A stretch of 62,406 nucleotides of DNA, the filler included, from Basidiobolus ranarum (Eukaryota), in the NCBI GenBank assembly GCA_040143965.1. It is 30 parts of 30 records of this genome, joined end to end, with 100 filler letters (N's around TTAATTAATTAA, not from the genome) between each part and the next. Parts side by side here need not be neighbours in the genome. Positions count along the whole stretch, not along the records: positions 52,140 to 54,114 come from JASJQH010003988.1; 29 more parts are not named here. One strand, written 5' to 3'. Numbering within the stretch: position 1 is the stretch's first letter; the number at the start of each line of letters is the position of its first letter. A program made the translations under genes and the position numbers. Positions 1 through 62,406 of the stretch are shown piece after piece. The notes under the pieces were generated by a model. That model was not told the DNA's origin. It was given only the letters and a program-made list of their open reading frames with translations, and searched no databases.

Positions 1-353
1 CATCACACTCATCCTCTTCTTCAATTTCTGATATACTACCATGGGTACTGCAATAACCAATGTCAACATTTAGCAGCAAGTCCTCAAAGTTGTCTGGACT
101 TACTGTTTCGACCAAAGTTGCATTTTGACCTACATCATTCTGGTCATATAACTGTGGTAACTTCACAGTATCTTGACTTTTGGCAGTGTTACCAAAACTT
201 TCAGGCAAAGTACAGATAGTGGACTCAGTGGGCAAAACTAAAGTCAATTCAGTGCCCTTATTTCTGTTGTTACACACCAGGCTTTGTGCAGCTGGTGGCT
301 TTGTACAGTGACCATGCTTGTATTATTTTTACTATGAAGCCTCTGGTGCTCAT
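1..353 (-). mobile_element. CMC/CACTA element, decayed N-terminal part of the transposase gene
   Basis: Reverse complement matches 6278-6560 and 15955-16200, which lead into the Tnp2-type transposase. Confidence 0.75.
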
Positions 354-622
354 AGCACAAGAATTTGCAACAATAATAGCAGGGTTTCTTTAAGTGTTTG
401 TGTTGTATCACAAGTAGGATATTTTAGAAAAAAGAACACCTCCCACAGCAGGGTAGTATTTTAGGTATAGCCCATCAATATCATCAGCTGATTCTGAGAT
501 GGCGTCACAGATGAGTCATCAGGGGATTTACAAGATATTTCTGGTAGTGGATGGCAGTTTTAGTTCATTATAAGCTTTTTCTAAGCTATTTCTTACACCA
601 AGTTTACCATCTGAAAATTTCA

Positions 623-1612
623 ATGCCATTCAAAAAGCATTCAAAATCTAGGTCAAAATTGGCTTCCAAGCAAGAGCCGGCTGGCACAACAGGAAAAAAA
701 CCAGCAAGAACAGAGGACTTAATTGATGAGAAGTCTAGCAATCCACTATCCACTTTGGAAGGCATTAACATGCCAGAAACTAACTCAGGTAATGAAGAAG
801 CATTAATCAATTTACCAGATGTGTTCCTTTTGAGTAATAGTCCAAGCAAAGAGATTGTAATCCCACAATGACATAGTAAATCATTAGGGGAGCAAAGTTT
901 AACCAAAGCACTGTCAAGACCATCAACTTCCAAATTGGCTACTTTCCCCACTATTGAACAACCCTCAGTAGAAAATTTGGATAGAATTATTACAAGAAGG
1001 GAATTGCTGGTGAAACACCGTAATGATTTGTATGCAATCGTATTAAAAACTATGAACTTGCTATACAGGCCATGACAAGCATTAACGCTGCAATATTGCA
1101 ATAAATGCAGCACTTGAAAGCAACTAGTCAACAGTTAGAGAGTCACTCAACAATGATACAAGACCTTCATAATGCTGTACTTGAGCTTGAGCAACATGCT
1201 GCTCCCTCCATCCATTCTCATACAGGATCTCAATCAATCCCACACCATATATATGAATGTCGGGGTGACAATCTAGCAGAGCAGAATATGTGCCAGACCA
1301 TTAAGGCCACATAACAACCCAAAAATGCTTGGGCACATGAAAGTAGAAATCTCATAGGAAAACAGCAAACCAAAAGACTATGAATGTCAGAGATGCCATG
1401 ACTTGCTCTGAAGATCAGTGGTTTGATATTTTGGAAACTGTGCGGAATATTGCCCAAAATCACCTGAATTTGAGCCAGTCATGGAAAAACCAAAAACAAG
1501 GCATTACTCCAAAGGTTCTTTACTTATTTCATGTTGCCTATGCTGGATTTTTGCAAGCAAATGGCAATTGGGCTAGTATAGGCCTATACATGAAACATCT
1601 CAAAAATGTATG
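623..1612 (+). mobile_element. CMC/CACTA element second gene (ORF2, possible TnpA-like accessory protein), decayed
   Basis: MPFKKHSKSRSKLASKQ... to ...WFDILETVRNIAQNHLNLSQSWKNQ...NGNW; homologous copies at 10460-10979(-), 22995-23540(-) and ~41000-41150(-). Confidence 0.6.
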
Positions 1613-1993
1613 CAAATACACCATTGGAAAGGCTTGCTAGCCAACAATTTTAATCAACCTAAATCTTCCTCCTTCTGAGCAGTATAAGAGTCATAATATA
1701 TGATACTATCCAACATATCTGAACCTAAACATCAGCACTTATAGATAGCTTCTTGGAGCCTTTGTTTGCCAAATTTCAATGGTTGTCTAATGGGGTTTAG
1801 ATAGGTAAATATTTCATTAAAGCTGATAGCATTGTATGCATTGGTGACACTCCTGCCATCAGTAAACTTGGCGGTTCTTGTGGGCACAATACACTATCAT
1901 GCTGTAGATTTTGTCAAATCAATGGAGTTTACTCTAACAAGTATATGCATTACTACTATCCAAATACAAAATCAAACTTCATGATTTTGTCAC
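1613..1993 (+). mobile_element. CMC/CACTA Tnp2-family transposase core fragment, decayed
   Basis: Reads LINLNLPP...IDSFLEPL...CIGDTPAISKLGGSCGHNTLSCCRFC across stops/frameshifts. Confidence 0.85.
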
Positions 1994-2093
1994 NNNNNNN
2001 NNNNNNNNNNNNNNNNNNNNNNNNNNNNNNNNNNNNNTTAATTAATTAANNNNNNNNNNNNNNNNNNNNNNNNNNNNNNNNNNNNNNNNNNNN
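1994..2093. other. Artificial contig spacer (first of 29)
   Basis: N-run + TTAATTAATTAA (stops in all six frames) + N-run recurs about every 2.08 kb; contig lengths decrease nearly monotonically along the window. Confidence 0.98.
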
Positions 2094-2203
2094 CTTGACA
2101 AAACTATAAATGTCAACTTTCTACTCAATAAATCAATAAGTGAAAACCACCAATTCCTCTAATTCTCCAAACCACTTCCAACAGGCTCCCAAATACTTTA
2201 ACA
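2094..2203 (+). mobile_element. Copia family A LTR, 3' portion
   Basis: Matches the end of LTR 42694-43040; ends TTAACA with no PBS after it. Confidence 0.8.
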
Positions 2204-3374
2204 TCCTTTTCCTCTCTTCTGTGCAGTCAGCATAGTGGAGTCTAATGCAGGTACCTAGTCCCAAGCTATAATGTAGGAAACAAGGGAGTGTGATGAGAAT
2301 GATTAAGTGTAACCCATTATAGTTGATGTGAAGCTAAAAAGTTTTACTATCAAATAATATACAAATTGAAATAGATATTCATTTTGGTATGTATCAATGT
2401 TTCCTGGCAAATTCCAGCACCCATGATTTGAACAATTTTGGATTAGGCTTAAATACTCAGAACCAAATCTCACAGGAAAACCAGCAAACCAAAAAACTTT
2501 AAATGCTCAGAGCGGTTGTCACAGAAATACAGAATTACTGATGCAAAGTCATGTTGGGTATAGACTAAACATGAGTCATGAACCACTTTATTACAGTATT
2601 TGGGTGAATATAGGAAAGAAACAGCAGATTTCAAAGTAAGAAAATCAGCCAGCAAGTAATAAATGAGCAAAATTTGAGTTGTGTTTTTCAAACATTGCTT
2701 GATCTGGAGTTGTCCTTTATTGAAGTCAATAATGAGCAACCATTTTCCAAGATCTAAAAATTTCAATTACCCAAGTAAAAAATTGATTGAATTTACATCC
2801 AGCTTGACAATCTAATGATGGTTTTTAGATGGCATGACCAGCAGGGATTAAATTTTTGATGGTTTTCTTAGGATATTCATTCTCAAATTTCTGTTAGGAA
2901 TATTCCACCAGATAGCTAAAGAAACCATACTCAATAACTCAGTCCAATAAGAAAACTCAACCCTGCCAGGCAGCTAATGGAAAGGTGCAAGCTAAAGCAC
3001 AGTTGCCAGTTAGCAACTTGCACTCTCAGTTTTTGAGAAGTGTAGATACTTGCACCACTGCTAATAAAAGTAATGTAACTACCAGTAAATCAAAAGCCAC
3101 CATCAATGGTGCAAGCTTCAAAAGCTGCAATAAGTATTCAGAAGTTATTGAGGAGAATTTCAATATTAAAGTAGGTCAGCAAGCTTTACAAGCCTGCTTT
3201 GTTTTTTTGCCACAGCTGGCAAGACTTACACCAAGTGCAGCTACAGAAGAGAACTTTCACCAGAAATTAAATCAGCAATGGCACATTAACTTAAGATTCC
3301 CCACACTTTGTAAAAAAAACCTCAGCAGGAGTATGCTGATTGAATGGTGAATTCTTTTCAAGCAGTTAGTATAA

Positions 3375-4086
3375 TGTAACAAGGAAGATATTACCCTTCA
3401 CTCCATAACTTAATATAACTAAGAAGAGCAGCTAAATCTAGTCAGAATACAATTATGGTGTGCCAACATACAGAGTTGTTTAACTTACACCATATCTATA
3501 CCACTTGCATGAATATCTGTTTAGTTTATCATAATTGCTAACTAGTCACCTGACCTTATCTGGTGACTCTATCTTGTGACTTATCACATGACTAACTATC
3601 TATTCTCTTTTCCCTTCTCTCAGATCACATGATCATTATCTAATCAATATTAACCTTTGAGTCATCTGTGTAGACACAAGTCAATAAGAGTCACAAGATG
3701 CATAACCAATGATCTTTCACTGCCAAGACTTCAGCTGATGCATGACTCACTTATCTAGCTATCCATCTATCCAATCACATTTTCTTTTATCAGAACTAGT
3801 CATCTAATATCTTGGCACTGACTAATTCCTTTTGCAATTAAAAAGTATAAATAAAGTTAACTGAACCTTTTGGTTTAGTGTGTGTCTCAACAAATATAGG
3901 ATCTCAACACTTCTCAGTGTGCCTTTGCAAATTCAATATTACTCTCTCATTTCTATCCAAGCCTAGTATCCACTAGCATCTATAGAACACCAAGCCTAGC
4001 TGCCTAGCAAACCTACTCTCTACCATAACATAGCAACCCACTGCTATTCCCAAGACATATATTAGTTAGATCTGCTCTGCTTATAN
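3375..4086 (+). mobile_element. Possible LTR of an unassigned retroelement
   Basis: Starts TGTAAC, non-coding, CpG-poor, TATA-like GTATAAATAAA near 3845; no second copy in the window. Confidence 0.3.
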
Positions 4087-4280
4087 NNNNNNNNNNNNNN
4101 NNNNNNNNNNNNNNNNNNNNNNNNNNNNNTTAATTAATTAANNNNNNNNNNNNNNNNNNNNNNNNNNNNNNNNNNNNNNNNNNNNAAGGCCAATCAGTTG
4201 CTTGTATAGCTGAAATGCCAAAGTACCATACATTGACAGACTAGGTTAAGGTTCCCTAGCAATATAGGCATAGCATACAA

Positions 4281-4353
4281 GAACTGGTAGCTCAGTGGTT
4301 AGAGCACCTTGCTAGAGTGAAGGAGGTCCCAGGTTCAAATCCTGGCCAGACCA
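4281..4353 (+). tRNA. tRNA-like element / pseudo-tRNA (AGA in the anticodon position, short variable loop)
   Basis: D arm GCTC-AGTGGTTA-GAGC; anticodon arm CCTTG-CTAGAGT-GAAGG (one mismatch); variable AGGTC; T arm CCAGG-TTCAAAT-CCTGG; acceptor GAACTGG/CCAGACC with two mismatches. Confidence 0.75.
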
Positions 4354-4377
4354 ATATTTCTCCCTAAATAACTTCAA

Positions 4378-5898
4378 TAAATACAACTCTGATGGCAATA
4401 CAGAAGGATACAAGGCTAGACTAGTAGCTAAAGGCTATTCCCACGCACCAGGACTAGATTATAGAGAAACTTTTGCTCCTGTACAAAGTTTAATTCCATT
4501 AGATTGATTTTAGCAATCTCAGCTGAATGTGAATTTATTATACATCAAATTGATGTTAAAACTGTTCTTTTTAATAGGTAGCTTGCTGAGGAGATCTATT
4601 TGGATCAACTGGATGGGTTTGTGGATCCAGAAAACCTTAAAAAGGCTTGCAGACTTCAGAAAACACTCAATGGCTTAAAACAATCTCCAAGAACTTGGAA
4701 TAGCCAGATAGACACTTTTTTGGAAGCACTCAGGTTCCAAAAGAGCATGACTATAGTATCCATTTCAGGCCAGATAAGACCAAGCCAGTTGTATTAGCCT
4801 TATATGTGGACAACCTTATTACAGCAACCGATGACTTGAAAACTTTGGAGAAAATCAAATCCAGCTTATCTGCAAAATTCAAAATGACTGATCTTGGTGA
4901 ACTGATGTACTGTCACAATAAGGAACTGGACAAGGACTGGGAACAATGACAAGAGGCTAGAAGGCAGGATAGTACTTGGGTGTAGACCACAAGACAAGAC
5001 AAGACTGGATAAGGAAGATACTGTGGCAAGAATCTTTTTTGATAACTGGCATGGATCAGACTGAGGTCTGATTAAGGAACATGTGGGGCTTATATAGATA
5101 TTGCAGGGTGAAACATAAAATACTAAATAGGGAATATACTGTGGCAAGTTCAAGTGTTGGGGTATTGGAGACTACAAGGACCAATACAAAGAGGGATGAT
5201 GTACAGATGATGTAAGAATGATCAGGTGACCATCCATGGAAGGTTTTGGTGGAAATACACTATATGTGGGATTACATGATTGGTTAGGTTTGATAGTATG
5301 TTCCAAAGAACATGACTTCCATAAAAGGTAATCTGGATGAACTAACACAGGATTGCCAAGAGGGGATGGCACAGCAGATATGATGTCATAATCTAATAAT
5401 AGAAGAGTTCTATTTGCAGTGGATCAATATGGCAAGATCAGAATCATGACATGCACTATCTTGGAATCCAAATTAAGATAGATATTACTACCAAAACAAT
5501 CACTGTAAACCAGTCTAGTTATATTCTAGATATACTAAAGAAGTTTAAAATGGAGGAATGTAATTCAGTATCTACCCCAATGGAGACAAATCTGAACTTG
5601 ACCAAATATGGCTTAAATCAGTTATTTTGGATTCAAATGAAGGCCAGAAATTTCCTTATTAATCCATGGTTTATAGTTTGATGTAAATCATGATTGGAGC
5701 CTGGACAGATATTGCATATTTTGTGGGAGTTATATGCCAATAGCTTCAAATTTATGCATCTGATCAAATCATAGTAGCTAAGTGGATTCTCATATATTTG
5801 AAAGGAACCGTGGATCTGTGCTTAAAATACACACATTCTCGATCAAACTTTGATCTGATGGGATATTCTGAGGTAAAATGGGGAAGATATATTGAAGA
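4378..5898 (+). mobile_element. Ty1/Copia family A reverse transcriptase to start of RNase H, decayed, interrupted by a solo LTR
   Basis: [42 protein letters not shown] motifs. Confidence 0.93.
4911..5451. mobile_element. Solo LTR (family G, 541 bp) with 5-bp target-site duplication
   Basis: TGTCA...TGACA ends; flanks TGTAC (4906-4910) and TGCAC (5452-5456); removal restores the Copia RT. Partial copies at 15926, 16537, 41748 and 51892. Confidence 0.9.
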
Positions 5899-6177
5899 TG
5901 TTGAAATTAGCATTGTCTAAACACCTATATAGTCATATATAGCTTAGTAATTAGTTATCTTATAACTCACCAAGATATTATCAATTATTCTCAATTGGAA
6001 TTTACTTAGAATATTTTTACCAACTTAGAAGTTCTCAGATATATAGATTTTTCAAACTTGTGCTAGAAGCCCCAAACTTTGCACACATGTTCCTGGGACC
6101 TTCCTTAACATATTCTACATGTTGGTTTATTTACATCTTGACAATACTATAAATGTCAACTTTCTACTCAATAAATC
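5899..6177 (+). mobile_element. Copia family A LTR (truncated by contig end), inside family A RNase H
   Basis: Begins TGTTGAAATTAGCATTG, matches 42694-43040. Confidence 0.88.
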
Positions 6178-6277
6178 NNNNNNNNNNNNNNNNNNNNNNN
6201 NNNNNNNNNNNNNNNNNNNNNTTAATTAATTAANNNNNNNNNNNNNNNNNNNNNNNNNNNNNNNNNNNNNNNNNNNN

Positions 6278-8268
6278 GTCAAAAGTAAGAAGTGCACAAA
6301 ATTAACTTTAGTTTTGCCTACTGAGTCCACTGACTGTACTTTGCCTCAAAGTTTAGGTAGCACTGCCAAAAGTCAAGATACAACATAGATACCATATTGC
6401 TATGACCAGAATGATGTTTATATAAATGCAACTTTGGTCAAACCAGTAAGTTCAGACAACTTGGAGGACCTGCTGCTAGATGTTGATCTTGGTTATTCCA
6501 GTACTGATAGTAGTATATCAGAAGTTGAAAAAGATGATGGTGGTTGTTACAGACTCTTTGCTATTGGCAATTATTAGTCCACTTATACCACTTAAAGTAA
6601 AGGAAGCAGCTTTGATTATTGCGGAGTGGAGAGTTCAATCCAATCTAGGCAACCAGGTGTTTACTGGTTTTCCTACACTTTATCACAGTTGATTAGCAAC
6701 TGTTGCTTGCCACAGACCTGGTGCAAGTGGAAAACAGTTGCTAATTGTATGACTTAGAATCCTTCAGTAACTAAGCTACCTTCATGTCCAAATGGTTGTT
6801 TGGCTTTCACTAATGATCTGCAAAACCTGAAGTCATGTATTGTTTGCACACAATTGGCAATCACTGATTCAGGTATGTATTGTTCATATTTGGCCTACAT
6901 ACCATTGATTCACCATCACCAAAATATAGATCATTGATCCAATACCAAAGTACTCATGATAAAGCTGATGGTATTTCCAATATACTTGATGTATATCACA
7001 ACCAGAATCTGAAAAGTCAGGGTTTCTTTGAGACCATGTATGATCCTGCATTTGCATTGGCTCTGGATGGTTTCTCACTAAACAAATATACTATTGGAAA
7101 GGCTTGCTGGCCAATAATTAACTTAAATCTTCCTCCTTCTGAATGGTATAACAGTTGTAATATGCTGAAACTATGCAGCATTTCTGGACCCAAATCACCA
7201 GTGCTTATAGATAGCTTCATGGAGGCTTTGATTCCGGGATTTGAACAGTTATCTGATGGGGTTCAGATGGGTAAATATTTTATTAAAGCTAATATCATTT
7301 TATGTATTGGTGACACTCCTGCCACAGTGAATTTGAAGGTTTTTACAGGCAAAATGCACTACCTTGCTGTAGATTTTGTCAAATGAATGGATTCTACTCA
7401 ATCAGACATATGCATTACTACTATCCAAATACAAAACTAAACTCCATGATTTTACCATTGAGAGCCCAGTCAGGTTTCAACATGATCACGGATACCAGTT
7501 CACCAAATAGTCAGTCTAACATCAAACTTGGTATTAGCCTTAAGCCTAACATTATATTGCTAAAGGGGATCAGCTGGATTGAGAGCTTCCCATCAGGCAC
7601 TATGCATTTACTATTCAACAACATTCCAATACAACTTACTCAGCTATAAAATGGAAAATTTTATACAAATAGCCATTTGAGACAGGACCAAAGTTTGAAT
7701 TAATTGCAAAAATGCTTGAAAACATCAAGATACCATCATACTTTACCAGGACTCCCATCAATATCCACTCATCTAGGTGTTCATTCAAATGCAAAGACTG
7801 GAAGTTTTGGATTTGTATTTATTCAAGTGGAATCTTGAAAAAAATTCTGCCAAATAAGTATTGGCAACATTGGGAGTTATTTGTGGATATGGTTTATATA
7901 TTCTTACATTATAACTCATGTTGGCTGATCTCATGCAGATACAATGACTGTGAGAAGAATTTCTAATTGGATATGAAAAACTTTGTTTCAGGTTTAAAGA
8001 AGATAGACAGAATCAATGCCAGTAGTCAATACATTCCCTGCTGCATCTTTCACAATGCTTAGAGATTATAGGGCCTTGCTTCACATTCTGGAAGTTCCCA
8101 ATGGAGCACACCTGTGGTGAAATGATGCTCCATGTGAAATTGTCATTATTACCATATACTAAGCTGATTAATACTGTATCAGCAAAATCAGTGATGGATG
8201 TATTGCAATGGGGTAAGGAGATACCAGAGTAGATTGAGATTCCAACAGAGGGCGCTTTTCAATGTGCT
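6278..8268 (+). mobile_element. CMC/CACTA transposase (Tnp2 + DUF4218-like region), decayed
   Basis: CPNGC..C..C motif, LALDGF, LNLPP, GPKSP..IDSF, GDTPA, MHLLFNNI, W..WI..YS, LHL...IIGP...FWKFPMEHTCGEM. Confidence 0.9.
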
Positions 8269-8368
8269 NNNNNNNNNNNNNNNNNNNNNNNNNNNNNNNN
8301 NNNNNNNNNNNNTTAATTAATTAANNNNNNNNNNNNNNNNNNNNNNNNNNNNNNNNNNNNNNNNNNNN

Positions 8369-10339
8369 AACCCAAGATCTCCCTACCAAATAAGTTTGAT
8401 GGCACTTGCCAAAACTATTGTGGTTTTATTAACCAAGTAAAGCTCATCATCCAGTTACATCCCCATTGCTACCCCTCTGACCAAGCAAAAGTAGGCTTAG
8501 TGGGAACACTATTATCAGGAACAGCTCTATCTTGGTTTGCTCCTTTGATGGAAAGTCAATCTCCGCTTCTTTTAAACTTCCTTGCCTTTCTTGCTGAATT
8601 GGAAGCCACATTTGGAAATGTAGGTATCAAAAGAACTTCAGCCACTAAGCTCCATACAGTTAAACAAGGAGCAAAGTCTGCATCAACTTATGCTGCAGAA
8701 TTCCACCTTCTTGCCTATAATCTCAATTGGGGCAAATCTGCACTGATCAACCAATTCCAATATGGACTCCAAGAAAATATTAAAGATATTTTACTCACTA
8801 TGGCTGACCTGGTGACCTTGACTGATGCTATCCACCAAGTAGTTATATGTGACAATGAGTTGTTTGAAAGAAAACACCAAAGAAACATGGATCCTTTCTT
8901 CTCAGGTTCATCATCTACTTTCAGACCTCCCTTCCATCAAACACAAAATACAGCTCAAGCAGATGACCCAATGCAAATTGATGAAACTTGCTTCAGACAG
9001 CTTAACCCTTAGGAGAAATATCAATGCCAACAAGAGAATCTATGCCTCTATTGTGGAACTCCTGGACATGTAGCAAGAACTTGTTCAAAAAAGAATCCTG
9101 GAATTAAGATCAACCATGTGCAAGTGGAAGAGAACTCTTCCCAACCCTTGGAAAACTTCAATGCCTAGCTGCAATAATGGGCATGCAGTTGGTCAACCAT
9201 CTTCAAAAATGTATCTTCACCATACATTGCAATCTCTGCAGTCATACCAAGCATTAAAGCTGCCCATTACACTCTTGCTAACAAATTCCAAGTCAATAAA
9301 AACAAGTGCACTTTTTGATTCAGGTGCTTCCTCATGTTTTATTGACTCTGCCTTTGTAAAATCCCACTCTATTCCAACAATCAAGAAATCTAGTCCAGTC
9401 CTTGTAGAAGTAGTTGATGGAAGGCTGCTATCATCAGGTGCTGTAACACATTTGACAACCTTTATGACACTCATGTCCACTGCTCATCAAGAAGAACTAG
9501 CCTTGAATATCACTTCTTCACCTCACCACCCAGTCATCCTTGGTATCTCATGGTTCATGCAGCTCAACCCAGTAATTAACTGGAAGAAGAAGATTATCAT
9601 GTTGAAGCCAACTCCACATTGTAGTCCATATTTGCCAACCTGCAAAGTATCCAACTCATCATTGGCCCAAATCCTAAAAACATCTATGAAGCCAATATCC
9701 ATTGACAGTATTGCTGAAGAGCTGAAACCAACAAAACCTATCATTCATAAGCTCCCACCCAAATACTTAGCCTTTGCTGATTTCTTTGACAAGAAGAAAT
9801 CTGATATTCTCCCAGCTCACCACCCATATGATTGCCCTATAGATCTACAAGAAGGAAAACAACTACCTTTTGGGCCTATATATGGGCTGACCCAGCCAGA
9901 ACTCAACATTCTGAATGAGTACATTGCAGAAAATCTAGAGAAAGGATTTATCCAACATTCAAAGTCCCCAGCAGGCTCTCCAATCTTATGTGTTAAGAAA
10001 AAGGATGAATCCCTCCATCTCTGTGTTGATTATTGAGGCCTAAATAGCATTATAGTCAAAAATTGGTATCCCTTGCCATTAGTCAACTCACTATGGACAC
10101 TTTGAATACAATGTCATGCCATTTGGACTTGCCAATGCCCCTGCAGTCTTTCAACACATGATGAATGATATCTTCAGAGAGTATCTTGACCAATTTGTGG
10201 TATATCTACCTTGACAATATCTTGGTCTTCTCAAGCTCTTAATAAGAGCATAATATTCAAGTTTCCCAAGTCCTAGAAAAGTTGAAAACCTCTGGGCTCT
10301 ATGCTAAACTTGAGAAATGTGAATTTGATCAAGCTCAAG
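8369..10339 (+). mobile_element. Ty3/Gypsy (chromovirus-type) gag, CCHC knuckle, protease and start of RT, decayed
   Basis: Retrotrans-gag domain, CLYCGTPGHVARTC, LFDSGAS, ILGISW, SPAGSPIL.VKKKD..L.LCVDY, MPFGL.NAP. Confidence 0.95.
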
Positions 10340-10459
10340 TTGAATTCCTTGGATATAACNNNNNNNNNNNNNNNNNNNNNNNNNNNNNNNNNNNNNNNNN
10401 NNNTTAATTAATTAANNNNNNNNNNNNNNNNNNNNNNNNNNNNNNNNNNNNNNNNNNNN

Positions 10460-11170
10460 ACTGTTGACTAGTTTCTTCAGAATGCTGCATTAATTGCAAT
10501 ACTGTGGGATTATTGGTTGTCATGGCCTGTATAGCAACTTCATAGTTTTTACTTATGATTGCATAGAAATCATTAAGATATTCTGTGTGTGATACCCTTG
10601 TTGTAATAATTTTATCCAAATTTTCTATATAGGGTGGTTTAATAGTGGGCAAAGTAGCTATTTTCATATATGAAGGTCTTGATGGTGTTTCTGTTGAATT
10701 TTACTCAACTATTGATTTACCATGTATTTTGGGGATTACAATCTCTTCAGTTGCACTATTGCTAGAAAGCAACACATCTCATAAATTGATCAATGCATCA
10801 TCATTATTTGGGTCAGTTTCAGGCATGTGAATCCCTTCCAAAGTGGGTAGTGGGTTGCTAGGCTGTTCATCAATTAAGTCCTCTGTTCTTGCTGGCTTTT
10901 TTCCTTTCATGCCAGCAGGCTTTTGCTTGGAAGCCAATTTTGTTTCTGTTTTTGAATGTTTTTTGTATGGTATTGACATTTTCAGATGGTAAACTTGGTG
11001 TATTGAAATTGCTTGGAAACTTCTTATAATAAACCAAATTTGCCATCCATTACTGGAAATATCATGTAAATCCCCTGATGACTCATCTATGACACCATCT
11101 CAGAATCAGCTGATGATATTGATGAGCTATACCAAAAATATTACCCTTGTGTAGAAAGTGTTCTTTTTTC
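10460..11170 (-). mobile_element. CMC/CACTA ORF2 5' part and intergenic region
   Basis: Reverse complement homologous to ~430-1135. Confidence 0.75.
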
Positions 11171-11229
11171 ATCATCAAAGATGATCATTATTTCTTGCCA
11201 GTTTCAATTTTCTGTTTACATATTAACCA

Positions 11230-12450
11230 GGTGGCTAGCAAGGAAATTCTGATGCCTTATTAAGACATCAACCTGAAGACCCATTGGTAAATTCAATCAA
11301 GAAATTATATAGTAATTGTGCTTGGGTGAAGACTCCAAGAAATCAGCCCCATGACCTCCTGCAGCCACTTCCAATTCCTGATCAGCAGTAGGAAGCCATA
11401 TCCCTGGATTTCATAACTGATCTACCTTTGTCTGCCAAATATGATTCAATTCCAGTAATTGTGGACTATCTAACAAGGATGGCCCACTTTGTGCCCTGCA
11501 ACAAGTCAATTGATGCAAAACAAACAGCAGAATTGGTAGCTCCAAAGATCTTCCACCTACTTGAACTCCCTGAAACTGTCATCTCTGACCAAGGACCGCA
11601 GTTTGCTTCCAAATTTTGTAAATGTCTTCTCCAAACCTTTGGTATTTCTGCCAATTTCTCCACTGCCTTCCATCCCCAATCAGATGGCCAAACAGAAAGA
11701 GTCAATCCAGTTTTGGAACAATTTTGGCAATGCTCTATCAACTATAATCAGGATAATTGGACTCAACTCTTGCTCCTTGCCAAATGTGTTTACAACAACA
11801 CTTATTTTACCTTGACAAAACAAACTCCTTTCTTTGCAAATTATGGATTTCATCCTTGTTTCACAACCACCCACCATCCAATCAACCTTGCCCTGCTGCC
11901 TCAGACCATGCCACTTTCCGTAAGGACATTCATAAACAATTAATATCCAAGTTGGAGCATGCTCAATCCCAATACAAGAACTTAGCTGATGAGAAAAGAA
12001 AGCCAAGCTCAGATCTCAAGCTAGGAGATTATGTTTGGCTACTCCGGAAAAATATCAAAACCACTAGACCTTGTGAGAAATTTGATCATATAATACTAGG
12101 GCTTTTTAAGATTATTAAGCAAACCAATTCAGTAGCCTTACGCCTTGAACTCCCAGCCAATTTCAAAGTCCACAATGTATTTCATGTGTTTCTCTTAGAG
12201 CCACAGGCCAGAAACACCTTCCAGGGCCAATCCATTGACCCACCCCCAGCAATCCAAGTGGAAGAACACCTGCAATAAGAAGTTAGCAAAATCCTAGATT
12301 CCAGAACTTACTGACTTAAGTATCAGTATTTGGTGGACTGGAAGGGATACTCAACAATGATCAATCATCGGAGTCAGCAATAAATATTTCCAATTCCCAC
12401 AAACTTTGCCAGGAATTTCATGAAGCCTACCCAGAAAAACCTGGCCCTAT
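11230..12450 (+). mobile_element. Gypsy integrase with C-terminal chromodomain, decayed
   Basis: SLDFITDLP, ISDQGPQF, FHPQSDGQTERVN, VHNVFHV, then EVSKILDS...YLVDWKGY...EFH..YP.KP. Confidence 0.93.
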
Positions 12451-13429
12451 NNNNNNNNNNNNNNNNNNNNNNNNNNNNNNNNNNNNNNNNNNNNTTAATT
12501 AATTAANNNNNNNNNNNNNNNNNNNNNNNNNNNNNNNNNNNNNNNNNNNNCTAAAGGTTCCTCAGTACTCTTCTTCCCAGATCTCATATTTCTCTGACAC
12601 CCAGTTGAACATGAATTTGAATTTTCATGCTGCCAATTCATTATATTTTAAAGCTGATATGATAATCCTCTTTATTCCCTATTGGGGATCTTATATGTGA
12701 ACAGACCATCAGATTGATGAAATTCAGATTCAGTCAACTCCAAAAACGGTAAAGCCAATTGTAGCTACATATAGTGCGCATGGTCCAAAGTCCAAGCTTA
12801 ATCACCAAAAGTTCACATGCACTTGTCCATGATACATGGGTAACCAATAGAGCACCACGGGACAATATAACATTCACAAAATCAACCCTAACCTTGACCA
12901 ATGTTTTCAGTAAAACAAAATTACCTAGTTTACAGTTTACTTTAATATTACCTGATTAAATGTTCGGAGTCAGTTATCAATCATAGTAAGGAATTAGCTC
13001 GGGTTTGTTCTACAGTTGAGTATGAGAATATTGTCGAACAGACACAGTATTACAGATGAAAAATATTTCAGCTAATGTAAGCAAAGTTTTTGTCACTCAA
13101 AAGAGAGTAAAAATCTCACTTTTCTTTCTTTGTTATTGCAACATATACACTATAACTGATGTGAGTATCATAGTGAGAAAGTGACACCCAATATAGGTAT
13201 CCCATACATGTAAGGTAAATATAAAATTGCGAGTGAGCAGGGTTGTCTTTAAACTCAACTCATTTAGTATATGATCAGAATTTTTGGGTAAGCTAATGAT
13301 TTTCTTACCTAAACGGTAATACCCAAATGGTAATCATATAGTCAATATTGTGGCTGTTGCTCCATTTGCGATAGATCACACTCTTCATTGTGTTAATGTT
13401 GCATTCAATACAAAACAGTAGTTCATGAA

Positions 13430-14226
13430 ATGAATCAACGCGAAGGAAAACAGCAGCAAAAAGAGTTCACAAAATATATCCATTCAGAAGGAGAGTATAA
13501 AATGATTTGTCTTCTCCGTTGGTACAAGCATGGTCATTACTATTCTCGTCAACTCAATGTAAATCTTTGGAGATAGAAACATTCAACCATATAGTATTAA
13601 TCAATTCTCTTGAATAGAATTACGGATTTGGCAGAGTTTCTGATCAGCGTAGAACAAAGCAGAGTGTTGATACATCCTCGATAGTCTACTCACATCGATA
13701 CTTCAAGCGAGATCAACCAGATTCCTTGCACCTTATTCAACGCATATCGGGACCATACTCTAAAGCGAGAAACCAGGTCTCAATTCAAGGGAAAACTAAA
13801 GATATCAGACCGAAATTACTACCTTCGCCACTCTCACCGGCATTAACTCCCACTTCGCTTGTAAGTTTATACTCAATATCTCAAGATCAATGTAATTCAA
13901 TATGCACCAAAGATACAGTAGTGGACTGTTCGAGTTGTACGGCACTTAAACACGAAGTAGCCGCTTTGAGAAAGACGATTGAATATTACAAGTCCTTAGT
14001 AGAGAATTCAGTAAAGCATATCAATATTCCCTCAAATGACGAAGAAGTTTGTGCCATTGATAAATCACAATCCTTAATTCCTTCTTTCACCGTGCTTGTC
14101 TCGCCAGAAAATAGCTTACTTGGTTTATGGGCTAATTCTAATCCCAATGTATATTCTTATTTCTGCCCATATCCTTCATCTATGGACGATAATGAATGGT
14201 TTCCCAAGATTGGCAGTAATAGATGA
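13430..14226 (+). CDS. Divergent HSF-type DNA-binding-domain protein (exons 13430-13558 and 13618-14226; start uncertain)
   Basis: Spliced reading WYKHGHYYSRQLN|NYGFGRV...YSHRYFKRDQPDSLHLIQR; 59-bp GT..AG intron right after RQLN; downstream coiled-coil-like LKHEVAALRKTIEYYK; CpG retained. Confidence 0.65.
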
Positions 14227-14640
14227 ATATTACTGTGAAGTACACTTACCACTCTTTCGAACCAATTTAGTGCAGATAAACCGAGTCACCATTGACGAGG
14301 CGGTTCAGTATGAGATTTGCCCTCATTATATTTGTTAACAGTTCATGCTCTGTAGACACTAATAAATCAATTTGTTTGCGGAACTAGATATTATTTTGAA
14401 TTGTATTTATAGCCATCATGACCAAGTACCTGTCCTGATTCTCTTTTTATGGCTATTTACCTGCATTATGCGAGATAAAAAATAAAGGAACAATTTGTTT
14501 TGTTTTTACAATATTGAATTCCTCCGTTTCTTCTTCTTAGNNNNNNNNNNNNNNNNNNNNNNNNNNNNNNNNNNNNNNNNNNNNTTAATTAATTAANNNN
14601 NNNNNNNNNNNNNNNNNNNNNNNNNNNNNNNNNNNNNNNN

Positions 14641-14858
14641 TTGCAAAAATTGCTGGTTATTGAATAACGCATGCCAAATTTGAGGATCAATATTTTAACA
14701 TGTATGAATACCGTTAAGATACCATCAAGAAACCACCATCACATCATCAAAATCCCTGGCAGAATGTAAGCCAACAATATTGTGACGGTTCTCTGACGGT
14801 TTTGCTATTTTGGAGGGTGGATCCAATCCAGATCAAATTGATTTTATTTTTGTTAGGG
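14641..14858 (+). mobile_element. CMC/CACTA terminus with subterminal repeats; TIR reads 5'-CCCTAACAAAA on the minus strand
   Basis: Similarity to other copies stops sharply at TTTGTTAGGG here and at 23680, 39989, 40975 and 46325. Confidence 0.85.
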
Positions 14859-14859
14859 T

Positions 14860-15925
14860 GTAATATGCAGATATGCAGCACATTTGGTAGCATTTTGACA
14901 AATAGTTAGTAATCAAATATATTCATATATTTTCTACACTTGCTGCTATAATCTTTAACAAAGTGAGTTAAATTCACTACTATTTACAATATAAGTTGTT
15001 ACATACCATCATCTTCACCTTCTACTTGCAATAACTCATAAGCCTTACAAGAGATGTGAGTTCAAATACCAGAGAAAAATTAGTTAAATTCTCATATGAT
15101 CCTACTTTCCCTTAAATATCTGTCATAAATGGTAAAGAAAATTAACTCTCAACTGCAAAACATTAATTTATAGCTAACCTGATATATTGCGGCAAGTACC
15201 CAATTTTCTATTTGGTGTTGGTTAAATATCCTTGCAAAATCATCTTATTTAATTCATGATCCCCATTGCAGGGTGCAATAAAACACTTTGATTTATTCAT
15301 TATATTCTGAAAAGATTTAAACACTCTTTTAGAGAACATTAAGGCTCTTCATGAAGAGTAAAATTTCCCTTAACAAATTGTGACTATGAACATTATTCTA
15401 AAATCAAGCTGACATGTTGATATAATCTTGGCACTTTTCCCCCAATATTCAATATGGTAAGATTGCTATATATACTGTACTGCCTCATACATATATGTTC
15501 CACAAACATGTGTTTATTCTCACACCTACTCACCATAACTAGATGCTCAGCTTGGCCACACATCAGCCAATTATTCTGCCATAAAATCCCTGTGATAAAT
15601 TGAATTAATGTCCTCTTGGACTGATATTTGTGTATAACACTTCATAAAAGATAAAACATTTGTAATAGATCCAATAAAATTCTGTACATAATTTGACCTA
15701 ATTGCTCTTGGGTGAAAATGAAAGTTAGCCTTGCAACTCTAACCGTACTAAACAACAAATTCAATTGGTACATATGGTAGCCAGGTCTATGATGTCCTGA
15801 TTTATATTGCACACCAATTGTGATATGCCATGCCCATAGCAAAATGCATCATGTTCTGCTAAACCTTTTACATGATCTTCTATGCACCTCCAAACTGTTT
15901 CTATAGCCAACTTGGTTGTAGTGGC
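14860..15925 (-). mobile_element. Highly decayed DNA transposase, possibly hAT
   Basis: FCYGHGISQLVCN resembles the hAT CxxH..L motif; many stops; CpG-poor. Confidence 0.3.
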
Positions 15926-15954
15926 TGTCACAATAAGGAGCTGGACAAGGACTG

Positions 15955-16536
15955 AGTTCACTAACTGTACTTTGCCTCAAAGTTTTGGTAACACTGCCAA
16001 ACGTCAAGACACCATGGAGTTACCACAGTTATACAACCAGAAAAAATGAAGGTAGGAATGCAACTTTGGTCAAACCAGAAAGTCAGACAACTTTGAGGAC
16101 TTGCTGCTAGATGTTGACCTTGGTTATTCCAGTACCAATGGTAATATATCAGAAGTTAAAGAAGAAGACAATGGTTTTATTATGGACTCTTTGTTATTGG
16201 CAAACATTAGTCCACTCATAACACTTACTGTAAAGGAAGCAGCTTTGATTATTGAGGAGTGGAGAGTTCAATCTAATCTTAGCAACCAGATGTTTATTGG
16301 TTTTCTTACACTTTTACCATAGTTGAAAGACAACTGTTGCTTGCCACAGACCTGGTAAAAGTGGAAAGCATTTGTTAATTATATAACTGATAATCCTTCA
16401 GTAATTAAACTACCTTCATGTCCAAATGGTTGTTTGGCTTTCACTGGTGATCTGAAAAATCTAAAGTTATGCACTGTCTGCACACAATTAGCAATCATTG
16501 AATCAGGTAAATATCATTCATATTTGGCTTACATAC
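15955..16536 (+). mobile_element. CMC/CACTA transposase N-terminal region, decayed
   Basis: Close match to 6320-6900. Confidence 0.85.
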
Positions 16537-16630
16537 TGTCACAATAAGGAATTGGACAAAGACTGGAAACAACAACAAGAGGCTAGAAGGCAGCAGAGTA
16601 CTTGGGTGTAGACCACAAGACAAGACAAGA
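16537..16630. mobile_element. Family G LTR, truncated by contig end
   Basis: Matches 4911-5000. Confidence 0.88.
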
Positions 16631-16730
16631 NNNNNNNNNNNNNNNNNNNNNNNNNNNNNNNNNNNNNNNNNNNNTTAATTAATTAANNNNNNNNNNNNNN
16701 NNNNNNNNNNNNNNNNNNNNNNNNNNNNNN

Positions 16731-17278
16731 GGATAGCTTCTGGTGGTCCCTTTGGCTTTATTTCTTCTTCTGCAGCAAATTCCCAAGGGTCCTTGTCTTC
16801 TAGCACCATTTGCATCTTGAACTTCCATAGGTGAAAGTCTTGACCATTAAGCTTTTTGGTGGATGCAAAAATGTTGGTCATAGTACTAGTAGACTTTGCT
16901 TTACCAACTAGCCTGGGGCACATAGCCTGGTAAACGTTTTTAGAGGATTTGCAGTGTTTTGGATAAGATTTGGATATGTCAATTAGGCACTTAAGTTTGA
17001 TTGAATTGCATATGACCTATTTATAGTTTACCATGAAATTGAACTTGTGGATGTGCTAAGATCATAGCAAACATTTCCTATTGAGCATGCGTGAAAGTTA
17101 GAGGTGATTTGCAGAAGTTTTGCAAAAATAGTGAAAATGGCAAAAGTAATCCAATTGATTTGTCTATCAATTTGAGCAATAAACTCACATTTTTGAGTAG
17201 CAGAACTGAGTGCTAAATCAGCAGTATATGAGCACACTAAGTACTAAAAAATGAGTTGCCATTTACCTAATTTCCATA
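16731..17278 (-). mobile_element. Copia family B 5' LTR (16928-17278), PBS (16913-16927) and gag start
   Basis: LTR ends TTTACCA, followed by GGCTATGTGCCCCAG and KLNGQDFHLWKFKMQMVLEDKD (Copia gag N-terminus). Confidence 0.88.
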
Positions 17279-18220
17279 ATTTTGCATTTCACAGATCATA
17301 CCAAGGTGTTTTGGGTCCACATATCCATTTGAATGATCTATTTTCTATTTACTGACAAATCAGAGTGTTTTGGGTTTTCAAATTGATTTGGTTGCTCCAT
17401 AGGTTTCTCTCCTTCTGCATTTATACTCAGAAAAGCAGTTTTTACATATGATTTAAATTATGGTTATGGATAACTGAGAGTGCCAGGATTGGTCTAATGG
17501 AGCAAAACCTATGTGAGGGAGGAAAAGTTTCACTGAATTCAACCTGAAATCTGGATGAAACTGTTTCCAACTAACCTTGCTTTTACCTTTCTATGGTTTC
17601 ATCAGGTTGATTTTTTACTTTTTATATTTATTTGCAACCTATAAGCTTGCTCCCTGATGGTAGAGAACTTAAAATCCAGATTTTATAGTTCTGAACTTAA
17701 GAAAACTCATCTGACATTCCTTTTTCCCATAATTTTGATTCTGGACATTCCAGAACTTGATCTAGAGTGTGTGGCTGGTCACAGAATGCTGCATAAGCTT
17801 AGGCCTCATCATTGGAGGGTTTCTGCAGATTCCCAGGCTGATTTCTCCTTCTGGATGATGTTTTATATCCTGAATCATCCTCTGAAGTACTTGGGCTAGA
17901 ATTTGATTGATTTAGACTCAGATGCAGCTGGAATTCTGTCAGACACTTGCTGAATAGTGCTATTGAGTATTGAGATAAAGAACTGTGATTTGAGTAAATA
18001 ACTTGCTTTATGAGCAGAAATCACATCTCTATGCTTGATTAGCTTCTGATTTTGGTATTCAACAGTCCGTGGGCCTTAGATCCAACACCAAAACACAAAA
18101 TATGTACTTTCTACTTTTGGTTTCTGATTTAGAGCATTTTTGCACTGGAATATGGTAATATGGTGTGAAACCAGAGATCTTGAGATGATACACACTGGGT
18201 TTTGATCCAAATGGGGTTTT
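17279..18220 (-). mobile_element. Copia integrase C-terminus to RT start (family D), decayed
   Basis: Homologous to 21230-22110(-) and 44320-44850(-); LVGNSFIQISG/ETFPP remnants of the Copia RT start. Confidence 0.8.
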
Positions 18221-18719
18221 TGTTGAAATTAGATAAATAGCAACTCATTATTTAGTAGTTAGTTTATTCATATTCTGATTATTTAGCACCCAATTCTGTC
18301 ATTCAAAGGCATGTGTTTATTGCTCTAATTGATAGAAATATCAATTAGATCACTTTTACCAATTTTCACTATTTTCTCAAAACCTCTCCAAATCATCTCA
18401 AATTTTCACCCATGCTTAACAGGCATGTTTGTTATGACCTAAGCATGTCCAATAGTCCTATTTCATAGTAAACTATAAATAGAACATATTCAATTCAGTA
18501 AAACTCAAGTGTCTAATTCAAAATCTAAATCTTGTCCAAAACACTTCCAAATCCCCTAAACACTTTTATAAGGTTATGTGCCACAAGCTAGCTGTTTAAG
18601 GAATGTCAACCAGTACTAATACTAATGTTTTTGCATTCCCAGAGGAGTTTGAAGGTGAAGATTTTCACCTTTGGGAGTTCAAGATGCAAATGGTGCTAGA
18701 TGACAAGAACCTTAGGGGA
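18221..18719 (+). mobile_element. Copia family B 5' LTR (18221-18571), PBS and gag start
   Basis: TGTTGAAATTAG start; GGTTATGTGCCACAAG at 18572; EDFHLWEFKMQMVLDDK. Confidence 0.88.
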
Positions 18720-18819
18720 NNNNNNNNNNNNNNNNNNNNNNNNNNNNNNNNNNNNNNNNNNNNTTAATTAATTAANNNNNNNNNNNNNNNNNNNNNNNNN
18801 NNNNNNNNNNNNNNNNNNN

Positions 18820-20807
18820 CAATAGCTCTATTACAGCAAACAAATAAGTATCCTTTTGTAGATATCCCGTCCTCAAGATCTCTTCCCCAATTTGCATCTG
18901 AATATCCCATCAGATAAAAGTTTGATCCAGAATATGTGTATTTTAAGCACAGATCCACAGTACCTCTCAAATATCTGAAAATCTGCTTAACAGCTATGAT
19001 TTGATCAGATCCACAGATTTGAAGATGTTGGAACATACCTCCCAAAGAATATGCAATATCTGGCCAAGTTCCAACCATGATATACATCAAACTACCAAAA
19101 TAGAATGATAAGGAAATTTCTGGCTTTCATTTGAATCCAAAAACATCTGATTTAAGCCGTTTTTGATCAAGTTAAGATTTGTCCCCATTGGGGTAGATAC
19201 TGCATTACATTCTTCCATTTTAAACTTCTTTAGTGTATCCAGGATATACTTAGACTGGTTTAAAGTTATTGTTTCTGTAGTTCTATCTATCTTAATTTGG
19301 ATTCCAAGATAGAACATCAGTTCACCAAGATCAGTCATTTTGAATTTGGCAGAGAAGCTTGATTTAGTTTTCTCCAAAGTCTTCCTGTCATTAGTTGCTA
19401 TAAAAAATTCATCTACACATAAGGCTAATAAAACTGTGTTTGTCTTATTTTGCTTGAAGTAGATACTATAGTTGGCATTACTCTTTTGGAATTTAAGTGT
19501 GTCCAAAAAAGCATCTCTGTTGCTATTCCAAGCTCTTGGAGATTGTTTTAAGCCATAGAGTGTTTTCCGGAGTCTGCAAACTTTTTTTTGGGTCCACAAA
19601 TACATCTGACTGGTCCATATCAATCTCCTCAGCAAGCTGACCATTCAAAATAGCAGTTTTAACATGTATTTGATGTATAATAAACCGAAATTTAGTTGAA
19701 ATCACTAAAATCAATCTGATTGAATTAAACTTTGTTACAGGAGCAAAAGCTTATGTATAATCTACTTTTGGTGCTTGGGAATATCCTATGACTATTAGTC
19801 TGGCCTTGTACCTTCCTATATTGCCATCAGAGTTGTATTTAACTTGAAACAGCCATTGGCTGCCAATTTGATTTTCTATCATCAGGTAAGTTGGTTAAAA
19901 TCCAATGTTGATCATCAAGCAAAGCCTGGTACTCAGCAGCCATTGCAGATCTCCAAAATTTTGTGTGAGGGCCATTCAGAGCCTCTTTTACAGTCTGGGG
20001 TTCATGTATTTGAGCTGTGCAGGCATAGGCTCAATTTTGTGACTCATTTATATTGCAATCCGGGCCATTTCTGATCCAATTAGATCTCCTGGTTTGGATT
20101 GAAGGTACTACAACTTGTTGCATGGTATTGGGCACTTCAGTAGGCAAAATATTGATTGAAGGGTCCACAGGAATGCTACTTTTTTCATTGTTTTGGTTTG
20201 AATCAATATGAATGATTGGATCAGGAGAAAATTGATTTTTGTCATCATCTGAGATCATTTGGGTGAAAATGTTTCATTTTGATTAACTAAAACATCCTTG
20301 GACTTGTTTAACTTGGAAATTTAGGTATCATAGAGTCTGTAGGCCTTAGATTGAGTATAATAGCCAAAAAATATGCATTTATTACTTTTTGGATCAAATT
20401 TAGAACAATTTTTGGTCATAATTTTGATATAAGCAATGCATTCAAATATCCTCAAATACTTACATCAGGTTTATCTCCAAGCCATGCTTGATATGGTGTA
20501 GAATCAGACAGACTACTAGTAAAACTCCTATTTTTCATATACACAGCTGTAGTAACAGATTGCACCCCAAAGTTATAAGATAAATTTTGTGCATTTATCA
20601 TAGATCCTGCCATTTCTATTATAGTCCTGTTTGCTCTTTCAGCAACTCCATTTTGTAGAGGTGAATATGGGGCAGTAGTTTGTTGCTTCATTCCATAAAC
20701 TTTGCAAAATTGCTTAAATAGTGTTGAAGCAGATTCTTCATATTATCAGTATGTATTTTCTTGATTTTAGTTCCAGTTTCAGTCTCCACAAGTGTTTTAA
20801 AATCTCT
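18820..20807 (-). mobile_element. Copia family A integrase, RT and RNase H start, decayed
   Basis: TAPYSPLQNGVAERANRT, LYGLKQSPRAWN, GYSDANWG. Confidence 0.95.
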
Positions 20808-20907
20808 NNNNNNNNNNNNNNNNNNNNNNNNNNNNNNNNNNNNNNNNNNNNTTAATTAATTAANNNNNNNNNNNNNNNNNNNNNNNNNNNNNNNNNNNNN
20901 NNNNNNN

Positions 20908-21166
20908 TTTATAGTTTACTATGAAATAGGACTATTGGACGTGCTTAGATCATAACAAACATGCCTGTTAAGCATGGGTGAAAATTTGAGGTGATTTGGA
21001 GAAGTTTTGAGAAAATAGGGAAAATTGGTAAAAGTGATCTAATTGATATTTCTATCAATTAGAGCAATAAACACACGTTTTTGAATGACAGAATTGAGTA
21101 ATAAATAATCAGAATATGAATAAACTAACTACTAAATAATGAGTTGCTATTTACCTAATTTCAACA
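20908..21166 (-). mobile_element. Copia family B LTR (partial)
   Basis: Reverse complement of ~18221-18480. Confidence 0.88.
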
Positions 21167-22660
21167 CTAAATAGGTATCTATCTTGTTGTGCCATGCAGT
21201 GAGAGCTTGCTTGAGGCCATATAGCAATTTTTGCAGTTTACAGACCAAATCAGGGTTGTTTTGGGTCAACAAATTCATCTGGTTGCTCCATATAGTTCTC
21301 TTCCTCAAGATTTCCATTGAGGGAGGCTGTTTTTACATCTATTTGAAGTAAATCAAGGTTATGGATTGCTGAAAGTGCCAGGATTGATCTAATGCAGCTA
21401 AACTCTGTTACTGGAGCAAAAGTTTCATTAAAATCAACTCTTGAAGTCTGGGAATGACCTTTTGCTACTACTCTTACTTTTTATCTTTCCATGGTTCCCT
21501 CAGCTTAGTTTTAAATGTGTAGACCCATTTTCAAACTATTTGTTTTTTCTCCTTGATGATACAGGACTTAAAACCCATTTTATTTTCCAGAAATAAATAT
21601 AACTCATCTTACATTGCATTTTTCCATAATTTTGATTCTGGGCAATCTGGAGCTTAATCTAGAGGCTGTGTTTTGCCACAGAATGCTGCATAAGCATATT
21701 TATCATGATTGAGAGTGTGCAACCAGTCTCCTTGCTTATTTCTCCTTATGGATGATCTTCTGGGTCCTGAATCATCTTCTGATGTAATTGGGACTGGAAG
21801 TTTGGTAGAATAGGGCTCAGATGCAGCTGGAATGTTTTCAAACACATCCTGAATAGTGCTAATTATGTTTTCTGGATCAAGAGCTGTGATTTGAGATGAA
21901 AAGTATGCTTTTCACCAAACAAAAACATCTCTGCACTACATTCACCTCTAATTTTCAGTATCAAACACTCTATAGGCCTTAGATCCATCACAGTAACCAA
22001 AAAGTATGCGAATACTGCTTTTTGGTTCCAAATTAGATCGTTTTTGAGCTGGAATAAGGCAATATGCTGCGCAGCCAAAATTGTGTGATGATCCACACTG
22101 GGTTTTGATCCATATAGGTCTTCAAATGGAGCAGAATTTGGTAGCAATTTTGTAGGGCATCTGTTTTTGATATATAGACCTCAGTGGAGACTGATTCAGC
22201 CCAATATTGATGATCTAACTTTTGATCGTGTCATACTGATCTGGCCATACCCACTATGGTCCTTTTGGCATATTCTGTAACTTGAATTTGCTCTGGAGTA
22301 TTAGGTATAGTAGCTTTTTGCTTAGTTCCATATTTAAAACAATAACTAGCAAAGTCTTTAAAGCAGTATCCTTCACCGTTATCACTGCATAGTGTCCTTT
22401 TTTTTGTTCTGATTCCTTTTCAACCATTGCTTTGTAGTGCTTGAATATAGCTAAGGCTTCAGATTTTGATTTGAGAAAGAATACCCAAGTACATCATGTT
22501 TGTCATCAACAAAGGTCTTGAAGTAACTTTTCCCACTTAGTGAGGCTTTCTCATGAGCCCACATAGGTCAGAATTTAATCAAGCCAAAATTCAGGGTGGA
22601 TTTATCTCTCCAGAGCTTGAAAGCAGCTGTATCTGATGTTTTCTATATACGCATCCTTCA
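21167..22660 (-). mobile_element. Copia family D integrase to RT, decayed
   Basis: Integrase remnants (HVGS..ASLSGKSYF.TFVD, D.EGYC), VAKGHSQTSRVDFNETFAP, LLYGLKQ. Confidence 0.85.
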
Positions 22661-22994
22661 CTCAGAAAGAAGTACTGAAGAAGCAAGAAGTTAGTAAACT
22701 CAAGGGAAAAGCAGAGGAGCTAGTGAGTTTAGGCTCTACTGTACCACTTACCAAATTCTTCACAGCATTACAAAGATCTGCATTTCCAGAGTCAGATATA
22801 CTGGCAAAAAAGCTTAATTTCACCATGGAACCGGGTACACCAGTTGGAAGAGTGCTAAATTTGGAAGTTTATCCAACACCTGGCACCTCTCAACNNNNNN
22901 NNNNNNNNNNNNNNNNNNNNNNNNNNNNNNNNNNNNNNTTAATTAATTAANNNNNNNNNNNNNNNNNNNNNNNNNNNNNNNNNNNNNNNNNNNN

Positions 22995-23680
22995 GCTATG
23001 CGAGAGTGTTATAGTGCCATTAATATACTTGATGTGGGATTGAGTGAAATGCCATGTAAGACTGGACTGAGGGAGCAGCATGTTGCTGTGGCTCAAGTAC
23101 AGCATTCTGAAGGTCTTGTATCATTGATGAGTGACTCTCTAAATGTTTACTAGCAGCTTCTAAAAGCTGCATTAATTGCTATATTGTAACATTATTACTT
23201 GTCATGGCCTGTATAGCAACTTTTTAGTTTTTGCTTACGAACATATACAAATCATTATGGTATTTAGCTTGTATTCCCTTGTTCTAATTATTATATCCAA
23301 TGTTTCTGCACAAGGTTACTCAATATTGGGCAAAGTAGCCATTTTGGAAGTTAATGGTCTTGATCATGCTTTGGTGGAACTTTGCCCAACTTACTATGAA
23401 ATTGAGGGATTAAAATTTCTTAACTTGCACTATGGCCAGAAAGGAATACATCTGGTAAATTGATTAATGCTGGATCATTACTTGAGTTAGTTTCTGGCAT
23501 ATTAATGCCTTCCAAAGTGGATTGTTAGACTGCTCATCAATTGAGTCTTATGTTATGCCATGATACCATCAAAATCCCTGGCAGACTGCAAGCAACAAAT
23601 ATTGCAACAGTTCTCTGACAGTTTTGTGATTAAGGAGGATAGATCCAATCTGGATCAAATAGATTTTAGTTTTGTTAGGG
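22995..23680. mobile_element. Rearranged CMC/CACTA copy: ORF2 (minus) joined to a terminus
   Basis: 22995-23540 matches ORF2; 23560-23680 matches the subterminal region and TIR. Confidence 0.75.
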
Positions 23681-24981
23681 GTCAGTCTAGCATCAAACTA
23701 GGTATTAGCTTTAAGCCTAAGATTATCTTGCTAAAGGGGATCAGCTGGAGCCAGAGCTTCCCAATAGGCACTATGCACTTACTATTCAACAACATTCCAC
23801 TACAATTTACTCAGCTATATAGTGGAAAAACTGAAAATGAATGAGCCATTTGAGATATAATTAAAGTTTGAATTGATTGGGAAAATGCTTGGGATCATCA
23901 AGATACCATCATATTTTACCAGGACTCCCATAAATATATGTATTAGATCTCTATATTCTCAAGTGGAATCTTGAAAAGCTTTCTGCCTGATAAGTAGTGG
24001 CAACATTGGGAGTTGTTTGTGGATGTTGTTAATATATTCTTACAGCAACAACTTGCATTGGCTGATCTCAGGCAGATATAGTCACTGTGCAAATATTTTG
24101 TGATTTGATACAAAAAACATTAGTACAGGTTTAAAGAAGATAGACTGAATCTATGCAGGAATTCAATACATTCCCTGCTGCATCTTTCACAGTACTTAGA
24201 GATTATAAGCCCTTGCTATACATTCTAGGAGTTCCCAATTGAGTGCACCTGTGGTGAAATGATGTTCCATGTGAAATCATCAGTATTGCCATATGGTAAT
24301 CTGATTAACAATGTATCAGCAAAATCAGTAATGAATAACATGCCATGGGTTAAGGAGACTTCAGAGTATGTTAACCTTGCTACAAAGGGCTCTTTTCAAT
24401 GTGCTGACAGTTTTTTGCATTGTTTCAGCACAATAATAGCAACAAAACCCAATTCATGGACACAGAGTAAGTACTTCTATAATTTGGATCAATTTGTTTG
24501 GGTGATAATCCAATGGTATTTCTAGGAAAGCTGGAAGACAGACTTTTTGGTGAGATAGATTGAGATATATAGTATTATTGTTTTAGTCTTGGGGAATTTA
24601 TTCATGCAACAACATATCTATTTGTGGCAGGAAATTTGTTGACTGCAAGTTGGGGTTATTTTGGCTGAATTTTCAATAGAAATTTGCCAAAATTCAAGAG
24701 CTCATTCTTATTCTGAATGGTAACAAGAGTCAGTTATTTGCCAGGTGTCAGTGCTGTTCAAAACTTCAGATGTTTAGCAATATTTCTACCATTAGTTTGC
24801 TGGTAAGGCATACTGATGTTGTTGAGTTATGTCTGATCAGTAAAGTATGTGCATATGTATAGACTAAAGACAACAAGATGCTTGTATTTTCTGATTCTCA
24901 TTCTGGCTGAAAAACACAGCTTAAATATCTAAGAAAGGCATGCATATTAATTCAAATTTCTACAGCAATAAACCCAATATT
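23681..24981 (+). mobile_element. CMC/CACTA transposase C-terminal half, decayed
   Basis: Matches 7510-8268 and 39990-40730. Confidence 0.88.
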
Positions 24982-27399
24982 NNNNNNNNNNNNNNNNNNN
25001 NNNNNNNNNNNNNNNNNNNNNNNNNTTAATTAATTAANNNNNNNNNNNNNNNNNNNNNNNNNNNNNNNNNNNNNNNNNNNNGCAAACGAATAAATGTATT
25101 TAAGTGCATGCTTTTAACACCTATTGGTGGTATAATTCAATGTGCGGTGACAGCCAACTTTTACTACTCAATAGTTCGTCAATCTCCGGAAGTTTTGATA
25201 CGTATAACATATATGCTTGTCCGGTAGCTGTATCGCAGTTCCAATGAACTCTAGAGTACATGCAACTAATATCTAATATGCTAACAATCATTACACATTA
25301 TGGGTATTCCGCTGTTCTGCACCAAAGGGGTAAAATGGGGAAAAGTAACTGCTGAGTGTGAACTTCATTGAAAATAGAGCAAAATTTGAATAATTAACAA
25401 TTGAGTACAGGCAATAATACAAATAAATTGGGATGAGTATCTCCATAGTTATTTGTAAGGAACTTCCCTCCTACATTGTTGAAAACATAGGAGAGATGAA
25501 AAACATCAGTTTAATGTTCCTTTAGTAAATAATACCTATTTAGACAAGTCAAATGTGCTCACATTCCAAGTGGTTGCTTTAGAAACTCTTACCAACTTCA
25601 TCTATAAATTCAGTGGAAGAAACTCTAAGTATTGAGTGATGAAAAGCACCCAGTGGTACAAACTCTGTTTTGTTGAACCACTAATCTAAATGTGGTGACA
25701 CTCATAGGTAATAATTTCCTAATATAATATGATAGAATATGATCATTCCCACTTTAGAATATTTGACAAAAATCAGAAGCTGTAGAAAGTATGTTAATTA
25801 TGAAAGACACTAAGCATTTTGGGAGAAAAGTAAGACTTATTATAAGAAGAGTGGAACAAAAACCTAGAATATTAGGATAAAGAAAAGTTGTCTTTATACT
25901 CCCAAGTAAGGGTTAGGGTTGAGAATCACTTGAGGACTAAATAATCTTATTCCATGAAAATATTTTATGAGGAACTTTAAATTATCAAAATCACAAAAAT
26001 AAATTCTTGTTAATATGCTATTTGATTTTAATCATGCAGCTTAAAAGATCAATTAACCTATTTTTGAATATTTACTGTGTTTGTTTTAGTTTTTAATTAA
26101 TTTTGAATTATCTATAATGAATGATAAAACATAATACATTTTCCCACACCATATAATTACATTGTATTCATTAATATCAAGCATGAAGCAATAAACCATC
26201 TAAAGTTTCAAAGTACAAACAATTCTGTTGACTCCTTCGACAGAGGCCTTAGTAGGTTTAATGGTAATGAGATTAATGCTAGTATTGCCCTAACCATCTT
26301 ATGTCCGTATTCGAAGGACAGTTATCTACACTAACTGCAACAACGTAATACACCAATTACACAAGGCAAAAGGCATTCAATAAGTAATAAAAATGCAAAT
26401 ATTTTTTTACCTACCATCTCGATTTTATGTAACGACATGACCTAATCTACAGCCAGATTTCTACAACCAGATTTCCACATAAGCTTAACCGTATGTTACA
26501 TTGATACGAACTCATAATTTAAAGCATCCAACAAACCTACTATCAATATTTGTCCAGATACACAACTTGTATTGACAACGAAGATAGTCTCTACATGGGT
26601 TTGTGGCATTCCTGTGAGCATCTTTCGAGTAATATACTTGAGTCATTTTATCAACACTACTATTAGTAGTAGCAATTTTACAATTAGCATTGGATCAATC
26701 TATACGCTAATTAATCTATACGCTAATAAATTGGTAGGTGTTATGGTTGTGTTATGGTACGAGTTATTTAATCACAAAATCAGTGTTATAAGCTTGATAT
26801 ACCGCTTATCTCAATATAAATACCAATGAACATACATACAAAAGGATATTAACGAATACATAGAAATATGCATGCCTCGTTATCACCTCAGTATTACTTG
26901 CTGAAGTTTCCGTGGCAGTTCCCTCTGACAGATGCTCTAATCAATATTATTTGAACAGTGAGCAAGCGTTGAATGTCAGCTAGATCCTCCGTTACTCAAG
27001 CAATTATTCACTACTGTAACCAGACACCATGATGGCTTGAATGATGCGAATATCGATAATCAAGGAANNNNNNNNNNNNNNNNNNNNNNNNNNNNNNNNN
27101 NNNNNNNNNNNTTAATTAATTAANNNNNNNNNNNNNNNNNNNNNNNNNNNNNNNNNNNNNNNNNNNNATATCCTTCTTGACACACCTATCAATGTATTTC
27201 AGCTTTCAAGATGTAGATATAGTGCTTGTAGGTACCAGTAGCTATAAAAGGAAGGAAGGCAAGAAAAACTCAATGGATAATGGAATAAAAGCCAGGTTAG
27301 TAGGATTTAAGAAAGAGAATAATAAAGCAATAGTCATATCAAAGATATAGCTGGTAGTCTATGTGAGCTATTAGAGGCTTTTCTGCTTCAAGTGTTTGC

Positions 27400-28300
27400 A
27401 AAGCCAAGCCAAATGCAATGGGCTCATGTTAGACAGAATTCCAGTGGGTAGTGCACTTGAAGAAGGTCTGGCAAGCCACTTCTTCATCACTGCCTTTCTA
27501 TTGATTTATATATAAAAGTAGCAATCTTGCTTTCAGCAATTCCACTTCAATTTGATATGCAAAGAATACATTTGTACCATTCACAGCATTGAAGAACTCA
27601 GATGCCAAAGTCCATTCATAGTAATTCTAGCCTTGGTAAAGCAGAATTCAGAGTAAGACACCAAACAGATGAGAAAGTACTACATAATCATAGGCTCATT
27701 CATTTGTTTGCAACAATTGGGAAGTACTCTATAATATTTTTTTCATTGCTATAGGGCTAGTTAAGTGCTAATAGAAATGAAAATAGTCACCAAACAATTG
27801 GAGAGTTTAGTATTAAGTTCATTTCCACATTGGTCAAGCAGTAACATTTTGCTCATTTATCCATGACACCTATCCAAATTGTTAATATAAGTCAGGTATA
27901 CATCAAACTTAATGAATCCCCACCAGCTTCACAAACAGTAGTCATGCTTTTCAAATCTCTTTGGTGCACTATACATTCTGGTGCTGGTCTTTTCAATGTA
28001 GGAATCATAGACAATAAACCATAGCAGCCACAAATCCACTGAGTAATGTAGCAAGAGTTAAGTTCAATATTGGAAAGTCAATGATTTGAAACAGGTTCAT
28101 TATTCCTGTGAGAAATTCACAATTGCTGTATTGCTATGTAGTCAAGGATTGATTTTGCCATTTAATGCCAAAGTTGGAGTGTGGACACTGTTGATAGTTA
28201 AAAAAGACAAGGACTGCCAGGATATCTGTTGGATAATTAATTGTTATTCCAGATCTTAGTTAACTTTAACTATGATGCATAGATCAGAAACAGAGGGCAA
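27400..28300 (-). mobile_element. Very decayed element, possibly Crypton-type tyrosine recombinase
   Basis: Ordered remnants across frames (LRSG, NGKIN, VAAMVYCL*FLH, W..KCYCLTN, EYFP) resemble fungal Crypton motif order. Confidence 0.3.
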
Positions 28301-29251
28301 CATATTTTTAGCCTCTATATCTAAATAGGAATAACTCTATATCTATATAACAAAGATGTCTTAATACCCCCACTAATCTATTATATCTTATTACATAAAA
28401 TCATGAATATCTCAAACAACCAATTTTCTTTTCTACTATGTATGTCACTATATTTTCTTAAGAATAAAGTAACTAAAACACTATCATAAGTTGCCTCTAA
28501 TCTACAGAGTCTTCCCCCATTATATCAAGATCCTCCAACAATATCCTACTGTTTGATGGCTGAGGGGAATGCCCATTTACTGGTGGTAACTGAGATGAAA
28601 AAAAAAAAGTTTTAAAACAGAGTAGGGTAAGGTGGTTGATAATGGGCTTGCTGGCATGGGCATTACAACTTGCGACTTGGTGGCAGAAAGTGAATTGCTT
28701 TGATCAGATTATGTTTGCTAGTAAAAGTTATTCAACAAACTAATCAATCTTGAATTTGTTCATTTGGGTACTAACCTTTACAGAGAAACTTTGTACAACC
28801 ATTAAACCTACCATTATGTAGAGTAATTTTTGACAAAACAACTATTTTGTGAAAGGTTTGTATAATTATAATAACTGCTAAAAAAATGATTGTAAATTAT
28901 TACCAATTGACCAATAAATAAGCAGCACTTCATATGTCACATCAAGTCCAAGCTTTTCCATGTATAGACATAACTATATACATAAGAATGACAGAAAGCT
29001 TCAATATAGTTATAGGTATATTGATAAAGTTTGTATTGTGTTTTCAGAAAAAAAGCCATCTTGCTTTCATTTATGTTGACAACTACTATTTGGCAAAGTC
29101 AATAATGAATACCAATTCAGCTGATACCATTCCACATTGGATTGCTCTAACNNNNNNNNNNNNNNNNNNNNNNNNNNNNNNNNNNNNNNNNNNNNTTAAT
29201 TAATTAANNNNNNNNNNNNNNNNNNNNNNNNNNNNNNNNNNNNNNNNNNNN

Positions 29252-29586
29252 CAAATACCTAGAACACCAATCCTCTCTGGATCAACTTCTTCCAAGGTTG
29301 TGAGATAGGACACGGCACTTTTGAAGTCCTCTACTCTCTGGGCGGGGTCCTCCAGATATCTTAGAAGACCTTCACTTTGACCTTGGTAAGCAGCATCAAA
29401 AGCTAAAGCAATAAATCCAAGGTTACATAATTTCTCAGCGTAAAGACCAGCAGTCTGCTCCTTAACACCTCCACCAGGATGGCCAATGACAATAGCGGCG
29501 TGCTTTTTAGGTTGAGTATCTTCAGGAAGATAAAGGTTTCCGGCAATCTTGATACCTTGGCTTTGGAAAGTTATTTTGCTTGGCAT
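29252..29586 (-). CDS. Alpha/beta hydrolase (COG1073/YcjY-like), 5' part
   Basis: [48 protein letters not shown]; no intron in the visible part; TATA-like TATATAAA upstream near 29640. Confidence 0.9.
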
Positions 29587-29724
29587 GTTTAAATGTTTAT
29601 GATAGTTCTGCTCTTCAACAATCGACTGGCAGTGTATTTATATCAGTCAATAAACAATATCCAGATATTTTTGAGAATTTGGAGAATTTCAGATTACTAT
29701 AAAAGATTGATCAAGTATTCTTCG

Positions 29725-29770
29725 CGAGATTTCTACTGCACGAGATTTCTACTGCACGAGATTTCTACTG
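29725..29770. repeat. 16-bp tandem repeat, ~3 copies
   Basis: CGAGATTTCTACTGCA x2 plus CGAGATTTCTACTG. Confidence 0.95.
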
Positions 29771-29812
29771 ATGCTATCATTAACTCAAAATGATTAAAAT
29801 AATTTTCCGTTT

Positions 29813-29849
29813 AACCGTGATGGACTAACCGTGATGGACAAACCGTGAT
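29813..29849. repeat. 14-bp tandem repeat, ~2.6 copies
   Basis: AACCGTGATGGACT AACCGTGATGGACA AACCGTGAT. Confidence 0.93.
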
Positions 29850-30007
29850 TGTTGGAATTTCCGCAGTTATCGAATTTCTATTATATTTACCCATCGCTTG
29901 GACTATATATGCATATATGCTAACTATGATCGTATGCACAAAATATATCAGTGAATTCTTAACCTTAGGTATTTCTAGCAAAAACTGATTTTGAATGAAA
30001 ACTTGCT

Positions 30008-30208
30008 AAATCACAGCAGATTGATTAATGTTACGAAATCTACAAAGAAATTGATGTGTATTATTCCCGTTAATCAACCAAGTAAACACTTCGATTATTT
30101 ACAGCAAAATCACAGCAGATTGATTAATGTTACGAAATCTACAAAGAAATTGATGTGTATTATTCCCGTTAATCAACCAAGTAAACACTTCGATTATTTA
30201 CAGCAAAA
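30008..30208. repeat. Exact 99-bp tandem duplication
   Basis: AAATCACAGCAGATTG...TTTACAGCA at 30008 and 30107. Confidence 0.95.
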
Positions 30209-31335
30209 GTTCTTAAATATCTTTTGGGACTATGTTTGGCTCACCCCGGTCTTCATATGGTTACTCCCTAGCTAGATAATACATAGTTTGTGTGAAATAT
30301 TATATTGTGGTAGTAAACTGATTTTATTAAGTGAGAAGTTGGAATTATCGGATAGTAATATAATGAATACCAAAGATTAAACAATCCTTTTAATGCTTAC
30401 TTTTATTGAGAAATGCGGATCAAATATGTTATTAGAGGTGAATATTAAGAGAAGTAGACCAAGAGCTTTACATTAGCAATGACCATGTCTGCAGCGTCTT
30501 CGACGACAACTACTATACTTAGACCCTTCAGAGTCTGGAGATTCTGGTGTCTCTTCCGGTTACAATTCTGGCAAAGGCTGGGATGGCTGGTACAAGGTTT
30601 GATCAATACGCTGGACTTGATTGAGTTGATTAGAATTAGCAAGAATGTGGCCTGCTTGTGCCGAGTTTGATCTAACAAAGCTTGTTGAGGTAGGGATCCG
30701 ACTAGATTGTTTACCAACTGTGAAGGATTTTCTGCAAAATTTGCATCGTATTTGCGCCATTATCTTCCGAAGCCTGTGGAGAATAATTTTCTGACCCTAT
30801 ATCTTTGGTGGGTTGTGTTTGCATATCCTCTTCAGAATTTGGTGGCATAGCATCCTGTTCGGTTGGGATATTACTCTCCTCATTTGACCCTGAATCTGAG
30901 GATTGCATGACAGATTTTACTTCGTTGCCTTTAACTTCAATGCTAGGGCCAGACTGATATTTGACATTGGAATTTGTTTGTGCCTGAGCATTAGCGTCAT
31001 TTAAAGTATCATGTTTTCTGGTTGTACACCTGTTTAAGTAGGGGGAAGAGTTCAGGGTTACTTTTGGGTGTTTCAAGCTGCTCAACAGGCGTTACTTTGT
31101 CTTGACCATACCCACTGGATTGATGTGTTTGCATTAACAATTCAAAGGAGCACTTTCAAAGGAACACCTCCAGTTAGGTTAACAAGTACAAAGATAAAGC
31201 ATAGCAAGGAATTGAACCTTACATTAAGAACCATCNNNNNNNNNNNNNNNNNNNNNNNNNNNNNNNNNNNNNNNNNNNNTTAATTAATTAANNNNNNNNN
31301 NNNNNNNNNNNNNNNNNNNNNNNNNNNNNNNNNNN

Positions 31336-32770
31336 GTATTCTAAAATTTATGTGGCACAATTTGGCACTATCCAGCACCCTCTGGCATGATCAGTTTCAA
31401 TCACATTTACTCCAATATAGTGAATGAAGGTCCAATCTCTCCGGGCACAATGGAACAAGTCCAGCAATTGCAGATTTCAAATATTTTCTGTGAGGGGCAT
31501 TCAGGGCCTCTTTTACAGTCTGGTGCTCCTGTATTTGAGGTGTGCAGGCATAGGCCCAAGTTTGGAACTCACTGATATAGTAATCAGGGCTATTTCTGAT
31601 TCAATTTGATCTCCTAGTTTGGGATAAAGGTACTGCAACTTCTGGCATTGTATTGGGCACTTTGGTAGGCAAAATATTGGTGAAAGGGTCCACAGGTATG
31701 CTATTTTCTTCATTGTTTTGGTTTCAAATATATGAATGATTGAATCATGAGAAAATAGATTTTTGTCATCATCAAGGTAATTTTGGAAGGAAATATCTCA
31801 TTTTCATTAAACAAAACATCACAGGACTTGATTAACTTGGCAATTATGGTATCATAGGGCCTTTAGGGCTTAGTTTGCAAACAATAATCCAGATAAATGT
31901 ATCTAAGGATCTTTGCTTGTTTTACATCAGGTTTAACTCCAAAAGAACCTTGATTTGGTGTAGGGTTAGACAGACATCCAGTAAAGCCCCTATTCTTCGA
32001 ATATATAGCTGTAGCAACAGATTCCATCCAAATGTTATGAGATACATTTAGGACATTTATCATAGATCTTGACACATGTACTGTAGTACTGCTAGCTCTG
32101 TCAGCAACTCCGTTTTGTTGAAGTAAGTAGGGGGCAGTAGTTTCTTGCCTAATTCCATGAACTTTACAAAATTACTTTAATAGAGTTGAATTATATTCTC
32201 CATCATTAGCAGTACATATTTTCTTGATTTTAGTTCCAGTTTCAGTCTCCACAAGCGTTTTAACATCTCTAAAGAAACAGAGTGCTTGTTCTTTTCTCTG
32301 CATAGAGTAGACCCAAGTGTATCTTGTATAATCATCAATAAAGGTGATTAAATATCTTTTTCTGCTTAAAGATAAATCTTGCATAGGTCCACACAATTTG
32401 GAATGAATTAGATCCAATTTTTTGACAATTTGATGAAACCTGAGCTCTTGAACAGTTGCTTGGGTTGTTTTCCATATATACTGTTCACAAATTTCCATTC
32501 TGGTTGGAGGTTTAATTTGAATTCCAGAAATTAGGCAATTTTTAATCATACAGTTGAAATAATCAAATCCAATGTGGCCAAATCTGTTATGCCATAATTG
32601 AATAGTTTCTGGAGTGGAACAACTTTTACTTACATACTAACCTCTTACATGATATGAAAGTTTGTATAAGTTATGATCCTTCTCTCCCAAAGCTCAATAA
32701 TTTGCATTTTGAACAGTAATGATGCATCCTGACTTATCACAATTGAATTTTAGCCACTCTGAGGTGGCGT
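31336..32770 (-). mobile_element. Copia family A GAG-pre-integrase and integrase, decayed
   Basis: LWHNRFGH, LCGPM, FIDDYTRYTWVY, QQNGVADR. Confidence 0.92.
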
Positions 32771-33319
32771 TGTAGTGCGGGATAGGGGTGTTAACTTAAA
32801 TATTCAGTAATAAAGCTTAATCCCACTACAAATCTCCAGCAAAGCTGAATTTTTTATACTGGAAGCTTCAAAATATTGATAGGAGATATATTCTTCACTC
32901 TATCTTTAAAGGGTAAAGAAACACTTCAGTATGTCAATAGCTTGAAGACTTTATGAGAAAAGATTATTTCTGATAATAAAACTATCAAAAATCCTCAATA
33001 CTACTAGGGTAGATAAAACTCTGGTGGTTTCTCTAACTTGAAGTCTGAAGAAAAGATATAGTTCTTTTGAGATTGGCAAAGACTTTGATTAAGAGTTGGA
33101 TATATTCTATGACTGTAAAAGTGAAGATAACTATGAAAGAATCTGTACTGCAATCTTCAATAGTCAAGCCTAGTTGAGTTGCAATAGGAATCTTTATTAT
33201 CTTACTATGATACAGGGTAGAATATCTAGTTAAGGAAAGGATAAAGAATATGGTGTAGTTTTGATTGTGCTAAGGCTAGAAGCTTTTTCAATAGGGGGAA
33301 GGGTTGCTTATATAAAGAA
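32771..33319. mobile_element. Unassigned insertion into Copia A, LTR-like end
   Basis: Abrupt switch at TGTAGTG from Copia coding sequence to non-coding DNA. Confidence 0.4.
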
Positions 33320-33419
33320 NNNNNNNNNNNNNNNNNNNNNNNNNNNNNNNNNNNNNNNNNNNNTTAATTAATTAANNNNNNNNNNNNNNNNNNNNNNNNN
33401 NNNNNNNNNNNNNNNNNNN

Positions 33420-34746
33420 TGAAAAGTCAAACCCAGTCTTATTAGCCTATATGTGGGATAACCTTATTATAGCAACCAATGACTTGAAGACTTTGGAGAA
33501 AAGCAAATACAGCTTATCTGCCAAACTCAAAATGACTGATCTGGGTGAACTGCCATACTATGTTGGGATTCAAATTAAGATGGATAGAACTACTAAAACA
33601 ATAACTTTAAACCAGTATAAGTATATCCTTGATATACTAAAGAAGTTTAAAATGGAAGCATGTAATTCAGGGTCTACCCCAATGGAGACAAGTCTTAACT
33701 TGATCAAAAATGGCTCAAATCAGATATTTTTGGGTTCCAATGAAAGCCAGAATTTTACTTATCAATCTATGGAATATAGGTTTTTATATCATGGTTGGAG
33801 CATGGCCATATATTGCATAATTTGACGGAGTTATGTGCCAATATCTTCAAAATTATGGATCTGATCAAAACATAGCAGTTAAGCAGATTTTTTGATATTT
33901 GATAGGTGTTGCAGATCTGTACTTAAAACACATATATTCTGGATCAAACTTTGATCTAATGGGTTATTCAGATGTAAATTGGGGAAGAGATATTCAAGAC
34001 TGGAGATCTATGACAGGATACTTATTTCTTTGCTGTAATGGAGCTATTTCTTGAAATTCAAAGAAACAACCTACCATAGCACTTTCAACAACATAAGCTG
34101 AGTACATGGCTGCCTCTGAAGCAACAAAAGAAGGAATCTGGTTAAGAAAACTCTTAACAGATTTGGGTTATGCTCAAAATTCACCAACTACAATATTTCA
34201 AGATAATCAAAGTTGTTTCCAATTAGCTGAAAATCCTGCATTTCATAATAGAAGCAAGCACATAGATATTGAGCATCACTTCATTAGAGAGACTATAGAA
34301 AATAAGTTTATTGACTTCACTTACTGCTCTACAGAAGGCATAAATGCTGATATACTAACTAAACCATCAGCTAGACAGAAATTTGAGAAACTTGGACCTT
34401 ATAAGGATTAGTTTATAAGACTATTTTGTTGAGAAAGAGTGTTGAAAATTAACTTTGCCTAAACACCTACATAGTTTTTTGTCCATTTTTCTCAGTCAGA
34501 ATTTACTTAGAATATTTTTACTAACTTCAAAGTTCTCAGATACATGATTTTTTAAACTTGTGCTAGAAGCCCCAAACTTTGCACATATACTCCTGGGACC
34601 ATCCTTAACATATTCTATAGATTGGCTTGTTTACATATTGACAAAACTATAAAGGTCAACTTTCTACTTACTAAAGCAAATAGTTGAAACTACCAACTGC
34701 TCTAATTCTCCAAATGACTACCAACAGACTCCCAATTAATTTAACA
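33420..34746 (+). mobile_element. Copia family A RT, RNase H, polypurine tract and 3' LTR (34440-34746)
   Basis: SKKQPTIALST..AEY, DNQS, HNRSKHIDIEHHFIRE, ADILTKP; GAGAAAGAG directly before TGTTG. Confidence 0.95.
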
Positions 34747-35000
34747 TTTTTATCAGTCAGGTATCTTTTCACCATTCCACTCTGAATATTTACAAATCCA
34801 AAACTGCCAGTCTTTGTATTAGAACAAAAACCTAGATGAGTGGATATTGATGGGAGTTCTGGTAAAATATGATGGTATCTGGTTGTTTTCAATTATTTTC
34901 CCAATTGATTCAAACTTTGATCATATCTCCAATTGCTCATTCAAATTGAATTCTCCACTATAGAGCTGAGTAAGTAGTATTGAAATGTTGGCAAATAAAA
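34747..35000 (-). mobile_element. CMC/CACTA transposase fragment
   Basis: Reverse complement matches 7600-7860. Confidence 0.75.
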
Positions 35001-35502
35001 AGTGCATATTACCCATAACTGAAATTTCAGGATTGTGATTGTAAAAAAACCATCACAATTTTACTCCATTTGGGATTGACTGTTTACTTACCATAATAAA
35101 ATCATCAAGTTAGATTTGATTTTAATCAATTTTTTCAGTTTCAAGAGTGAATTTTCAAGATTTTGCAAAATAGATGCAGATGATTGGCTGCAATATCATA
35201 GAACTATGGATCAACACATGTGCAAAAAATGTAACTCAAATTTTACATATTTACCATTTAAATGCTAATTTGTCACCTTTGAAATTCCTAGTTTCTTTGA
35301 TTTATTCTGCTGAATACTTTTATAGAGTTCTTCATACCCAAAGTTCAGCTCATACACAACATGAGTTTATATCAATATCTTCATCCAACCCCACCATTGT
35401 ATNNNNNNNNNNNNNNNNNNNNNNNNNNNNNNNNNNNNNNNNNNNNTTAATTAATTAANNNNNNNNNNNNNNNNNNNNNNNNNNNNNNNNNNNNNNNNNN
35501 NN

Positions 35503-35902
35503 GGGAAAGCGAGACTACTCTTGCTTGATCTTTGATACGCCTAAAATTGGCTCGAAATTGAGAGTTGGAGAGAAGATCGAACTTAAGTGGGCAATAGGTG
35601 AATGTGGCGCTAGTGGCGATCAAATTGGGGATTTTGATCTACGCTTGTACAACAGTCTCGAATACGGCTTTGCGAGTGGGGCATCTTCAATCAAAAGCGC
35701 CTATAACGCCAAAATAACTGAGCACATTCCGAGCACAACCTTCACTTACACTTAGAGAGTTCCTGATATCAAGGAGAAGGGCGTAAACCCGAATCTATAC
35801 TACATCCGTGTTACTACCAGCTCCAAGTCAAACCCTCAACAACCCACACTTTTTGCTATATCTGGTCCTTTCACTATTATTCCCAAATATCACAAATACT
35901 GA
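35503..35902 (+). pseudogene. Small Kre9/KNH-like N-terminal Ig-fold protein with one in-frame TAG (35753-35755); 5' end missing
   Basis: P..G...VGEKIELKW...FDLRLY...FTYT*RVP...YYIRV...SGPFTI; frame stays open 48 codons after the TAG. Confidence 0.65.
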
Positions 35903-37584
35903 TCTTAACCAATGTAAAATCTATGATCACTTGGGTTTTTTTGAATTTTAGGACAGTTTATATAATCTGAGGTATTTATATTAATATTTTGACAGCAGGA
36001 ATTCTAGAATATTTGTGGCAGAAGTAATAAAGCATTAATGAATATTGTGGTCATAGAATCTCGATCGACAGAATTTATACTAAGGGCCAGATGAGAATGA
36101 CGCACACGTACAGCTAGCCCTGTAAATACACCTTTGTTGTTGACAATCTTAGCACTCGGGAACCTGAAATCACATTGCTAAATAGATTCGGTAGGTGATA
36201 ACTACTATTGTGTTTTATAAAAATATGCACTCTAATAGTGAAGATAACATTGTCGCTGAAACTTCTTAGGGTTAGGATATAGATTGCCCGTGCTGATACA
36301 TATTTAATGGAACAATGAGTAAAACCGATTGGATGGGAAGAGTTTACATGCCATCTTTGTGCCATTTGATTTGAAATTGGATTTCGGATTTCGAAATTTC
36401 ATTTGTAACAATGTAACTAACGTTTTTAATTGGTTCATTGTTGTACTTGCAGAATATTTGAAGATTGTGCCATTAGTTTCACCACAAAATACAATACTTA
36501 CCAAGGAAGTAATGATATGTCTGGTGGAGTAGCGCGGCTCATTCCGTTTCATGTAATGCCTTTTTGTACTCTTACTAATAGAGTAAGTGCATATTTTTCT
36601 CCACCTTTTGATTGCCCCGGGACTGGGGCTTCAAATATGGGAGGAAGGCTTCTAGAATGTTATTTGTTGATCGCATGACCAACAGTATATATGTCGCATC
36701 AGTAAAACATTTCGGGAATGTTTATATTCCATTAAACTCAAATGCAGCAAAGCAAAGATTGAATAAATAATGTTAGGTCGAAATGGCAAGTATGGACAAT
36801 TTACCTGATTATCAACCAACAACAGCCCAATACAATCTTCTCCACAACAAATGGATATATATACTTTTTGCTATTGGTGAACGCAAAAATGAAGGTACTG
36901 ACGGAATAGAAGGCGATCAATTACACGCACAACGGTTATAGATTCACACTGAGCTTAAAACAAATGACAAACGAATTAATCAACAACAAGGAATTTCTTT
37001 ATACGATGTTTTTATGCTCCGCACGGTATTTTCAAACTTGACCATCTCCATGTCAGTATGAGCATCGAAAATCAAGGACAAACATTGATGCTTACTTTCC
37101 ACGTTTAAGATCGGATTGAAAGGCAAGTCACGAACCAGAACTACAGCTACTACATTGAGGAGTGAATGACGGGAGTGTGAGCCCACAAGAGTCTCCAACT
37201 TGGACCAAGCAGATGTTGGAATGCGACCGGAAAAGTTATGACAAGAAAGCGGAAATCCCAGAGTTGAAGTTGTTGTGGTTCGAAAATTCAATCATTACTA
37301 GTGCCTCGTAAGGTGCTTTTATACCTTCATCCAATGCAGAATTTTTGTGTAGATCACTTGTAACTTTTTACAAAGACGCTAATCTACCTGAACTTATCAA
37401 AGAGATAGGCCAATAGAGTCCCTAAGTCCAAGCAGTACATTCTATGGTAGGACCCGTCAAAGTCTTCATATTGGCTATAAAAAANNNNNNNNNNNNNNNN
37501 NNNNNNNNNNNNNNNNNNNNNNNNNNNNTTAATTAATTAANNNNNNNNNNNNNNNNNNNNNNNNNNNNNNNNNNNNNNNNNNNN

Positions 37585-39566
37585 CAATCAAGATATCATA
37601 GTTACAGTCCTGAATAGCCTGCCACACAAGCTTCAGAGCCTAGTAATGGCTCTAGAATCAAGAACTGAAAATTTGATCTTAAATTTTATATTTGGTAGAC
37701 TTCTGGATGAAGGTTTATGCAAATCAGTATCCAACTAAAAGAATGAAGAAAATGCTTTAATAGGCTATGGGAAACCTTCCTATAAAGGTCAAAAGCACTT
37801 TAAGAAGAAAAGTAACATATTCTGTGATAACTGTAAAAGAACTGGCCATCTAAGCAAAGATTGATTTGAAAGAATTGCTAAAGAAAAACATACTGAATCT
37901 GGAAATGTGGTTACAATAGAAGATCACTTCTTCATATCTGCTCTATCTATGACTATCAACAAGAACTCTCATAAGTGGTATACTGATTCTGGAGCTTCCC
38001 AACATTTCACAAATGAAAAATATTGGTTTGTGAATTATGAAGAAATCCTAATTAGAAAGGTTTTCATGGGAGATGACTACACATTGGATGCTATTGGAAT
38101 GAGAACAATTCAGGTCAATTTAACTGGAGCTTCTGAAGAGAAAGTTTATACCTCTAATGATATACTACATGTTCCAGGTATTGCCAAGAATTTGATATCT
38201 GTATGCAAGGCCACCTCAGAAGGGCTAAAATTCAATCTTGATAAGTCAGGATGCATCATCACTGATCAAAATGAGAATTATTTTGGTTTACAAGAAAAGG
38301 ATCAGTACCTATATAAATCTACATATAATCCAAGAGGTTTATGTTTAATTATAAGTTATTCCAATCAAGAAACTATTCATTTATGGCATAAGAGATTTGG
38401 CCATATTGGATTTGATTATTTGAGTAAAATGATCAAAAATCATCTAATTTCTGGAATTAAATTAACCCCCCAACCAAAATGGAAATTTGTGATGGTTGTA
38501 TATATGAAAAATAAGCCAGGCAACCATTCAAGAGCTCTGGTTTAATCAAATCTGTCAAAAAATTAGATCTAATTCATTCAGATTTATGTTGACCTACGCA
38601 AAATTTATCTTTAGGTAGAAAAAGATATTTAATCATATTTATTGATAATGATACAAGATACACTTGGGTCTACTTTATGGAAAGAAAGGAAGAAGCTCTC
38701 TCAATCTTTAATGATTTTAAAGCACTTGTGGAGACTGAAACCAGAACAAAAATCAAGAAAATTTGTACTGATAATGGTGGAGAATATACTTCAACACTAT
38801 TAAAGTACCTTTGCAAAGTTCATGGAATTAAGCAAGAAACTACTGCCCCCTGTTTACCTCAACAAATGAAGTTGCTGAAAGAGCTTACAGGACTGTAATA
38901 GAAATGGCAAGAGCTATGATAAATGCACAAAATTTATCTCATAACTTTTGGGCAGAATCTATTGTTACAGCTGCATATCTGGAGAATAGAAGTTTTACAA
39001 GAAGTCTGTCTAACTCTACACTATATCAAGCTTGGTTTGGAGTTAAACCAAATATAAAACATTCAAGGACCTTTCAATGCATTGCATATTGATCCAAAAA
39101 GTAAGAGATGCATATTTGTGGGTTATTTTACTCAAACTAAGGTCTACAGACTCTATGATACCAAAATTTCTAAGTCAATCAGGTCCAGGGATGTTTGGTT
39201 TAATGAAAATGAAAAATATTTCCACAAAATGACCTCAGATGATGATGAAAATCAGTTTTCTCCTGATCCAATCATTCAAATTGCTTCAAGCCAAAACAAT
39301 GAAGAAACTAGCATTCCTGTGGAGCCTTCAACCAACATTCTGCCTACTGAAGTGCCCAATACAATGCCAGAAGTTATAGTACCTTTATCCCAAGCCAGGA
39401 GATGAAATTGGATCAGAAATAGCCCTGATTACTATATCAATGAGTCCCAAAATTGGGCCAAATACATGAGCCTCAGACTGTAAAAGAGGCCCTCAATGAC
39501 CTTGACACAAAATTTTGGAGATCTGCAATGGGTGATGAGTACCTGGCTTTGATTGATAATCAACCT
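37585..39566 (+). mobile_element. Copia family A gag end, CCHC, protease and integrase, decayed
   Basis: CDNCKRTGH, WYTDSGASQH, LHVPGIAKNLISV, LWHKRFGH, TDNGGEY, SKRCIFVGY. Confidence 0.95.
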
Positions 39567-39666
39567 NNNNNNNNNNNNNNNNNNNNNNNNNNNNNNNNNN
39601 NNNNNNNNNNTTAATTAATTAANNNNNNNNNNNNNNNNNNNNNNNNNNNNNNNNNNNNNNNNNNNN

Positions 39667-39989
39667 ATTATGGCTGGAATACAAAGCCTAAAATATCTAA
39701 ATAAAGGCATACATATTAATTTGAATTCCTACAGCAGTAAACCCAGTAATTTGCCATTTGATAATTATATTTTTGCAAAAATTGCCAGATATTGAATATC
39801 ACATGCCAATTTGAGGAATAATATTTTAACATGTATGAATACCGTTAAAATACCATCAAGAAACCACCATCACTCCATCAAAATCCCTGGCAAAATGCAA
39901 GCTACCAACATTGTGATGGTTCTCTGATGGTTTTGCTCTTTCGGAGGGTGGATCCAATCTGGATCAAATTGATTTAATTTTTGTTAGGG
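39667..39989 (+). mobile_element. CMC/CACTA downstream terminus with TIR
   Basis: Ends TTTGTTAGGG; directly followed by transposase sequence of another copy. Confidence 0.85.
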
Positions 39990-40975
39990 AATGGGGCACA
40001 ACTGTGGTGAAATGATGCTTTCTGTGAAATTGTCAGTATTACCATATGCTAATCTGATTAGTAACATATCAGCAAAATCAGTGATTGATGTAATGCAATG
40101 GGTTAAGAAGACTCCATGGTATATTAAACTCCCAACAAAGGGCTCTCTTCAATGTACTCATGGGGTTTTGCATTGTTTGAACACAATAACAGCAACAAAG
40201 CACAATCCATGGAAACAGAGTAAGTATCTCAATAATTTGGACTAATTTGTTTGTGTAATAATCTGACAGTATTTCTAGGAGAGCCGTAAGACAGACTTCT
40301 TGGTGAGATATATTGAGATACCCATTATCACTGTTTAAGTCATGGGTCAATCTATTGAAGCAATGACACATCTACTTGTGGCAGGACATTTGTCAACTGC
40401 AAGTCAGGGATATTTTGGCCAAATTCTTTGTGGAAATTTGCCAAAAATCCAAGATCTCATTCTCATTGTGAATGCTAACAAGAGTCAGCCATTTGCCAAG
40501 TGTCAGTGCTATTCAAAATTGCAGATGTTTAGCTATTTTTCCACCATTAGTTTGCTGGTAAAGAATACTAATTTTGTTGAGTTATGTCTGATCAGTCAAG
40601 TATGTGCATATGTAGGAGCTAATGATTGCAAGATTCTTGTATTTATTTATTGTCATGATGGCTGGAATACAAAGCCTAAAATATCTAAATAAAGGCAAGC
40701 ATACTAATTTGAATTCCTACAGTAGTAAACCCAGTAATTTGCCATTTAAAAAATATATTTTGCAAAAATTGCCAGAAATTAATAACACATGCTAAATATG
40801 AGTATCAATATTTTAACATTTATGAATACCATTGTAATACCATTAAAAATTGCCATCATACCATCAAAATCCCTGGCAGAATGTAAGCCACCAATATTGT
40901 GATGGTTCTCTGATGGTTTTGTGATTTAAAAGGGTGGTTCCAATCCAGATCAAATTGTTTTTATTTTTGTTAGGG
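39990..40975 (+). mobile_element. CMC/CACTA transposase C-terminus running to its own TIR
   Basis: Starts at the M(E)H.CGEM motif and continues to TTTGTTAGGG, linking transposase and terminus. Confidence 0.88.
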
Positions 40976-41647
40976 ATATGAGTACATCTTTAGTTGCTGT
41001 TCTTTCTTTTTCAAGATCATGATTACATACATTTTTGAGAGTTTCATGCATAGATTTATACTAATCCAATTGCCATTTGCTTCACAAACCTTCAGGGTAA
41101 TGCTTGGTCTTTGGTTTTTCATGCAATTAGCAATCCCTGAATGGGGTAAATAATATTGTTTTTTGGTATATATACCTTTGATTCCTCATCTTTAAGTTTT
41201 GTTGAAATTGCCTATATAGATTATTAATGCAGTATCAAAGTACTCATCATAAAGCTGGTGGTATCACTAACTTACTTTATGGATATCACTACCAGAATCT
41301 GAAAAGTCAAGGTTTCTTTGAGAACACAAATGGTCAGGCATTTGCATTGGCTCTGCATGGTCTTGACTAAACAAATTTGCAATCCGAAGGGCTTGCTGGC
41401 CAATAACTCTAACTAACTTAAACTTTCCTCCTTCAGAACATTGTAAGTGTCATTATATTTTGATACCATCAACCATATCTGTGCCTAAATCACCAGTGCT
41501 TATAGACAGCTTGTTGGAGTCTTTGATTGCAGAATATGATGGGTTATCAAACAGGGTTTAGATGGGTGATTTTATTTTGTAAGCTAACATTGTTTTATGT
41601 ATTAGTGACACACCTGCCATCAGTAAATGTAGAGGTTTTCATGGACA
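40976..41647. mobile_element. Deleted CMC/CACTA copy: ORF2 3' end (minus) next to transposase core (plus, from ~41285)
   Basis: ANGNW motif on minus; QNLKSQGFFE, NFPP, ISDTPA on plus. Confidence 0.75.
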
Positions 41648-41747
41648 NNNNNNNNNNNNNNNNNNNNNNNNNNNNNNNNNNNNNNNNNNNNTTAATTAAT
41701 TAANNNNNNNNNNNNNNNNNNNNNNNNNNNNNNNNNNNNNNNNNNNN

Positions 41748-42076
41748 AACATAATATACTGAATAGGGAATATACTTTTGCATGGTCTAGTGTTTGGGTG
41801 GTGGGGACTACAAGGACCAATACAAAGAGGGATGTTATAAGGATGATGAGATGACCTTACATGAAAGGTCTTAGCAGAAATACACTATGTGTGGGATGAC
41901 ATGATTGGTTAGGTTTCATGGAATGCTCCAAAGAACATGACTTCCATAAAAGGTAAACTGGACAAACTAACAAAAGATTGCCAAGAAGGGATGGCACATC
42001 AGATATGATGTCATAATCTAATAATAGAAAGGTACTATTTGCAGTGGATGAGTATGCCAAGATCAGAATCATGAAA
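41748..42076. mobile_element. Family G LTR, distal part
   Basis: Matches 5113-5451. Confidence 0.85.
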
Positions 42077-42693
42077 GCAACAACTGTCCTAGGATCCTTT
42101 TTCAGAGCCCATCATCTGAATTCTAGTGCTTCAGTTCACAAAATTCTCTCCATCATGATGGCTGGAGTTTCTTATACCAATGTTTGTGTATTTTTGGTAG
42201 TTATTGGGGCTTGCAACCCAATAGGCAGGTGTTCGCAAACAGTAGTGAAAGAATGGTAATGCAGTAAAGAAATGTTACTATGATTTGAACTATTTTTTTT
42301 GAACAGTGGTGAGAGACCAGTAGTTACTGAAATTCTCTCTCTGGTGAACAGATCACTAGCTACTATACTATCAGTAATCTGTAAGTAAAACTCAATATAT
42401 TGTGACATCTGACTTACTAAGATATATCATACATCAATGTTGGAGCATTTTACTCAATAATAACCTGTCATTGTCTTCAGGGCATACTTGTCAGCTTCCA
42501 GGACAGCATATGATGTATTCCAAGATGTATCTGTTAGTGCTTCTTTTCAACTGCCTGGGCTCTGACAAAATTGTAAGAACAGGCCAATGTGATTATAATA
42601 AATTCTTTGCCAGTTGAGAATTCCTCATGGGTTCCTGCAAAATCTATGCCTATATGGTGGAATAACAAGCATGGTAATATTGGTGCAATTATC

Positions 42694-43680
42694 TGTTGAA
42701 ATTAGCATTGCCTAAACACCTATATAGTCATATATAGCTTAGTATTTATGTATCTTGTATTTCACTAAAATATTACCTATTATTCTCAATTGCAATTTAG
42801 TTGGAATATTATTATCAACATAGCAGTTCTCCAATATATATATTTTTAAAACTTGTGCTAGAGCCCCAAACATGGTACACATGCTCCTGGGATCTTTGGT
42901 AGCACATTCTTCATGATAGTTTGCTTATATCTTGACAAAACTATAAATATCAACTTTGTACTCTATATATGTGATAGATGAAATCCACCAGTTCTCTAAC
43001 TCTCCATACCACTTGTAACAGGCTCCCAAATGGTTTAACAGGTTATGAACCCCAAGCTTGTACTCTCTGTAATGTTCACTTCTCAAATATATGGAACTTT
43101 TCCCTTACTGAAAAATTGAACAAAACCAATTATCAGGTTAGGAAAATTAAACTGAAAAGGGTTCTACAAAAAAATAACTCTGGGATACTGTTGTAGGAGA
43201 AGCAAACAATGGAAAACTATCCAAAACTAAAGTTTTGCTCCTAGTTAAAAAAGAACAAAGTGCCTTTAATTCACTTCATCTTAGTGTTATAGACAAATTG
43301 CTACTTCAATGTTCAAGAGCTAAAGCTGCAAAGATGGTATGTAAAACTTTGGAAGACACCTATCAAACATGTTCTGCGGCAAACAACATTTTTCTAAGAA
43401 GACAATTCTTGAACCTAAAAATGAAGCTAGGAGAAGACAGCAAATCTCTAATCAATAGAGTCACTATTTTAGTAAATGAAATAGAATGCATTGGAGTACC
43501 TATTACTAACCCAGATATCATAGTTTCAGTGCTGATAGCTTACCACAGATGTTTCAGAGCCTAGTAATGACTCCAAAATCAACAATTATAATTTTGACCC
43601 TAAAATCTGTAATTTTCAGACTACTGGATGAAGGTTGATTCTAATTAGAATTGAACCTACAGGATGACGAAAATCATGTA
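42694..43680 (+). mobile_element. Copia family A 5' LTR (42694-43040), PBS and gag
   Basis: TGTTG...TAACA then GGTTATGAACCCCAAG; IFLRRQFLNLKM; overlaps the gag at 37585. Confidence 0.92.
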
Positions 43681-43728
43681 CCCTAACAAAACTACAATCA
43701 CTTTGATACAGATCGGATCCCCCCTCCA
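43681..43728 (+). mobile_element. CMC/CACTA TIR inserted in Copia gag
   Basis: CCCTAACAAAACTACAATCACTTTGATACAGATCGGATCC, the reverse complement of the other termini. Confidence 0.85.
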
Positions 43729-43830
43729 NNNNNNNNNNNNNNNNNNNNNNNNNNNNNNNNNNNNNNNNNNNNTTAATTAATTAANNNNNNNNNNNNNNNN
43801 NNNNNNNNNNNNNNNNNNNNNNNNNNNNAT

Positions 43831-43980
43831 GACATTTTTTCCCATTTTAGAGCAAGAGTAGAACATAGCTTTGGTTTCCTAAAGAGATATAGCATTGTAG
43901 CAGGAATGTATAGAGGAAAATCATTTTGTGGGCCTCAATTAAAGTTAGGCAAACTAGTCAATATCTTGATTAATTCTTAA
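43831..43980 (+). mobile_element. PIF/Harbinger- or ISL2EU-like DDE transposase C-terminus
   Basis: FSHFRARVEHSFGFLKRYSIVAGMYRG fits R..VE..FG.LK. Confidence 0.6.
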
Positions 43981-44319
43981 TACATCCATACTCAAAGATC
44001 TCCATTGAGAGCTCTAGACTTAAAACATTACAAATAAAGCTTTCATCATCTTCTGAATGTGCAATAATGTCTAAAAGTACTTTTCTTAAATATACCACAT
44101 AAGTAAAATAAACTGTTCCCAAAACGGTATATAACATTGTGCTGGATAGTGACCAATCATGGCAATTTGTGCTGGTACACTTTTTAGCTGGCCTGATCTG
44201 GCTCAATAAAATGGAACAAGTCTATTAATCTGAAATTGGTTGGATTAGCTGCTGTTCCTGTGATCATTTTTTTTCAAATCATTTGAGGCACAGGTTCCAG
44301 CAGCTTGATTATTCACATT

Positions 44320-45807
44320 GATAGACCCATTTGCAAATGGTTGTCTTTCTTCCTGATGGTAGAGGACTTAAATCATATTTACATGTTCTGAAGTGAAGAA
44401 AACTTGTCAGGCATTGTTTTTCCCAGAATTTTGATTCTGGATACACCAGAGCGTGATCTAAGTTTGGTGACTTGTCATAGAATGCTGGATAAGTGTAGAT
44501 AGAATCATCATAAATGTTCTACCAGTTCCCTGTCTAGTTCTTCCTTCCGGATGATCTTTTAGGTTGAGAATCACCGTAAAATTTAAATGAAGCAGGAATT
44601 TTTGTTGAATACAGCAGGAAATCTGACAGACATCTCTGGAATAGTATGATTATGTTTTTTGGATCAAGAACTGTGATTTGAGGTGAAGATTTGCTTTTTC
44701 TGCAACAAGCTCATCTCTGCATGTAACTAATCTGTGCTTTTTGATATAAACAGTCTGTAGGCCTCAGATCTATTGTTGTAACAAAGAAGTATGCATTGAC
44801 TGCTTTTGGGTTCCAATTTGAAACGTTTTTGAGCTGGAATTAAGCAATATGCTTTATTTTTCCATTGTGCCAATATTTAGCAGACCTTGGTTAAATGTCA
44901 CAGTAATTATGATTGGAGTTGATCATGCTATATAGTGCCAAATTGGTCTTGCAATCTTCTCTAAGTTCTTATTAGCATGTTCAGCAACTCTATATTACTG
45001 CAGATTATACGGTAGAGTAGTGTGCAGCTTACTTCCATGTAGAGGACAAAAACTAGTAAAGTCCTCAGAGCAGTGTTTTTCTCCAATATCACCTCATAGT
45101 ACCCTTCTTTATTGTGCTAATTCTTTCTCTACCATTGCCATGTAGTTTTTGAATGCAGTTAAGGCTTCAAATTTTGATTTGAGAAAGAGTAGCACAGTTT
45201 ATCTTAGCCTGCCATCAATAAAGATTATAAAGACCTTTTTGCTACCTAGTGATATGCTTTTCATTGGCCCAAATAGGTCAAAATGATTCAGGGCAAGATT
45301 TTGAGTTCATTTGATCTCTCCAGAGCTTGACAACAGCTGTCCATGATGTATTGCATCAATGCAACCCTCACACAGTGCAAATTTAGGAGTGTTTTAATTT
45401 CTAAGCCTAGTTTTTGCCAAGTCTAAATGCTCAGAATGTAATTTATTGATATCTAGCTTGTTTGAGCTTTAAGTTTTGATCCCAGTGGCTAATTGTTGTT
45501 AATGTTCAGATCTGTGATAGTGTAGTCAGCCTTACTGAGCACAAAATTTAATCGTTGAGCTGTTGCTTCCGTTAACAAGAGTAGATTCTTGGCTATTTTG
45601 ATACACAGAGTACATCATCCAATTTCACAGGTGGTGTAGCTAATTTTTGAACTCAATTGAGCACAACTGTACCCTTACAAACGACCTCTAGTACTTAGAC
45701 ATCAGCCAAGTAAACTGTCCTTGTTTTTGTGGGTTTTAAGCAGAAAAAACACTCTTTCTTGCTTCACATATGCTGGGAAGCTCCTGAATCCATGTACCAC
45801 ATTTCTG
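44320..45807 (-). mobile_element. Copia family D protease, integrase and RT start, decayed
   Basis: WYMDSGASQHM, LFGPM, FIDG, homology to 21500-22660. Confidence 0.88.
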
Positions 45808-45907
45808 NNNNNNNNNNNNNNNNNNNNNNNNNNNNNNNNNNNNNNNNNNNNTTAATTAATTAANNNNNNNNNNNNNNNNNNNNNNNNNNNNNNNNNNNNN
45901 NNNNNNN

Positions 45908-46325
45908 GTAAAGCATATTGATGTTGTTGAGTTATGTCTAATCAGTCAAATATGTGCATGTGTAGAGACTAAATACAACAAGATTCTTGTATTTTTTGAG
46001 TCTCATTATGGCTGGAATACAAAGCCTAAAATATCTAAATAAAAGCATGCAAATTAATTTGAATTCCTACAGCAGTAAACCCAGTATTTGCCATTTGGAA
46101 ATTATATTTTTGCAAAAATTGCTGGATATGGAATAACGCATGCCAAATTTGAGGATCAATATTTCAACATGTATGAATACCATAAAGATACCATCAAGAA
46201 ACCGCCGTCACACCATCAAAATCCCTGCAGAATGCAAGCCAACAATATTGTGACCGTTCTCTGACAGTTTTGCTATTTTGGAGGATGGATCCAATCCAGA
46301 TCAAATCAATTTTTTTTTGTTAGGG
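45908..46325 (+). mobile_element. CMC/CACTA downstream terminus with TIR
   Basis: Matches 40560-40975. Confidence 0.87.
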
Positions 46326-47987
46326 TTGCATGAAAAATTTGCTGATTTAAAAATGCTGCACCATGTGCTCCTTAGCAATGCTATCAAGTTACTTGTGTTG
46401 CATAAGGCAGAAACTTTGGGCCCCAGTGGAAGATCTGGATATTGCATAAGTAAGGGGTATATGTTTGGCCTCTACTCATTTGAATGTCTTGATTCTACAT
46501 TGGATAGGGTAAGTTACAGTAGACTTGCTCCATTGGGCCAGGTTAGATCATGCTGCTTGATCCAGCCTGCTATCACACCATCTGGCGCAATCTATCAATT
46601 ACCATGGCTAGGTCCTATAACACTCTATTGGACACTGTGAGGAACAATATGACACTATACCACCACAATTGGACATAATGATTTTTTTAGAGATATCAAG
46701 ACAGCCAATACCAAGTTACCCAATTTAGTAATGTTAAACTAAAATTTAGGGTAACTGACAAAGCAAATTCATCTCCTAGTTTCCAACTTACCAATTCCTC
46801 AATGTGTAAATAAATATTTTATGCAATAGCTGTCCCAAACCACTGTATGACCAAGAAATTCACATGTTTTTGGGCCAATCATTAGTCTCTCACTCACACA
46901 ATATCCTCATCTTCAATTGGGCCCAACAGCTCCTGTATTATGAAACACTAGTAGTTTTGGCACACCAGTGACAAATCACAGCACTCAATGATGCATCAAT
47001 TGGCAATATGATAGTAATGATCAAGATTGCTTGATTCATCATTTTTAGATCAGCAAATTATTCATTCAATCATTTAAGCTTCTAATTGGGTAAGAATGTG
47101 AACAGATTGGGGCATATTGAGCCAATATTGCTGCACAAGTTTTTACTGACAGACATTTTTCATTTTATTGTAGTGAAATTGCTTGCATTAATTGGCTATC
47201 ATTGATTTTATTGATATACGATATTTTCACATTATCAGTGTTTCATAAAGACATAAGCAATTGTGATATAACTAAAGTGATTCATGCTATATTTCACTGC
47301 AATCTATATCAATTTTGCAAAAAGCACTAAACAATAAAGATACAATAATGTAATTATTAACAAGAGTGTTCAGCAGTTGCCCAAGTTTGAGATGGTACAT
47401 GCCGATTTGCTTCTATTATTTTTGTTGTCTCCTTAATATTTCCATGGAAGGAACTGTGCTTCAACCTCAGCACTAGGTTGGTTGGTTTGATCCTGCAGAA
47501 GTTCTTCTACCTTAGCCAGCATGAGTTGTGGCTTTAGTTCAATATGCTGCAATATGTGTTGGCTCATCTGGTCTAGTTTCAGGTTTGTTTACATCTACAG
47601 GTTCTTCTTCAGATGTGGAGCTTTCACTTAATAGGTCAACCAGTCAATTCTGCTGGTAAACAGCTCAACATATCAATCCAGGATGTCTTGCTTGAGGTTT
47701 GTGCTTGATAGTTATTAATTCTTTAACCATGTTAGGAGCTTTATCTCTTTTGACTGGCCATGGCCACAGTTGCATGGCACTATGTGTTGGAGCAAGTCAT
47801 TTACTTTGAGGTTTGTGCTCTGCAGCTCTTGCCTCTTCAACTACGGTAGAAGCTTCATTTCTTTTGACTGGCCACTGCAACCTCAGNNNNNNNNNNNNNN
47901 NNNNNNNNNNNNNNNNNNNNNNNNNNNNNNTTAATTAATTAANNNNNNNNNNNNNNNNNNNNNNNNNNNNNNNNNNNNNNNNNNNNC

Positions 47988-48320
47988 TATAAGGTCAACG
48001 GAGTTCCTCTCAGACGTGTTAACCAAGCCTATGTTATCGCCACCTCTACCAAGGTTGACTTGAGCACCGTTAACGTTGACGAGAAATTCGATGATGCTTA
48101 TTTCAAGAAGGATAAGGCCTCCAAGTCTACCAAGACTGAGGAAGAATTCTTCGATGAGAAGCAACCCAAGAAGGTCATCTCTGAAACCCGTGCTGCTGAC
48201 CAAAAATCCGTTGATAAGGAAATCTTAGCTGCTGTTAGTGGAGTTCCTCACCTTCGTACTTACTTGAATGCTTCCTTCACTCTTCGTAAGGGACAAGCTC
48301 CTCATGCCATGAAGTTCTAA
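47988..48320 (+). CDS. RPL6: 60S ribosomal protein L6 (eL6), 3' part
   Basis: YKVNGVPLRRVNQAYVIATSTKVD...RAADQKSVDK...YLNASFTLRKGQAPHAMKF; highly biased codons. Confidence 0.97.
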   Translation, partial: YKVNGVPLRRVNQAYVIATSTKVDLSTVNVDEKFDDAYFKKDKASKSTKTEEEFFDEKQPKKVISETRAADQKSVDKEILAAVSGVPHLRTYLNASFTLRKGQAPHAMKF

Positions 48321-48646
48321 ATTTTTTTTAGCAATTAAAGTAATATTCATGGATTTCAATCATGAATTTGTCTATCTCAAATTCATCCTTTTTCTTTCTC
48401 TGGAATAAAAAGATATACCATTAAGAACCATCAAAGATGCATATTTCTATTTGGATTGAATTTATTTGAAGTACGAATCTAGAGGTAACAAATAAGTCTT
48501 CCGAGAAACTACTGAAGTAATACCGATTATATCGTGTAAAGTGAAGAACACTTGTAAATTACAATTAACAGAGTAGTAATAAGAATTCGTGACATAAGAA
48601 CAAGCATTGATGTTGTTGAATTGATATTTAGACAACATTTAGCACG

Positions 48647-49177
48647 TTAAACTTCGATATCAAGACTCTTTACACTCTTGAAGCATTCATCATACATTTC
48701 CTTGTAATCTTCAAGATCCTCTTTACCAGTTTTGCCACCAGGAACAATCATGATCACGGAAGTAGGTCTCTTTGTGGAAGCAGCAGTTCCTAGTTCTTCT
48801 TTAGATTGAACAAAGCAATAAGGAACGGAAGCATCTTCACACATAACAGGAATGTGACTCAAGACATCCATAGGCGAGACATTACCAGCAAAAACGACCA
48901 AACTATGAATCAACATAAAAAATTGAGTTAACAATTAACTTAATATATCTCATAAAAAGGAAAATACTAACCCCTTTTCTCCCTTACGAAGTCCTTTAAC
49001 AACTTCCTTGACTCCACGCTTAACGTGCTTCTTCTTGGCGGCTTTCTTGACAGTCTTTAAAAGCTTCTTGGAAAGCTTCTTCTCGGCCATGGGCTTGGCT
49101 ATAGGTGAAATGGCATCTGGGTGTACCTCAAAATCGTCACTTGTTTCGACACTCTTAACTTTCTTTTCTTTGGCCAT
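48647..49177 (-). CDS. NHP2: H/ACA snoRNP protein Nhp2 (L7Ae family); exons 49177-48972 and 48902-48647
   Basis: ISPIAKP, VKRGVKEVVKGLRKGEKG|LVVFAGNVSPMDVLSHIPVMCED, ATKRPTS-like motif; 69-bp GTTAGT..CATAG intron. Confidence 0.96.
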
Positions 49178-50063
49178 AATTGTAAGTTACTCACTGGATT
49201 TGAATGAACAAGGTAAATTGCTCCAATATCACCAAGAGAAAAGTAAAAGGAAAAAAGTTCCAGAAAAAAAAAGGAAACCAAAAAATTCATCATGGAATTT
49301 TTTTTCATAAACTAAAGAAATCTCACTCATCCAAATAAGCATCAATTCCAAATTTCGTTTAGATTTCTTAGAGCATTGAATGAATGCATTTTGAAAGATA
49401 TTAGTAAAAAGAAAAATGCTTTGATATTACGAAATTCTTCAGAGTACTACTAGTAAAGCTTCATTTTTGTAAGAAATGGTAATTCAGACCAACTGATTCC
49501 CAAACAAGCCTTGATACTTCCCTGCTTACTGGATCTATCAACTAGATAAGAACTATATCCGAATATATATCATCAGACTGTGATGGTCAAGCATGAGATA
49601 CTACTTTGGATGTTCTTGCATCTATTTCTGCCAAAGCTCTATAGCGCTAAAGCACCAAAGCCTGCTCAGGAACAATAAAAGATCATAAAGAAAATGCCGA
49701 AAAGATCCATTTTATTCTATAGCAATGAATCAACAAAGGAATCAATAGTCAATATACACAGTCGACAGTTTAAAAATCCGGAGCTCTCTTTGAATGTGAA
49801 AAGAATACTAGAAGAATTTTTTATAGTTTAGAAAGTGTGTACGATTCACAGTAGACCAGGTTCAAAGTTAATAGTGGAGAATCGAAGTCAAAGTAATCAA
49901 AATATATGATTTCAAATAAAATATTTGGTGAAAGTATCATTTAAAAGCGACCACGACCGCGAGNNNNNNNNNNNNNNNNNNNNNNNNNNNNNNNNNNNNN
50001 NNNNNNNTTAATTAATTAANNNNNNNNNNNNNNNNNNNNNNNNNNNNNNNNNNNNNNNNNNNN

Positions 50064-50240
50064 CCACCTGTTATAATTGTGCTTGAATGAAGACTCCAAG
50101 ACATCAGCCCTGTGGCCTCCTATAGCCACTTCCAATTCCTGATTGGCAGTGGAAGTCCATATCCCTAGATCTCATAACTGATCTACCCTTGTGCACCAAA
50201 TCTAATTCAAGTATGGCAATTATTGATTGTCTAACAAAGA
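50064..50240 (+). mobile_element. Gypsy integrase fragment
   Basis: PLPIPDWQWKSISLDLITDLP. Confidence 0.85.
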
Positions 50241-51023
50241 TTAATGCACTGAAAAGAGCCCTTTGTTAGCAGGTTAATATACTCTGGAGTCTTCTTAACC
50301 CACTGCATTGCATCCATCACTGATTTTGCTGATACATTGTTAGTCACATTAGCATATAGTAATACTGAAAATTTCAAATAGAGCATTATTTCACCAGAGG
50401 TGTGCTCCATTGGGAACTTCCAGAATGTACAGTGAGGGCCTATAATCTCTAAGCAGTGTGAAAGATGCAGCAGGGAATATATTGAATACCTGCATAGATT
50501 CAGTCTATTTTCTTTAAACCTGTTATAAAGTTTTTTGTATCCAATTGCAAAATCTTTGCACAGTTGCTGTATCTGCCCAAGATCTTCCAATGTGAGTTGA
50601 TGCAGTAGAATGTATTCACAATATTGACAAACAACTCCCAATGTTGCCAATATTAATCAGGCAGAAATGTTTTCAGAATTCCACTTGAATATATACAAAT
50701 CCAATACTTCCAGTCTTTGCATTTGAATAAATGCCTAGATGAGTGGATATCAATAGGGGTCCTGGTAAAATATGATGGTATCTTGATATTTTCAAGCATG
50801 TTCCCAATTGATTCAAACTTTGATCCTATCTTGAATGGCTCATTCCTATTCAATTTTCCAAAAAATAGCTGAGTAAGTAGTATCAGAATGTTGTTGAATA
50901 GTAAGTACATAGTGCCTGATGGGAAGCTCTGGCTCCAGCTGATTCCCTTGAGCAATATAATCTAAGACTTGCAGTTAAAACCAAGTTTGATGTTAGACTG
51001 GCTACTTGGTGAATTGATATCAG
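50241..51023 (-). mobile_element. CMC/CACTA transposase C-terminal half, decayed
   Basis: DWKYWICIYS, LLHLSHCLEIIGPHCTFWKFPMEH. Confidence 0.9.
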
Positions 51024-51027
51024 TGTT

Positions 51028-51891
51028 TGTCAAAGTTTATTGTCTTTATCATACTTGTTATCTCTATCTTTATACATCTAACTATTTTATATATCACATG
51101 TAAGTTAGTTAACATTACTTAGTTAAATATCACTTAACTGAAAATCAGAACATATATTATATATATATCTGAAGAATGTGAAAATTAGCAATTCCATATT
51201 GGAAATTTCAAACTTGTCCAAATTGCCTCAAAAATAATTCATTTTACTCCCACAGATGTTCTGAACACAACCCCAGTGTTAGTTTTCTGAATTTGCATCA
51301 AAATGTATAAATGCTTAATTTCAGGACAATAAATAATCATCTCACAAAGCTATTCACAGCTCCACTTTTCTAAAGTTCCTCCAAACAGCCCATATCTTCC
51401 CAATAGGTTATGAGCCCTGTGTTCTAACCTTTACACCATGACAGAAAAAACTACTACCACTTCTATTAACTCAAGTGTTGAAAAGCTTGATGGAGAAAAT
51501 TACAATTTCTGGAAGTTAAAGATGCAAATAATGCAGGAAGACAGGGAACTTTGGGATGTAGTCTCTGGAGATGAAAAGGAACCTTGTGACCCTTCCTTAT
51601 TGAAAGCTTACAAGAACAGAGACATGAAGGCCTATAATGTCTTTTGTCAAAGTTTGATGGATTCACAACTTGTGAATATTCAATATGCAAAGACTTCCCA
51701 TCAAGCTTGGACTATATTGGAAGAATGTTATGAAGCAACAAGTCTTGCTAATAGAATCTTTCTCAGACAAAGATTCTTCAATATAAAGATGGAAAAGTGT
51801 GAAAGCATGGGTAATCATATTGCAAATGTGGGATCTTTGGCAAAACAACTGGAAAATATTGGTGCTACTTTACAGGAAGAAGATGTCATTA
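51028..51891 (+). mobile_element. Copia family C 5' LTR (~51028-51405), PBS and gag (from 51438)
   Basis: GGTTATGAGCCC at 51406; KLDGENYNFWKLKM...LWDVV...IFLRQRFFNIKM. Confidence 0.9.
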
Positions 51892-52019
51892 TGTCACAAT
51901 AAGGAACTGGACAAGGACTGGGAACAAAAACAAGAGGCTAGAAGGCAGGAGAGTACTTGGGTGTAGACCACAAGACAAGACTGGACAAGGAAGATACTTT
52001 GGCAAGAATCTTTATTGAT
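51892..52019. mobile_element. Family G LTR inserted in Copia C gag
   Basis: Matches 4911-5063. Confidence 0.9.
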
Positions 52020-52139
52020 AACTGGCGTTGATCAGACTGNNNNNNNNNNNNNNNNNNNNNNNNNNNNNNNNNNNNNNNNNNNNTTAATTAATTAANNNNN
52101 NNNNNNNNNNNNNNNNNNNNNNNNNNNNNNNNNNNNNNN

Positions 52140-52232
52140 GAACATGAGGACGATGATGATGATTATGACGACGACGAAGTTACCAATACTGGCAATACAA
52201 ATGCTCAAGCACCAGAATGCAAGCAACAGTAA
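52140..52232 (+). CDS. NAP1: Nucleosome assembly protein 1, C-terminal end
   Basis: Acidic tract followed by QAPECKQQ-stop, the CaaX ending typical of NAP1. Confidence 0.8.
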   Translation, partial: EHEDDDDDYDDDEVTNTGNTNAQAPECKQQ

Positions 52233-52632
52233 AGCTTCAACGATTGTTCCCCGTAACCGTGAGGTTTTGAAAGCACAATTTTGACCACTCCGTTACTTGA
52301 ACTCGATCTATATGGATTCTCCGCTCCTTATCTAATTTTCTTATATTCCCTTCATTTCAAACAATTAATAGTCTCAATAGCAGTTCATTAGAAAGAGGTG
52401 TAAATTATAAACATCCATAGCTACACTAAGGATGAATTTTGCTTTTAAGAAAATTATTTATTTACATTGTTGCGAAAAATAAATCCCTTTTGAAGTTACT
52501 TGATGTGTGATAATGTTCTTCTTGTATGTAGATTCTTTATTATTTGTTTGACGAAAAGAGAAGAATCGGGTCAATTGATTGAATTTTTAGAAAGTGAATG
52601 TAAGGTTGTATGATATGAGAGGTGAACATGAT

Positions 52633-53193
52633 CTAAGAACGAACTGGCCAAGGCTTCCAATTGAATTTAAGACCACCTCGAATTTCTTGAACTTTTCCGG
52701 TTTCTGGACGACCTACAAGGTTTTCATTAAAGAAAGAAAAGATTAACAAAGAACTCTACCATATAGCTCGGTAAAAAAAACCACCAACCTTGCCAATATT
52801 TAATACCCCAAGCTTTACCGTGTTGTAAATCCTAAAAGGTGAAGAGAGAATAATCGAGGATGAGTTGAGAATGAAGTGAAGAAACCTCTCCCTCAGTGGT
52901 ATCGAATATATATACTGTACCGTTCTCAGGTTAACTTTGGTGACTAAATAGTAGCTCTCGTTGAATCCTTTATCCAACCACTTGGTGATCGTCTGTTACA
53001 AAAGGGAACGAGGATTAATTATTTCGTGATTTCGGAGAATTGCACCAGTCTACTAAAAACCTACCACTTTACTTCCAACACCATTATCTTTCAACAAGTT
53101 CAAATGTTGAAACAAAGTCTTGTTGCTATTGGAGGCACGAACAATAGGTGGGTACCCGTGAGTTCTAAAGATCTTGTTCACTACAGACGACAT
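52633..53193 (-). CDS. MRPS34: Mitochondrial ribosomal protein mS34-like, 107 aa; exons 53193-53065, 52992-52921, 52831-52789, 52712-52633
   Basis: Three GT-AG introns (72, 89, 76 bp) give ...KTLFQHLNLLKDNGVGSKVTITKW...SYYLVTKV...DLQHGKAWGIKYWQG...EIRGGLKFNW. Confidence 0.85.
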
Positions 53194-53701
53194 ACTAATA
53201 TGCTTTGTTGGGTCGAAGACTTTCTAGCTTAAAGAGCAAAAGCTGATTGCGAAATACTTGTTCGACCACAAAATCCTTCACCTTACAAAAATCAAGAAAA
53301 AATACAAATTCTTTCATCAGATTTCTTGATGACCCCAAATTCTATACTTAAAAATCACCCAGAACTTAACAAAATTGGAATTTCGAAGTCTGACTTCATC
53401 CATACAAAGAGGCTAGCGTTTAAATCTTGATTGTTTCCCATTTTTAAAACATAAGAGAGTTTAGGTCAATATATACTTGCTTATCAATTTGAAAATTATA
53501 GTAGAGGAGTATTACAAGTGATAAAGTCACAATTGTTGAGTTTCTATGCCAAATTTCTATAGATATTATTACAGTACTATAATACTAAGAAGCTGTAGAT
53601 AGTGTTTCTGCTCACAATACATACTGTTGTAACAAAACCAACAATACCGAGATCAATCTAATGTGATTATGAATGTATCTGATGATCAATTTACAAGAAA
53701 A

Positions 53702-53771
53702 GCGCGTTAACATAACTGTTAGTACATTCCTGATTTATCCAGGGGTGGGGGGTTCGAATCCTTCGACGCGA
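53702..53771 (+). ncRNA. tRNA-like Pol III leader with A and B boxes
   Basis: Acceptor CGCGTT/GACGCG; near A box TAACATAACTG; arm TTCCTG-ATTTATC-CAGGGG; T arm GGGGG-TTCGAAT-CCTTC containing a perfect B box GGTTCGAATCC. Confidence 0.75.
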
Positions 53772-53784
53772 TTAAATTTCGAGT

Positions 53785-53872
53785 GGTGCACCGATGACGA
53801 AAAACAATGGATGTGTCTTGACAGAACTTAATGTTGATTAAAACCATTGTCTGCCTTCCTACTGAGGTCACC
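53785..53872 (+). ncRNA. SNR52: Box C/D snoRNA, snR52/U83(SNORD83)-like, predicted guide for 18S rRNA Am420 (yeast numbering)
   Basis: Box C ATGACGA 53794-53800; D' TTGA 53818-53821; C' ATGTTGA 53831-53837; D CTGA 53862-53865; terminal stem GGTGCACC/GGTCACC; guide CTGCCTTCCT complementary to 18S AGGAAGGCAG. Confidence 0.87.
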
Positions 53873-53877
53873 TTTTT
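53873..53877 (+). terminator. RNA polymerase III terminator (T5)
   Basis: First run of 4 or more T after the B box, directly after the snoRNA 3' stem. Confidence 0.75.
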
Positions 53878-55143
53878 AGTCCCTCTTGAAATTTGTTCAA
53901 CAAAAACCAACACATGTTTACGCGTAAGAGCGTAGCAGTATTTTGTTTATTTAAAGAACCGTGGTATAATATTTAACCAATAATGGAATATTTCTATAAT
54001 AATTATTTAACTCTACTTTATATCATATGGTACCACAGAGAACCATTCATTTTTCAGTAAACTCTGGTAGCCACATTTCTGCATCATTTTTACTGTGGCA
54101 TCGTTCCAGGTTTCNNNNNNNNNNNNNNNNNNNNNNNNNNNNNNNNNNNNNNNNNNNNTTAATTAATTAANNNNNNNNNNNNNNNNNNNNNNNNNNNNNN
54201 NNNNNNNNNNNNNNGTATACCCTAGTGAACTTTGGTTGTACACTTCAATCAATAGCAAGTCTGGTGAGTTATATAGGCTGATCACGTCTAGTTACTACTA
54301 TTGCCTTTCTGGCTATCTGAGATGCATGGCACAGATGGTTACGCTCATTGGCTTAGATACCGATCATTAGCTATCTTCTATATGCAACACCTCATGATTG
54401 CATTCTTGTACGTAACTGGCTCGTTAGTCGAAATTTAAAGATGTCAATATTTAGTTTAAGCTATCAGGTTCCCCTTGTTAAATCCAGTATATCTAGTATA
54501 GTAATTCCTTGAGATTTTTCATTTTTAATAACGCTAAGGTAATAGTTTGAGAGGGAGGGTGGCTAACATTCAAGCTATTAATTATTGCCAGTTAGTATCG
54601 GTGTCACGGATGGTTACATAATTATCTTCTTTGTGTTACACACATTCTTTTCGATCTGTTTCTATTCTTAAAGAGGTGCCTCCACAATTTATGGAATCGA
54701 ATCATAGCAAATCAAATCCTGTAAATATAAATCAAATTAATTTATACTTTATAGGTGGTACCTTGATTACGCGGAACGAATAGTTGGGTAGGAGCCGTCT
54801 GTGCGCTCTAATAATCATTGATACTGTATCTTGAATGGATTGAAAAATAATTCAACTAAATGAGGCCTGTATTTACTAACTCATTACAAGTTTTGTATTA
54901 TAGAGGCACTTAAGCGATATAACCTATATACAACATTACCTTTAAGGCGAAACTAAACTCGAAGTTTAGTTGTTAGGCTCAGCTACTTTTAGTTCACACT
55001 TGTCGTCACTGTATGAAGAATACAGAGGATCTAATACTAAGAGTGAATTATATATATAGCGACAGTCAGGTTCAATTGCAATTTATGATCTTATTTACTT
55101 AGTAGTGTATTTTGCACAGACTGTACAGTGAATGAAATAATGC

Positions 55144-56188
55144 TTAAATGGTGGATGCAATTAGTTTAGGTGCATAAGCAGCAAAAGAGAACACAAGTCC
55201 TGCAATTAGTCCAGCACAAGGAAGTGTCAGAATCCAAGAGAAGAAGCACCACCCAATCATTCTCCAATTGATGGTCTTTGCACTTCCATTGCAGAGTCCT
55301 ACCGCGGTGGTAGCTCCAGTGATGCAATGTGTCGTAGACACTGGAAGTCCAATCTTGGAGGCAGTGAGGACGGTGAGGCAACTGCCAAGTTCCATACTGA
55401 ATCCACGAGATGGAGAGTGATAAGTGATCTTGTTACCAAGAGAGCGCATGATGTTGTATCCATAAGTCAAAAGACCAATGTCGATAAACACACCACCCAT
55501 AGCCAGGATCCAGAGGGGAACTGGAGTCTTACCACTGAGATCAACGGTTGCTGTGGTCCAGATATAGTAGACGGTGGAGAGAGGACCTACAGCGTTGGCA
55601 ACATCATTTGAGCCGTGAGCGAAACTAGCCATACTGGCAGTGACAACTTGGATGAAGCTGTACATGTACTCGGTATCATCATCATATCGAGCAGCAGCAT
55701 CATGAATCTTTTGAAGTCTTTCCTCCTTGCAGTTGACTACATCCTTGTTGATACCAGAGAAAACCAAGTTGCGAACCTTGTTAAAGATCCCATTGGATTT
55801 AGTTTCCTCTTCGAGGTCCAACTTGTCATGATCCTTATCGTCGCCATCATTGAGTTCCAAGGACTTCTCAGTTCTAGTTGGACGAGTGCTTAACATAGGA
55901 ATGACGAACACATGATACCAGCGGAGGGCTTCTTTTTCGTGGATGGAGCGGCGGAACCAGGGAGCAATGAAGAACCAACAGAACAGCATGACGAGTAGAG
56001 TGATTCCAGCAGTGAGGCCCCATACTAAGCCAACGTTGTTCTTGGTGAGCTCTTTGAAGCCAGGTGCTTTGTAGAAGACATAGAACATGGAGATGAAAGT
56101 GGTCAATCCAAAGTAGAAGGGAATTGCACGAAGGCCTCGTTCGAAAGAGTTAGGCGTGGTCAGGACGAAGATCTTGGTAGCCATGTAG
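55144..56188 (-). CDS. PHO89: PiT/PHO4-family phosphate symporter (PHO89-like), 3' part
   Basis: SFAHGSNDVANAVGP, SPSRGFSMELG, GLPVSTTHCITGA, W..TLP. Confidence 0.95.
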
Positions 56189-56343
56189 NNNNNNNNNNNN
56201 NNNNNNNNNNNNNNNNNNNNNNNNNNNNNNNNTTAATTAATTAANNNNNNNNNNNNNNNNNNNNNNNNNNNNNNNNNNNNNNNNNNNNCTGAGGTGATTC
56301 AGATTAGGCTTGTTTCCAGTCCAGATTTCAATAGGAGTTTTAG

Positions 56344-56622
56344 AGTCATGGTTGCTACGTGTTGGACTTCTATTTTGGAGATGCCAGCTGGTTGACATCC
56401 TATAATTTTCAGAAAAATTTTATGTCTATATCATGGTCTCAACAAACTGATGTGCCTCCACCTGCCTGGATGAAGGCTATTTGGAACATCCCGAATGCTG
56501 ATCCTGTTGGTTTCCTCAAGTACATGGAAAATCGCACCAAAGTCGAAGAAGACAGGGCATTTATGGAGAAGTTAATTGGGCCAGTGGTGGGTGCTTCTCC
56601 ACTGGATTTGATTTACAGCTAG
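56344..56622 (+). CDS. Probable last exon of an unidentified protein
   Basis: Open frame after a TTTTAG acceptor-like site; family not recognised. Confidence 0.35.
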   Translation, partial: SHGCYVLDFYFGDASWLTSYNFQKNFMSISWSQQTDVPPPAWMKAIWNIPNADPVGFLKYMENRTKVEEDRAFMEKLIGPVVGASPLDLIYS

Positions 56623-57488
56623 AGGGTCAGAATGCGATGGCTAAATATTATGCACTAGATTAGATGTAGTAATAATGCTAACGCTCAGAGAAGTACCCTA
56701 CATATACAGTTATTAATAAATGACTGAATTACTGCCAGAGTAGAGTATAATTAAGCATAGGTTTGTACATAACGAAGATGTGGGAATGCATAGAGGGTAT
56801 ATATTCATATTTCTTTGCCAATCAACTAAGATACACCGTACTCAACAATTAGTTATACGTAATACCAGCTATCTACTGTGAGACAGAGAACGCCAGTAAA
56901 AACAGAAGTAGCTGGAAACACTAGTGGAGACAACATCCGAGAAACTACACTTATCAAGGTAGGGGTATTCTCATGAAAGAAAGCGCGCTATTACTAATAT
57001 AAGTGTGGTCAAACTGATCAAGTACGCTGTAGGGTTACCGAATAGAAGCTATATTAAGAGTGTCTTGAAGTTCATTTTCTTCCAGATACATCTTCGTAAA
57101 TACAGGGTGACTGGCAAAAACCATGAAGAATGCAGTTTGATTGAATCAAGGGTTTCTTTACGTTAATCACATAGCGTAAATTACCGCAGATTGCGTGAGA
57201 ATTGATTCATTCAACTCCATTTACCCACATCTCGTTGACATCACTTTGCTTAGATTCTATTGATGGAGTAATGCTGATCGCTTTCCGTAAATACTGAAAT
57301 CCTGAAATCTGGTATAAGCTTAAATATGTTAAACTAGATCCCAACTCACCTTATATGTATGAATTAAAAAAGTCAACCAGTTGCTTTGAACCTATTTCTC
57401 ACGAAGCAACTGTGTCATATTGCTATGTGTTCATCTGTAGTGGAAATGTACTTTAATATTGAGTACATTCTCAGAGATGTGGCTACTG

Positions 57489-57496
57489 TATATAAA
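57489..57496 (+). promoter_or_regulatory. TATA box of the subtilisin gene
   Basis: TATATAAA about 50 bp upstream of the ATG at 57540. Confidence 0.6.
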
Positions 57497-57539
57497 CAGA
57501 GCCAGTCTACTAACTTCCACAAGAAACTCTTACTTAATC

Positions 57540-58262
57540 ATGGTCAGTATTCGTACATTTGCCCTGGGATCTTTGGTCGCCATTGTTCTTGCCATTCCAC
57601 TCTCTGAAGCTCAAGCACCCGAGGTTGCCAATCGCTACATTGTCAAGATTAAAAGTACTGCCGATGCGAATAAAGGTATTTCCTGAAAAGAAAATTAATT
57701 TCCAATCCAGGCACTAACATCTATCATTTTGAAAGTTGACCAGCTTCTCAAGACCAAGTTAGATCAGTATAATCGTGGTCGAAGTGGAAACAATACTCTT
57801 AAAAACGAACTCAAGAGTAGATTCTCCCTAGAAAGTTTCAACGCTTATGCTGGTGTACTCAGTGAGTCTTTAGTTAGGGACCTTAAAGGAAATGCCGATG
57901 TTGAGTACATTGAGGCTGAGCAAATTTTCACCATTTCCGGTACTCAAAATAGCCCACCTAGTTGGGGTTTACCCAGAGTTTCTCAAAGGGCGAGAAATCC
58001 TAATGCTCCATATAATTACCCCGACAATGCAGGTGCAGGTGTGGATGTTTACGTCATTGATACTGGCATAAACGTTAGACATTCCGATTTCGGCGGAAGG
58101 GCTACTCTCCCTGTAAGTTTCATTAGTGGTGAAGCCACTGATGATCTTAATGGCCACGGTACTCATGTGGCTGGTACTGTTGGAGGAAACGCGTATGGAG
58201 TGGCTAAGAGAGTCAATCTTATTGGTGTTAAGGTGCTAAGTGGTGCTGGTAGCGGAAGTACT
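57540..58262 (+). CDS. Secreted S8 subtilisin (proteinase K-like) with I9 propeptide; exons 57540-57675 and 57736-contig end
   Basis: Signal peptide, RYIVK, VEYIE, SWGLPRVSQR, VYVIDTG (catalytic Asp), NGHGTHVAG (catalytic His); 60-bp intron with ACTAAC branch site. Confidence 0.96.
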
Positions 58263-59983
58263 NNNNNNNNNNNNNNNNNNNNNNNNNNNNNNNNNNNNNN
58301 NNNNNNTTAATTAATTAANNNNNNNNNNNNNNNNNNNNNNNNNNNNNNNNNNNNNNNNNNNNAGATTATTATATGATACACAATTCGAACCCGACACCAT
58401 AATGGTCTGTTTTTAATCGGCAACTTTGTTATATCAAGAACCCTGCTAAGAAGCATGGCAATATTCCATTGTAAAAGGCCACTTGTTCTTCATATCCACC
58501 AATGTAAACATTCTTTCAACATTCAAATTTGATCCCTCCTAGTCACTAGGAGAGTAATTTCTTGGATTTTCTTTCTCCAAGCTTAACCATATCCAAATCA
58601 CTTTCCCCTCTCTTTCATAACATATACGCGCACTCTTCACATATGTCATTCATTAGCTCATGTTTTCTTTTCATGGATTACTTTCACTTTAGAAATAAAG
58701 CAGGAATTACCTTGATTTTCATTAGATGCTTGCACTAAGATAAAAGTGTGATGAATGATGAAAAAAAATTATCTGATTTAATATTGGATAAAACGATCTA
58801 GATGATTCTACGGAATTCGGATGAACAACATTAAAATCGCGATAATTTGAAAGATATGCAATTAACGACAAAGTTACAAGTAAAAAAATCCCTCTCAATA
58901 ATACAAAAGTTTTTTCCAAGGGGGACGGTAGGGTAGTTTCGCTAACATTCTATTGTCAATAATTTTCATTGGTATGAGAACGAATAAAAACATATGTGAT
59001 TGAAAGCATTTTAAGAACTTTTTGGTTTGAAAATCCAAGGGGAAACTGAAACTTCAAAGCTTATATGTTACATGAAAGAAGAAGAATTGGTGAACAATAG
59101 TGGTTGAAAACAAGAAAAGTTCTCCAGGTGAATAAAGGAAATTTTAACATAGGGAGTGGCTAAGTGTATAGTTGTAATGATGTTGATAATGATGAATGAG
59201 ACCTAGATTTAGCATTTGGGCTTGCCGTTGGGGTACTTTAGTTGATAATCCCTTTCTCTTTTGAACAAAAGTATATGAGGCTCAGGGGCTAAAGAAAGAT
59301 AGAAAGGATTAATATTTGAGGTGCTTACTTCTTTATGACCAAGTATGTTTACAAACCGTGTATCATGTAATGCTCCCAACCTGGGGATTGGGTTACACCG
59401 ATGCCTCTCCATTCATCCTCAGTCATTAGACGATCTTTAGGTACGTATTTTACAAGGGGTTTGGGAAGTGTAACGTGTCTAAATTCATAATCATCATCTA
59501 TATACATACACACATAATTAGGCGGATGTAGGCGAACAAATTAACGAAAGCAAGAGATTCTTACCACTATATCTATCGGAGTAGTATATCTGGTCTTGAT
59601 ATTTGGCAATGTCCATTTGCTTTTGCTCCTCTTTTCCACGAGAGAGGGATTTTTTAGTGGCATCCAACATATTTAACGAACGTTGTAAAGTTATTTGTTA
59701 GGTAAGAGAGAAGAGAGGAGTAAATATATCAGGAATTCAATGTAAGTCAGATCAAGAAGGATTCTATTTTCAGTATTCGTGAATTTCTAGTTGAAGAAAT
59801 ATAAATATTATTGTTAGCATAACTTAGTAGAAAAAAAAACGGATTTCTTCAAAACAAATCATTGAAACGTAAACATACTTGTTTACATTTTCATTGGCCC
59901 TTTTCGCTTAGGACTATGACCAATCAAGTTCCTTTGAATTCAATATCGTCCTCTGGGGCATTTGCTAAGATATTGTTGAATAT

Positions 59984-60265
59984 TCATTCTCTTGATCTAG
60001 ACAGGCAAGTACTTTTCCTTGACTTCGCATCTAAAAATACGACAGAAATAGGAATCAAGACTACTAGCAATATATTCTGAAGATCTACCTTGCTTGAATA
60101 GGCATTTCTTACGCTCTCCATACAAAGCCAGACATAATTCATGCCACCACCAGTTTTCTCTGAATCAGAGTCGGAATTTAGTAAAGCTTCTTAGACTAGG
60201 ATAACTAACCTTTCGAATTCAGCCAAAGAAGCATGAAAGAGTACATGAGGCACCATTGAAGCCAA
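59984..60265 (-). CDS. Possible 3' exons of an unidentified gene (60265-60210, 60159-60089, 60030-59984)
   Basis: Two short GT-AG introns keep one frame: LASMVPHVLFHASLAEFERENWWWHELCLALYGERKKCLFKQD... Confidence 0.3.
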
Positions 60266-60434
60266 CTGATTTGGAGATTAAATAAAGGTCCTCAACCGAT
60301 GAGTCAGCGATGAATCCAAGGTTGCTTAAAATGTNNNNNNNNNNNNNNNNNNNNNNNNNNNNNNNNNNNNNNNNNNNNTTAATTAATTAANNNNNNNNNN
60401 NNNNNNNNNNNNNNNNNNNNNNNNNNNNNNNNNN

Positions 60435-62406
60435 AAGGTTGAATCTGTTCTGTCTTGGGATATTCCCAAGAATATGAAGGATGTCCAATCTTTCATTGGA
60501 TTTGCAAACTTTTACCAACAGTTTGTCAAGAACTACTCCAAAATATCTGCTCCATTACAAGCCTTAAAAAGAAAGAACTCCCATATGACTGGAACCCATC
60601 TTTCCAACAAGCATCTTTAACTTTAAAGAGTGCTTTTACCTCAGCACCAATCCTGGCGCATCCCAAGCTAGACAAGCCATTTATTGTTGAAACTGATGCA
60701 TCCGACTTTGCTCTAGGAGCAGTGCTATCACAGTTTGATGATGACAACTTACTGCACCCTGTTGCCTTTTACTCAAGAAAGTTCTCTGCCACAGAACTCA
60801 ACTATGACATCTATGACAAGGAACTATTAGCAATTATTGATGCATTTGAACAATATTGACAATACTTGGATGGAGCAAATCAAAAAATCATCGCTTATTG
60901 TGATCATAAGAAACTTCAGTATCTTAGTTCAACCAAAGTTCTCAACCATTGTCAAGCAAGATGGTCATTATTTCTTGCCAGTTTTGATTTTGTGATTACA
61001 TATCAGCCAGGTAGCCAGCAAGAAAAACCTGATGCCTTATCACATAGAGCAGAATATAAGCTTAAAGAAGGGGATGAGGCCTTTGGCCAACAAAATATTT
61101 CCTTACTGAAGGCCCACCAACTTCAAATTAGCACAACTGCCCTTTCTCCGCCTAGTTCAAGCACATTCCATGAAGACATCTGCAAACTACAATCTGAAGA
61201 CCCATTGGTAATATCAATCAAGAAAGCCCAGGAAGCACCCAAAGACTTCTCAAGCTTGAACTTGTACTGCCATTTCTCTATCATCAATGATCTCTTGTTT
61301 TATAAGAAGCACCTTTACATTCCAGACCACACTTCCAGACTCAAAATCATGCAGGAAAGACATGACTCACCACTTGCAGGACACTTTGGTGTTGCCAAAT
61401 CACATATGTTGGCATCCAGGGATTATTGGTAGCCCAAAATGCTTGCATTTATCAAAACCTATGTTTCCATCTATGATACTTGTGCTCAAGAAAAGACTCC
61501 AGGACATCAGCCCTATTGCATCCTACAGCCACTTCCAATTCCTGATCAGCAGTGGAAGTCCATATCCCTGGATCTCATAACTGATCTACCTTTGTCCACC
61601 AAATATGATTCAATTCTGGTAGTTGTTGATCATCCAACAAAGATGGCCCAATTTGTGCCCTGCAACAAGTCAATTGATGCAAATCAAACAGCAGAATTGG
61701 TATCTCAAAGCATCTTCCACCTACATGGACTCTCTAAAACTATCATCTCTGACCAAGGACCTTGATTTGCTTCCAAATTCTGGAAAAGTCTCCTCCATAC
61801 CTTGGGTATCTCTACCAATCTCTCCACTGCCTTCCATCCCCAATCTGATGGCCAAACAGAAATAGTCAATCAAGTTTTGGAACAATATTTGCAATGCACT
61901 ATCAAATATAATCAGGATAATTGGACAACACTTTTGCCTCCTGCTGAATTTACTTACAACAACTCTTATCATACCTCAACAAAGCAAACTCCTTTCTTTG
62001 CAAATTATGGGTTCCATCCTTGTTTCACAATTCACCCGCCATCCAATCAACCTTGCCATGCTGCCTCAGACCATGCCACTTTCCTTACGGACATCCCTAA
62101 ATAATTAATATCTGAGTTGGAGCATTCTCAATCCCAATACAAGAACTTTGCTGATAAGAAAAGAAAGCCAAGCCCAGATCTCAAGCCAGGAGATTATGCT
62201 TGGCTACTCTGGAAAAATATCAAAACCACTAGACCTTGTGATAAATTTGATCATAAAAGACTAGGGCCTTTTAAGATTATTAAGCAAATCAATTTAGTAG
62301 CCTTCTGCCTTGAACTCCCAGCCCATTTCAAAGTCCACAATGTATTCCATGTGTCTCTCTTAGAGCCACATGCCAGAAACACCTTCCAGGGCCAATCCAT
62401 TGACCC
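60435..62406 (+). mobile_element. Gypsy chromovirus pol: RT end, RNase H and integrase, decayed
   Basis: FIGFANFY, ETDASDFALGAVL, YDIYDKELLAI, HDSPLAGHFG, FHPQSDGQTE; same family as 11230-12450. Confidence 0.96.

What the first reader, a model, noticed from the sequence alone, without database searches (positions are those of the whole stretch)
53702..53877. tRNA-like leader fused to an snR52/U83-type snoRNA: a candidate dicistronic Pol III unit
Seen: a 70-nt cloverleaf-like sequence with a near-consensus A box and perfect B box, a 13-nt spacer without a T4 run, a complete C/D snoRNA (C, D', C', D, terminal stem), then TTTTT. The D-box guide CTGCCTTCCT pairs with 18S AGGAAGGCAG, and the D+5 rule selects the A equivalent to yeast Am420. 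Known: S. cerevisiae SNR52 guides Am420 and is unusual in being Pol III-transcribed from A/B boxes in a removed leader; plants have tRNA-snoRNA dicistrons. Inference: here the leader still folds like a tRNA but has a non-canonical D arm and anticodon loop (ATTTATC), so it looks like a tRNA domesticated as promoter and processing signal. It could show the ancestral state of the yeast SNR52 leader. CpGs are intact, unlike in the repeats, consistent with an active locus.
Basis: partly seen in the sequence, partly recalled or inferred. Interest (0 to 1): 0.88.

Follow-up and report, generated by a model that had tools for sequence, protein, structure and literature searches.

The report
tRNA-shaped leader before a snoRNA gene
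In what appears to be an early-diverging fungus, the gene for a small RNA that guides a conserved ribosomal RNA methylation sits directly behind a decayed tRNA look-alike that probably drives its transcription and helps cut it free, an arrangement known in looser form only from budding yeast.

Summary
At 53785-53872 (+) there is a box C/D snoRNA of the U83/snR52 type. It has a C box, a D box, a 7-bp terminal stem and the guide CUGCCUUCCU. It scores 35.8 bits on Rfam snoU83, below the gathering score of 50 but in the range of other clear U83 units. About 11 nt upstream lies a 73-nt cloverleaf (53701-53773) with an exact B box (GGTTCGAATCC) and a canonical T arm. The cloverleaf is not a real tRNA: the Rfam tRNA model gives no hit, the D arm is aberrant, position 37 is U and there is no variable loop. 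The only run of four or more T is the T5 immediately after the snoRNA. The unit is CpG-rich and lies about 500 bp upstream of a divergent MRP-S34 gene, so it is not in an intron of that gene. Among 132 U83/snR52-like units fetched from metagenomes, only three have a B box just upstream. All three are budding yeasts, the known Pol III SNR52 arrangement, and their leaders do not fold as cloverleaves. Best reading (about 0.6): a Pol III unit whose tRNA-derived leader supplies the promoter and probably RNase P/Z cleavage sites. Expression, processing and conservation in relatives are untested.

The parts
53701..53773 (+). tRNA-shaped leader. It has a 7-bp acceptor-like stem with one G.A mismatch, a compact D-like hairpin, an 8-bp anticodon-like stem with a 7-nt loop, a T arm and a discriminator position.
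   Evidence: Cloverleaf minimum-energy fold. ARAGORN call at 94% threshold. Nulls: 8 of 2000 and 9 of 3000. No Rfam tRNA match at E<=10.
53708..53719 (+). Weak A-box-like stretch TAACATAACTGT, at the tRNA positions 8-19.
   Evidence: Read from the sequence. It keeps T8, R9, C11, A14 and G18 but lacks G10 and G19. It is not statistically supported on its own.
53725..53747 (+). Anticodon-like stem-loop. The loop is AUUUAUC (53733-53739), with U at position 37 and a nominal anticodon UUA.
53748..53764 (+). T arm: a 5-bp stem and the loop UUCGAAU. It contains the exact B box GGTTCGAATCC at 53751-53761.
53774..53784 (+). Spacer between the leader and the snoRNA terminal stem. It has no T run.
53785..53872 (+). 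Box C/D snoRNA of the U83/snR52 type. Terminal stem 53785-53792 / 53866-53872.
   Evidence: Rfam snoU83 35.8 bits at 53789-53869. Alignment with 11 metagenome units.
53794..53800 (+). C box AUGACGA.
53808..53815 (+). Conserved element UGGAUGUG. It is complementary to CACAUCCA, the 18S stretch that (from recall) lies immediately 5' of the guide target. It is a probable accessory base-pairing element.
   Evidence: A UGGA...UGUG-like block after the C box is conserved in most of the 12 aligned units and is weaker in L075 and L010. The concept of extra base-pairing comes from PMC3116282. Its role here is inferred.
53818..53837 (+). Degenerate internal boxes: D' UUGA at 53818-53821 (or CAGA at 53822-53825) and C' AUGUUGA at 53831-53837.
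   Evidence: Read from the sequence. The register is uncertain.
53851..53860 (+). D guide CUGCCUUCCU. The fifth nucleotide upstream of box D (U53857) selects the fourth base, an A, of 18S AGGAAGGCAG.
   Evidence: The same guide and register appear in the Rfam snoU83 consensus and in all 132 metagenome units, by design of the pattern. Target naming: PMC9418376 and PMC2780460.
53862..53865 (+). D box CUGA.
53873..53877 (+). T5 run, the candidate Pol III terminator. It is the only T4+ run from 53690 onward.
52633..53193 (-). Neighbouring divergent gene of four exons encoding a 107-aa mitochondrial ribosomal protein S34. It is context, not part of the unit.
   Evidence: P0294 matches the exon at 100% identity. 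Pfam MRP-S34 48.1 bits.

Best explanation
This is an independent gene for a box C/D snoRNA that guides 2'-O-methylation of the 18S adenosine equivalent to yeast A420. It is expressed as a roughly 175-185-nt RNA polymerase III transcript.

Proposed mechanism:
1. The first 73 nt of the transcript are a decayed tRNA. As DNA, its exact B box and weak A-box region recruit TFIIIC and TFIIIB.
2. Transcription starts a few nucleotides upstream of 53701. It reads through the 11-nt spacer and the snoRNA, and stops at the T5 at 53873-53877.
3. As RNA, the retained acceptor stem and T arm let RNase P cut at the 5' side and RNase Z cut after 53773.
4. The 5' extension left on the snoRNA is trimmed by 5'-3' exonucleases up to the snoRNP. 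The 3' U tail is trimmed as well.

Shown: the sequence anatomy, its statistical support, the snoRNA family assignment and the intergenic divergent position.
Inferred: the polymerase, the start site, every processing step and the methylation itself.
For: snoRNA identity:
- Rfam snoU83 scores 35.8 bits, E 1.8e-4. This is in the range of other U83 units that sit in snoRNA clusters: L028 38.8, L018 44.4, L010 65.2.
- The C and D boxes are bracketed by a 7-bp stem.
- A UGGAUGUG element after the C box is shared with budding-yeast snR52-like units, although it was not part of my search pattern.

Leader:
- The B box is exact and unique in the window.
- The cloverleaf is called by ARAGORN at 94% threshold, against 8 of 2000 nulls.
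- Cloverleaf-shaped minimum-energy folds arise in 9 of 3000 nulls.

Linkage:
- Same strand, an 11-nt spacer, no T4+ run inside, and a T5 one base after the terminal stem.

Context:
- CpG observed/expected is 1.11, so the unit is not part of the CpG-depleted repeats.
- The unit lies about 500 bp upstream of, and divergent from, an MRP-S34 gene.

Precedent:
- 3 of 132 metagenome units have a B box (0-1 mismatch) 25-28 nt before the C box. All three come from budding yeasts.
- In budding yeast, snR52 is a known Pol III transcript (PMC5095917).
- Plant tRNA-snoRNA dicistrons exist (summarised in PMC2566860). Their processing by RNase Z is stated in the title of Kruszka et al. 2003, as listed among that paper's references.
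Against: - There are no expression data.
- No orthologue from a related fungus was found, so there is no covariation test of the leader stems.
- The A box is poor.
- The leader has a G.A mismatch in the acceptor stem, an extra base between the T stem and the acceptor stem, and no G18/G19. RNase P/Z recognition is therefore not assured.
- The Rfam score is below gathering.
- The fold z-score weakens when flanks are added (-1.32). It is nil for the whole unit (-0.08).
- The orthologue in Neurospora is intronic, so Pol III expression is not general in fungi (PMC2780460).
- Only about 2 kb of context exists. A + strand host transcript starting between 53200 and 53700 cannot be excluded.
Confidence: 0.6

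Rival explanations
1. The snoRNA is made by RNA polymerase II from the promoter region it shares with the divergent MRP-S34 gene. The tRNA-like element is a dead tRNA gene that lies in the 5' extension and has no role beyond being trimmed away.
For: - Most fungal snoRNAs are Pol II products or intronic. The N. crassa orthologue CD42 is intronic.
- The A box is weak, and the leader fails the tRNA model.
- The unit sits in a roughly 500-bp divergent intergenic region.
Against: - A decaying relic would not be expected to keep an exact 11-nt B box and a full T arm while the rest drifts.
- Adjacency at 11 nt on the same strand would need explaining. Only two tRNA-like elements occur in 62 kb.
- The T5 directly after the snoRNA and the absence of internal T4 fit Pol III. 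This is modest evidence in an AT-rich genome.
Confidence: 0.2
2. The locus is an inactive copy: a pseudogene or retroposed tRNA-snoRNA chimera that is no longer expressed.
For: - The C box carries a U-to-C change (AUGACGA).
- The Rfam score is sub-threshold.
- The assembly is repeat-rich with many retroelements.
- The genome is not available to look for a better copy.
Against: - CpG observed/expected is 1.11, against 0.01-0.14 in the repeat pieces.
- No second copy is seen in the window (blastn).
- The terminal stem, guide, D box and conserved accessory element are all intact.
- ATGACGA C boxes also occur in other units of the sample, such as L012, L015 and L032.
Confidence: 0.1
3. The upstream element is a working tRNA (nominal anticodon UUA, a stop-codon reader), so the locus is a true dicistronic tRNA-snoRNA gene of the plant kind.
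For: ARAGORN labels it tRNA-Stop(tta) at a relaxed threshold. The T arm is canonical.
Against: - There is no Rfam tRNA hit even at E<=10 in a 91-nt search.
- Position 37 is U, there is no variable loop, and there is no GG in the D loop.
- The acceptor stem has a G.A mismatch and there is an extra base before the acceptor 3' strand.
Confidence: 0.03
4. The region read as a leader is really a second, overlapping C/D snoRNA (C box UGAUGA near 53680, D box CUGA at 53730), so the locus is a two-snoRNA cluster.
For: Weak Rfam matches to C/D families at 53660-53739: TtnuCD28 20.3 bits, E 1.5; snoU83D 18.4 bits, E 0.6.
Against: - The E-values are near 1.
- No terminal stem brackets these boxes.
- This reading does not explain the exact B box and the cloverleaf.
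Confidence: 0.03

Closest known systems
Saccharomyces cerevisiae SNR52 and its budding-yeast orthologues (Pol III-transcribed snoRNA with a removed leader carrying A and B boxes)
   Same: - The same snoRNA family and the same 18S guide.
- A B box a few tens of nucleotides upstream of the C box.
- A T5 run 3-10 nt after the D box in two of the three yeast units (L069, L097). In L112 the first T run (T4) lies 29 nt downstream.
- A shared UGGAUGUG element.
   Different: - The yeast leaders I recovered (L069, L097, L112) have good A boxes but do not fold as cloverleaves. Acker et al. likewise could not fold the S. cerevisiae leader into a tRNA-like shape (PMC2566860).
- Here the shape is kept and the A box is weak.
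- The yeast units also carry a D' guide GUGAACAAUCU of the 25S-U2921 type, which this snoRNA lacks.
- By protein similarity the host here is a non-Dikarya fungus.
Plant dicistronic tRNA-snoRNA genes (tRNA-Gly-snoR43 in Arabidopsis; Kruszka et al. 2003, known to me through PMC2566860)
   Same: A tRNA-shaped element directly upstream of a C/D snoRNA on one Pol III-type unit. The tRNA structure is available as an RNase Z site.
   Different: In plants the upstream gene is a genuine, functional tRNA present in multiple copies, and the snoRNA is a different family. Here the upstream element fails the tRNA model and looks dedicated to the snoRNA.
Intronic U83/snR52 orthologues (N. crassa CD42; human U83)
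   Same: The same guide and target (18S-Am417 in N. crassa; PMC2780460).
   Different: Those are released from introns of Pol II host genes. This one is intergenic, divergent from its neighbour, and carries Pol III signals.
Yarrowia lipolytica tRNA-5S rRNA and tRNA-RUF70 dicistronic genes (PMC2566860)
   Same: A fungal Pol III unit in which an upstream tRNA supplies the promoter and a tRNase Z site for the downstream RNA.
   Different: The leader there is a real tRNA, and the downstream RNA is 5S or RUF70, not a snoRNA.

Membership tests
Box C/D snoRNA, U83/snR52 type (Rfam RF01179 snoU83; RF00335 snoZ13_snr52) | C box (RUGAUGA) near the 5' end and D box (CUGA) near the 3' end, bracketed by a terminal stem | tested here: met
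   AUGACGA at 53794-53800 (one change), CUGA at 53862-53865, and a 7-bp stem at 53785-53792 / 53866-53872 with one bulge.
Box C/D snoRNA, U83/snR52 type (Rfam RF01179 snoU83; RF00335 snoZ13_snr52) | Guide upstream of box D complementary to 18S AGGAAGGCAG, with the fifth position on the A equivalent to yeast A420 | tested here: inconclusive
   The guide and register are identical to the Rfam consensus and to the family's known target. The organism's own 18S is not in the window and no genome is held. A scan for an 18S stretch in viral contigs found nothing.
Box C/D snoRNA, U83/snR52 type (Rfam RF01179 snoU83; RF00335 snoZ13_snr52) | Covariance-model score at or above the curated gathering score | tested here: not met
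   snoU83 gives 35.8 bits against 50, and snoZ13_snr52 gives 17.1 against 47. Calibration: clear units L018 (44.4) and L028 (38.8) are also below it, and three budding-yeast snR52-like units get no hit at E<=0.1.
Box C/D snoRNA, U83/snR52 type (Rfam RF01179 snoU83; RF00335 snoZ13_snr52) | Stable ~85-90-nt RNA bound by snoRNP proteins; methylation at the target | not testable with these tools
tRNA (Rfam RF00005) | Covariance-model match (gathering score 29 bits) | tested here: not met
   No tRNA hit at E<=10 in 381-nt and 91-nt searches. The true tRNA at 4281-4353 scores 51.1 bits.
tRNA (Rfam RF00005) | Cloverleaf with a canonical T arm | tested here: met
   Minimum-energy cloverleaf. ARAGORN call at 94% threshold. 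Nulls: 8 of 2000 and 9 of 3000.
tRNA (Rfam RF00005) | Conserved tertiary and decoding positions (G18 G19, purine 37, variable loop, 7 clean acceptor pairs) | tested here: not met
   The D loop is UAAC, position 37 is U, the 8-bp anticodon stem abuts the T stem, there is a G.A mismatch at pair 2-71, and there is an extra G before the acceptor 3' strand.
Pol III gene with internal or leader type-2 promoter (yeast SNR52 / RPR1 style) | B box GGTTCGANTCC | tested here: met
   Exact at 53751-53761.
Pol III gene with internal or leader type-2 promoter (yeast SNR52 / RPR1 style) | A box TRGCNNAGTGG about 30-60 bp upstream of the B box | tested here: inconclusive
   TAACATAACTGT at 53708-53719 lies at the right distance (43 nt from the B-box start) but matches only part of the consensus. 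The consensus is recalled, not taken from a call.
Pol III gene with internal or leader type-2 promoter (yeast SNR52 / RPR1 style) | Oligo-T terminator at the end of the unit and none inside | tested here: met
   T5 at 53873-53877 is the only T4+ run in 53690-53877.
Pol III gene with internal or leader type-2 promoter (yeast SNR52 / RPR1 style) | Pol III / TFIIIC occupancy; uncapped primary transcript | not testable with these tools
   No expression or ChIP data were reachable.
Plant-type dicistronic tRNA-snoRNA gene | The upstream cistron is a functional tRNA gene | tested here: not met
   See the tRNA rows.
Plant-type dicistronic tRNA-snoRNA gene | RNase Z cleavage between the tRNA and the snoRNA | not testable with these tools
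   This needs an in-vitro assay or precursor mapping.

The most novel reading that the evidence does not exclude
The snR52/U83 gene was already transcribed by Pol III behind a captured tRNA in an early fungal ancestor. This locus preserves the intermediate: the tRNA shape is kept but decoding features are lost. The structureless A/B-box leader of budding-yeast SNR52 is the further-decayed end state. Intronic copies in Pezizomycotina and animals would then be relocations. The yeast SNR52 promoter, the standard tool for guide-RNA expression, would be a fossil tRNA.
Probability: 0.25. Interest if true: 0.7.

Novelty: new variant of a known kind. Interest (0 to 1): 0.55.

Why it matters
Pol III-transcribed snoRNAs are rare. 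In fungi the textbook case is budding-yeast SNR52. The origin of its leader is unexplained, and a published attempt to fold it into a tRNA-like shape failed (PMC2566860).

A snR52-type gene in a distant fungal lineage, with a leader that still has a complete tRNA shape and a perfect B box, gives a concrete and testable model for that origin. It also makes two things testable. One is whether RNase P/Z processing of such leaders exists in fungi. The other is whether Pol III expression of this snoRNA is ancient or arose repeatedly, as it did in plants.

Practically, such a compact promoter-plus-processing cassette could serve for small-RNA expression in early-diverging fungi.

Tried and rejected
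- **Own genome:** not held. No paralogue or 18S search was therefore possible.
- **Rfam at gathering threshold:** only the tRNA at 4281-4353 was listed.
- **18S motif scan:** a 22-nt 18S motif scanned against viral contigs, to obtain a real 18S context, gave 0 hits.
- **Combined pattern scans:** B box + C box + guide + D box gave 0 hits in genome contigs and 0 in viral contigs.
- **Protein atlas:** uninformative for taxonomy and for a 40-aa exon.
- **Pfam on single ORF fragments of the 2-kb piece:** nothing found. The neighbour was identified only after a full-library search returned its spliced product.
- **Isotype of the ancestral tRNA:** global alignment of the leader to the 15 tRNAs that ARAGORN finds in the 118 loci plus the window gave a best score of 8. 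Shuffled leaders gave a mean of -4.6 and a maximum of 6. Most of the signal comes from the T arm, so no isotype can be named.
- **Yeast leaders as tRNAs:** ARAGORN calls L069 and L097 only at 80% threshold, where false calls are common (160 of 2000 nulls already at 85%). I do not count this as evidence.
- **Rejected readings:** a second overlapping C/D snoRNA, and a functional suppressor tRNA (see the rival explanations).
- **Literature:** searches found no report of a tRNA-shaped leader on a snR52/U83 gene outside budding yeast. Marck et al. 2006 is not held. Supplement S9 of PMC5824354, on the evolution of the snR52/snR56 clan, could not be read and may bear on this.
Full report
**What the window is.** The 62-kb window is not one stretch of chromosome. 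It is 30 pieces of about 2 kb joined by N-TTAATTAATTAA-N linkers and sorted by length. The finding lies on the piece 52140-54114, so only about 2 kb of true context exists. Most pieces are retroelement fragments (gag, protease, integrase and RT domains) with extreme CpG depletion (observed/expected 0.01-0.14). Genic pieces have 0.55-0.83. A PHO4-type phosphate transporter on another piece has its best named relatives in non-Dikarya fungi: Neoconidiobolus 55%, Lunasporangiospora 47%, Piromyces 46%. That search covered only proteins of 609 aa or more. I take the source to be an early-diverging fungus and no more precise than that.

**The snoRNA.** Rfam's snoU83 model matches 53789-53869 (+) end to end with 35.8 bits. 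E is 1.8e-4 in a 381-nt search and 9e-4 in the whole 2-kb piece. This is below the curated 50 bits, so nothing is listed at gathering threshold. For calibration I ran the same scan on six metagenome loci that carry the same guide.
- A plant-type snoRNA cluster (L010) scores 65.2 bits.
- Two other units that sit next to other snoRNAs score 44.4 (L018) and 38.8 (L028).
- Three budding-yeast snR52-like units get no hit at all at E<=0.1.

A sub-threshold score is therefore normal for true members outside the seed taxa.

The sequence itself shows these features:
- C box AUGACGA at 53794-53800.
- D box CUGA at 53862-53865.
- A terminal stem GGUG(C)ACC / GGUCACC at 53785-53792 / 53866-53872.
- The guide CUGCCUUCCU at 53851-53860, in the same register as the Rfam consensus.

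The fifth nucleotide upstream of box D (U53857) falls on the fourth base of AGGAAGGCAG. Yeast snR52 guides 18S-A420 and 25S-U2921 (PMC9418376, passage seen). The Neurospora orthologue CD42 guides 18S-Am417 through its D guide and is listed as homologous to snR52 and human U83 (PMC2780460, table passage seen).

An alignment of the window's snoRNA with 11 metagenome units shows a block after the C box, UGGAU(N)UGUG, that was not part of my search pattern. In the window it reads UGGAUGUG (53808-53815). It is the exact complement of CACAUCCA, which from my recollection lies immediately 5' of AGGAAGGCAG in 18S rRNA. I could not fetch an 18S to check this. It fits the 'extra base-pairing' described for many C/D snoRNAs (PMC3116282, abstract and passages seen; snR52 is not named in the main text). 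The internal D' and C' boxes are degenerate. The snoRNA lacks the GUGAACAAUCU D' guide (25S-U2921 type) that the yeast units carry.

**The leader.** GGTTCGAATCC at 53751-53761 is an exact B box and is unique in the window. It is the loop and 3' half of a canonical T arm. The minimum-energy fold of 53702-53772 is a cloverleaf (z -2.41; 3 of 200 shuffles fold as well). ARAGORN does not call it at default settings. It does call it at 94% of its threshold, as a 73-nt 'tRNA-Stop(tta)' at 53701-53773.

I asked whether the rest of the shape is more than the T arm would give by chance. I kept the T arm fixed and shuffled the other 54-55 nt.
- ARAGORN at 94% of 2000 such nulls.
- A cloverleaf-shaped minimum-energy fold arises in 9 of 3000.

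It is not a tRNA, however.
- The Rfam tRNA model gives no hit even at E<=10 in 381-nt and 91-nt searches. It gives 51 bits to the tRNA at 4281-4353.
- The D arm is a compact 5-bp hairpin with a UAAC loop and no GG.
- Position 37 is U.
- An 8-bp anticodon-like stem abuts the T stem with no variable loop.
- Pair 2-71 is G.A, and one extra G precedes the acceptor 3' strand.

Two weaker numbers belong here as well. With flanks, the leader's z is -1.32 (17 of 200 shuffles). The whole 176-nt unit is no more stable than shuffles (z -0.08).

**Linkage and context.** Leader and snoRNA are on the same strand, 11 nt apart. The only T4+ run from 53690 to 53877 is the T5 that starts one base after the terminal stem. 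The unit has CpG observed/expected 1.11, and blastn finds no second copy in the window.

A full-library protein search with a minus-strand ORF returned one 107-aa protein. It contains that exon at 100% identity, and its sequence is the four-exon splice of 53193 down to 52633. Pfam assigns it to mitochondrial ribosomal protein S34 (48.1 bits). The snoRNA unit therefore lies about 500 bp upstream of, and divergent from, a real gene. It is not in an intron of that gene. A + strand host transcript confined to 53200-54114 cannot be formally excluded.

**Comparison with other U83/snR52 loci.** One scan of metagenome contigs with C box + 40-70 nt + guide + D box returned 118 loci. My script found 132 units in these loci. 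I did not filter them. Many are near-identical copies from the same kinds of organisms, and a number in GC-rich contigs look like chance matches in bacterial DNA.

For the best match to GGTTCGANTCC in the 150 nt upstream, all 132 units with at least 100 nt of upstream sequence (131 metagenome units and the window's own) gave this distribution:
- 0 mismatches in 3 units (L069, L097 and the window).
- 1 mismatch in 1 unit (L112).
- 2 mismatches in 7 units, and more in the rest.

A control region at -450 to -300 gave 0, 3 and 2 of 114 for the same three classes. A one-mismatch match alone is therefore not remarkable. In L069, L097 and L112, however, the box sits 25-28 nt before the C box. In L069 and L097 a T5 follows 3-10 nt after the D box; in L112 the first T run (T4) is 29 nt downstream.

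All three are budding yeasts.
- L069's neighbour is VAN1, with best named hits in Clavispora and Metschnikowia.
- L112 is syntenic with L069 (VAN1 67% identical).
- L097's neighbour is an aspartic protease closest to Scheffersomyces and Yamadazyma.

These loci are thus the known Pol III SNR52 arrangement. L031 and L034, with the same D' guide, have degenerate A- and B-like boxes. The yeast leaders have good A boxes but do not fold as cloverleaves. ARAGORN calls two of them only at 80% threshold, where false calls are common. This agrees with Acker et al., who wrote that they could not arrange the S. cerevisiae snR52, RPR1 or Zod1 upstream sequences into a tRNA-like structure (PMC2566860, passage seen). 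None of the other units, including several that look intronic or sit in snoRNA clusters, has such a leader.

**Mechanism.** The best-supported reading is a Pol III unit in which a decayed tRNA supplies the promoter as DNA: a strong B box and a weak A region at tRNA spacing. As RNA, its acceptor/T-arm helix would let RNase P and RNase Z excise it. That leaves the snoRNA with a short 5' extension that exonucleases trim back to the snoRNP. That TFIIIC binding depends mostly on the B box, and that RNase P and RNase Z accept acceptor/T-arm minihelices, is established knowledge that I recall; it comes from no call. Precedents are the plant tRNA-snoRNA genes and the Yarrowia tRNA-5S genes, with processing by RNase Z / tRNase Z (PMC2566860). 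Every functional step is inferred, and nothing here shows expression.

The contrast between lineages is worth noting. Here the shape is kept and the A box is weak; in budding yeast the A box is kept and the shape is lost. This suggests that the RNA-level role matters here and the DNA-level role matters there. It rests on one locus against three.

**Novelty.** My searches of the held literature found no report of a tRNA-shaped leader on a snR52/U83 gene, or of a Pol III snoRNA, in non-Dikarya fungi. The Neurospora paper states that dicistronic tRNA-snoRNA genes were characterised exclusively in plants. Marck et al. 2006 is not held. Supplement S9 of the fungal snoRNAome paper, on the evolution of the snR52/snR56 clan, could not be read. 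I rate this a new variant of a known kind. The parts and the logic are known from yeast SNR52 and plant dicistrons. The combination and the lineage are new, and the locus offers a plausible intermediate for the origin of the yeast leader. Whether it is ancestral or an independent capture cannot be decided without relatives.

Noticed in passing
window 1-62406 (linkers, for example at 52041-52139 and 54115-54214): The window is 30 contig pieces of 1972-1993 bp in descending length, joined by N-TTAATTAATTAA-N linkers. Features on different pieces are not physically linked.
   Followed up: yes
all 30 pieces of the window: CpG observed/expected is bimodal. It is 0.01-0.14 in the 20 retroelement-type pieces and 0.55-0.83 in the 10 genic pieces. 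This fits methylation-driven or RIP-like C-to-T decay confined to repeats.
   Followed up: partly
window 4281-4353 (+): The only element that passes as a tRNA (Rfam 51.1 bits) is labelled tRNA-Ser(AGA) by ARAGORN. It is 73 nt long with no long variable arm, has two mismatched acceptor pairs, and lies on a strongly CpG-depleted piece (o/e 0.06). It may be a repeat-borne or decayed tRNA.
   Followed up: no
window 52633-53193 (-): A four-exon gene for a 107-aa mitochondrial ribosomal protein S34 (Pfam MRP-S34, 48.1 bits). It is divergent from the snoRNA unit across an intergenic region of about 500 bp.
   Followed up: yes
window 53808-53815; loci in alignment A1: A UGGAU(N)UGUG block after the C box is conserved across most U83/snR52-like units from very different organisms. 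It is complementary to the 18S stretch just 5' of the methylation target and is probably accessory base-pairing. With D' read as UUGA it would instead point at a C three bases upstream of the U14 site.
   Followed up: partly
window 53660-53739 (+): Weak C/D-like matches (UGAUGA ... CUGA; Rfam E 0.6-1.5) overlap the 5' half of the leader. No terminal stem brackets them, so they are probably chance.
   Followed up: partly
L069:522-741, L097:1440-1661 (-), L112:2452-2676: Budding-yeast snR52-like units from metagenomes are not recognised by Rfam snoZ13_snr52 or snoU83 at E<=0.1. The L097 and L112 leaders contain a long, significantly stable hairpin between the A and B boxes (z about -3.4).
   Followed up: partly
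L010:5006-6648 (-): A plant-type polycistronic snoRNA cluster in a metagenome contig: three U14 copies, snoR99, snR60/Z15, U83, SNORD27-like and Z43. It shows that Rfam snoU83 is best tuned to plant sequences.
   Followed up: no
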